Shown here: piece by piece, positions 1-35,865 of the stretch
How positions within the stretch are numbered: the stretch's first letter is position 1
How the letters are laid out: every line of letters begins with the position of its first letter
Assembly (NCBI GenBank): GCA_964399945.1
Contig: CAYNRT010000001.1
Location: forward strand, 1 to 35,865
DNA length: 35,865 nt
Direction of reading: 5' to 3'
DNA from: an uncultured Candidatus Saccharibacteria bacterium
GTDB taxonomy: Bacteria; Patescibacteriota; Minisyncoccia; Minisyncoccales; CG1-02-41-26
Notes under the pieces: generated by a model
Told to the model about the DNA's origin: nothing
Databases searched by the model: none
What the model saw: the letters and a program-made list of their open reading frames with translations, nothing else
Made by a program: the position numbers and the translations under genes

Positions 1-125
1 ACGCCAAGTTTGCTTTTAGGCAAGTCTCGTATGTGACCGTATGATGCCTTAACAAGATATTCTTTACCCAAAAACTTTTTAATTGTGTTTGCTTTTGTAG
101 GGCTTTCTACAATAATAAGGTTCAT
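1..125 (-). CDS. topA: DNA topoisomerase I, N-terminal fragment (gene runs off the left edge)
   Basis: The reverse complement from 125 translates to [42 protein letters not shown]. This is the canonical TOPRIM N-terminus of bacterial Topo I (VESPxKxxTIxKxLG...GHIRDLP). It sits directly downstream of dprA, a classic dprA-topA pairing. It is absent from the ORF track because it is incomplete. Confidence 0.85.
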
Positions 126-206
126 AATAATTAAAACATTTAATTAGCTTCTGGTTAACCGATGACAAGGCAAAAGTCAAGGCCAAAAGAGATTTGAGAT
201 CAAATC

Positions 207-929
207 TCAAAACACTTTAATGTGGCCTATATATATCTTTTTTTGAGCTTGAGTAAGCGGTTTAATGCCCAGTTTTTCCAAAATATCTTCAGTGCTCTCT
301 ACTAAAAAAGCGCCTTGTTTAATTAGTAGGTGTGGTCCCTTTGAGCTCAAGGAGTCAATTGGCCCAGGCACGGCAAACACTTTCCGTCCCTGCTTTCTTG
401 CCCATTCCGCTGTGATAAGGGCGCCGGATTTCTCTTTTGCTTCAACAACTAAAACGCCGAAGCTTATTCCAGATATTAGCCGGTTCCTTTTAGGAAATGT
501 GAACTTAGCGCCCCGTTGGCTTTCCGGGTATTCAGAGATAAGACACCCACCCCTTTTTAGAATCTCTTCTGCTAGTTTTAAATTCTCTTGCGGATAAATA
601 ACTTTAGGGTCAAGCCCTGTTCCTAATATGGCGATTGTTTTTCCTTTAGCATCCAACGCTCCTTTGTGGGCAGAAGAATCTATGCCGTGCGCTAAGCCGG
701 ATACAATTGTCAGTCCGGCTTTAGCTAAGTTGTAAGAAATAGAATAGGCAAGCTTTTTCCCGTAGTCTGAACATTTTCTGGCTCCTACGACAGCGAAGCA
801 GTTTTTCGCTGTTGAAATATCTCCTTTGTAATAAAGAACTTTTGGTGCGCTGCTGATAACGGATAGAAGCTCCGGGTATTGGCTGGAGCCGAGTTCTGTG
901 ATTTTGCTTTCTTTTTCTAAAAGTTCCAT
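207..929 (-). CDS. dprA: DNA processing protein DprA/Smf (short, Rossmann-like core only)
   Basis: 240-aa ORF with DprA core motifs (VVGARKCSDYG, SGLAHGIDSSAHKGAL, GTGLD, YPxEN, RNRLISG). It is followed by topA. Confidence 0.85.
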   Translation of the reverse strand: MELLEKESKITELGSSQYPELLSVISSAPKVLYYKGDISTAKNCFAVVGARKCSDYGKKLAYSISYNLAKAGLTIVSGLAHGIDSSAHKGALDAKGKTIAILGTGLDPKVIYPQENLKLAEEILKRGGCLISEYPESQRGAKFTFPKRNRLISGISFGVLVVEAKEKSGALITAEWARKQGRKVFAVPGPIDSLSSKGPHLLIKQGAFLVESTEDILEKLGIKPLTQAQKKIYIGHIKVF

Positions 930-943
930 TTGGTTTACCTGTT

Positions 944-1528
944 TTAGTGATTAAAAAGAGACATTGCTTTTTCTATGCCCTCTTCAATAATTATTTTTGC
1001 GGCCTGGCAAGATTTTTTAAAAGAGGCTCTCAATTTACCTTTTTCTTTCCAGCTGAATTTTTCCAAAACAAAATTTTGCCGGGGAAAAGCGGAATTTTTA
1101 ATCGGCTTTATTCCTATTCTTATTCTAACAAAGCTATTCGTCTTTAAGGCATTGATAATTGAGTTTATTCCTTTATGCCCGCCACTACCATGCTTTTTAG
1201 ATATTTTGATGCTGCCCAAACTAATATCTAAATCATCATGAAAAACAATAATGTTTTCATATTTGATTTTAAAAAAAGAGGATAGCTGTTTAACTGCTTC
1301 TCCCGAGTTGTTCATAAATGTTTGCGGTTTTGCCAAAACAAGTTTATCTTTTTCGGTAATTAAACATTTGAAACTTTGGTTTTCTTTAAATTTAGGAAAA
1401 TTGTTTCGTTTACTGAATAAATCCACGGCTAAAAATCCTGCATTATGGCGAGTATTTTTATATTTTTTCCCCGGATTGCCGAGACCGATTATTAAGTATT
1501 CTTTGTTTTGTTTTACCGCCTTTTCCAT
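944..1528 (-). CDS. pth: peptidyl-tRNA hydrolase
   Basis: 194 aa. Contains LIIGLGNPGKKYKNTRHNAGF, PQTFMNNSGEAV and HDDLD, the hallmark Pth motifs. Confidence 0.9.
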   Translation of the reverse strand: MEKAVKQNKEYLIIGLGNPGKKYKNTRHNAGFLAVDLFSKRNNFPKFKENQSFKCLITEKDKLVLAKPQTFMNNSGEAVKQLSSFFKIKYENIIVFHDDLDISLGSIKISKKHGSGGHKGINSIINALKTNSFVRIRIGIKPIKNSAFPRQNFVLEKFSWKEKGKLRASFKKSCQAAKIIIEEGIEKAMSLFNH

Positions 1529-1661
1529 AAAAACTGTTTGTTGTTTGTCTGTTTTTTAGAGAAATATGGAGGAAAATTCAAATGTATTAAATTAATCAGA
1601 GAAGCTTGAGATGGCTGGGGCAATCGAGCCCAATCAAGATAATTATTATATTATATCTTTC

Positions 1662-1689
1662 TTGCACAGAAAAACAATTTAAGTATAAT
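1662..1689 (+). promoter_or_regulatory. sigma70-like promoter for lepB (TTGCAC-N16-TATAAT). The -10 ends 8 nt before the ATG, so the mRNA may be leaderless.
   Basis: TTGCAC at 1662-1667 and TATAAT at 1684-1689, read directly. There is no GGAGG-like element before the ATG at 1698. Confidence 0.4.
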
Positions 1690-1697
1690 AGATAAAT

Positions 1698-2273
1698 ATG
1701 CTTAGGAGTTTTTTATCTTTTTGCTGGCAGATAATTAAAACAGCACTCATTGCTTTAATTATTGTTATTCCCATCAGATATTTTGTTTTTCAGCCTTTTA
1801 TTGTAAAAGGCATTTCAATGGAACCAAGTTTTCGTAATGGAGATTATTTAATTATTGACGAATTGAGTTATAGATTGCGTTCGCCGAAAAGAGGAGAAGT
1901 TGTTGTTTTCCGCTACCCGGCTGATACAAGAGAAAAATTTATTAAAAGAATTATAGGGCTACCTAATGAAACCATAGAATTTAAAAACGGGAAGATTGTA
2001 ATCACTTCATCTTTAGGAGAAAAAACGATACTTGATGAATCAGTTTATCTGCCGGCAAAACAGACATGGGCGGGAGAGAAGATAAAAAAGGTAAAAATTC
2101 CGTCGGATAGCTATTTTGTTATGGGTGATAATCGTCTTCACTCCTTTGACTCCAGAAGCTGGGGTTTTGTTTCCAAAAAATATCTTATTGGCAGAGTGCT
2201 TTTAAGACTTTTCCCTTTCAAAGATATCTGCTTTTTTTCTCCGCCGATGTATTCTCTAGATGCAGCGTATTAA
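1698..2273 (+). CDS. lepB: signal peptidase I
   Basis: 191 aa with an N-terminal TM segment. S26 motifs present: GISMEPSF, KRIIGLPNE, GDNRLHSFDSRSWG. Confidence 0.9.
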   Translation: MLRSFLSFCWQIIKTALIALIIVIPIRYFVFQPFIVKGISMEPSFRNGDYLIIDELSYRLRSPKRGEVVVFRYPADTREKFIKRIIGLPNETIEFKNGKIVITSSLGEKTILDESVYLPAKQTWAGEKIKKVKIPSDSYFVMGDNRLHSFDSRSWGFVSKKYLIGRVLLRLFPFKDICFFSPPMYSLDAAY

Positions 2274-2354
2274 GCTGTGGCCGAGACGCCAAAGGATTTA
2301 ATCTTTGTCGAATTAGCGGAGAAGAGGGGATTATAAAATAAATAAAGTATTATT

Positions 2355-3662
2355 ATGCGGTTTCAAAAAGTCAAAGGAATGCGTGATATTTTTGAAGAAG
2401 ACTGGAAGCTGTTTGAAAAAATTGAAAAAGCTTGCGGAGAAATAGGGGCTTTTTACGGATACAAAAGAATAGAGACACCGATTTTAGAGTTCAAAGGCTT
2501 GTTTGAAAAGGGAACGGGCGCGAATACAGATATTGTAGAAAAGCAAATGTTTGTTTTAAAAACTAAAGGAGGAGATTGTCTTGCTTTAAGACCGGAGGAA
2601 ACGGCGCCTGTAGTGAGAGCTTATTTAGAAAACGGAATGGAAAATCAACCTAAGCCAGTGAAACTGTGGTATTTTGGGCCAATGTTCCGTTATGAAAGAC
2701 CGCAGGCCGGACGCTGGCGACAGTTTTACCAATTCGGTTTTGAAGCTCTTGGTGCTGGATCTTGGGCGATTGACGCTCAAATTATTCAAATTGTTTACAA
2801 TGTTCTTAAGAGTATCGGATTAACTGATTTAGTTGTGGAGATAAACAGTATTGGCGACTTTCAATGCAGGCCTTATTATAAAAAAAGCCTTACAGCCTAC
2901 TTAAGGAAACGTAAAAATTCTCTTTGTCCTGATTGCCAAAGGAGGCTTAGAACAAACCCATTGAGGGTTTTGGATTGCAAACAAGAGAATTGCCAGACTG
3001 TTTTAAAAGAAGCTCCTCAATCTTTGGATTATTTATGTGATGATTGCAGAAAGCATTTTAAAAATTTATTAGAGTCTTTAGAGGAACTTTCTTTGCCCTA
3101 TAATCTTAATCCTCGTCTTGTTCGTGGACTTGATTATTATACTCGAACAGTGTTTGAAATAATTTCTAAACCGGAGAACCGGGAAGCTAGCAACAATGCT
3201 CTTGTTGGCGGCGGTCGTTATGATGCTTTGGTTAAGCTTTTAGGCGGCAAAGATACGCCTGCTTGCGGTGCTGCTGGAGGAGCAGAAAGAGTAATTGCTT
3301 TGATAAAAGAAAAAGGAGGCGGGAAAAGAAAACTTGATTATCAAAAAAAACGAGAAATTTTCATAGCACAAGTTGGCGAATTAGCCAAGAAAAAGTCTCT
3401 AAGCCTAATTGAAGAATTCAGGGCCAATAAAATTCCAACAGCAAGCGCGGTAGACCGCGATTCCTTATCTGTTCAATTAAAGCTTGCCAACAAAGCGGGT
3501 GCGGCCTATGTGTTGATTATTGGGCAGAAAGAAGCTTTGGAAGGAAAAGTAATTGTTAAAGATATGAAGCTAGGAAGACAGAAGACAATTGCCCTTAACA
3601 AGATTGTTCGAGAAATGAAAAAAGTTTTAAAAAGCTCAACAAAGAGCAAAGCAAAGAGATAA
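2355..3662 (+). CDS. hisS: histidine--tRNA ligase
   Basis: 435 aa. Contains LRPEETAPVVRAY, FRYERPQAGRWRQFYQFG, NPLRVLDCK, RGLDYYTRTVFE and GGGRYD. Confidence 0.95.
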   Translation: MRFQKVKGMRDIFEEDWKLFEKIEKACGEIGAFYGYKRIETPILEFKGLFEKGTGANTDIVEKQMFVLKTKGGDCLALRPEETAPVVRAYLENGMENQPKPVKLWYFGPMFRYERPQAGRWRQFYQFGFEALGAGSWAIDAQIIQIVYNVLKSIGLTDLVVEINSIGDFQCRPYYKKSLTAYLRKRKNSLCPDCQRRLRTNPLRVLDCKQENCQTVLKEAPQSLDYLCDDCRKHFKNLLESLEELSLPYNLNPRLVRGLDYYTRTVFEIISKPENREASNNALVGGGRYDALVKLLGGKDTPACGAAGGAERVIALIKEKGGGKRKLDYQKKREIFIAQVGELAKKKSLSLIEEFRANKIPTASAVDRDSLSVQLKLANKAGAAYVLIIGQKEALEGKVIVKDMKLGRQKTIALNKIVREMKKVLKSSTKSKAKR

Positions 3663-3682
3663 CAAGATAAAAATGGCAAAAT

Positions 3683-4006
3683 ATGAAATGCTTATTCTGT
3701 AAAATAATACAAAAAAAAGAACCAGCCCAGATTATAGAAGAGAAAAAAGAATTTATTATTTTTAAAGATATTAATCCGAGCGCTTCAATACACTATCTTA
3801 TTGTGCCCAAAAAGCACATTAAATCAATTAAAAGCGCAGGTTCTGAAAAGGTCGCGCAAACTTTGATAAGAGCCGCTAAAAAACTGGCGAAAAGAGAAAA
3901 GATCGAAGGTTATAAATTAATTTTTAATGTAGGGAAAAAGGGAGGACAAATAATAGAACACCTTCATCTACATTTTTTAGCAGGGAAATTTTATACTCGG
4001 TTTTAA
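3683..4006 (+). CDS. HIT (histidine triad) family nucleotide hydrolase/transferase
   Basis: 107 aa. CLFCKII N-terminus and a C-terminal histidine triad, HLHLHFL. Confidence 0.85.
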   Translation: MKCLFCKIIQKKEPAQIIEEKKEFIIFKDINPSASIHYLIVPKKHIKSIKSAGSEKVAQTLIRAAKKLAKREKIEGYKLIFNVGKKGGQIIEHLHLHFLAGKFYTRF

Positions 4007-4082
4007 CCCTGAGGCGGTTTGATCCGCAGCAGCGCGAAGCAGCTGGGATTTATTAAGCTTTGTTAATATTAAAAATCATATT

Positions 4083-4298
4083 ATGCCCTTAAAAACAGAA
4101 AAACAATTTGAGAGAGAAAGCTCCCAGAGACTTGTTCAAAGATTCACCCAAAAAGTGAAAAGAAGCCAGATACTTAAGGAGTTCAGAAAGAAAATGTTCC
4201 GTTTAAAACCAAAGAGCAGGCAGTTAAAGAAAAGAAGTGCTTTAAGGCGCGAACGGAAAAGGAAGGAATTTGAGGAAAAACGGAGAAAGGAACTTTAG
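4083..4298 (+). CDS. rpsU: 30S ribosomal protein S21
   Basis: 71-aa, very basic. The pattern QRFTQKVKRSQILKEFRKKMFRLKPKSRQLKKRSALRR matches the S21 consensus (RRFKR...g.l.e.rkr.fyeKPs.kRk). Its position upstream of ybeY is typical. Confidence 0.7.
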   Translation: MPLKTEKQFERESSQRLVQRFTQKVKRSQILKEFRKKMFRLKPKSRQLKKRSALRRERKRKEFEEKRRKEL

Positions 4299-4302
4299 AA
4301 TT

Positions 4303-4743
4303 ATGGCCGAGGTTTTTATTTATAATCTCAGCGGAATTAATTTAAACGAGGAAAAACTGAAACAAGTTTGCCTTAATGTTCTTAAACAGGAAAAGAGGGA
4401 GGGATCGGTGGATATTTATTTGGTAGGCCGAGGAAAGATGAGGAACCTAAACAAAGTTTTTCACCGTAAGAATGCAATTACTGATGTCTTGAGTTTTCCG
4501 GAAAACGAAAAGGTTTTTATTTTGCAGAAGAAAACTGCAGAAGGGAAAGAGAATTTTTTAGGAGAAGTGTTTGTTTGTCCGGCAAGAGTAAGAAAAAATT
4601 CAAGAAAACTTAATTTAGATTTTGAGGCAGAAATTCTTAAAACAGCACTGCATGGGATTCTGCATCTTATGGGTTATACCCATGATGACGAAAAAGAGGC
4701 AGCGGAAATGAAAGCAAAAGAAAGAAAGTATATCCAAATCTAA
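4303..4743 (+). CDS. ybeY: rRNA maturation endoribonuclease YbeY
   Basis: Zinc motif HGILHLMGYTHDD. I prefer the ATG at 4303 (MAEVFIYN), 4 nt after the rpsU stop, over the track start at 4270, which overlaps rpsU. Confidence 0.85.
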   Translation: MAEVFIYNLSGINLNEEKLKQVCLNVLKQEKREGSVDIYLVGRGKMRNLNKVFHRKNAITDVLSFPENEKVFILQKKTAEGKENFLGEVFVCPARVRKNSRKLNLDFEAEILKTALHGILHLMGYTHDDEKEAAEMKAKERKYIQI

Positions 4744-4847
4744 TTTTCTGCTTTAGCTGCGGGCATTAATATAGTATAATACAAATGGAAGAGGAGTAGC
4801 GGGAGAAATGTTCTGCTCTTCTATTATATGTCTTGTTGCATAAAAAT

Positions 4848-6071
4848 ATGCGTTTTAAAACTGAGACAGCCATAGATATTGGAACAAATTCTGTAAAAAT
4901 TATAGTTTGTCGCAGAAACGCGGGAGGCGTTGAAGTTGACCTTATTGCCAAAGAGGAAGAACCTCATTTTATTGGGGTAAGAAAAGGGGAGGTCTATGAC
5001 CCTAAAAAAGCCAGTGAAGCTCTTTTAAAAGCAAAGGAAAGAATTGAAAAAAGAGAAAAAATAAAATTAAAAAAAGCTGTTTTAAGCGCAGGAGGATTTC
5101 ATCTTTTTCCTCTGAAGAGTCAAGGGCTTATCTCTGTTTCCCGCGCCGATGGTAGAATTTCTCCCGAAGACGTTGAGCGTGTTCTTCAAGCCGCAAAAGC
5201 CGTAAGTCTGCCGCCCAACAAGGAGGTGCTTGAGGTTATACCGCAGGAATTTATTATAGATGGAGAGGAAGGTATAAAAAAAGCAGTTGGCCTAAAAGGA
5301 GTTAGATTGGAGGCGAAAGTTTTGTTAGTCTGCATATTTTCTCCCGCGCTGGAAAATTTAGAAAGTGCCGCTTGGAATGCGGGAATTGAACCTGAAGAAA
5401 TAATTCCTTCCGTAAGCGCTTTTTCGGAAGGAGTTTTAAATTCAGAGCAAAAAGAAATAGGGGCTGCTGTTTTGAACATAGGAGCAGGAACAACCTCTTT
5501 AGCTGTTTTTTCAGAAGGATGTCTTAAAGATTTCAAAGTTTTTCCCGTAGGAAGCGCTAATATTACAAATGATATTGCCCTGGGTCTGCGTATAGATATT
5601 AAAACAGCCGAATTTATAAAAAAGGAATTTGCTTCACTTAAAACTTTCTGCCGCCGTGGCTCTTCTAGCAGAAAAGGAAAAAAAGAGAAAATAGAGCTTG
5701 CCGAACAAGGCGTTTCTTTTTCTAGGTCCTTTTTGGAGGAAATTCTTGAATTTAGAATTTCAGAAATTTTCCGTGAAATAAACAAGGATCTTAAAAGAAT
5801 TTCTAAAGAAGTTTCTTTGCCGGCTGGAGTGATTTTTACTGGAGGCGGTTCTCTTTTGCCGGGCTTAACTGATTTTGCCAAGCAGAAACTTCAACTTCCT
5901 TGTTTTTTGCCGGAAAAGGAAAGCACGGAAGAGGAGAATGACAATCGCTTGTTTTCCACTTGCGAAGGCATTATTGCCTTAAGAGCTGAAGAAGAAAACG
6001 AAATAGCGACTGAAGGCAGAAAAAGATGGAAAAATATTTTTAAAAAGGCATTTAAAGTTTTTCTTCCTTAA
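4848..6071 (+). CDS. ftsA: cell division protein FtsA (actin-like ATPase)
   Basis: AIDIGTNSVKIIV phosphate-1 motif, LNIGAGTTSLAVF, and GGGSLLPGL. The C-terminus is amphipathic (WKNIFKKAFKVFLP), like the FtsA membrane-targeting helix. It lies directly upstream of ftsZ. Start taken at the ATG at 4848; the track starts at a TTG at 4833. Confidence 0.85.
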   Translation: MRFKTETAIDIGTNSVKIIVCRRNAGGVEVDLIAKEEEPHFIGVRKGEVYDPKKASEALLKAKERIEKREKIKLKKAVLSAGGFHLFPLKSQGLISVSRADGRISPEDVERVLQAAKAVSLPPNKEVLEVIPQEFIIDGEEGIKKAVGLKGVRLEAKVLLVCIFSPALENLESAAWNAGIEPEEIIPSVSAFSEGVLNSEQKEIGAAVLNIGAGTTSLAVFSEGCLKDFKVFPVGSANITNDIALGLRIDIKTAEFIKKEFASLKTFCRRGSSSRKGKKEKIELAEQGVSFSRSFLEEILEFRISEIFREINKDLKRISKEVSLPAGVIFTGGGSLLPGLTDFAKQKLQLPCFLPEKESTEEENDNRLFSTCEGIIALRAEEENEIATEGRKRWKNIFKKAFKVFLP

Positions 6072-6101
6072 TATATAATAGAAGGAATTATATAAGATAA
6101 A

Positions 6102-7046
6102 ATGAAGATAAAGGTAATTGGCATCGGGGGTGCGGGAAATAATACTATTTCTCGCTTGTATAAAGAGGGACTGAAAGGTGTTGAGTTTTTTGCCGTAAAC
6201 ACAGATGCCCAAGCGCTTAATAAATGTCTTTGCCCGAATAAGATTCTTATAGGTGAGAAAACGACCAAAGGACTAGGAGCAGGAATGGATTATAATCTTG
6301 GATTAAGAGCGAGTCGCGAGAGCAAGGACATTCTGCGCTCTATTTTTAAAAAAAGCGACATAGTTTTTCTTACTTGCGGATTAGGAGGTGGATCGGGAAC
6401 GCCGGCAATATCGGTTTTAGGAGAGCTGGGTAAGGAAATGGGTGTTTTGACTTTTGCAGTTGTTACCACACCATTTTCTTTTGAAGGAAGTGCCAGAAAA
6501 GTTATTGCCCAGAAAGGTTTAAAAAATCTGCAGTCGTGTGTTGATGCTTTTCTTGTTATTCCCAACGACCGCATTTTGAAGATAAGCCCGAAAACAGAAT
6601 TGCTTGATGAAGCTTTTAGGAAAATTGACAATGTGCTTCTTGAAGCAATTCAAGGAATATCTGAATTACTTTCTTCGCCGGGAATTATTAGTATTGATTT
6701 TGCTGATTTGGAAGAAGTATTGAAAAATTCAGGACGGGCTTTGTTTGGACAGGGGATAGCCAAAGGAGAGCAGAGGGCGGTTGCTGCTGTAAGTAAAGCT
6801 CTTCAAACGCCTCTTTTAGATATTCAGCCGCAAAAAGCCAAAGGAATACTTTTCAGCGTGAGCGGTCGCGATGTCTCTCTTACTGAAGTTAATATGGTGG
6901 CTAATTTTATAAAAAGGATAGCTGGATCCAATGCCAAAATAATTTTTGGAGTTTCAGAGAATAAAAATCTTAATAAAGGAGAGATAAAAGTCATTCTTAT
7001 TGCTGCTGGAATAGAATATGGGAATGCTGGCAGAAAGCGTCGCTAA
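6102..7046 (+). CDS. ftsZ: cell division GTPase FtsZ (short, core-only form)
   Basis: GIGGAGNN, NTDAQAL, and the tubulin-signature region GLGGGSGTPA. The protein is 314 aa and ends about 11 residues after the globular core. Confidence 0.9.
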   Translation: MKIKVIGIGGAGNNTISRLYKEGLKGVEFFAVNTDAQALNKCLCPNKILIGEKTTKGLGAGMDYNLGLRASRESKDILRSIFKKSDIVFLTCGLGGGSGTPAISVLGELGKEMGVLTFAVVTTPFSFEGSARKVIAQKGLKNLQSCVDAFLVIPNDRILKISPKTELLDEAFRKIDNVLLEAIQGISELLSSPGIISIDFADLEEVLKNSGRALFGQGIAKGEQRAVAAVSKALQTPLLDIQPQKAKGILFSVSGRDVSLTEVNMVANFIKRIAGSNAKIIFGVSENKNLNKGEIKVILIAAGIEYGNAGRKRR

Positions 7047-7104
7047 GTAATTAAATGCACTCCGGCCTTAAAAAAGCGGGAAATAAAGCGTAAACAAAAC
7101 AAAT

Positions 7105-9231
7105 ATGTCTAAAACTATTCAACAAGTAATAAAAAGAAATGGAGAGATTGTCGCTTTTGACGCCAGTAAGATTAAAAAAGCTGTTTTTAAAGCTCTTACT
7201 GCCAGTGGGCAAGGCGATGGTAAACTTTCCGAAAAAATTTGCGCCAAAGTTGTAAAATTCCTTGAGAGAAGATTCAAAGGCGATGAGATTCCAACGATTG
7301 AACAAATACAAGATATAGTTGAAGAAGTCCTCATCTTAGAGGATCTTACTGCCACAGCAAAAGCATACATTCTTTATCGAGAACAGAGAAGAAAGATAAG
7401 AGAGGCTGTTGAGATAAGCGAAAAAGCTGTTGATAGAATTGATGATTATTTAGACAAACTTGATTGGGAAGTGCAGGAAAATGCCAATATGAGCTTTTCT
7501 TTGCAGGGACTGAATCATTATGCCACTTCCTATATAATTAAGAAATATTGGCTGAATAAAATTTATCCCAAGGAAGTGCGCGAGGCAAACAATAGCGGTG
7601 ATTTACATATCCACAATCTTGATACTTTAGGTGCTTATTGCGCTGGGTGGGATCTTTACGATCTTCTATTAAAAGGGTTTGGCGGTGTCTACGGAAAGAT
7701 AGAGTCTGCGCCACCGAAGCATTTTCGAGCTGCTTTAGGACAAGTGGTAAATTTTCTTTATACTCTGCAGGGGGAAGTGGCTGGCGCTGTTGCTCTCTCT
7801 AATTTTGATACGCTTCTATCGCCTTTTATTCGTTATGATAATCTTGATTATAAGCAGGTTAAGCAGGCTTTGCAGGAGTTTATGTTTAATATGAGCGTTC
7901 CGACGAGAGTCGGCTTTCAGTGTCCTTTTTCAAACGTTACTTTAGACCTTAAACCCTCTTCAGTTTTTGCTGAGCAAAACGTTATCATAGGAGGCTCTCC
8001 TCAAAAAGAAAAATATGGCGATTTCAGTGAGGAAATGAAGCTTTTTGATAAGGCGCTTTACGAGATAATTTTAGGAGGGGATAAATCCAAAAGACCTTTT
8101 CATTTTCCTATTCCGACAATAAATATTACTAAAGATTTTCCTTGGGACGAGCCGGCTTTTGATGGAATTTTTGAGGCTTCGGCGAAATATGGCACGAATT
8201 ATTTTGCTAATTATATTAATTCTGATATGGAAGCAAGCGATGTTCGCTCAATGTGCTGTCGTTTGCGTTTAGATCTGAAGGAACTGCACAACCGCGGAGG
8301 CGGAGGCTTATTCGGTTCAGGCAGTCTTACTGGGTCCATTGGCGTAGTAACTATTAATTTGCCAAGAATAGGCTATCTTTCAAAAACAAAGAAAGATTTC
8401 TTTAAAAGATTAAGCAGGGCTATGGATATAGCCGAGGAGGCGCTGGAAATAAAAAGAAAAACTATAGAGAAATTAATAGAGAGAAAACTTTATCCTTATT
8501 CGCGCTTTTATTTGTCCGGGGTTAAAGAGTCTAAAGGAAGATATTACGATAATCATTTTTCCACCATTGGCCTTGTTGGAATGAATGAGTGTCTGCTTAA
8601 TTTTATCGGCAAGGATATTGCCTCCAATCAGGGCCGGAAGTTTGCTCTTGAGGTTATGGATTTTATGAGAAAACGGATAATTAATTATCAAGAGGAAACA
8701 GGCAATATATATAATCTGGAAGCAACTCCTGCGGAATCAACCTCTTACAGGCTTGCTCTTAAAGACAAGGAGCTTTATCCAGACATAATTACTGCTGGTA
8801 CTGAAAAAAAACCCTATTATACAAACTCAACCCAGCTGCCGGTTGGGTATACGGATGATATTTTTGAAGCTCTTGATTTGCAAGACGAGATTCAAAGCAA
8901 ATATAATGGCGGGACAGTGCTTCATTTGTTTTTAGGGGAGAAAATTTCTGATATTAATATTTTGAAAAAATTGATTAAGACTATTTTTAGCAAATATACT
9001 TTGCCATATATAACAATTACCCCGACTTTTTCCATTTGTCCCGTGCATGGCTATCTTTCAGGAGAACACTGGAGTTGTCCCAAGTGCGCGGTTGAACAGC
9101 CCTGTGAAGTCTATTCAAGAATAGTCGGTTATTACAGACCTGTTCAGCAGTATAATGAAGGCAAAGCCGAAGAGTATAAAGAGAGAAAAGTTTTTAAAAT
9201 AGAAGGAGAGGACATAAAAACCCTTGCTTAA
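7105..9231 (+). CDS. nrdD: anaerobic (class III) ribonucleoside-triphosphate reductase with an N-terminal ATP-cone
   Basis: 708 aa. ATP-cone N-terminus (VIKRNGEIVAFDASKI). C-terminal Cys cluster (CPVHG...CPKC) followed by the glycyl-radical motif SRIVGYYRP. Followed by nrdG. Confidence 0.9.
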   Translation: MSKTIQQVIKRNGEIVAFDASKIKKAVFKALTASGQGDGKLSEKICAKVVKFLERRFKGDEIPTIEQIQDIVEEVLILEDLTATAKAYILYREQRRKIREAVEISEKAVDRIDDYLDKLDWEVQENANMSFSLQGLNHYATSYIIKKYWLNKIYPKEVREANNSGDLHIHNLDTLGAYCAGWDLYDLLLKGFGGVYGKIESAPPKHFRAALGQVVNFLYTLQGEVAGAVALSNFDTLLSPFIRYDNLDYKQVKQALQEFMFNMSVPTRVGFQCPFSNVTLDLKPSSVFAEQNVIIGGSPQKEKYGDFSEEMKLFDKALYEIILGGDKSKRPFHFPIPTINITKDFPWDEPAFDGIFEASAKYGTNYFANYINSDMEASDVRSMCCRLRLDLKELHNRGGGGLFGSGSLTGSIGVVTINLPRIGYLSKTKKDFFKRLSRAMDIAEEALEIKRKTIEKLIERKLYPYSRFYLSGVKESKGRYYDNHFSTIGLVGMNECLLNFIGKDIASNQGRKFALEVMDFMRKRIINYQEETGNIYNLEATPAESTSYRLALKDKELYPDIITAGTEKKPYYTNSTQLPVGYTDDIFEALDLQDEIQSKYNGGTVLHLFLGEKISDINILKKLIKTIFSKYTLPYITITPTFSICPVHGYLSGEHWSCPKCAVEQPCEVYSRIVGYYRPVQQYNEGKAEEYKERKVFKIEGEDIKTLA

Positions 9232-9267
9232 CCTCGATATTTAAGATAGGATTAAATTCCTTTCTTT

Positions 9268-9981
9268 ATGAAAATAGCTGGAATTCAAAAAACAACCCTT
9301 GTTGATTATCCCGGCAGAGTAAGCTGCACGGTTTTTGTGGCCGGTTGTAATTTCCGTTGTCCGTTCTGCCATAATCCGAGCTTGGTTTTGCCTGAATCTG
9401 TAGAAAAAAGCGAATTCCTTTCTGAAAAAGAGATCTTTAATTTTTTAGAGAAAAGAAAAGACTGTCTTGAAGGAGTTTGCATTACCGGCGGCGAGCCGAC
9501 GATAAGTCCGGGAATTGTAGATTTTTGCAGGCGCGTCAAAGAAAAGGGTTATTTAGTAAAAATTGACAGCAACGGTACAAACCCGGAAATCTTAAGCGAA
9601 TTGATAAGGGATAACTTGCTTGATTATGCGGCAGTGGACATTAAAAGTCCGAAAAAGAAGTATGCTTCTCTCTCTGGGTTAGAGGAAGGACTGATAGAAC
9701 AAGTTTTGCTTAAAATAGAAGAAACAATAAACTTGCTGAAGAATAGCGGCATCCAATACGAATTCAGAACAACAGTTGTCCCTTCATTTTTAGACAAGGA
9801 GGATATTTTAGAAATAAGCCGCTGGATTGCTCCGGCGGACAAGTATGTTCTTCAGAATTTCCGTCCTCTTGACACATTAGATCCGAAACTGAAAAAGGTT
9901 AAGCCTTATCCAGACAGCTTTTTTCTGCAAATAAAGGAAGAGCTGAAGCCTTTTTTTAAGGAAGTTGAAATAAGGCGATAG
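9268..9981 (+). CDS. nrdG: anaerobic ribonucleotide reductase activating protein (radical SAM)
   Basis: CNFRCPFCHN radical-SAM cluster motif and GVCITGGEP. Adjacent to nrdD. Confidence 0.85.
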   Translation: MKIAGIQKTTLVDYPGRVSCTVFVAGCNFRCPFCHNPSLVLPESVEKSEFLSEKEIFNFLEKRKDCLEGVCITGGEPTISPGIVDFCRRVKEKGYLVKIDSNGTNPEILSELIRDNLLDYAAVDIKSPKKKYASLSGLEEGLIEQVLLKIEETINLLKNSGIQYEFRTTVVPSFLDKEDILEISRWIAPADKYVLQNFRPLDTLDPKLKKVKPYPDSFFLQIKEELKPFFKEVEIRR

Positions 9982-9989
9982 GGAGGTTT

Positions 9990-11261
9990 ATGACTTTTTC
10001 GCGCGCGTTTTCCTTTTGGCTCTCTTTTTTTATAATTGGAATTTTTGTTTCTTCTTTTGTTTCTCTTCCTTCGATGATAATTTTGGAAATTATCTTTTTA
10101 GGTTCTGCTTATTTTTTAATTCCTCTGTTCTTTCTTATTAAAAACCCGCGGCACGAAAAAAAATTAAAAAAAACCCTTATTGTTTTTGGAGTTTGTTTAA
10201 TTATGTTTGGCTCTGCCTTTTTGCGCCAAACCGCTTTTGAAGCTTCTAGAACAACAGCTTCTTATACAATTGAAAACAAGAAAAGCAATGCAAGCATCGG
10301 CGTGCTTCAAAAAAGCCTTTACGCTTTTAAGGGTAAAGCTGAAAATATAATTCGCCAGAATTTTCTTCCCCCAGAATCATCAGTGCTTTTAGCTGTTTTA
10401 ATCGGCAACAAAAAAGCTGCTTCTAAAGAATGGAATGAAAGACTGAACAGGAGCGGCCTGCGCCATATTACTGCTGTTTCAGGAATGCATATTGTTATTA
10501 TATCAGGCGCAGTCAGTGCGCTTTTTTTGGGATGGGGCGCTTCAAGAGCAGCAGCTTTTTATTTAAGCATTATTTTTTTATGGCTTTTTGTGGCGATGGT
10601 TGGTTTTCCTGCTTCAGCCGTTAGAGCGGGAATAATGGCTTCTTTTGTTTTACTGTCTCAGAGAATAGGGCGGCCGGGGAGTGGAAAAAGAGCGCTTTTG
10701 CTTGCAGGTTTTGCGATGCTTTTTTTAAATCCAGCCCTTCTTAAGGAGAGCGTTGGATTCCAGCTTTCCTTTTTGTCTGCCGCAGGCATCATTTATTTGG
10801 CTCCTCTTTTAAAAGAACAATTAGAAAGAATATATTTTCTTAAACTTGCCGGAATTGCTTCAGCTGTTTCTGTTTGTTTTTCTGCTTATGCTTTTAGCGC
10901 TCCCTGTTTGATTTTAAGCTTCAATTCCTTGTCTCTTGTCTCTCCCTTGTCCGGGTTGGTTGTTACGCCGGCCCTTGGCCCTTTAATGGTCTTAGGTATT
11001 GTTTTTCTTCTGACAGGAATTGCGAGTTCAACAGCGGCTTTTTTCTGTGCCTTTCTTCTAAAACCTTTTTTATCTTATATTGTTTCCACAGCGTATTTGT
11101 TTTCAAAAGCGCCCTTTCTTAAGATTGGAAGAATGCTCAGCTTTTACGTTGCTGGAGTTTATTGTCTTTTCCTGTTTTTGCTAATTTTGTTTCTTCGCCG
11201 GAAGAAAGAAGCACTAATTTTTAAAGAGAAGAATTTTATCCGTGCTGATAGAAAGAACTAA
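9990..11261 (+). CDS. comEC: ComEC/Rec2-family DNA internalisation channel, membrane 'competence' domain only
   Basis: 423-aa polytopic membrane protein with the ComEC signature GLRHITAVSGMHIVII. There is no C-terminal metallo-beta-lactamase domain. One of the few genes here with a GGGAGG Shine-Dalgarno site. It starts 8 nt after the nrdG stop. Confidence 0.8.
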   Translation: MTFSRAFSFWLSFFIIGIFVSSFVSLPSMIILEIIFLGSAYFLIPLFFLIKNPRHEKKLKKTLIVFGVCLIMFGSAFLRQTAFEASRTTASYTIENKKSNASIGVLQKSLYAFKGKAENIIRQNFLPPESSVLLAVLIGNKKAASKEWNERLNRSGLRHITAVSGMHIVIISGAVSALFLGWGASRAAAFYLSIIFLWLFVAMVGFPASAVRAGIMASFVLLSQRIGRPGSGKRALLLAGFAMLFLNPALLKESVGFQLSFLSAAGIIYLAPLLKEQLERIYFLKLAGIASAVSVCFSAYAFSAPCLILSFNSLSLVSPLSGLVVTPALGPLMVLGIVFLLTGIASSTAAFFCAFLLKPFLSYIVSTAYLFSKAPFLKIGRMLSFYVAGVYCLFLFLLILFLRRKKEALIFKEKNFIRADRKN

Positions 11262-11294
11262 ATTAAACGAGATAGGCTTTAATTGTATAGGTTT

Positions 11295-11322
11295 TTGGAT
11301 TTGCTTTAATATTTGTTATAAT
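11295..11322 (+). promoter_or_regulatory. sigma70-like promoter for htrA (TTGGAT-N16-TATAAT, with TGT extended -10)
   Basis: Hexamers read directly at 11295-11300 and 11317-11322. Confidence 0.4.
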
Positions 11323-11374
11323 ATAATACAAAGCTGTATGTAAGAAAATTATATACCGAGTCTAAATTAAAAAT

Positions 11375-12700
11375 ATGCGCAGAAATATAAATATCTTTAA
11401 AAAAGGGGTTATTAAAAAAAGCATTGCCATAGCTGCAGCTTTAATTTTTTTGGCGGGTGTTGCCGGTGGAGGGATGCTTGTCAGTTCAATAAAAGATCTG
11501 TCGCACAAAACTAGTCTCAGCAAGGTTTTTTCGGGCTTTTCTAAAAGTTGGCAGAAAGCAAAAGAGAGTGCAGAAATTAAGGAAAAAACTCCTTATACAG
11601 CTCAAACTCTGCAGGAAGAAAGAATAATAAAAGTGGTAGAAGAGTCAGCTCCAGCAGTGGTAAGCATTATTGTTAGCAAACAGGTAGCTGTGTATAAAGA
11701 ATATTACGAAGACCCTTTTGAAGAGTTTAGAGATTTATTTGGTGACAGTTTTGGGTTTAAAATAAAGATTCCTCGTTACAAAAAAGAAGGGACAACAAAG
11801 AAAAAAGTGGGCGGTGGCACAGGATTCATTATTTCTAAGGACGGACTTATTTTAACGAACAAACATGTTGTTATAGACGAGAAAGCGGATTATACGGTTG
11901 TTTCAAGCAGCGGCAGGAAATATAAGGCAAAAGTTCTTGCCAGAGACCCTTTACAGGATTTGGCAATTTTAAAAATAGAGGGAGATAAAAAAATAGGTAG
12001 TGATGGCAAGGTTGTCTTCAGCGATTTCCCAACGCTTCCTTTGGGAGATTCTGACAATTTGAAGATAGGGCAAACGGTTATAGCCATTGGCAACGCTTTG
12101 GGGGAATTCCGCAATACTGTTTCGGTAGGAGTCATTTCCGGCTTAGGCAGAAGAATTACAGCGACTGGAGGCGGAATTGTGGAAAGCTTAGAAGATATTA
12201 TTCAAACAGATGCCGCTATTAACCGCGGAAATTCCGGAGGGCCGCTCTTAAACCTTAAAGGAGAAGTTATCGGGGTCAATGTAGCAATGGCGCAGGGCGC
12301 TCAAAGCATTGGATTTTCCATACCGATAAACAAGGCCAAAAAGGACATAACTCAAATTAAGAGTATAGGCAAAATAGTTTACCCCTTTTTAGGAGTAAGG
12401 TGCTTATTAATAACCCCGGAGATACAAAGCGAAAAGAATTTAGGGAGCGATTACGGTGCTTTGATTGTTAGAGGTCAAGAAAACGAACCAGGAGTGGTTG
12501 AAGGCTCGGCGGCTCAAAAAGCAGGTTTGCGGGAAGGGGATATAATTCTTTCGGTGAATGGTGAAAGAGTTGATCAAAGAAACTCTCTTTCCAGAATTAT
12601 TCAAAAGTATAAGCCGGGAGATAAAGTTGTTTTGGAAATTTTAAGAGGAGATAAAAAAATGAAGATAGAAGCTGTTTTAGGCGAAAAAACAAGCAGTTAA
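11375..12700 (+). CDS. htrA: HtrA/DegP-family serine protease with an N-terminal membrane anchor and a C-terminal PDZ domain
   Basis: Catalytic-triad contexts TNKHVV, DLAILKI and GNSGGPLLN. PDZ-like C-terminus (GSAAQKAGLREGDIILSVNG). Confidence 0.85.
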   Translation: MRRNINIFKKGVIKKSIAIAAALIFLAGVAGGGMLVSSIKDLSHKTSLSKVFSGFSKSWQKAKESAEIKEKTPYTAQTLQEERIIKVVEESAPAVVSIIVSKQVAVYKEYYEDPFEEFRDLFGDSFGFKIKIPRYKKEGTTKKKVGGGTGFIISKDGLILTNKHVVIDEKADYTVVSSSGRKYKAKVLARDPLQDLAILKIEGDKKIGSDGKVVFSDFPTLPLGDSDNLKIGQTVIAIGNALGEFRNTVSVGVISGLGRRITATGGGIVESLEDIIQTDAAINRGNSGGPLLNLKGEVIGVNVAMAQGAQSIGFSIPINKAKKDITQIKSIGKIVYPFLGVRCLLITPEIQSEKNLGSDYGALIVRGQENEPGVVEGSAAQKAGLREGDIILSVNGERVDQRNSLSRIIQKYKPGDKVVLEILRGDKKMKIEAVLGEKTSS

Positions 12701-12717
12701 TTTATTAAGATAAAATT

Positions 12718-15408
12718 ATGCCATTTGCTCAAGGAGGCGATTTTACTCATAAATCACAAGAAGCAATGATGATGGCGCAAAACTTAGCCCGTAAAAACGG
12801 CCAGCGTCAGATAGATGCCCTTCATCTTTTGAGCAGTTTGCTTAACCAGGATGAAAGCATTGTCCTTACAGTTCTTGGTGCGCTCCAGGTTGATATTGGA
12901 GACTTAAAGAGTAAGACGGAAAAAGCTCTTAATCAAATTCCCTTTCTAGGATCCTTTCAAGCATCAGGGCAACTTTATTTAACGCAGGATCTTGCTCAAG
13001 TTTTGGAAAGAGCGCGGCTTGAAGCTGTAAATATGGGCGATGAGTTTATCTCTATAGAACATTTGTTTTTAGGTATTTTATCTGCAGGGGGGAGAGCTCG
13101 GGAAATTGTAGAAAAAGCAAAATTCCTTCCCGGCGCTTCTACTACATCTTTAAATAAAGAGGTTTTCTTAAATCAGCTTTTATCAATAAGAGGAGACGAA
13201 AAAATTACTGATCCCCAGCCAGAGTCAAAATTTGAAGCGGTAAAAAAATATACTCGTAATTTATCGCAGGAAGCAAGAGAAGGAAAATTGGATCCAGTTA
13301 TCGGACGCGATGCTGAAATAAGGCGAATTATGCAGGTTCTTTGCCGGCGCACAAAAAACAACCCTGTTTTAATTGGAGAGGCTGGTGTTGGTAAAACAGC
13401 TATCGTTGAAGGCTTAGCGAAAAAAATTGTAAGTTTTGATGCTCCGGAAAGCCTGCAAAACAAGGAAATAATTGCTTTAGATTTAGGAGCCCTTATAGCC
13501 GGGACAAAATATCGGGGAGAATTTGAATCGCGGATCAAAGCTCTTCTGCGTGAGATAGAGCGTTCAAACAACAAATATATTTTATTCATTGACGAACTGC
13601 ACACTTTGGTTGGGGCAGGGGCTGCCGAAGGGGCGATAGATGCTTCTAATCTTTTGAAGCCGGCGCTTGCTCGCGGCAAACTCAGAGCTATAGGAGCAAC
13701 AACCTTAAAGGAATATCAGAAGTATATAGAAAAGGATGCGGCCTTAGAAAGGAGGTTTCAGCCTATCTATGTGCAGGAGCCTTCTGTGGAGGACACAATC
13801 AACATTTTACGAGGAATAAAGGAAAAATATGAAATGCATCACGGCGTTAAGATAAAGGATTCAGCAATAAAAGCGGCAGCCGAGCTTAGCAACCGCTATA
13901 TTACTGACAGATTTTTGCCCGATAAAGCAGTTGATTTAATGGATGAAGCTGCTTCTTCTCTGCGGATGGAAATAGAGACAGAGCCTACAGATTTAGAAGA
14001 GCTTAAAAACGAAATTACCAAACTGGCAGTTGAGAAACAATCGTTGAAAAAAGAAGGCAAAGCAAAAAGGAGAATAGCGGCAGTAGAAAGAGCCCTCGCT
14101 GACCTTAAAGAAAAGGAAAAAAATCTTCGGGTGCAGTGGAGTTTGGAAAAAAATCTGATTAATGAGATTAAAACCTTAAAAAAAGAGATAGATTCTCTAC
14201 AGCTTCAGATGGAAATTGCCCAACGCCAGGCGGATTTGGAAAAAGTTGCCGAGTTGAAATATGGAAAAATTCCTGAGATAAAGAAAAAATTAAACTCTGC
14301 GGAAAAAAAGCTGAAAAACCTTCAAAAAAAGAAGCATCTTTTAAAAGAAGAAGTTGATGAAGAAGATGTTGCCAGGGTTGTTTCCCGCTGGACAGGCATT
14401 CCTGTTACGAAACTGATTGAGGCAGAGGCGAAAAAATTGGAAAAAATGGAGGAAATTCTGCGGAAGCGTGTAATCGGGCAGGATGAAGCCATTAAAGCCG
14501 TAAGCAACGCTATTAGGCGTGGGCGTGCTGGCATTGCTGAAGAGAATAAGCCAATGGGAGTTTTTCTTTTCTTGGGTCCTACTGGTGTCGGGAAGACGGA
14601 AACAGCACGGGCGTTGGCCGACTTTCTTTTTAATACGGAAAAAGCCTTAATTCGGCTCGATATGTCCGAATATATGGAGAAATACAGCGTTTCTAAAATT
14701 ATTGGTTCTCCACCCGGTTATGTGGGCCACGAGGAAGGCGGTCAATTAACAGAAAAGGTAAGGCGGCGTCCCTACAGCGTTATTCTTCTTGACGAGATAG
14801 AAAAAGCTAACCCAGAAGTGTTCAATATCCTTCTGCAGATTTTTGAAGACGGCCGCCTCACAGATGCTAAAGGCAGATTGGTTTCTTTTAAGAATACGAT
14901 TATAATAATGACTTCTAATATTGGTTCTGAATATATTAATGAGATGCAGCCGGTTGGTTTTGAAAACCATAAAGACAATAGCGCGAGCCGTCGTGAAAAG
15001 CTTAAGAATAAGGTGTATCAGTCTTTAAGGGAAGCTTTCAAACCGGAATTTCTCAACAGAATTGATGAAGTTATTATTTTCAATTATTTAGGACGGAAAG
15101 AGATTAAGAAAATAGTTGATTTAGAGCTTAAGAAAGTAGAAGAACGTCTGAAAAAAATTAAAAGTATAAAAGTAAAGTTTTCTCCAAAACTTAAAGATTA
15201 TTTATCCGACAAAGGTTTTGATCCAAATCTGGGAGCCCGTCCGCTTAAAAGACTGATTCAAAAATTAATTCTTAATCCCTTATCAATGAAGATAATAACT
15301 GCTGAAATTGGAGAGGGTAATAGAATAACTGCTGATTTTAAAAAGGGAGAGGTTGTCTTTCATATTGAAGGAAGAAAAGAAAAACATTCTGCAAAACAGA
15401 AAACTTAA
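12718..15408 (+). CDS. clpB: ATP-dependent chaperone/disaggregase ClpB
   Basis: 896 aa. Two AAA+ modules ([15 protein letters not shown] and [15 protein letters not shown]) separated by a long coiled-coil middle domain. This is the ClpB architecture. Confidence 0.95.
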
Positions 15409-15435
15409 TATATATAATTTGGGATAATTCTAAAG

Positions 15436-15458
15436 CTGCAAAAATTGTTTTTTTGCAG
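15436..15458 (+). terminator. weak hairpin terminator after clpB
   Basis: CTGCAAAAA-TTG-TTTTTTTGCAG followed by TATTTTCTT. The stem is AT-rich, so support is modest. Confidence 0.35.
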
Positions 15459-15505
15459 TATTTTCTTAAAAGATAAACAAGGTTGAGACAGATGAAATTT
15501 TAGTT

Positions 15506-16144
15506 ATGCCCTATATCTTCTTAGATGAATCCGGTGATTTAGGTTTTAATTTTAGAAAGAAGAAAACCTCAAAATTTTTTATCATTACTTGTTTATTTGT
15601 TGTAAATAAAAGACTAATTGAGAAGAAAGTGAGAAAAACGCATGCGGAATTGAAAAAGAAGTATAAAAAAAGATTCGGTGTTCTTCATGCGGTTAAAGAG
15701 AAACCGACTGTTCGCCGAAGATTATTAAAAAGGCTAAACGAAAAGGATTGTGTGATTATGACGATTTATTTAAACAAGAAACGAGTTTATACTAGACTTC
15801 AGGAAGAAAAAGCCGTCCTTTATAATTATGTTGCCAACATTTTGCTTGACAGAATTTATTCAAAGAAGTTGGTACCAATCGGTAAAAAGATAGAACTAAT
15901 TGCTTCAAAGAGAGAAACGAACAAATTCTTGAATAAGAATTTTAGAAGATATTTAAACAGTCAAGTAAAAAACAAACATAAGATTGAGATAGTGATTAAG
16001 ATAAAAACACCTTATCAAGAAAAGTCATTACAGGCAGTGGATTTTGTAAGCCGGGCTATTTTTAGAAAGCATGAATATGGTGATGATAGTTACTACAATA
16101 TTATCAAAAGTAAAATCGTTGAAGAAAATCCTTTGTTTCCATAA
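15506..16144 (+). CDS. DUF3800-family protein (uncharacterised)
   Basis: 212 aa. N-terminal YIFLDESGD and C-terminal LQAVDFVSRAIF match my memory of the two conserved DUF3800 motifs (DES...Q-x-x-D). The gene looks visibly more AT/Lys-rich than the flanking clpB and murB. Confidence 0.65.
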   Translation: MPYIFLDESGDLGFNFRKKKTSKFFIITCLFVVNKRLIEKKVRKTHAELKKKYKKRFGVLHAVKEKPTVRRRLLKRLNEKDCVIMTIYLNKKRVYTRLQEEKAVLYNYVANILLDRIYSKKLVPIGKKIELIASKRETNKFLNKNFRRYLNSQVKNKHKIEIVIKIKTPYQEKSLQAVDFVSRAIFRKHEYGDDSYYNIIKSKIVEENPLFP

Positions 16145-16153
16145 AAAACAAAA

Positions 16154-16200
16154 CCCCGCGTGCTATTTACGAGCAACCATCCGGAAGCCCACACGCGAGG
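16154..16200 (-). terminator. GC-rich hairpin whose U-tract lies on the minus strand: a minus-strand terminator or the 3' end of a small RNA
   Basis: CCCCGCGTG...CACGCGAGG forms a 9-bp stem with one mismatch. On the minus strand it is followed by TTTTGTTTTTTAT. On the plus strand only ATTTACTTGC follows. Confidence 0.4.
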
Positions 16201-16314
16201 ATTTACTTGCTTATAAACAGTATAACAAAAAATTTGATGTCAAGCAAGAAAGCTTGACAAATAAAATTTAATTTGCTAAGCTTAAGATAACGTGAGGGCT
16301 TATCTCCAAAGCCG

Positions 16315-16345
16315 GCAAAAGACCTCTAATTTAGAGGTCTTTTGC
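16315..16345. terminator. near-perfect palindromic hairpin, potentially a bidirectional terminator
   Basis: GCAAAAGACCTCTAA-T-TTAGAGGTCTTTTGC, with an A-run before and a T-run after on both strands. Confidence 0.55.
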
Positions 16346-16431
16346 TTTATATTAAAATTACAAAAAGTATGGAGAATTTTTTAGAATATTGTTCTGTAAG
16401 GTATGTTATTAATAATTTTTTGTAATATGCA

Positions 16432-16459
16432 TTGATTGCTTTTTATGTTGTGCTACAAT
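16432..16459 (+). promoter_or_regulatory. sigma70-like promoter for murB (TTGATT-N16-TACAAT)
   Basis: Hexamers read directly at 16432-16437 and 16454-16459. Confidence 0.4.
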
Positions 16460-16463
16460 AAAA

Positions 16464-16523
16464 ACGGACCGGGAGCTGGCCCTCACGTTTTAGGTTTTTG
16501 GAGGTTAAACCCTCCCGGTCCGT
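16464..16523 (+). promoter_or_regulatory. 12-bp GC-rich stem-loop at the predicted 5' end of the murB leader (attenuator- or riboswitch-like)
   Basis: ACGGACCGGGAG (16464-16475) pairs perfectly with CTCCCGGTCCGT (16512-16523) and is followed by GAATTTTGAGATTTTG. The loop contains a competing GGAGG/CCTCC pairing. Confidence 0.4.
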
Positions 16524-16591
16524 GAATTTTGAGATTTTGCCGACAGAAACTGAAAATTCAAGAAGAACTGTTTCCCGGAGCCTGTCAATTT

Positions 16592-17554
16592 ATGAAAAGT
16601 TTAAGAAGAGGTGTTTTGCTAAAAAAATATACAACTTTCCGCATCGGCGGCCCGGCCCGTTATTTCTGCAGTATTCAGAATGAAGAAGAGCTTGTTAGAG
16701 CAGTAGATTGGGCAAAAGACAAGGGTCTGCCTTTTTTTGTTTTGGGTGGAGGCAGTAATCTACTTGTTTCAGACAGGGGATACAACGGTCTTGTGATAAA
16801 AATAGAAGAATCTGTCCAAAAGAGAAAGGGAATAGCCTTAATACAGGCCAATTGCCTTTCAGTTTGGGCAGGAGAGAAATTATCCGTTGTAGCCGAATTT
16901 GCAGCTGAAAAGGGACTTACAGGTCTTGAATGGGCGACTGGTCTGCCCGGAACTTTGGGCGGGGCAATAAAGGGCAATGCTAGTGCTTTTGGCAAATCAA
17001 TATCGGATGTTTTAAAAGAAGTAAGGTTTATTGATGTATCAGACGGGGTAAAGCCTGCAGTTAAGTGCTTAGCCGCGGGGAAATGCGGTTTTTCCTGCAA
17101 AAAAAGCTTATTTACAGACAACCAAAACTTGATAATTGTTTCAGCTTTAATTGTCTTAAAGAAAGGAGAAAAGAAAGACATAAAAAAAATTATGTCCGCT
17201 AATTTGGCTTATCGGAAGAGAAACCACCCCGCAGAACCTTCTGCCGGATGCATTTTCCGCAACCAAGATTTTAGTAAGGAAAAGGGTAAATTTAAAGAAC
17301 TTGTGAAAAAGCTTCCTCAGGCTAAAAAATTTAATCCCTCTGCTGTACCAGCTTCTTTTTTAATAGATAAAGCTGGTCTCAAGGGAAAAAGAGCTGGAGG
17401 CGCGCAAATTTCTCGGAAACACGCTAACTTTATTATCAACACAGGAAATGCTACAGCAGAAGATGTCTTGTTTTTGATAAAACAAGTGAAAAAAACAGTG
17501 AAGGAAAAGTTCGGCATTATCCTTACAGAGGAAATTAGATATCTTGGCTTTTAA
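16592..17554 (+). CDS. murB: UDP-N-acetylenolpyruvoylglucosamine reductase
   Basis: LKKYTTFRIGGPARYF and VLGGGSNLL FAD-binding motifs. C-terminus has AGCIFRN, IDKAGLKG and HANFIIN. I prefer the start at ATG 16592 (MKSLRRG) over the track start at 16529. Confidence 0.9.
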   Translation: MKSLRRGVLLKKYTTFRIGGPARYFCSIQNEEELVRAVDWAKDKGLPFFVLGGGSNLLVSDRGYNGLVIKIEESVQKRKGIALIQANCLSVWAGEKLSVVAEFAAEKGLTGLEWATGLPGTLGGAIKGNASAFGKSISDVLKEVRFIDVSDGVKPAVKCLAAGKCGFSCKKSLFTDNQNLIIVSALIVLKKGEKKDIKKIMSANLAYRKRNHPAEPSAGCIFRNQDFSKEKGKFKELVKKLPQAKKFNPSAVPASFLIDKAGLKGKRAGGAQISRKHANFIINTGNATAEDVLFLIKQVKKTVKEKFGIILTEEIRYLGF

Positions 17555-17612
17555 TGAAGAACAGCTTTATTTATAATGTGTGATGAAAGAACAAAAATGA
17601 AAACAGTAAACT

Positions 17613-20099
17613 ATGTCTTTTCTTAAGAAAATTTTTCCTGATTTCAATACAAAATTTCTTAGAAAAACAGAACCTCTAATTGCTGAAATTAATGCCTTAG
17701 AAAAAAGCGTAGAAAAGTTTTCAGACGAAGCTATAAGGGAGAGAATAGGAGAAATTAAAAGAGCATTGAAGGAGGGCGTAAAAAAAGAGGAAGATGTTTT
17801 AACAGAGGTTTTTGCTTTAACCCGGGAAGCGGCAAAAAGAACACTGGGACAGCGTCACTTTGATGTCCAGCTTGCTGCAGGTATTGTTTTGCATCGAGGT
17901 ATGATAGCTGAAATGAAAACAGGAGAAGGAAAAACCCTCGCTGCTACCTTAGCTGCCTCTTTAAACGCTTTAAGAGGAAAGGGTGTGCATATTGTTACAG
18001 TTAATGATTATTTGGCCAAGAGAGACACGGTTTGGATGGGTCAGATATATAATTTATTAGGCATCTCGGTGGGATGTATTACACACAACGCAAGCTATTT
18101 GTATAGTGAACAGACTAATGTTCAGGAAAATGAGTCTGCGGTGGAAGAGAGCAGAGACAAAGAGAGAGATGCAGTGGGAGGATTTAAGGTGGTTGAAAAT
18201 TTTCTTCAGCCTTGCTCCAGACAGGAAGCTTACTGTGCCGATATTACTTACGGCACTAACAATGAATTCGGTTTTGATTTTTTACGAGACAATCTCGTTT
18301 TTAATTTAGAAGATAAGGTGCAGAGAGAATTTTCTTTCGCTATAGTGGATGAAATTGACTCCATTTTAATAGACGAAGCAAGAACGCCGCTTATTGTTTC
18401 TGCTCCTGACGAGGAGAGTTCAAAATGGTATAAAGATTTTTCGCGTATAGCTCCTCGCTTGAAAAAAGATCTTCATTACGAAGTAGATGAAAAGCTTAAA
18501 GTAGTTGTTCTTACTGAAAAAGGCATTGAAGAAGTGGAAAAGTTTTTAGGGGTTGACAACATTTACGAAGAAAAAGGAATCCGCTATATCCATCATTTAG
18601 AACAGGCCTTGCGGGCGGAGGTTTTTTTCAAAAAGGACCGCGATTATATTGTAAAAGACGGAGAAGTTATTATTGTCGATGAGTTTACCGGTCGTTTAAT
18701 GCCGGGTCGTCGTTGGTCGGGCGGTCTTCATCAAGCTGTTGAAGCAAAAGAAGGGGTTCAGGTAAAACCAGAATCGAGGATTTTAGCTTCTGTTACCTTC
18801 CAAAATTACTTCAGAATGTATAAGAAGCTTTCTGGTATGACAGGTACCGCGGCCACTTCGGCAGAAGAATTTAGGAAAGTTTATGGCTTGGAAGTGATTG
18901 TAGTGCCGACAAATAAGCCTATGATAAGAGAAGATTTGCCAGATAAAGTTTACAAGACAGAGAAAGGAAAGTTTACAGCTATAATTAATGAAGTAAAGAG
19001 GCGTCACCAAAGAGGTCAGCCTGTGCTGGTTGGCACGAGCTCTATTGAAAAAAATGAAATTCTTGCCAGAATGCTTGACCGGGAAGGAGTAAGATGTGAA
19101 GTTTTAAATGCAAAAAACCACCAACGCGAGGGTGAGATTATAGCTCAAGCCGGACGCAAGGGCGCTGTTACTGTAGCAACGAACATGGCCGGCCGCGGAG
19201 TAGATATAATATTGGGCGGGAATCCGCCAGACAGCAAAGAGGCTGAAGAAGTAAAAAGTTTGGGAGGACTTCATGTTATCGGAGCTCAGCGGCATGAATC
19301 TCGAAGAATTGATGACCAGTTGCGAGGGAGAAGCGGCAGACAAGGAGACCCAGGCTCTTCGCAATTTTTTATTTCTTTAGAAGATGATATTTTAAGGATA
19401 TTCGGAGGAGAAAGGATTAAGAAGCTAATGTCTTTTTTAAATATTCCCGAAGATTGTCCTATTGAAGCAAAAATGCTTTCTGGCGCTATAGAGAAGGCCC
19501 AGGCAAGAGTTGAAGGTATGAATTTTGATGCCCGAAGTCATGTACTGCAGTATGATGATGTAATAGCGAAGCATAGAAATAAAATTTATTTTTTAAGGAA
19601 CGAATTGCTTAAGGGAGACAATCAAGCGCTTAAAAAATATCTTCTTTCTCTTTTCAAGGAAGAAATTGCTGAGATGTTCAGTGCTTACTGGGATAGCGAT
19701 AAAGAAAAGGTGCTTGAGGAGCTGAAGACAATAATTCCTCTTTCTCCAGAAGCTCAAAACAGAATTCTAAATCTAAAAGATGCAGCAGAAGCAGAGAAAT
19801 TCATTAATACTCTTTTAAAAGAATTTCTAAATAAAAAAGAAAAAGAAGAGGAGGGAGACAATTTCAAAAAATTAGTGAAGTTTGTGTGTTTGAACACTCT
19901 TGATTCTTTATGGTCGGAGCATCTGGAGGTTATGGATGCTTTAAAAGATTCAGTAAATTTAAGAGCTTATGGTGGCCGCGATCCTTTAGTAGAGTATAAG
20001 ACAGAAGGGCACAAGCTTTTTCAGCGCCTACAGGCGGCGTTCCGCTCTCAAGTTACCCGCACGCTTTTTAAGCTTAGCTTGTCTCTTCAGGCGCGCTAA
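17613..20099 (+). CDS. secA: preprotein translocase ATPase SecA
   Basis: 828 aa. Contains MKTGEGKTLAATL, VTVNDYLAKRD, IVDEIDSILIDEARTPLI, ATNMAGRGVDI and GRSGRQGDPG. Confidence 0.95.
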   Translation: MSFLKKIFPDFNTKFLRKTEPLIAEINALEKSVEKFSDEAIRERIGEIKRALKEGVKKEEDVLTEVFALTREAAKRTLGQRHFDVQLAAGIVLHRGMIAEMKTGEGKTLAATLAASLNALRGKGVHIVTVNDYLAKRDTVWMGQIYNLLGISVGCITHNASYLYSEQTNVQENESAVEESRDKERDAVGGFKVVENFLQPCSRQEAYCADITYGTNNEFGFDFLRDNLVFNLEDKVQREFSFAIVDEIDSILIDEARTPLIVSAPDEESSKWYKDFSRIAPRLKKDLHYEVDEKLKVVVLTEKGIEEVEKFLGVDNIYEEKGIRYIHHLEQALRAEVFFKKDRDYIVKDGEVIIVDEFTGRLMPGRRWSGGLHQAVEAKEGVQVKPESRILASVTFQNYFRMYKKLSGMTGTAATSAEEFRKVYGLEVIVVPTNKPMIREDLPDKVYKTEKGKFTAIINEVKRRHQRGQPVLVGTSSIEKNEILARMLDREGVRCEVLNAKNHQREGEIIAQAGRKGAVTVATNMAGRGVDIILGGNPPDSKEAEEVKSLGGLHVIGAQRHESRRIDDQLRGRSGRQGDPGSSQFFISLEDDILRIFGGERIKKLMSFLNIPEDCPIEAKMLSGAIEKAQARVEGMNFDARSHVLQYDDVIAKHRNKIYFLRNELLKGDNQALKKYLLSLFKEEIAEMFSAYWDSDKEKVLEELKTIIPLSPEAQNRILNLKDAAEAEKFINTLLKEFLNKKEKEEEGDNFKKLVKFVCLNTLDSLWSEHLEVMDALKDSVNLRAYGGRDPLVEYKTEGHKLFQRLQAAFRSQVTRTLFKLSLSLQAR

Positions 20100-20122
20100 G
20101 AGACTATATACTGTAATAAAGA

Positions 20123-20151
20123 TTGAAAAAAGAAAAGTTTTCTGTTAGAAT
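20123..20151 (+). promoter_or_regulatory. sigma70-like promoter for secDF (TTGAAA-N17-TAGAAT)
   Basis: Hexamers read directly at 20123-20128 and 20146-20151. Confidence 0.45.
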
Positions 20152-20200
20152 CTAAAACAAAGTGAAATTAAGATAAAAATTCTTTAAGGATTGCAGAAAT

Positions 20201-21544
20201 ATGCTTGGGCAAAAAATGTATATTAAGCTGATAATCATACTTGCTTTGGCTTTTTTTGGTTTTGCTTTGGTGTTTCCTTCTCCATTTAACAAAACTATTG
20301 CCTGCTTAAATAAGCGGGTTTTGCATTATACAGGCATAAAGGCGCCCTTTTTCCCTGTAGTTCCTTTTAAGCTCGGTTTAGACTTGCAAGGAGGAAGCTA
20401 TTTGGTTTACGAGGCTGACTTAAGCAAGGTAGCCAAGAAAGACTGGTCAGAGCGGATGCAGGGACTTCGGGACGTAATAGAAAGAAGAATTAATTTTTTC
20501 GGTGTGCGAGAACCTGTTGTCAGAATTGAAGAAGGAGGCGGCAGGAAGAAGCTCGTAGTTGAGTTGGCTGGAGTTAAAGACGTTGATGAAGCGATAAAAA
20601 TGATAGGAGAAACGCCTTTATTGGAGTTTCGCAGAGAGGCTGAGCAAGAAAATAGTTCTGGCACGCAGAAGGAAGAAATGAAAGTGTCTTTCGTGCCGAC
20701 AAAGCTTACTGGACAGTATCTAAAAAAAGCTCGGCTTGACATTAATCAGACTACTTTAGAACCGCAGGTTCTTTTGGAATTTGATAAAGAGGGGGCAAAA
20801 ATTTTTAGACAGCTTACAGCTGAAAATGTCGGAAAAAGATTAGCTATATATATAGACAATGTCCTAATTTCAGCTCCGCGTGTACAGGAGGAGATAAAAG
20901 GAGGAAAAGCGCAGATTACGGGCAGATTTACTTTAGAAGAAGCAAAAAAGCTTGTAAGAAACCTTAATGCCGGTGCTTTGCCGGTACCGATAAAATTGAT
21001 TTCTCAAACAACAATTGGCCCTGTGCTGGGCAGACTTTCTTTGGAGAAATCCTTAAAAGCGGCTGTAATTGGTTTTTTGGCTGTAGCTGTGTTTATGATA
21101 TTGTTTTATAGGGTTTCCGGATTCTTTGCTTCTTTAAGTCTTTTACTCTATGGACTCATTTTGCTTTCTCTTTTTAAACTTATACCTATTACGCTCACTT
21201 TGGCCGGAATAGGAGGGGCAATTCTCTCTGTAGGTATGGCGGTTGACGCCAATGTTTTGATATTTGAAAGGCAGAAAGAAGAAAGAAAAGCAGGAGAAAG
21301 CTTTGCCCGGACAATTTCTATCGGATTTTCCCGAGCCTGGCCTTCTATAAGGGACAGTAATTTTACAACCCTATTGGTGGCTCTGATAATGTTTTCTTTC
21401 GGCACGAGTTTTGTTAAGGGATTTGCTCTTACTTTAGGCTTGGGGATTTTAGTGAGCTTGTTTTCCGCGCTTTTTGTGACAAAAACCTTGCTGACTCTGT
21501 TTGTTGACAGCAAGATTGAAAAGATAAAATGGTTTTGGGTGTGA
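20201..21544 (+). CDS. secD: protein translocase subunit SecD
   Basis: LGLDLQGG, a periplasmic P1-like domain and a C-terminal six-TM bundle (VDANVLIFER). Ends in TGA. An alternative ATG lies at 20216. Confidence 0.9.
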   Translation: MLGQKMYIKLIIILALAFFGFALVFPSPFNKTIACLNKRVLHYTGIKAPFFPVVPFKLGLDLQGGSYLVYEADLSKVAKKDWSERMQGLRDVIERRINFFGVREPVVRIEEGGGRKKLVVELAGVKDVDEAIKMIGETPLLEFRREAEQENSSGTQKEEMKVSFVPTKLTGQYLKKARLDINQTTLEPQVLLEFDKEGAKIFRQLTAENVGKRLAIYIDNVLISAPRVQEEIKGGKAQITGRFTLEEAKKLVRNLNAGALPVPIKLISQTTIGPVLGRLSLEKSLKAAVIGFLAVAVFMILFYRVSGFFASLSLLLYGLILLSLFKLIPITLTLAGIGGAILSVGMAVDANVLIFERQKEERKAGESFARTISIGFSRAWPSIRDSNFTTLLVALIMFSFGTSFVKGFALTLGLGILVSLFSALFVTKTLLTLFVDSKIEKIKWFWV

Positions 21545-21613
21545 TGCAAGAACACAAAGAATAGCACCAAATAATATACGGGCGATAAATAATAAAGAGC
21601 AAATAATTTGTTT

Positions 21614-22516
21614 ATGTATATTCCTTTTATTAAATACAGAAAAATATTTTACTGCTTATCCGGTCTTTTAGTGATTGCCTCTTTTGCCGCTATGATTTTT
21701 TTCGGGCTTCGCTTCGGCATTGATTTTAAAGGAGGCAGTTCTCTGCAGGTTGAATACAGCCAAAAAAGGCCTCCTTTGGAAGATATTCGAGAGAGCTTGA
21801 AAGAGGTTGGTTTAAGCGGATTTTCAGTTCAGCTTTCAGGCGAGAAAGGCGTTATTTTAAAGGCAAAGGAGCTTGATGAAGAGATGCACCAGAAAGTTTT
21901 GGCTGGACTTGAAAAATTGGGCGACGTAAAAAGCGGCTCAGAAAGTTTTCAGTCAATAGGGCCTGTTGTCGGCAGAGAATTGAAAGAAAAGACAAAAAAA
22001 GTTGTTTTCCTAGCCCTTTTTGCCATTTTAATTTATATCGCCCTCAGTTTTCGCAGAGTTTCCCGGCCGATTAAATCTTATATTTACGGCATTGCCGGCC
22101 TTATTGCTCTTTGCCATGACGTTTTTATTCCCTTAGGCGTGCTGGCGCTTTTAGGTAAATTCTATGGCGCGGAGATAAACATTCCGATTATCACCGCCTT
22201 TCTTACGGTTTTTGGGTATTCTATTAACGATTCAGTGGTAGTCTTTGACAGAATAAGAGAGAATCTGCTTAAGTCAGGGCACTTGCCTTTTGAAGAGGTT
22301 GTTGAAAAGAGCCTTAACCAAAGCCTTATCCGCTCTGTCAATACTTCTTTTACAACCCTCCTTGTGCTTTTGGCGATATTCTTTTTCGGCGGACAAACGC
22401 TAAAATTATTTTCTTTCAGTCTTGCTCTGGGCATATTGTTGGGAACTTATTCTTCAATTTGTTTAGCCGCTCCTTTTTTGGTTAGCTTTTTAAAAGCGAG
22501 AAACAAAAAAGCGTAG
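21614..22516 (+). CDS. secF: protein translocase subunit SecF
   Basis: GIDFKGGS and SINDSVVVFDRIREN. Adjacent to secD. Start taken at ATG 21614; the track uses a TTG at 21608. Confidence 0.9.
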   Translation: MYIPFIKYRKIFYCLSGLLVIASFAAMIFFGLRFGIDFKGGSSLQVEYSQKRPPLEDIRESLKEVGLSGFSVQLSGEKGVILKAKELDEEMHQKVLAGLEKLGDVKSGSESFQSIGPVVGRELKEKTKKVVFLALFAILIYIALSFRRVSRPIKSYIYGIAGLIALCHDVFIPLGVLALLGKFYGAEINIPIITAFLTVFGYSINDSVVVFDRIRENLLKSGHLPFEEVVEKSLNQSLIRSVNTSFTTLLVLLAIFFFGGQTLKLFSFSLALGILLGTYSSICLAAPFLVSFLKARNKKA

Positions 22517-22549
22517 AATCGAACTTAGAATCAAGATTTGATTTTTTTA

Positions 22550-22578
22550 TTGACAAAAACATTTATTGCGGTTATTAT
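22550..22578 (+). promoter_or_regulatory. sigma70-like promoter (TTGACA-N17-TATTAT)
   Basis: Perfect -35 at 22550-22555 and -10 at 22573-22578. Confidence 0.5.
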
Positions 22579-22667
22579 TAAAAAATATCTTGGAATCTGC
22601 AGGAATAGAAAAATGGTTTGGTGAAAATGGGTTTACATAAAGTAAATAAAATAATAATTCCAAAGAA

Positions 22668-23690
22668 ATGCAAAAGGAAAAAAACATAAATTACAAACAA
22701 CTTTCTCAAAACCTTTTAGCTGCGCTTCCGGAAAGGCAAAAAATGGTTTTAAAACAAAGGTTTGGTTTAGACGGAAGCGAAATAAAAACCTTAGAAAGCA
22801 TTGGCAGAAGCCTCGGTATTACCAGAGAAAGGGTGCGTCAAATTGAAGCTGAAGCGCTGAAGAAAATAAAAGAAAAGAACGCTTCTTCTTTAAAGAGTCT
22901 TTTTTTGATGATTGAAAGAAGATTAAAAGATTTTGGCGGGATAAAAAAAGAAGACTTGTTTTTAAGTGCTTTAGGTGACAAATCATGTCAACAAGACATT
23001 TATTTTATTCTTTCTCTTGACAATCGGCTTACACGTTTGAACGGGAATAAGAAATTTTATCCTGCCTGGATGATTGATGTAAAGCTTCTTAAAGAGGCAG
23101 AGAAAGTGATTGCTCGTTTAGAAAATTTTTTTAAGAAAAAGAAAAAACCTGTTTCTAAAAAAGAATTTAAAAACCTTGTCAAAGAAATAGGGGGAGGTGG
23201 AAATTTTGCTTTTTCTGCGATTGAAATCTCAAAAACCATAGAAGAAGGGCCTCTTGATTCTGTAGGTCTTGCGGTGTGGCCGGAGATTAATCCGCGAAGA
23301 GTTAGGGATAGAGCTTATCTTGCCCTGAAAAAGGTGGGAAAACCGCTTCATTTTGTCGAAATTGCTTCTGCGGCCGGCGCTATAAGCGGAGGACTTGTCT
23401 CGCCGCAAAATGTTTATCCTCAAACCGTCCACAATGAACTTATTAAAGATGAAAGGTTTGTGTTGGTGGGGCGCGGCATGTATGCTTTGAGTGAATGGGG
23501 TTATAAGCCGGGCAGGGTGAGAGAAATTATAGCTCAAATACTTAAGGAATCGCCCAGACCGCTTAAAAAAGAAGAGGTGATTGATAAAGTTCTTGCCCAG
23601 CGTTTTGTTAAAGAGAATACAATTTTGGTAAATTTGCAAAACAAAAATTATTTTAAAAGAGACAAAGAAAGTAAATATCATTTGGCTTAG
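22668..23690 (+). CDS. DNA-binding protein: an N-terminal sigma-70 region-4-like HTH fused to C-terminal HARE-HTH/winged-helix modules. Not a complete sigma factor.
   Basis: N-terminus LPERQKMVLKQRFGLDG...TLESIGRSLGITRERVRQIEAEALKKI is a textbook region 4.2. No region 2 is visible. C-terminus KPLHFVEIA...VHNELIKDERFVLVGRGMYALSEWGY resembles HARE-HTH. Confidence 0.6.
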   Translation: MQKEKNINYKQLSQNLLAALPERQKMVLKQRFGLDGSEIKTLESIGRSLGITRERVRQIEAEALKKIKEKNASSLKSLFLMIERRLKDFGGIKKEDLFLSALGDKSCQQDIYFILSLDNRLTRLNGNKKFYPAWMIDVKLLKEAEKVIARLENFFKKKKKPVSKKEFKNLVKEIGGGGNFAFSAIEISKTIEEGPLDSVGLAVWPEINPRRVRDRAYLALKKVGKPLHFVEIASAAGAISGGLVSPQNVYPQTVHNELIKDERFVLVGRGMYALSEWGYKPGRVREIIAQILKESPRPLKKEEVIDKVLAQRFVKENTILVNLQNKNYFKRDKESKYHLA

Positions 23691-23718
23691 ATGTCTATTC
23701 ATTACTTTAATTAAGAGC

Positions 23719-23746
23719 AAAAACGCGCTTAATAGGGCGCGTTTTT
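23719..23746 (+). terminator. rho-independent terminator
   Basis: AAAAACGCGC-TTAATAGG-GCGCGTTTTT followed by GTTTTCTGTTT. Confidence 0.7.
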
Positions 23747-23814
23747 GTTTTCTGTTTGTATTGTTAAAAGTGTTTTGAGGCGGGGAAACAAGATTATAAT
23801 TAAATAATTTAAAA

Positions 23815-23843
23815 TTGACAAAGGCTATTTTAACTTATATGAT
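23815..23843 (+). promoter_or_regulatory. sigma70-like promoter for the ATPase cassette (TTGACA-N17-TATGAT)
   Basis: Perfect -35 at 23815-23820 and -10 at 23838-23843, about 50 nt upstream of the ATG at 23896. Confidence 0.5.
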
Positions 23844-23895
23844 AATTAAAAGCGCACTTAATTCCAAAAATTTGGCTTAACAGCGCTGGAGTGTT

Positions 23896-25515
23896 ATGAA
23901 TAAAGTAATTTTATTTGCTGAGGCTAATTTTCGCGATAAAAAAGAGGTTTTTGGTATAAAAAGGCCTGATCGCCGGCAGCATGTTTATATTATAGGAAAA
24001 ACAGGCGTAGGAAAAACTGCTTTATTGAAAAATATGGCTTTTCAGGATATTCAGAACGGAGAAGGCTTAGCCATTATTGATCCGCATGGTGAATTTGTTG
24101 AAGAGGTTTTGGAAAAAATTCCTTCCAGCCGCGTTAAAGATGTTGTTTATTTTAATCCAGCGGATATTGAACATCCCATTGGCTTCAATGTTCTAGAAGT
24201 TTCCAATCCGGACTATAAGCATTTAGTTGCTTCAGATTTAATGAGTATTTTCACGAAAATTTGGGCAAATGTCTGGTCAGCGAGAATGGAATATATTCTC
24301 AATAACTGCATTCTTGCTCTTCTTGATACGCCAGGAAGCACTCTTTTAGGCATACCTCGCATTTTAGTAGATAAAGATTACCGCCAAAAGATAGTTAACA
24401 ACATAGAAGATCCAGTAGTAAAATCCTTTTGGGTAAGTGAGTATGAGCAATGGCGCGACCAATTCAGGAATGAAGCTATAGTGCCAATTCAAAACAAAGT
24501 CGGTCAGTTTCTAAACACGTCTTTTATTCGGAACATTGTTGGTCAACCTAAAAGCACTATTAATATTTCCGAAATAATGAATAGCGGAAAAATTCTTTTG
24601 GTTAATGTTGCTAAAGGAAGAATAGGGGAGGATAATTCTGCTCTTTTGGGGGCGATATTTGTTACGAAAATGCAGTTAGCAGCCATGGAGCGCGTAAGGA
24701 TGCCTGTTGAGAAAAGAAGGGATTTCTATCTTTATGTTGACGAATTTCAGAACTTTGTTACTGAATCTTTCGCTTCAATTTTATCTGAAGCGCGTAAATA
24801 CCGCTTAAATTTGATTATTGCTCATCAGTATATAGGTCAATTAATTACTGAAACCAGCACAAGGGTGCGGGATTCTGTTTTTGGTAATGTAGGCACTTTA
24901 ATCAGTTTTCGGGTGGGGGCTGCCGACGCAGAATTTTTGGAAAAAGAATTCTATCCGGAGTTTAACGCTCAAGACTTGGTTAATCTGCCAAATTACAATA
25001 TTTATTTGAAGCTGATGATTGACGGAATGACCAGTCGTCCTTTTTCAGCGACAACTTTGCCGCCAATGGTTTTGCCGCACAACCAAAACAATAAAGAAAC
25101 AATTATTGATTTTTCCCGCAAGAAATATTCTCTGCCCCGCAAAAAAGTAGAAAAAGAAATAGCTGAATGGAGTGGAATGTCATTAAATACAGAGAATAAA
25201 GCGAAACGAGGGGTTAAGATTTTCAAGAAAAGCCCTTTCCGCAGAAGACCACAAGGAGATTTTAGCCGGCTTAGTGATTTAGGTATAGAGTTCCCTGTTA
25301 GCGGCTCGGCAAAAGCGCTTTCACAAAAAAGCGCTGTCCGAAAATTTGCCCCACCGAGCATTTCTTTAGAAGAAGCGGCGAAAAGAAGGCCTGAGAGCTT
25401 TAAAAAACGAAAAAAAATTAATATAGAAAAATTAAGAAAAATTGTAGAAGACTCTTTATTGGAGAACGAGAGAAATCAAAGCAGCGAACAATTGGAAAAG
25501 GAAGAAAAAAATTAA
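23896..25515 (+). CDS. soluble VirD4/TraD/TraG-like (FtsK-HerA superfamily) P-loop NTPase, paralog A, with a long basic C-terminal tail
   Basis: 539 aa. Walker A HVYIIGKTGVGKT sits at about residue 30, with no N-terminal TM segment. Also IDPHGEF, Walker B DFYLYVDEFQNF and AHQYIGQL. The last ~130 residues are a Lys/Arg-rich low-complexity tail. Confidence 0.65.
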   Translation: MNKVILFAEANFRDKKEVFGIKRPDRRQHVYIIGKTGVGKTALLKNMAFQDIQNGEGLAIIDPHGEFVEEVLEKIPSSRVKDVVYFNPADIEHPIGFNVLEVSNPDYKHLVASDLMSIFTKIWANVWSARMEYILNNCILALLDTPGSTLLGIPRILVDKDYRQKIVNNIEDPVVKSFWVSEYEQWRDQFRNEAIVPIQNKVGQFLNTSFIRNIVGQPKSTINISEIMNSGKILLVNVAKGRIGEDNSALLGAIFVTKMQLAAMERVRMPVEKRRDFYLYVDEFQNFVTESFASILSEARKYRLNLIIAHQYIGQLITETSTRVRDSVFGNVGTLISFRVGAADAEFLEKEFYPEFNAQDLVNLPNYNIYLKLMIDGMTSRPFSATTLPPMVLPHNQNNKETIIDFSRKKYSLPRKKVEKEIAEWSGMSLNTENKAKRGVKIFKKSPFRRRPQGDFSRLSDLGIEFPVSGSAKALSQKSAVRKFAPPSISLEEAAKRRPESFKKRKKINIEKLRKIVEDSLLENERNQSSEQLEKEEKN

Positions 25516-25525
25516 AAGCTTTATT

Positions 25526-25547
25526 AAGCAGCCGTGCGGGCTTGCTT
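25526..25547 (+). terminator. weak hairpin between the two ATPase genes
   Basis: AAGCAGCC-GTGCG-GGCT(T)GCTT, 8 bp with one bulge, followed by TTCTGTGTGTTTGG. Confidence 0.3.
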
Positions 25548-25588
25548 TTCTGTGTGTTTGGAGATATTGGCTTTAATAAGCCGGAAAT

Positions 25589-25616
25589 TTGAAAAAACAA
25601 TATCTTATGCTATGCT
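25589..25616 (+). promoter_or_regulatory. possible internal promoter for ATPase paralog B (TTGAAA-N16-TATGCT)
   Basis: Hexamers read directly at 25589-25594 and 25611-25616. Confidence 0.3.
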
Positions 25617-25658
25617 GGAAACAAACCTTTTGCCCTGTTGGAGCTGTTTCTTAATTAT

Positions 25659-27137
25659 ATGCCTAAGAAAGAAGTAAGAATTCGCAAAATTAAATTGGCG
25701 CCTCCTCCTCCTGAGTTGCCGATTTTCGGCAAAGTTGATCCGAAAAAATGCTCTTTTTTTGGCAGAACAAACTATGAGGCGCCTTTGGAAGAGAAAAAAT
25801 TTATTTTTGGCATTAAACGAAAGGACAGAAGGCGACACGTTTACATTGTTGGTAAAAGCGGCGTTGGCAAAAGCAAGCTTTTGGAACTTTTGATACGTCA
25901 GGACATTGCTTATGGGCATGGTCTCTGTCTAATTGATCCTCATGGCGATGTTATTGAAAATGTCCTTGATTTTATTCCGGAAAACAGAATTAACGATGTT
26001 GTTCTTGTTGATCCTTCAGACAAAGACTTTCCTGTTTCTTTTAATCCTATACAGAATGTAGCGCCTGAGCTGAAACACCAAGTAGCCCAGGGACTGATAG
26101 AGGTTTTGGAAAAACAGTTTGGGGCAAACTGGACTCCAAGACTGGAGCATGTTTTTCGTTTTACTGTTTTAGCTCTGCTTGATTACCCTAAAGCAACAAT
26201 GCATGGAATGATTTCAATGCTTACTGATAGAAATTATCGCCAGAGGGTTGTTGATTATATTGAAGACGATATGGTTAAAAAGTTTTGGGCAATTGAGTTT
26301 GCCGATTGGTCAGAAAAATTTGATACAGAAGCGATTATCCCTTTAGTTAATAAACTAGGTCAGTTTTTGTCAAATCCGCTTTTACGGAATATTTTTGGCC
26401 AGGAAAAAAACAAGATAGATTTGGAATATATTATGAACAGCGGAAAAATACTTTTAATATCTCTTTCCAAAGGCAAATTGGGCGAAGAAAACTCCAGTTT
26501 TTTTGGTTCAATGTTTATTACTAAACTTTATCAGGCAGGAATGGCGCGTGCTTCAATGAGAGAAGAAGAAAGAAAAGATTTTTATCTTTATATTGACGAG
26601 TTTTATAATTTAGTAACAAACACTTTTGAAAACTTGTTCTCCGAATCGCGCAAGTATGGCCTTTGCATCACAGTTGCCCACCAATACATTGCTCAACTTC
26701 TACCCTCGGTGATGGAAACGGTTCTTGGCAATACAGGGACGATAATAGTTTTTCGTGTTGGTGGAAACGACGCCCGCAAGCTGGTCCCGGAAATGACACC
26801 GGTTTTTCAAGCACAAGACATGATAAACCTGGGGACAAGAGAATTTTTTATTAAAATGACCATCGACGGAGATACCTTCGATCCTTTTTCGGCGGAAACT
26901 TTAAAAGTTTTTCCTCCTACTAATATTTCTTGTCGTGAAGCAATATTAAGACAAAGCCGGCAGAAATATGCAGTTCCAATAGCAGAGGTAAAAACGGAAC
27001 TGAAAAGGATAATTGGAGGGAAAAGCGCTAACGAAGAAGCTAAGAAGGAGGTGGAAAAAGAAAAAAATGCAAAAGAGGGGATAGCTGATCAAAAAAAGAC
27101 AGATAGTAAATCTGAAGGTGATGAACCCATTGTGTGA
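25659..27137 (+). CDS. soluble VirD4/TraD/TraG-like P-loop NTPase, paralog B, with an acidic/Lys-rich C-terminal tail
   Basis: Colinear with paralog A: FGIKRKDRRRHVYIVGKSGVGKS, IDPHGD, IMNSGKILL, DFYLYIDEFYN, AHQYIAQL. The N-terminal extension has a proline run (LAPPPPELPIFGKV). Ends ...SKSEGDEPIV with a TGA stop. Start taken at ATG 25659; the track uses a TTG at 25638. Confidence 0.65.
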   Translation: MPKKEVRIRKIKLAPPPPELPIFGKVDPKKCSFFGRTNYEAPLEEKKFIFGIKRKDRRRHVYIVGKSGVGKSKLLELLIRQDIAYGHGLCLIDPHGDVIENVLDFIPENRINDVVLVDPSDKDFPVSFNPIQNVAPELKHQVAQGLIEVLEKQFGANWTPRLEHVFRFTVLALLDYPKATMHGMISMLTDRNYRQRVVDYIEDDMVKKFWAIEFADWSEKFDTEAIIPLVNKLGQFLSNPLLRNIFGQEKNKIDLEYIMNSGKILLISLSKGKLGEENSSFFGSMFITKLYQAGMARASMREEERKDFYLYIDEFYNLVTNTFENLFSESRKYGLCITVAHQYIAQLLPSVMETVLGNTGTIIVFRVGGNDARKLVPEMTPVFQAQDMINLGTREFFIKMTIDGDTFDPFSAETLKVFPPTNISCREAILRQSRQKYAVPIAEVKTELKRIIGGKSANEEAKKEVEKEKNAKEGIADQKKTDSKSEGDEPIV

Positions 27138-27174
27138 AAATCAAAGTTTTTAGTATAATAAAATAAAAAACAAA

Positions 27175-27396
27175 ATGTTTTTAGCAGAGGCAATAAAAAT
27201 TTTGTTAATTGCCAGCGGTCTCCTTTTTGTCGTTTTCGCCTATTTTTGCGATCTTTGGACTGAACGTGATCCGCGGCGGCCGGAAAATATATTAGCGGGA
27301 ATAGCGATTTCCTCTTTATATGTTTTTAAAATTATTTTTTTTAGTTTTTTGATAATTTTTGTTTTTTCTTTGTTTTTGGACAAAATTATTTATTAA
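27175..27396 (+). CDS. small two-helix membrane protein, unknown function
   Basis: 73 aa. Two hydrophobic segments (ILLIASGLLFVVFAYF and IIFFSFLIIFVFSLFL) flank a charged loop (ERDPRRPEN). Packed tightly between cassette genes. Confidence 0.5.
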   Translation: MFLAEAIKILLIASGLLFVVFAYFCDLWTERDPRRPENILAGIAISSLYVFKIIFFSFLIIFVFSLFLDKIIY

Positions 27397-27425
27397 AGAT
27401 AGAAAAATGAAAATGCTTTAAATTT

Positions 27426-28748
27426 ATGCTTGCAGATATATTTTCAACAATTGTCCTTTTTTTGAGAGAATGGTGGTGGCTTATTCTGCCGCTAATTCTT
27501 TATCCTGCTGCCAAGAATCTTTATCTTTATTGGATTGGCTGGGAAATTTTTTACAGGAGAGGAATTGATAAAGATTGGGGATTGTTTGAGATTATTCCAC
27601 CTAGTGAAATAGAGAAGCCTTTCAAAGCAATGGAGGATATTTTTACTCGTTTATGGCCCATATATGACGGTCCCTGCTGGCGCGAAAGGTGGTGTGGCGG
27701 TGAATTCCCGAGCGCTTTTTGGTTTTCCTTCGAAATTGTAAGTATTGAAGGAAAAGTGCATTTTTATATCCGCATTCAGAAAAAAGCACGGGCAACTTTG
27801 GAAACAGCAATTCAAACTCATTATCCGGAAGCTGAAATTATTGAGGTTGAGGATTATACGTTGAAAGTGCCGCAGGACGTGCCCAATAGAAAGTATGAAA
27901 TGTACGGTGAAGATTACAAATATTGGCTTGATGAAGTTATGCCCATTAAGACGTACGAATATTTTGAATCTTCTTTTCCAGAAAGTATTCCCGGTGAAAA
28001 AAAGATGGATCCTATTTATTCATTACTTGAACATCTTACTAAGCTACGTCAAGGTGAGCAGTTTTGGGTGCAGGCAGTTTGTGCTCCTGTAACCAATAAA
28101 GAGATACCTTGGGTGGACATGATTAAGGATAGGATAAATAAAGAGGTGGGCCGGAAGGCAAATGAGAAACCAAGATCAATAGTAAGTCAAATTTTAGGAT
28201 TGCTTTTTTTTGGCAAGCCGTTAGCAGTTGAAAAAGCAGCCGAGTCTGTTATTCCTCCAGAGATGCATCTTACGCCGGGCGAGAAAGAAACAGTTGCTGA
28301 CTTGGAGAAAAAGAAAGGCAAATACGGCTTTAAGGTTTGGATGCGTACTGTTTATCTGGCAGAGCGGGAGAAATACTTTTCTCCAAACGGAAAGATATTC
28401 AGAGGTTATTTGAGTCATTTTGTCTCCGCTGGTAATTTTATTATGTTTTGGTCTAAAACTCGCCCGCGGCTCCAATATTTTTTCCGCCGCCGTCGGGAGT
28501 ATAAGCGTAAAAGAGATATCTTTGAAAAATATGTCAAGAGACTGCCGCCGAAATATCCGAATATAGTAGAGGGCACTTCAATTCTAAGCACCCAAGAATT
28601 AGCAAGTTTGTTTCATTTTCCGCTTAAGGCTTCAAATCTGCCTCCGGGCGTACCGCGAGTTGTGGTAAGAAAAAGAGATTTGCCGCCGGGCGTACCCCTA
28701 GAAAGCGCGGGGCAGAAGGCGGAAGACAAACAAGCGAAAAATATATAA
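27426..28748 (+). CDS. membrane-anchored protein of unknown function (Trp/Cys-rich, basic C-terminal region with a tandem LPPGVP motif)
   Basis: 440 aa. Hydrophobic N-terminus (WWWLILPLILYPAA...YLYWIGWEIF). No catalytic motif recognised. C-terminus reads ELASLFHFPLKASNLPPGVPRVVVRKRDLPPGVPLE. Confidence 0.6.
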   Translation: MLADIFSTIVLFLREWWWLILPLILYPAAKNLYLYWIGWEIFYRRGIDKDWGLFEIIPPSEIEKPFKAMEDIFTRLWPIYDGPCWRERWCGGEFPSAFWFSFEIVSIEGKVHFYIRIQKKARATLETAIQTHYPEAEIIEVEDYTLKVPQDVPNRKYEMYGEDYKYWLDEVMPIKTYEYFESSFPESIPGEKKMDPIYSLLEHLTKLRQGEQFWVQAVCAPVTNKEIPWVDMIKDRINKEVGRKANEKPRSIVSQILGLLFFGKPLAVEKAAESVIPPEMHLTPGEKETVADLEKKKGKYGFKVWMRTVYLAEREKYFSPNGKIFRGYLSHFVSAGNFIMFWSKTRPRLQYFFRRRREYKRKRDIFEKYVKRLPPKYPNIVEGTSILSTQELASLFHFPLKASNLPPGVPRVVVRKRDLPPGVPLESAGQKAEDKQAKNI

Positions 28749-28784
28749 ATTGCAGAAAAATAATAATATAAAAAATTAAAATTT

Positions 28785-29969
28785 ATGAAGAGCATAAAAG
28801 GCGTATCTTTCTACAACAGCAGGGTGATTGTAAGGTGCGATTTTAATGTTCCCAAAGTACGGTTATCTTCAGGCAAAACCATAGTTGACCCTTTTAAAAT
28901 AGAAAGTTGTTTAAAAACTGTAAACTACCTTAAGAACAGCGGCGCTAAAATTATTTTAATCAGCCATTTCGGCAGGCCCTTAGAGAAGAGAAGAAGGGCA
29001 AGGAGAAAAAATTATTCTCTAATTTTTCTTAAGGAAACAATAGAAAAAGTATTTGGACAGAAAATAATTTTTTCGGAAAAGATTTTCGGCAAAGCTCTAC
29101 AAATGAAAATAAAAAAAATGAAGCCGGGACAGATTATTTTGTTGGAAAACCTGAGGTTTAAAAAAGGGGAAGAAGAGAACAGTAAAGCTTTTGCTCAAAA
29201 GCTTGCTGCTTTGGCTGACTCTTATGTTAATGAAGCTTTTAGCGTTTGTCATCGGCAGCATGCTTCAATTGTTTCTCTGCCGAAACTTCTTCCGTCTTTT
29301 GCTGGAATTCAGCTGCAGGAAGAAATAGAGGCGCTTTCTAAGATATTAAAACGCCCTAAAAAACCGCTGGTTGTTGTTGTTGGCGGATCAAAAACTTACT
29401 CCAAATTGAAAATGGTTAAGCCGCTTTTAAAAACTTCTGCTCATATTTTGTTTGGAGGAAAAATTTCGCGTGATATTTTAACTGTAAAAGGAATTTCCAT
29501 TGGTCCGGCTTGGCCTGATGAGAAGTCGAGAAATATTATAGAAAAGATAGATATTACTAACCCGAAAATTCATCTGCCTGTTGATGTTGTTGTTTCTCCG
29601 AATGCTGCGGGGAATTTATATGTTCGTGAAACAGCGCCTGGAAGCGTGAGGAAAGAAGAGGATATTTTTGATATAGGAGAGGAGACAATCAAAACTTTTT
29701 CAAAGATAATAAGGATAGGGCGTACAATTTTTTGGTGTGGCCCCCTCGGCTTTTTTGAGAATAAAAAATTTTCCAAAGGAACAGAAAAAATAGCCAAAGC
29801 TATAGCTGGATGTGGAAATGCTTTTAAAGTGGCCGGAGGAGGAAGCACAATTTCAGCTATTAGAAGCTTTGGTTTAGCGGATAAATATTCTTTTCTTTCC
29901 GCTGGCGGCGGCGCAATGCTGGCTTTTCTTTCTGGCGAAAAGCTTCCGGGTATTGAAGCTTTGGAATAA
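28785..29969 (+). CDS. pgk: phosphoglycerate kinase
   Basis: 394 aa. Contains VRCDFNVP, ISHFGRP, LENLRF, NEAFS.CHR and GGGAMLAFLSGEKLPGIEAL. Confidence 0.9.
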   Translation: MKSIKGVSFYNSRVIVRCDFNVPKVRLSSGKTIVDPFKIESCLKTVNYLKNSGAKIILISHFGRPLEKRRRARRKNYSLIFLKETIEKVFGQKIIFSEKIFGKALQMKIKKMKPGQIILLENLRFKKGEEENSKAFAQKLAALADSYVNEAFSVCHRQHASIVSLPKLLPSFAGIQLQEEIEALSKILKRPKKPLVVVVGGSKTYSKLKMVKPLLKTSAHILFGGKISRDILTVKGISIGPAWPDEKSRNIIEKIDITNPKIHLPVDVVVSPNAAGNLYVRETAPGSVRKEEDIFDIGEETIKTFSKIIRIGRTIFWCGPLGFFENKKFSKGTEKIAKAIAGCGNAFKVAGGGSTISAIRSFGLADKYSFLSAGGGAMLAFLSGEKLPGIEALE

Positions 29970-30012
29970 TTTTTTAAAAGCGTAAATTTTCTGTTTTCTA
30001 ATTTTATACTTT

Positions 30013-31170
30013 ATGCCCTGCCAGATAAAAAATTTAGCAAAAGCAGCCCGGCGGATAAGGAAAGCGATTGAGAATAATGAAAAAATCGTTCTTTTTTCAG
30101 ATAGCGATTTGGACGGAACAACTTCCCTAATAATTTTAGAAGAAGCAATAAAAGCTGCGGGCGGGCAAGTATTAGCCCGTTTTTTCCCAGACAGGAATGA
30201 GGAAGGATATGGGTTTACAAAAAAAGGCTTAAAATATCTGAAGAAATATGCTCCCGGACTTCTTATACTTTCGGATTGCGGCATATCTAATACGCAGGAA
30301 ATTAAAGAAGCGGAGAGACTCGGGTTTGAGACAATTATTATTGACCATCACGAAATATTAGTTGATTTGCCTTCTGCTTCTATTATTGTTAATCCGAAGC
30401 AAAAAGGAGATAAATATCCCTTCAAATTCCTGGCTGCTTGCGGTATCTGTCTTAAATTAAGCAGGGAGTTGTTGGGGGAGAATATCCCTTCTGCTTTAGA
30501 ACAGGATATTTTTACTTTAGCGGCTATAGGAACGATTGCTGATAAAATGCCTCAAAAAGAGGACAATAAACTGATAATAAAAGAAGGATTATCTTATTTC
30601 CCTTTTAGCTCTAGACCGGGCTTAAGAATATTTTTTGATATGTATCCAGATCTTTCCTCAAGAGAAGTTGTGCAAAAAATTGTTTCTTTTCTTCAAATTA
30701 CAACTATGCAGGAGCATTTGACAGAAAGTTATATTTTTTTAAACACTTCTAATCAAAAGAAACTTCAAGCTATGCTTAGAAGGTTCACAGCGGAGCAAAA
30801 AAGCAGGGCAGAAGCAATTACTGAAATAATTAATCAAATTAAAAAGGAAGATTTAACCGGTAGTTTGCCGGTTATTATAAAAAAAAGCAAGAATATCTCT
30901 GCAGCCTTAACAGGAGCCATAGCTTCAAGGGTCTATGCAGAGTTTAAGAAGCCAAGCTTTATATTTGCCTGGCGCGGTGAAATCATAAGGGGCTCAGCGA
31001 GATCCGGAAAGAAGATTAGTACAACTGATGCTTTAAAAAAGTGCTCCCTTTTCTTAGAGACCTTTGGGGGACACCCGCCAGCATCCGGTTTTAGCTTAAA
31101 GAAGAAGAATTTTAAAAGTTTTGAAAAATGTTTAAAAGCCTATTTTAAAGAAAAAAATAGGGTAAATTAA
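30013..31170 (+). CDS. recJ: RecJ-like DHH/DHHA1 phosphoesterase (short form of the single-stranded-DNA exonuclease)
   Basis: FSDSDLDGTTS, IIIDHHE, GTIADKMP and GGHPPASGF match RecJ motifs I-IV. At 385 aa it is shorter than E. coli RecJ. Confidence 0.7.
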   Translation: MPCQIKNLAKAARRIRKAIENNEKIVLFSDSDLDGTTSLIILEEAIKAAGGQVLARFFPDRNEEGYGFTKKGLKYLKKYAPGLLILSDCGISNTQEIKEAERLGFETIIIDHHEILVDLPSASIIVNPKQKGDKYPFKFLAACGICLKLSRELLGENIPSALEQDIFTLAAIGTIADKMPQKEDNKLIIKEGLSYFPFSSRPGLRIFFDMYPDLSSREVVQKIVSFLQITTMQEHLTESYIFLNTSNQKKLQAMLRRFTAEQKSRAEAITEIINQIKKEDLTGSLPVIIKKSKNISAALTGAIASRVYAEFKKPSFIFAWRGEIIRGSARSGKKISTTDALKKCSLFLETFGGHPPASGFSLKKKNFKSFEKCLKAYFKEKNRVN

Positions 31171-31191
31171 AAAGCATTGATATTAAACATT

Positions 31192-31635
31192 ATGCAAAAT
31201 CTTATTATTAATATTGATGGAGGATCACGAGGAAATCCCGGCCCGTCGGCCATAGGCGTTGTTTTTTCTGATGAGGACGGACGAATCATAAAGAAGTATT
31301 TTCAGTATCTTGGTGAAGGAACAAACAATGAAGCAGAATACCAAGCCCTTATATTTGCTCTAAAAAAGGCAAAAAGCCTTTTTGGCAAAGAAAAAGCGGT
31401 GAAAATGGAGATAGAAATTAAGTCTGATTCCGAGCTGTTGGTTAAACAGATGAATGGAGAGTATAAGATAAAAAATCCCAATATCCAAAAGCTCTTTCTG
31501 GAAGCATGGAATCTTAAGGTTGAATTTAAGAACTTAAAATTTTCATTAGTGCCGCGCGAAAAGAATAGTATAGCGGATAATCTTGTTAATCAAGCTCTTA
31601 ACAAGGAGGCGGCACAAAAAAAGTTGTTCTATTAA
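31192..31635 (+). CDS. rnhA: ribonuclease HI-family protein
   Basis: INIDGGSRGNPGPSAIGVV, NNEAEYQALIFAL, SDSELLVKQMNGEYKIKN and REKNSIADNLVNQAL (DEDD-type RNase H fold). Start taken at ATG 31192. Confidence 0.8.
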   Translation: MQNLIINIDGGSRGNPGPSAIGVVFSDEDGRIIKKYFQYLGEGTNNEAEYQALIFALKKAKSLFGKEKAVKMEIEIKSDSELLVKQMNGEYKIKNPNIQKLFLEAWNLKVEFKNLKFSLVPREKNSIADNLVNQALNKEAAQKKLFY

Positions 31636-31649
31636 TTTCAAATTAAAGC

Positions 31650-31675
31650 AAAAATCCGCCCTCAAGCGGATTTTT
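31650..31675. terminator. bidirectional rho-independent terminator between convergent rnhA and rnpB
   Basis: AAAAATCCGC-CCTCAA-GCGGATTTTT, with A/T runs on both sides. Confidence 0.7.
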
Positions 31676-31679
31676 ACTT

Positions 31680-32045
31680 CTGGCTGGCCTGTAAGCCGAA
31701 TTCTGTCATCCCGCTGAAAACGGGACGGATAATCATTTATCTAGGCCGGCGGTTACCCGACGGCTCAAGCGAAGCACCTTTTTGAGCAGTAATGCCCAAA
31801 AACTTTCTTCTTGCACCCGATAAGGATTTAGCCGTTTCACCTTCGCATTACTGCGAAGCTCATCCTGAAGGACAGGATGCCTTGGCTTTTCAGCTTCGGC
31901 GTCTCTGTTCGCACCTCTATCCCGCTAAAAGCGGGACGGCGGGTGTTACCCGCTATCTTTTTAGACCTCGCCGGAGGCGAGGAATGGGTGTTCGGACTTT
32001 CCTCCTTCCCGCTAAAAGCAGGAAGGCGATTATCCGGCCAGCCTT
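31680..32045 (-). ncRNA. rnpB: RNase P RNA, bacterial type A
   Basis: The minus strand reads GGCTGGCCGGATAATCGCC...GGGAAGGAGGAAAGTCCGAACACC (universal CR-I GAGGAAAGUCCG)...GGGTAACACCCGCC...GGTGAAACGG...GGCCTAGATAAATGATTATCC...ACAGAATTCGGCTTACAGGCCAGCC. The P1 stem pairs 5' GGCTGGCC with 3' GGCCAGCC. It is a GC-rich island in AT-rich DNA. End coordinates are approximate, within about 5 nt. Confidence 0.88.
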
Positions 32046-32167
32046 TTTCATTTTAATTAAAAAAGGTTTTTTGTCAATTTTTATTTTCTAAAAAACTAAC
32101 ATTATTCCTTGTTATTGTGAAATTCTACTGGTATTAAATATTACAGAAATTTTCAATAACAAGACTT

Positions 32168-33085
32168 TTAAATTTTCAAGTATTTTTGGACAGCTATTGA
32201 AAAAGAGGAGGCTCCCAATAGGAAAATAATTGAAATTTGCGCTCCAAATAAGAGAAGGAAATTGCGGCCGAAAAAGGATAAAATATTAAAGCCTAAAAAC
32301 CAATTCTGAAACCAGTTATTCAATAAAAGAAAGCAAATTAGAAGTAAAACATCAACTACTAAAATAGAGACAAGGCCATAGATAAAAACCTGAACTAAGA
32401 AAGGCGCCTTGATAAACCAATTAGAGGCGCCGACCAAGCGCATTGTTGCAATTTCTTCACTTTTTGTCAGAATAGTTAGTTTTATTGTATTAAGTACGAT
32501 CAAAAAAACCAAAACCATTAAGCCGGCTGAAAAAAATATTCCAGCATTGTTTACTTTTGAAGTAAAGGAAAAAAGACGCTCAATAACATTCTTGTTTTGG
32601 TAATAAGATATTTTTTCAATCAGTCCGCTAAAAGGCGGCTTGCTTAGAAAATCAGAAATTTGATCGTAGGCAGATAGATTTTTTGCCTTAATATTCAAAT
32701 AGGGGAGGAAAGGATTGCCTCCGACTTCTTTTAATGCGTCTAGATATAGAGAATCTTGCTGATGACGTTTGATAAACTTGTCTTTTGCTTGTTCTGCCGA
32801 GATGTATTCCACGGCTTCAATGTTTTCAGAAAACTGATAGAGTTTCTCCTTAACTTCCAATATGCTGTTTTCAGAGACGTTCTTTTTAAAATAAACCGAA
32901 ATATCTACTTTTTTCTGAGCTTCTTCTATTAAAAAGCTGCTTAACTCCCTGAATATAAAAAGAGAGGTGAGGGTTAAGATAGAGAAAGTCATTATAAAGA
33001 TAACCTGCAGGCTTAATCCTTTATTTCTCATAATATCCTGGAAGGCAAATTTAATTACGCGTTTTAGATTGGGCATAGATAACAT
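32168..33085 (-). CDS. ftsX: cell division ABC-transporter permease-like protein FtsX
   Basis: 305 aa. TM1, a large extracytoplasmic domain, then three TM segments. MRLVGASNWFIKAPFLVQ matches the FtsX signature. Downstream of ftsE. Confidence 0.85.
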   Translation of the reverse strand: MLSMPNLKRVIKFAFQDIMRNKGLSLQVIFIMTFSILTLTSLFIFRELSSFLIEEAQKKVDISVYFKKNVSENSILEVKEKLYQFSENIEAVEYISAEQAKDKFIKRHQQDSLYLDALKEVGGNPFLPYLNIKAKNLSAYDQISDFLSKPPFSGLIEKISYYQNKNVIERLFSFTSKVNNAGIFFSAGLMVLVFLIVLNTIKLTILTKSEEIATMRLVGASNWFIKAPFLVQVFIYGLVSILVVDVLLLICFLLLNNWFQNWFLGFNILSFFGRNFLLLFGAQISIIFLLGASSFSIAVQKYLKI

Positions 33086-33156
33086 AAATGTTAGATAGTA
33101 ATTTTAATTAAGGCGATGTAGTACTTCGAAAATCTATGGTATTGTCATATGTTTTA

Positions 33157-33846
33157 TTATAATATAAATTTTCCTTTTCTTTTATCTTGGATAATTTTAC
33201 CATGTTCCAAAGTAATTACTCTTTGCTCTAAATTATCAACGATTTCTTTGCTGTGAGTAGCCAAGATAATAGTTGTTCCGAAACGGTGTATTTTTTTAAA
33301 AACATTAATAACAGAGAAGCTGTTGTAAAGATCCAAGTTACCGGTCGGTTCATCAGCCAAAATAACTTTAGGTCGATGGCATAAAGCTCTGGCTATGGCC
33401 AACCTTTGTTTTTCTCCTCCTGAAAGTTCGTCCGGAAAATTATCACGTCTATTTAAAAGACCTACTATGTCTAAAACTTGTGGCACATCGCGCTTGATTT
33501 CTTCATTAGACGCGCCGATAACCTGCATAACATATTCAAGATTTTCGCTGACTGTTTTAGAGAAAAGAAGCTTATAATCTTGATGAACAACGCCAATATT
33601 TCTCCTTAAAGCCTGCAGTTCTTCTTTTTTCATTGAGGGAATGCTTTCGCCTTTGAAAAAAATGTCTCCATTGGTAGGCCTTTCTTCGCCTATCAGAAGC
33701 TTTACAAGAGTGCTTTTGCCTGCGCCAGATTTGCCGACAATTGATACAAACTCGCCCTCTGATATTTCGAAGGATACATTGTCCAAAGCGACTATTGGAC
33801 CGCTTTGGATTTTGTATATCTTGCTGATATTTTGGAATTTAATCAT
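33157..33846 (-). CDS. ftsE: cell division ATP-binding protein FtsE
   Basis: GKSGAGKSTL Walker A, LSGGEKQRLAIARAL signature and ILADEPTGNLD Walker B. Paired with ftsX. Confidence 0.9.
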   Translation of the reverse strand: MIKFQNISKIYKIQSGPIVALDNVSFEISEGEFVSIVGKSGAGKSTLVKLLIGEERPTNGDIFFKGESIPSMKKEELQALRRNIGVVHQDYKLLFSKTVSENLEYVMQVIGASNEEIKRDVPQVLDIVGLLNRRDNFPDELSGGEKQRLAIARALCHRPKVILADEPTGNLDLYNSFSVINVFKKIHRFGTTIILATHSKEIVDNLEQRVITLEHGKIIQDKRKGKFIL

Positions 33847-33855
33847 ATATAATAA

Positions 33856-34899
33856 TTACACGCGTAATTCAGCTTTAATAAAAATATTTATATCTCCATT
33901 TAATACCTTTTCTGCATTTGAAGTTTCTATGCCAGTGCGGTGGTCTTTAACCATTTTGTAAGGGTGTAGAATGTAGGAACGGATTTGGCGGCCAAAATCA
34001 GGCGAAGTCTTTTTCCCTTTTAAATTGTTTATCTCTTTTTCAGTTTCTTTTTCTGCTAATTGTGCAAGTTTAGAAATCAGCATATCTAAGGCTGTTTTTC
34101 TGTTGAGTCCTTGCAAACGCTCAATTTGTGATTCAGTTTTTATGCCGGTAGGGATGTGAGTGATTCTAACAGCTGATTCTCTTTTGTTAACATACTGGCC
34201 GCCTGGTCCGGAAGCTCTAAAGGTTTCTATCCGCAAATCTTCCGGATTAATTTTTATAGATTCTTTACCGGTAGAAGATATTTTGGGAATCACCTCGACG
34301 CTAGCAAAAGAAGTATGCCTGAGTTGCTTAGCGGAAAAAGGGGATATACGCACTAAACGATGAACCCCAGTCTCTCTTTTTAAAAGTCCGTAGGTAAAAG
34401 CCCCATTAATTTCAAGAGAGCATTCCTTTATGCCGTTTCTTCCTTCGCTCCCGCCCGGTTCGCCAAATCGTTGAAATAATATCCTATATTTGAAACCTTT
34501 ATTTTCTGCCCATTTTTGATACATTCGCAGAAGCATAGCTGTCCAATCTTCTGCATCTCGTCCGCCTGTTCCGCTTTGCAGGATAAGAATAGCCGCTCTT
34601 TTGTCATATTTTCCAGATAAAAGAACGTTCTTTTCAAGTCTTTCCGTTTTAAGTGTTAAAAGCTTTAACTCTTTCTTTAAATCCTCTAAGTCTTTATCTG
34701 AAGCTAAAGAAAAGAGGGAATCAAAGACATCTAACTCTCTCTTCAGATGCTTGATTTCTATTTCCCATTGTTGTTTTTTTTGCTGACTGTTGTCTGTTTC
34801 TTTGCTCCCTTGTTTGATTTTTCCACTTTTAATTTTGCTTTCCAGAAAAGCTAACGTTTCTTTTATTTTTTTTATTTCATTATCTATTCCGTTCTTCAT
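33856..34899 (-). CDS. prfB: peptide chain release factor 2, encoded as one uninterrupted ORF (no programmed +1 frameshift)
   Basis: 347 aa. SPF tripeptide (RISPFSAK), GGQ motif (SGPGGQYVNKRESAVRITHIPTG) and GTGGRDAEDW. Confidence 0.9.
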   Translation of the reverse strand: MKNGIDNEIKKIKETLAFLESKIKSGKIKQGSKETDNSQQKKQQWEIEIKHLKRELDVFDSLFSLASDKDLEDLKKELKLLTLKTERLEKNVLLSGKYDKRAAILILQSGTGGRDAEDWTAMLLRMYQKWAENKGFKYRILFQRFGEPGGSEGRNGIKECSLEINGAFTYGLLKRETGVHRLVRISPFSAKQLRHTSFASVEVIPKISSTGKESIKINPEDLRIETFRASGPGGQYVNKRESAVRITHIPTGIKTESQIERLQGLNRKTALDMLISKLAQLAEKETEKEINNLKGKKTSPDFGRQIRSYILHPYKMVKDHRTGIETSNAEKVLNGDINIFIKAELRV

Positions 34900-35112
34900 T
34901 ATTTAAATTTAACATAAATTACCCTTCAATAAAAGTTTTAAAAATAAAGGCATATAGAAACTTCTTAGTCTTACATGCAACGTGTGGGCTGTTTTTAGTA
35001 TTTTTAGTTGTTAAATCCAACAGCGCTTTAATTTTCAATTGATATTTATTTTTAGGATACCAAATGTATTGCAGTCAGTGTGTTTAAAAAGGAATATGGT
35101 ACTCCAGATGCC

Positions 35113-35351
35113 TATCGGATATTGCGTAAATAGTAGCAAAACAAGATTGAACAACGTAGAAAATAGAGAAATTTGAAAAATATAAGAATTTTAGAAGATA
35201 ATTAGTGGTGAGATAGGCGGTTGAAAGCTATCCGATATATATTTTCCGATATGCTATTTATAGCAGAAAATACAAAAAATTTTTGGACATAAAAAGCAAT
35301 TCTCAACAAATATATCCGATATATTTATCCGATATATTTTACTTATCCACA
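35113..35351. repeat. cluster of short TATCC-core repeats (ATCCGATAT x5, one inverted) ending in a perfect DnaA-box consensus, TTATCCACA
   Basis: Copies at about 35113-35122 (inverted), 35229-35240, 35244-35253, 35313-35325 and 35326-35337. TTATCCACA lies at 35343-35351. One further TTATCC box (TTATCCCTC) lies outside this span at 35475-35483. Confidence 0.6.
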
Positions 35352-35359
35352 ACCTCCTC

Positions 35360-35388
35360 TTGACAGGCAATTTTACTTAAAAGATAAT
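35360..35388 (+). promoter_or_regulatory. sigma70-like promoter (TTGACA-N17-GATAAT) for the HTH-repeat gene
   Basis: Perfect -35 at 35360-35365 and -10 at 35383-35388, immediately after the repeat cluster and DnaA box. Confidence 0.5.
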
Positions 35389-35418
35389 AAAAGTAGGGTT
35401 AGAAAGATTAGATAAAAA

Positions 35419-35500
35419 AGAAGGCCCAAGAAAAAGGGTCCGCAATTGAGTTAGGGTTAGTTTTTTAAACGGATTTATCCCTCTTTTCTTTAGGCCTTCT
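35419..35500 (+). promoter_or_regulatory. long imperfect hairpin in the 5' leader of the HTH-repeat gene
   Basis: AGAAGGCC (35419-35426) pairs with GGCCTTCT (35493-35500). Inner pairings are AAGAAAA/TTTTCTT, GGG/CCC and TCCG/CGGA. Confidence 0.35.
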
Positions 35501-35543
35501 GTATAAATTATAGGTTTTTTTATCAGGTTTGTCAAGTGAAATT

Positions 35544-35865
35544 ATGGATAGCTCTAAAAGAGACAAAATGAAATATATCTCTCTTCAAGAGGCGAGCCGT
35601 TTTTGCAAATACTCGCAGGATTATTTGAGTCTGCGAGCACGTCAAGGAAAGTTAAAAGCAAAGAAGCTGGGAAGGAACTGGTTCACGACCAGAAAATGGC
35701 TTGATGAGTATCTAAAAGCGGCTGAAGCGTATAAGAATTTGAATAAAGGGAAACACGGCAAAAAAGAAAAAGAAGAAAAAGAGAAATTAAAATATATTTC
35801 TCTTCAAGAAGCGAGCCGTTTTTGCAAATACTCGCAGGATTATTTGAGTCTGCGAGCACGTCAAG
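35544..35865 (+). CDS. protein with tandem excisionase/MerR-like HTH (HTH_17-type) modules, partial (runs off the right edge)
   Basis: Open frame from ATG 35544: MDSSKRDKMKYISLQEASRFCKYSQDYLSLRARQGKLKAKKLGRNWFTTRKWLDEYLKAAEAYKNLNKGKHGKKEKEEKEKLKYISLQEASRFCKYSQDYLSLRARQ... The pattern (..s..EAa......s..yl..lar.Gkl.a.k.Gr.W.t....l.eY) is the excisionase-type HTH. Absent from the ORF track because it is incomplete. Confidence 0.7.
   Translation, partial: MDSSKRDKMKYISLQEASRFCKYSQDYLSLRARQGKLKAKKLGRNWFTTRKWLDEYLKAAEAYKNLNKGKHGKKEKEEKEKLKYISLQEASRFCKYSQDYLSLRARQ
35571..35646 (+). repeat. copy 1 of a 76-nt near-identical direct repeat inside the HTH gene
   Basis: Differs from copy 2 (35790-35865) at 2 positions, both synonymous (ATC/ATT and GAG/GAA). 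The period is 219 nt, or 73 codons. Confidence 0.9.
35790..35865 (+). repeat. copy 2 of the 76-nt direct repeat (truncated by the window edge)
   Basis: Compared base by base with 35571-35646. Confidence 0.9.

Follow-up and report, generated by a model that had tools for sequence, protein, structure and literature searches.

A DUF8128 protein and two VirD4-like ATPases at a conserved chromosomal locus in Patescibacteria

We read the four-gene cassette described here, with a probability of about one half, as a local, rearranged and minimal form of a Patescibacteria-wide machine that has a DUF8128 protein (L) and two coupling-protein-like ATPases (A and B) as its core. L and A together correspond to a single Bacillus phage polypeptide with an N-terminal DUF8128-like half and a C-terminal ATPase half, and the inferred function is that of a membrane-tethered two-motor translocase. 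The architecture of the module appears to be undescribed.

The locus and its surroundings

The window, that is, the whole 35,865-nt stretch of DNA analysed, carries the genes A, B, S and L in this order, and analysis of the open reading frames confirmed that all four lie on the same strand (Table 1). The mechanical reading frame of B runs from a TTG (25638-27137) and encodes 499 aa; public gene calls use the ATG at 25659. The initial annotation had given secDF and pgk as the flanks of the cassette. Both are present in the window, but the immediate upstream gene is not secF; it encodes SigHARE, which matches Sigma70_r4 (58.7 bits) and the RNAP-delta-like HARE-HTH domain (28 bits) in Pfam, and the RpoD C-terminus (67 bits) and TIGR04567 (26.8 bits) in NCBIfam. 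The strong terminator and consensus promoter reported 5' of the cassette were both recovered, as consensus matches only, the stem of the terminator-like hairpin comprising 17 pairs, 6 of them GC, with a T-run after it.

Table 1. Features of the cassette and its upstream neighbour, in window coordinates.
Feature	Position	Strand	Basis or remark
SigHARE, 340 aa, conserved module neighbour on the upstream side	22668..23690	+	Pfam, NCBIfam, synteny
Terminator-like hairpin closing the SigHARE gene	23714..23751	+	Consensus match only
Sigma-70-like promoter match upstream of A	23815..23843	+	TTGACA-17-TATGAT, 11/12 positions; consensus match only
A, A-type T4CP-like ATPase, 539 aa	23896..25515	+	Pfam, AF2/Foldseek, synteny
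Walker A of A, GKTGVGKT, residues 34-41	23995..24018	+	Read from sequence
Walker B of A, DFYLYVDEF, residues 276-284	24721..24747	+	Read from sequence
B, B-type T4CP-like ATPase, 492 aa from ATG	25659..27137	+	Pfam, homolog identity
N-terminal peptide of B, KLAPPPPELP	25692..25721	+	Motif also present in DUF8128 C-tails
Conserved C-terminal end of B, DEPIV	27120..27134	+	Family comparison
S, two-TM hairpin protein, 73 aa	27175..27396	+	Hydrophobic segments, homologs
L, DUF8128 protein, 440 aa	27426..28748	+	PF26449, AF2 fold
C-tail peptide of L, RKRDLPPGVPLE	28668..28703	+	Degenerate copy of the KKGxPPxxLPxE junction motif

The window is otherwise housekeeping in content (dprA, pth, lepB, hisS, HIT, ybeY, ftsA, ftsZ, nrdDG, comEC, htrA, clpB, DUF3800, murB, secA, secDF, pgk, a DHH protein, rnhA, ftsXE, prfB and the RNase P RNA). 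No relaxase, VirB4, VirB6, pilin or integrase gene was found in its 35,865 nt, which bears out the claim that this chromosome segment is free of mobile-element and other T4SS genes; the window likewise has no repeats or tRNA genes and is unremarkable in composition. A proposed link to DNA uptake was not upheld, co-residence with comEC and dprA in a housekeeping region being its sole support.

The ATPases A and B

A and B share 47% identity over 419 aa, and both contain the intact motifs ascribed to them: the Walker sequences listed in Table 1 and AHQYIGQL in A, and GKSGVGKS, DFYLYIDEF and AHQYIAQL in B. Residues G34, K35, G37, G39 and K40 of the A Walker A motif and D282 and E283 of its Walker B motif are invariant (alignment A2), and conservation of the catalytic residues in both families agrees with the earlier view that both motors are intact and retained. 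Both proteins score over the Pfam thresholds for TrwB_AAD_bind (A, 55 bits; B, 43 bits), TraG-D_C (B, 28.8 bits) and DUF87. The AF2 model of A (pLDDT 81.6) has TrwB as its top Foldseek match (E 1e-13, TMt 0.62), followed by Cag-beta, DotL, HerA and the VirB4-CTD; profiles and fold thus agree in placing these ATPases in the VirD4/TraD branch, as first proposed. Scores for AAA_10 and TIGR00929 are below threshold, there is no Pfam match to FtsK_SpoIIIE (E 0.21) and no gamma domain, and every NCBIfam TraD/VirD4 equivalog cut-off lies far above the scores obtained (for example, 54 vs 366 bits). In NCBI these proteins carry the name 'type IV secretion system DNA-binding domain-containing protein'. 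Neither A nor B has a TM segment, in keeping with their description as anchor-less.

The two proteins end differently. A has a basic C-terminal tail, which in canonical A-type proteins accompanies a C-terminal treble-clef zinc finger (CxxC-x17-CxxC); PF23477 is missing from close homologs of A and present in more distant ones, and the finger has been lost in the window's clade. B-type proteins terminate in E/A-P-[LIM]-[VILM] after a K/E-rich linker in 25 of 26 family members, so that the acidic SEGDEPIV tail noted in B is a conserved family feature.

A is 60-79% identical to its counterparts across orders, and B shares 70-84% identity with its homologs from Portnoy-, Kuenen-, Giovannoni- and Parcubacteria, the B-type alignment (A3) having a mean column identity of 80%. 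In 83 loci the ATPases adjoining DUF8128 all score best to A, which is the ortholog of the ATPase 3' of DUF8128 in other lineages. A-type and B-type proteins constitute two ancient, phylum-wide and very conserved paralog families, and a cassette whose ATPase families span the phylum is not the orphan it was taken for. A local duplication of A as the origin of B is ruled out by the antiquity and conservation of the two families. Against the closest relatives, all four genes gave pN values of 0.11-0.26 with saturated pS (about 0.75), and pN was lower for A and B than for pgk; the purifying selection in question for the 73-aa and 440-aa reading frames is thus seen for every gene of the cassette, and both of these frames have homologs.

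L and S

L, which could not initially be assigned to any family, belongs to Pfam PF26449 (DUF8128) by precomputed annotation. Its AF2 model (pLDDT 85.6, pTM 0.80) begins with a Trp-rich hydrophobic helix at residues 2 to 50, for which the best 19-residue Kyte-Doolittle score, 1.55, is slightly below the usual 1.6 cut-off. In a Foldseek search of the PDB all 13 matches with E<=1e-3 were TrwK/VirB4, at a modest TM of 0.35-0.38. The DUF8128 profile matched neither PDB sequences nor TrsD and TrsE of pGO1, and the VirB4 likeness is therefore one of fold, without sequence-level support. As modelled, the cytoplasmic domain of L resembles the N-terminal domain of VirB4, a likeness that displaces the suggestion of a novel channel. 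The companion suggestion, that L is an anchor or partner of the ATPases, gains support from its adjacency to them in about 150 loci, from the phage fusion and from the shared junction peptide described below.

S contains two hydrophobic segments (residues 1-29 and 38-73), as expected of the two-helix membrane protein predicted earlier, and matches nothing in Pfam or NCBIfam. Homologs identified by position and sequence occur in 23 of 81 loci, all in one subclade, with a dN/dS of 0.13-0.26. S is a clade-level accessory directly 5' of the DUF8128 gene.

Gene order across Patescibacteria

The arrangement SigHARE-L-A is nearly universal in 83 GTDB loci, with A immediately 3' of L in at least 60. 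SigHARE lies 5' of DUF8128 in almost every L-centred locus, and in the majority of B-centred loci extending to that point. The canonical order is sigma-r4/HARE-HTH gene, DUF8128 gene, A-type ATPase gene. Many lineages have B near this module, frequently accompanied by zinc-finger protein arrays; of 20 B-centred loci flanked by 6 kb or more on each side, 15 have L or A within 10 kb of B, the gene set being kept while its order varies. The A-B-S-L order, for which a test of conservation across Patescibacteria had been proposed, is common to L084 and L086 and absent from every other sampled locus; it is a derived, clade-specific minimal rearrangement. The locus is syntenic across hundreds of species, keeping company with secDF, pgk and a transcription-factor-like gene and not with virB4, and a low-sensitivity search of 167 related loci found no T4SS components.

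A peptide shared by L and B

The C-tails of DUF8128 proteins and the N-termini of B-type ATPases have a short proline-rich peptide in common. Counted as [KR]x0-3[AGSEP]PPx1-2LP, it is present in 71 of 82 B N-termini, 74 of 119 L tails and none of 99 A proteins, against a background of 1 occurrence in about 370,000 residues. K416, P420 and P424 of L are nearly invariant (alignment A1), and the profile alignment extends through the junction. The motif has diverged in the L tail of the window, in a clade where A no longer comes after L. Its restriction to these two positions points to either a split gene or a shared docking peptide.

Fused homologs in Bacillus phages

L matches positions 74-220 of the phrog_5156 profile, and A and B match about 390-820. 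The SPO1 protein gp27.4 aligns with L over residues 153-303 and with the ATPase over 418-828 (probability 99.2%), and in BFVD L matched phage G gp156 (825 aa, E 4e-16) as well as gp155. Both halves of these Bacillus phage proteins (phrog_5156; SPO1, phage G, CP-51, JL and others) are homologous to L and to A or B and stand in that order, and the phage loci resemble the window in having small TM proteins upstream of the fused gene. They differ in being single polypeptides of 825-906 aa, with only 22-26% identity, and, unlike L, they have neither the PPxxLP peptide nor an N-terminal TM helix. In phage G the fused DUF8128-ATPase, gp156, has a TrbL/VirB6-like protein (gp153) and a VirB4-type protein (gp155) as neighbours and sits in the position of a coupling protein. 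The SPO1 fused gene has no adjacent VirB4 and lies between genes annotated 'partition protein' and 'replication initiation by nicking'.

Relation to known secretion systems

A and B share with the VirD4/TrwB/TraD/TraG coupling proteins a Walker A/B domain with a helical insertion between the motifs, and TrwB is their best match by both sequence and structure. Classical coupling proteins (T4CPs) carry an N-terminal transmembrane domain in the same polypeptide, whereas A and B do not; further differences are the two conserved paralogs per genome, the chromosomal position beside housekeeping genes and away from any relaxase or T4SS gene, and the C-terminal treble-clef finger of canonical A. With VirB4 (TrwK/TraC/CagE) the likeness lies in L, which has a VirB4-like fold and sits 5' of a related ATPase. 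The order small TM protein, NTD-like protein, ATPase parallels VirB3-VirB4 and TrsC-TrsD-TrsE of staphylococcal pGO1; PMC12102498 describes TrsD as remotely homologous to the VirB4 N-terminus. However, the ATPase half resembles VirD4 more closely than VirB4, L has no sequence-level similarity to TrsD or TrsE, S lacks a VirB3 signature, and no VirB6 or VirB8 lies near the cassette. FtsK/SpoIIIE and the type VII ATPases EssC/EccC belong with A and B to the FtsK-HerA superfamily and share a logic of membrane-anchored motors with several ATPase modules, joined in T7SS by substrate gene arrays; the likeness is one of logic only, with no family-level sequence match.

A and B are almost certainly what Quinonero-Coronel et al. 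2025 (PMC12102498) counted as 'T4CP homologues'. These homologues are VirD4-like, number about 2 per genome in 96% of genomes (5,713 in 2,918 of 3,035), lie mostly far from virB4 (only 148 near it) and have their function left open; the two-family picture of A and B fits these figures. In the passages covered, that paper mentions no split into two paralog families, no DUF8128 partner, no conserved locus and no zinc-finger arrays.

A two-motor translocase and its alternatives

In the mechanism we propose, the N-terminal hydrophobic helix would hold L in the membrane and L would tether a ring of A to it. The C-terminal [KR]..PPxxLP peptide of L may dock in trans; in B this peptide stands in cis, immediately before the ATPase domain. 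We infer a physical assembly of L, A and B, and a ring stoichiometry in which A and B would form mixed or stacked rings. The differing tails could recruit partners or cargo, through the basic tail of A and, in most lineages, its treble-clef finger, and through the acidic linker of B ending in EP[LIM][V]. ATP hydrolysis would then drive a macromolecule, DNA or protein, at the membrane.

We favour, as an unproven extension, the view that the module is the coupling or translocation ATPase missing from the Patescibacteria T4SS cluster, which is located elsewhere, near dnaA. The essential T4SS cluster of S. epibionticum has no recognisable coupling protein (PMC10633639), and PMC12102498 reports a T4SS in most Patescibacteria genomes, so that the stated absence of other T4SS genes holds for the window and not necessarily for the genome. 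If this view is correct, the VirB4-like domain of L would be a docking route onto the T4SS apparatus. Against it, the ATPases are more widespread than VirB4 (96% and 80% of genomes), and S. epibionticum ML1 is reported to have a non-essential t4cp homologue although its T4SS is essential. Synteny with secDF, pgk and a transcription-factor-like gene and not with virB4, the SPO1 fusion without an adjacent VirB4, the degenerate L tail of the window and the low-sensitivity search of 167 loci, negative for T4SS components, also count against it.

A stand-alone membrane-anchored DNA pump unrelated to T4SS, either FtsK/SpoIIIE-like (segregation, dimer resolution) or an uptake or export motor (archaeal Ced, H. 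pylori ComB4), is a serious but unlikely alternative. TrwB-type motors are DNA-dependent ATPases. A pump of this kind would also fit with genes that are nearly universal, very highly conserved and fixed in a housekeeping setting, with the zinc finger and basic tail of canonical A, with the two HTH domains encoded upstream, with the partition and nicking-type neighbours of SPO1 gp27.4, and with weak NCBIfam matches to CedD and CedB. The FtsK_SpoIIIE result and missing gamma domain speak against it, and ftsK is mentioned in Saccharibacteria papers, which implies that some Patescibacteria, at least, possess a normal FtsK. Deletion of comEC abolishes competence in S. epibionticum, with no stated need for these ATPases, the ML1 homologue is reported as non-essential, and soluble zinc-finger arrays beside B would be unexpected for a chromosome pump.

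Those arrays bring in a second, distinctly improbable alternative: stand-alone protein export or handling with a type VII-like logic, X58x zinc-finger proteins as cargo, and cargo genes moved or lost in the window's clade. X58x genes form tandem arrays of up to about 12 paralogs around B in many lineages; their products are soluble, with no N-terminal hydrophobic or TM segment, as for T4/T7 substrates, and share treble-clef fingers with A. T4CPs recognise protein effectors in other systems. But no channel component has been identified, X58x genes occur neither in the window nor in 81 of 83 L-centred loci, and X58x paralogs are fairly conserved (mean column identity 55%), unlike typical fast-evolving effectors; X58x is a candidate cargo only.

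A role in anti-phage defence, with a HerA/TraD-like ATPase at the heart of, for example, a MADS-like or HerA-effector module, is very improbable. PADLOC gave mad8 matches of 65 and 46 bits and weak HerA matches, X187, a TM protein with weak HEPN-like features, lies between L and B in other lineages, and Fic and AbiEii genes occur near some loci; but the mad8 similarity is limited to the shared P-loop fold, the window contains no other gene of a MADS or HerA-partner type (methyltransferase, Sir2, NurA, nuclease), and a near-universal, fixed locus with 70-84% identity across orders is the opposite of patchy, fast-evolving defence islands. Last, a decayed integrated conjugative element with a duplicated, degenerating coupling protein, which the T4SS and conjugation names of the Pfam families and NCBI proteins might suggest, is effectively refuted by synteny across hundreds of species and by purifying selection stronger than on pgk, in a window of unremarkable composition free of integrase, relaxase, repeats and tRNA, where the catalytic motifs are intact and B represents an ancient family and no decaying copy.

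Two coupling-protein-like ATPases in a four-gene cassette

The initial annotation proposed four genes on one strand: two ATPases (A and B), a 73-residue protein (S) and a 440-residue protein (L). All four open reading frames are present in the sequence. A and B, which share 47% identity across 419 residues, both contain the Walker motifs and the AHQY motif given for them. Its further claim that the window holds no mobile-element gene and no additional T4SS gene also stood; the rest of the window consists of housekeeping genes (dprA, pth, lepB, hisS, HIT, ybeY, ftsA, ftsZ, nrdDG, comEC, htrA, clpB, DUF3800, murB, secA, secDF, a sigma-r4/HARE-HTH gene, pgk, a DHH protein, rnhA, RNase P RNA, ftsXE and prfB). 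Homologues place the source organism within the Patescibacteria.

Coordinates of features in the window and in the compared loci (L handles)
Feature	Sequence	Position	Strand	Remark
DUF3800 gene	window	15506-16144	+	between clpB and murB
Terminator-like hairpin	window	23714-23751		5' of A
Promoter match	window	23815-23843		11/12; 5' of A
A	window	23896-25515	+	539-aa ORF
B	window	25638-27137	+	499-aa ORF; public gene calls: ATG at 25659, 492 aa
S	window	27175-27396	+	73-aa ORF
L	window	27426-28748	+	440-aa ORF
RNase P RNA	window	31676-32045	-	between rnhA and ftsX
X58x array	L170	1-21439		
X58x array	L144	2544-18479		
X58x array	L161	1-9503		
X58x array	L156	6138-15644		
X58x array	L129			
X58x array	L117			
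X187-type gene	L091	7087-7650		
1,164-aa protein	L052	9363-12857		Minisyncoccus archaeiphilus PMX.108
Fic-domain gene	L005	1925-3100		adjoins DUF8128 gene
Fic-domain gene	L090	4910-5971		adjoins DUF8128 gene
Phage G gp153-gp156	L172	274-5838		
SPO1 gp27.4 region	L088	1774-7284		

Both ATPases exceed the Pfam thresholds for TrwB_AAD_bind, TraG-D_C and DUF87. On TrwB_AAD_bind (threshold 20.5) A scores 55 bits and B scores 43, with the match covering profile positions 14-312 of 387. Both fall far below all curated NCBIfam cut-offs for TraD, VirD4 and VirB4 (best scores 54 bits to SXT_TraD, cut-off 366, and 56 bits to CD1115, cut-off 250), and the only solved relatives found by sequence were TrwB and, weakly, DotL. 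When an alignment-based AlphaFold model of A (pLDDT 81.6) was searched with Foldseek, TrwB was the best match (E 1e-13, TMt 0.62-0.64), followed by Cag-beta, DotL, HerA, DndH-C and the C-terminal domain of VirB4. In the model, as in TrwB, a block of helices (residues ~105-230) separates the two Walker motifs, so that the all-alpha NBD insertion of type IV coupling proteins (T4CPs) is present; the C-terminal 110 residues are disordered apart from a terminal helix. A and B are T4CP-type motors.

They also depart from known T4CPs. VirD4, TrwB and TraD carry an N-terminal transmembrane domain in the same polypeptide, whereas neither A nor B has a hydrophobic segment by hydropathy, the sole basis on which transmembrane segments were called here; Walker A occupies residues 34-41 of A and 72-79 of B (numbering of the 499-residue ORF). 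T4CPs are also encoded with a relaxase and/or VirB4 and VirB6, but none of these occurs in the window or in 12 Pfam-annotated related loci, and a phmmer search of low sensitivity recovered no T4SS components among 10,817 ORFs of 167 related loci.

Scores to VirB4-type ATPases are below threshold for both proteins (AAA_10 12-21 bits against 27.5; TIGR00929 17-19 bits against 643). FtsK_SpoIIIE (PF01580) gave E 0.21 for A and no match for B, and the gamma (KOPS/SRS-binding) domain is absent. Against the idea that A and B replace FtsK stands also the mention of ftsK in papers on Saccharibacteria, the literature on Paceibacteria being indecisive. DUF87 would admit HerA, but this domain is common to the whole clade; HerA_C is weak, and no HerA partner (NurA, Sir2 or nuclease) was found in the window. 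The ATPase profile aligned to both TrsE and TrsK of the staphylococcal plasmid pGO1 only around Walker B, a comparison that does not discriminate between them.

The predicted structure of L

Hydropathy places two hydrophobic segments in S and an N-terminal Trp-rich hydrophobic helix in L. Neither protein matched Pfam (local copy), NCBIfam or PADLOC. A precomputed Pfam label, PF26449 (DUF8128), is attached to a protein identical to L and to most of its homologues; our own scan of the local Pfam copy gave no match of L to PF26449. The family is large: a first search gave more than 400 matches, and an exhaustive profile search gave 2,733 clusters (50% identity, E<=0.001). A literature search returned no papers on DUF8128, PF26449 or phrog_5156, a phage protein family matched by L.

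The confident AlphaFold model of L (pLDDT 85.6, pTM 0.80) appears to have a VirB4-like fold. In a PDB fold search all 13 matches at E<=1e-3 were TrwK/VirB4 chains of the R388 T4SS, with probabilities of 0.99-1.0 but modest TM scores (0.35-0.38), and the remainder was noise. ATPase-only structures, namely VirB4 restricted to its C-terminal domain (4ag5), TrwB and HerA, did not match, so the model appears to resemble the part of VirB4 that lies N-terminal to the motor. The same assignment is suggested by the position of L-like sequence at the N-terminus of fused phage proteins (described below). The DUF8128 profile found no match among PDB sequences even at E 10, scored an hhalign probability of 0.5% against pGO1 TrsD (a single-sequence template of limited sensitivity) and showed no similarity to pGO1 TrsE; as sequence similarity to TrsD and TrsE is lacking, it is fold and fusion that connect L with VirB4. 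VirB4 proteins (TrwK, TraC, CagE) hold both domains in one polypeptide of ~800 residues, whereas in Patescibacteria they would be split into L and A.

A conserved locus across the phylum

The DUF8128 gene was found in at least 545 genomes among GTDB species representatives, nearly all with Patescibacteria-type labels and including the cultured Minisyncoccus archaeiphilus. Among 83 fetched loci the order secD-secF-SigHARE-L-A(-pgk-DHH-rnhA), where SigHARE is a sigma-70 region 4/HARE-HTH gene, is nearly universal. An ATPase gene lies directly downstream of L in at least 60 of the 83, most other contigs ending too early, and every ATPase adjoining L in these loci scores best to A. The locus is conserved across the phylum. 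Most A-type proteins carry a C-terminal CxxC-x17-CxxC treble-clef zinc finger (PF23477/TIGR04272), which the A of the window has lost.

The order in the window, SigHARE-A-B-S-L-pgk, recurs in the two closest relatives (L084 and L086; L 60-63% identical). The canonical order is kept in a relative at 53% identity, and a third variant, secF-A-(B inverted)-SigHARE-S-L-pgk, occurs on two more contigs. Only 23 of 81 loci were found to have an S-like ORF with two transmembrane segments immediately upstream of L; these belong without exception to the subclade closest to the window, and S was on this count rejected as a universal component; SigHARE abuts L in loci without S. In size, topology and position S is similar to VirB3/PrgI/TrsC, but it has no Pfam or NCBIfam signature and this restricted distribution, and pGO1 TrsC matched none of the ORFs of the 167 loci (phmmer, low sensitivity). 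One locus that seemed to have no ATPase (L005) was discarded as such, since Fic and other accessory genes are inserted there before the contig ends.

Selection on the four genes was assessed by comparison with L084 and L086, from which the window differs by a saturated pS of ~0.75. The pN values are 0.17 (A), 0.11-0.19 (B), 0.18-0.26 (S) and 0.23-0.25 (L), with 0.24-0.25 for pgk. All four genes are under strong constraint, and the ATPases are more constrained than pgk in this comparison.

Several neighbours of the locus were recorded. SigHARE (340 aa; 22668-23690 on the + strand of the window) combines an N-terminal sigma-70 region 4 with a C-terminal HARE-HTH of the RNAP-delta kind. With its counterparts in L001-L171, it precedes DUF8128 in nearly all cases, including those in which secDF and pgk do not adjoin; a regulator, a DNA adaptor and an RNAP factor are candidate roles. 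In M. archaeiphilus PMX.108 a 1,164-residue protein is encoded between DUF8128 and the A-type ATPase; its N-terminus (…AFTLIELLVIIAII…) resembles that of a type IV prepilin, and its large C-terminal region is rich in Ser, Thr and Gly. Fic-domain genes adjoin DUF8128 in two unrelated loci, in one of which (L090) an AbiEii gene is also nearby.

The B-type family and its companions

Homologues of B in Portnoy-, Kuenen-, Giovannoni- and Parcubacteria are 70-84% identical to it and have no zinc finger, and the alignment of the family has a mean column identity of 80%. A recent tandem duplication of A was accordingly rejected; the B-type proteins form a separate, widespread family. In 80 metagenomic loci centred on B-type genes, B is usually in the same locus as L and A, arranged as L-X187-B-…-A, L-A-…-B-…-pgk, L-B-A or A-B, and among the 20 loci that extend 6 kb or more to each side, 15 have L or A within 10 kb. 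A constant gene set in a changing order argues for a functional link of B with L and A.

Two further families accompany B-type genes in many lineages, and neither is present in the window. X58x proteins are soluble and Cys-rich, ~560-620 residues long, with treble-clef fingers at both ends; their genes often border that of the B-type ATPase, in many lineages as tandem arrays with as many as ~12 paralogues. X187 proteins (~180 residues, one transmembrane helix) are encoded between DUF8128 and the B-type ATPase, with similar genes in 22 of 48 B-centred loci, and have a C-terminal domain with an R-x4-H motif and weak hints of HEPN_Swt1 and Hypoth_Ymh. A search of the X58x profile against PDB sequences and PHROGs gave nothing usable, and both families are without a solved or annotated relative.

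A peptide shared by the tail of L and the N-terminus of B

B-type proteins have a conserved N-terminal extension (…IRKIKxAPPPPELPVYG…FFGRTNYE…). Canonical L proteins end in …VPRVExKKGGPPPxLPxE, and A proteins begin with …ITFFAKTNFR…. A profile joining the last 45 residues of L to the A N-terminus (60 loci) aligns through the junction to the profile of B N-termini, and does so even in local mode. Of 119 L tails, 74 carry the motif [KR]x0-3[AGSEP]PPx1-2LP, as do 71 of 82 B N-termini; none of 99 A proteins has it, against a background of one occurrence in ~370,000 residues of other ORFs. Together, the shared motif and the junction alignment make the DUF8128 tail equivalent to the B segment just upstream of the ATPase domain. 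The segment may be what a gene split left behind, or else a docking peptide common to L and B. In the window, the tail of L (RKRDLPPGVPLE) carries a diverged form of the junction motif. At the other end the two ATPases diverge: 25 of 26 B sequences finish in E/A-P-[LIM]-[VILM], preceded by a charged linker, and the A C-terminus is a conserved helix.

Fused relatives in Bacillus phages

The best matches of L to viral models are Bacillus phage proteins of ~800-900 residues, led by phage G gp156 (E 4e-16). On phrog_5156 (824 positions) L matches positions 74-220, and A and B match ~390-820. On SPO1 gp27.4 (906 aa), residues 153-303 are covered by the L profile and residues 418-828 by the ATPase profile (probability 99.2%). 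These three alignments define the phage proteins as a DUF8128-like N-terminus joined to an ATPase C-terminus, a fusion confined to the phage relatives. The fused gp156 of phage G follows gp153 (TrbL/VirB6-like, 44 bits), the small gp154 and gp155, a bona fide VirB4-type ATPase (P-loop_TraG 57 bits, AAA_10 36 bits); from these neighbours, the fused family holds the position of the coupling protein in a T4SS-like cluster.

This miniature cluster of a jumbo phage is followed by an HNH endonuclease. In SPO1, gp27.4 is preceded by three small hydrophobic proteins (gp27.5-27.7) and flanked by gp27.9 and gp27.3, annotated as 'partition protein' and 'replication initiation by nicking'. An IMG/VR scan with the DUF8128 profile, which was pattern-based and reaches near relatives only, found none.

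Possible roles of the L-A-B unit

Patescibacteria, host-dependent bacteria with tiny genomes, make up a large share of bacterial diversity, yet according to Quinonero-Coronel et al. (2025, PMC12102498) they retain about two T4CP-like ATPases in ~96% of genomes, with a role left open. The same study describes a T4SS in 2,417 of 3,035 genomes, comprising VirB4, TrsD, PrgI/VirB3, VirB6 and VirB2-like pilins and often near dnaA, and 5,713 VirD4-like 'T4CP homologues' in 2,918 genomes, of which only 148 are near virB4. The resulting ~1.96 homologues per genome fits one A-type and one B-type protein. The essential T4SS cluster of S. epibionticum is reported to be without recognisable coupling and relaxase proteins (Wang et al. 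2023, PMC10633639).

We favour the reading, with a probability of roughly 0.4-0.5, that L, A and B form the coupling or translocation unit of a T4SS encoded elsewhere in the genome. L would tether A, and perhaps B, to the membrane via the junction peptide and would offer docking on the T4SS through its VirB4-like domain; A and B might assemble as mixed or stacked rings, with partners or cargo selected by their divergent tails and DNA or protein moved by ATP hydrolysis. The unit would then be the missing substrate-recruitment module of the essential Patescibacteria T4SS and would point to candidate cargo. Against such a link stand the wider occurrence of the ATPases relative to VirB4, the synteny of the module with housekeeping genes, the failure of the low-sensitivity search to yield a T4SS gene from 167 related loci, and the observation in PMC12102498 that the T4CP homologue of S. 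epibionticum ML1 is not essential. The authors of that study add that exaptation 'cannot be ruled out'.

If the unit works alone, it would be a new transport system. One such reading, which we consider rather unlikely, is a T4SS-independent, phylum-wide translocation machine derived from a coupling-type ATPase that had kept a VirB4-type N-terminal domain, which would make it a living VirB4-VirD4 intermediate. The ancestral gene would later have been divided in two and its product joined by a second motor, giving a new transport class specific to ultra-small bacteria that moves DNA or the X58x proteins of the neighbouring arrays. A stand-alone DNA pump is unlikely, and a stand-alone protein system with X58x as its cargo is more doubtful again. 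A defence system is highly improbable: the PADLOC lead to mad8 (MADS) was rejected, there being no other MADS genes and no domain information in the MADS preprint. A decayed conjugative element is scarcely credible for genes under such constraint.

With these results, a gene count that had no explanation becomes a defined candidate machine whose parts can be tested, and a cultured carrier of the locus exists in M. archaeiphilus. What the analysis adds is two ancient ATPase families, a DUF8128 partner, a fixed locus, a junction peptide and zinc-finger arrays; the passages of the literature that were examined contain no account of two separate families, of a partnership with DUF8128, of the conserved locus or of the arrays. 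The family also bears on the origin of coupling proteins from VirB4.

Other features of the window

The RNase P RNA is of bacterial class A and full length (RF00010, 125 bits). The DUF3800 gene lies in the lowest-GC kilobase of the window (0.295 at 15001-16000, against ~0.38 elsewhere) and may be a small acquired insert. GC skew changes sign at 1-1000 and 33000-35000, with the switch to minus-strand genes (dprA and pth at the 5' end; ftsX, ftsE and prfB at the 3' end), and at both ends of the window appears to track the coding strand rather than a replication landmark.
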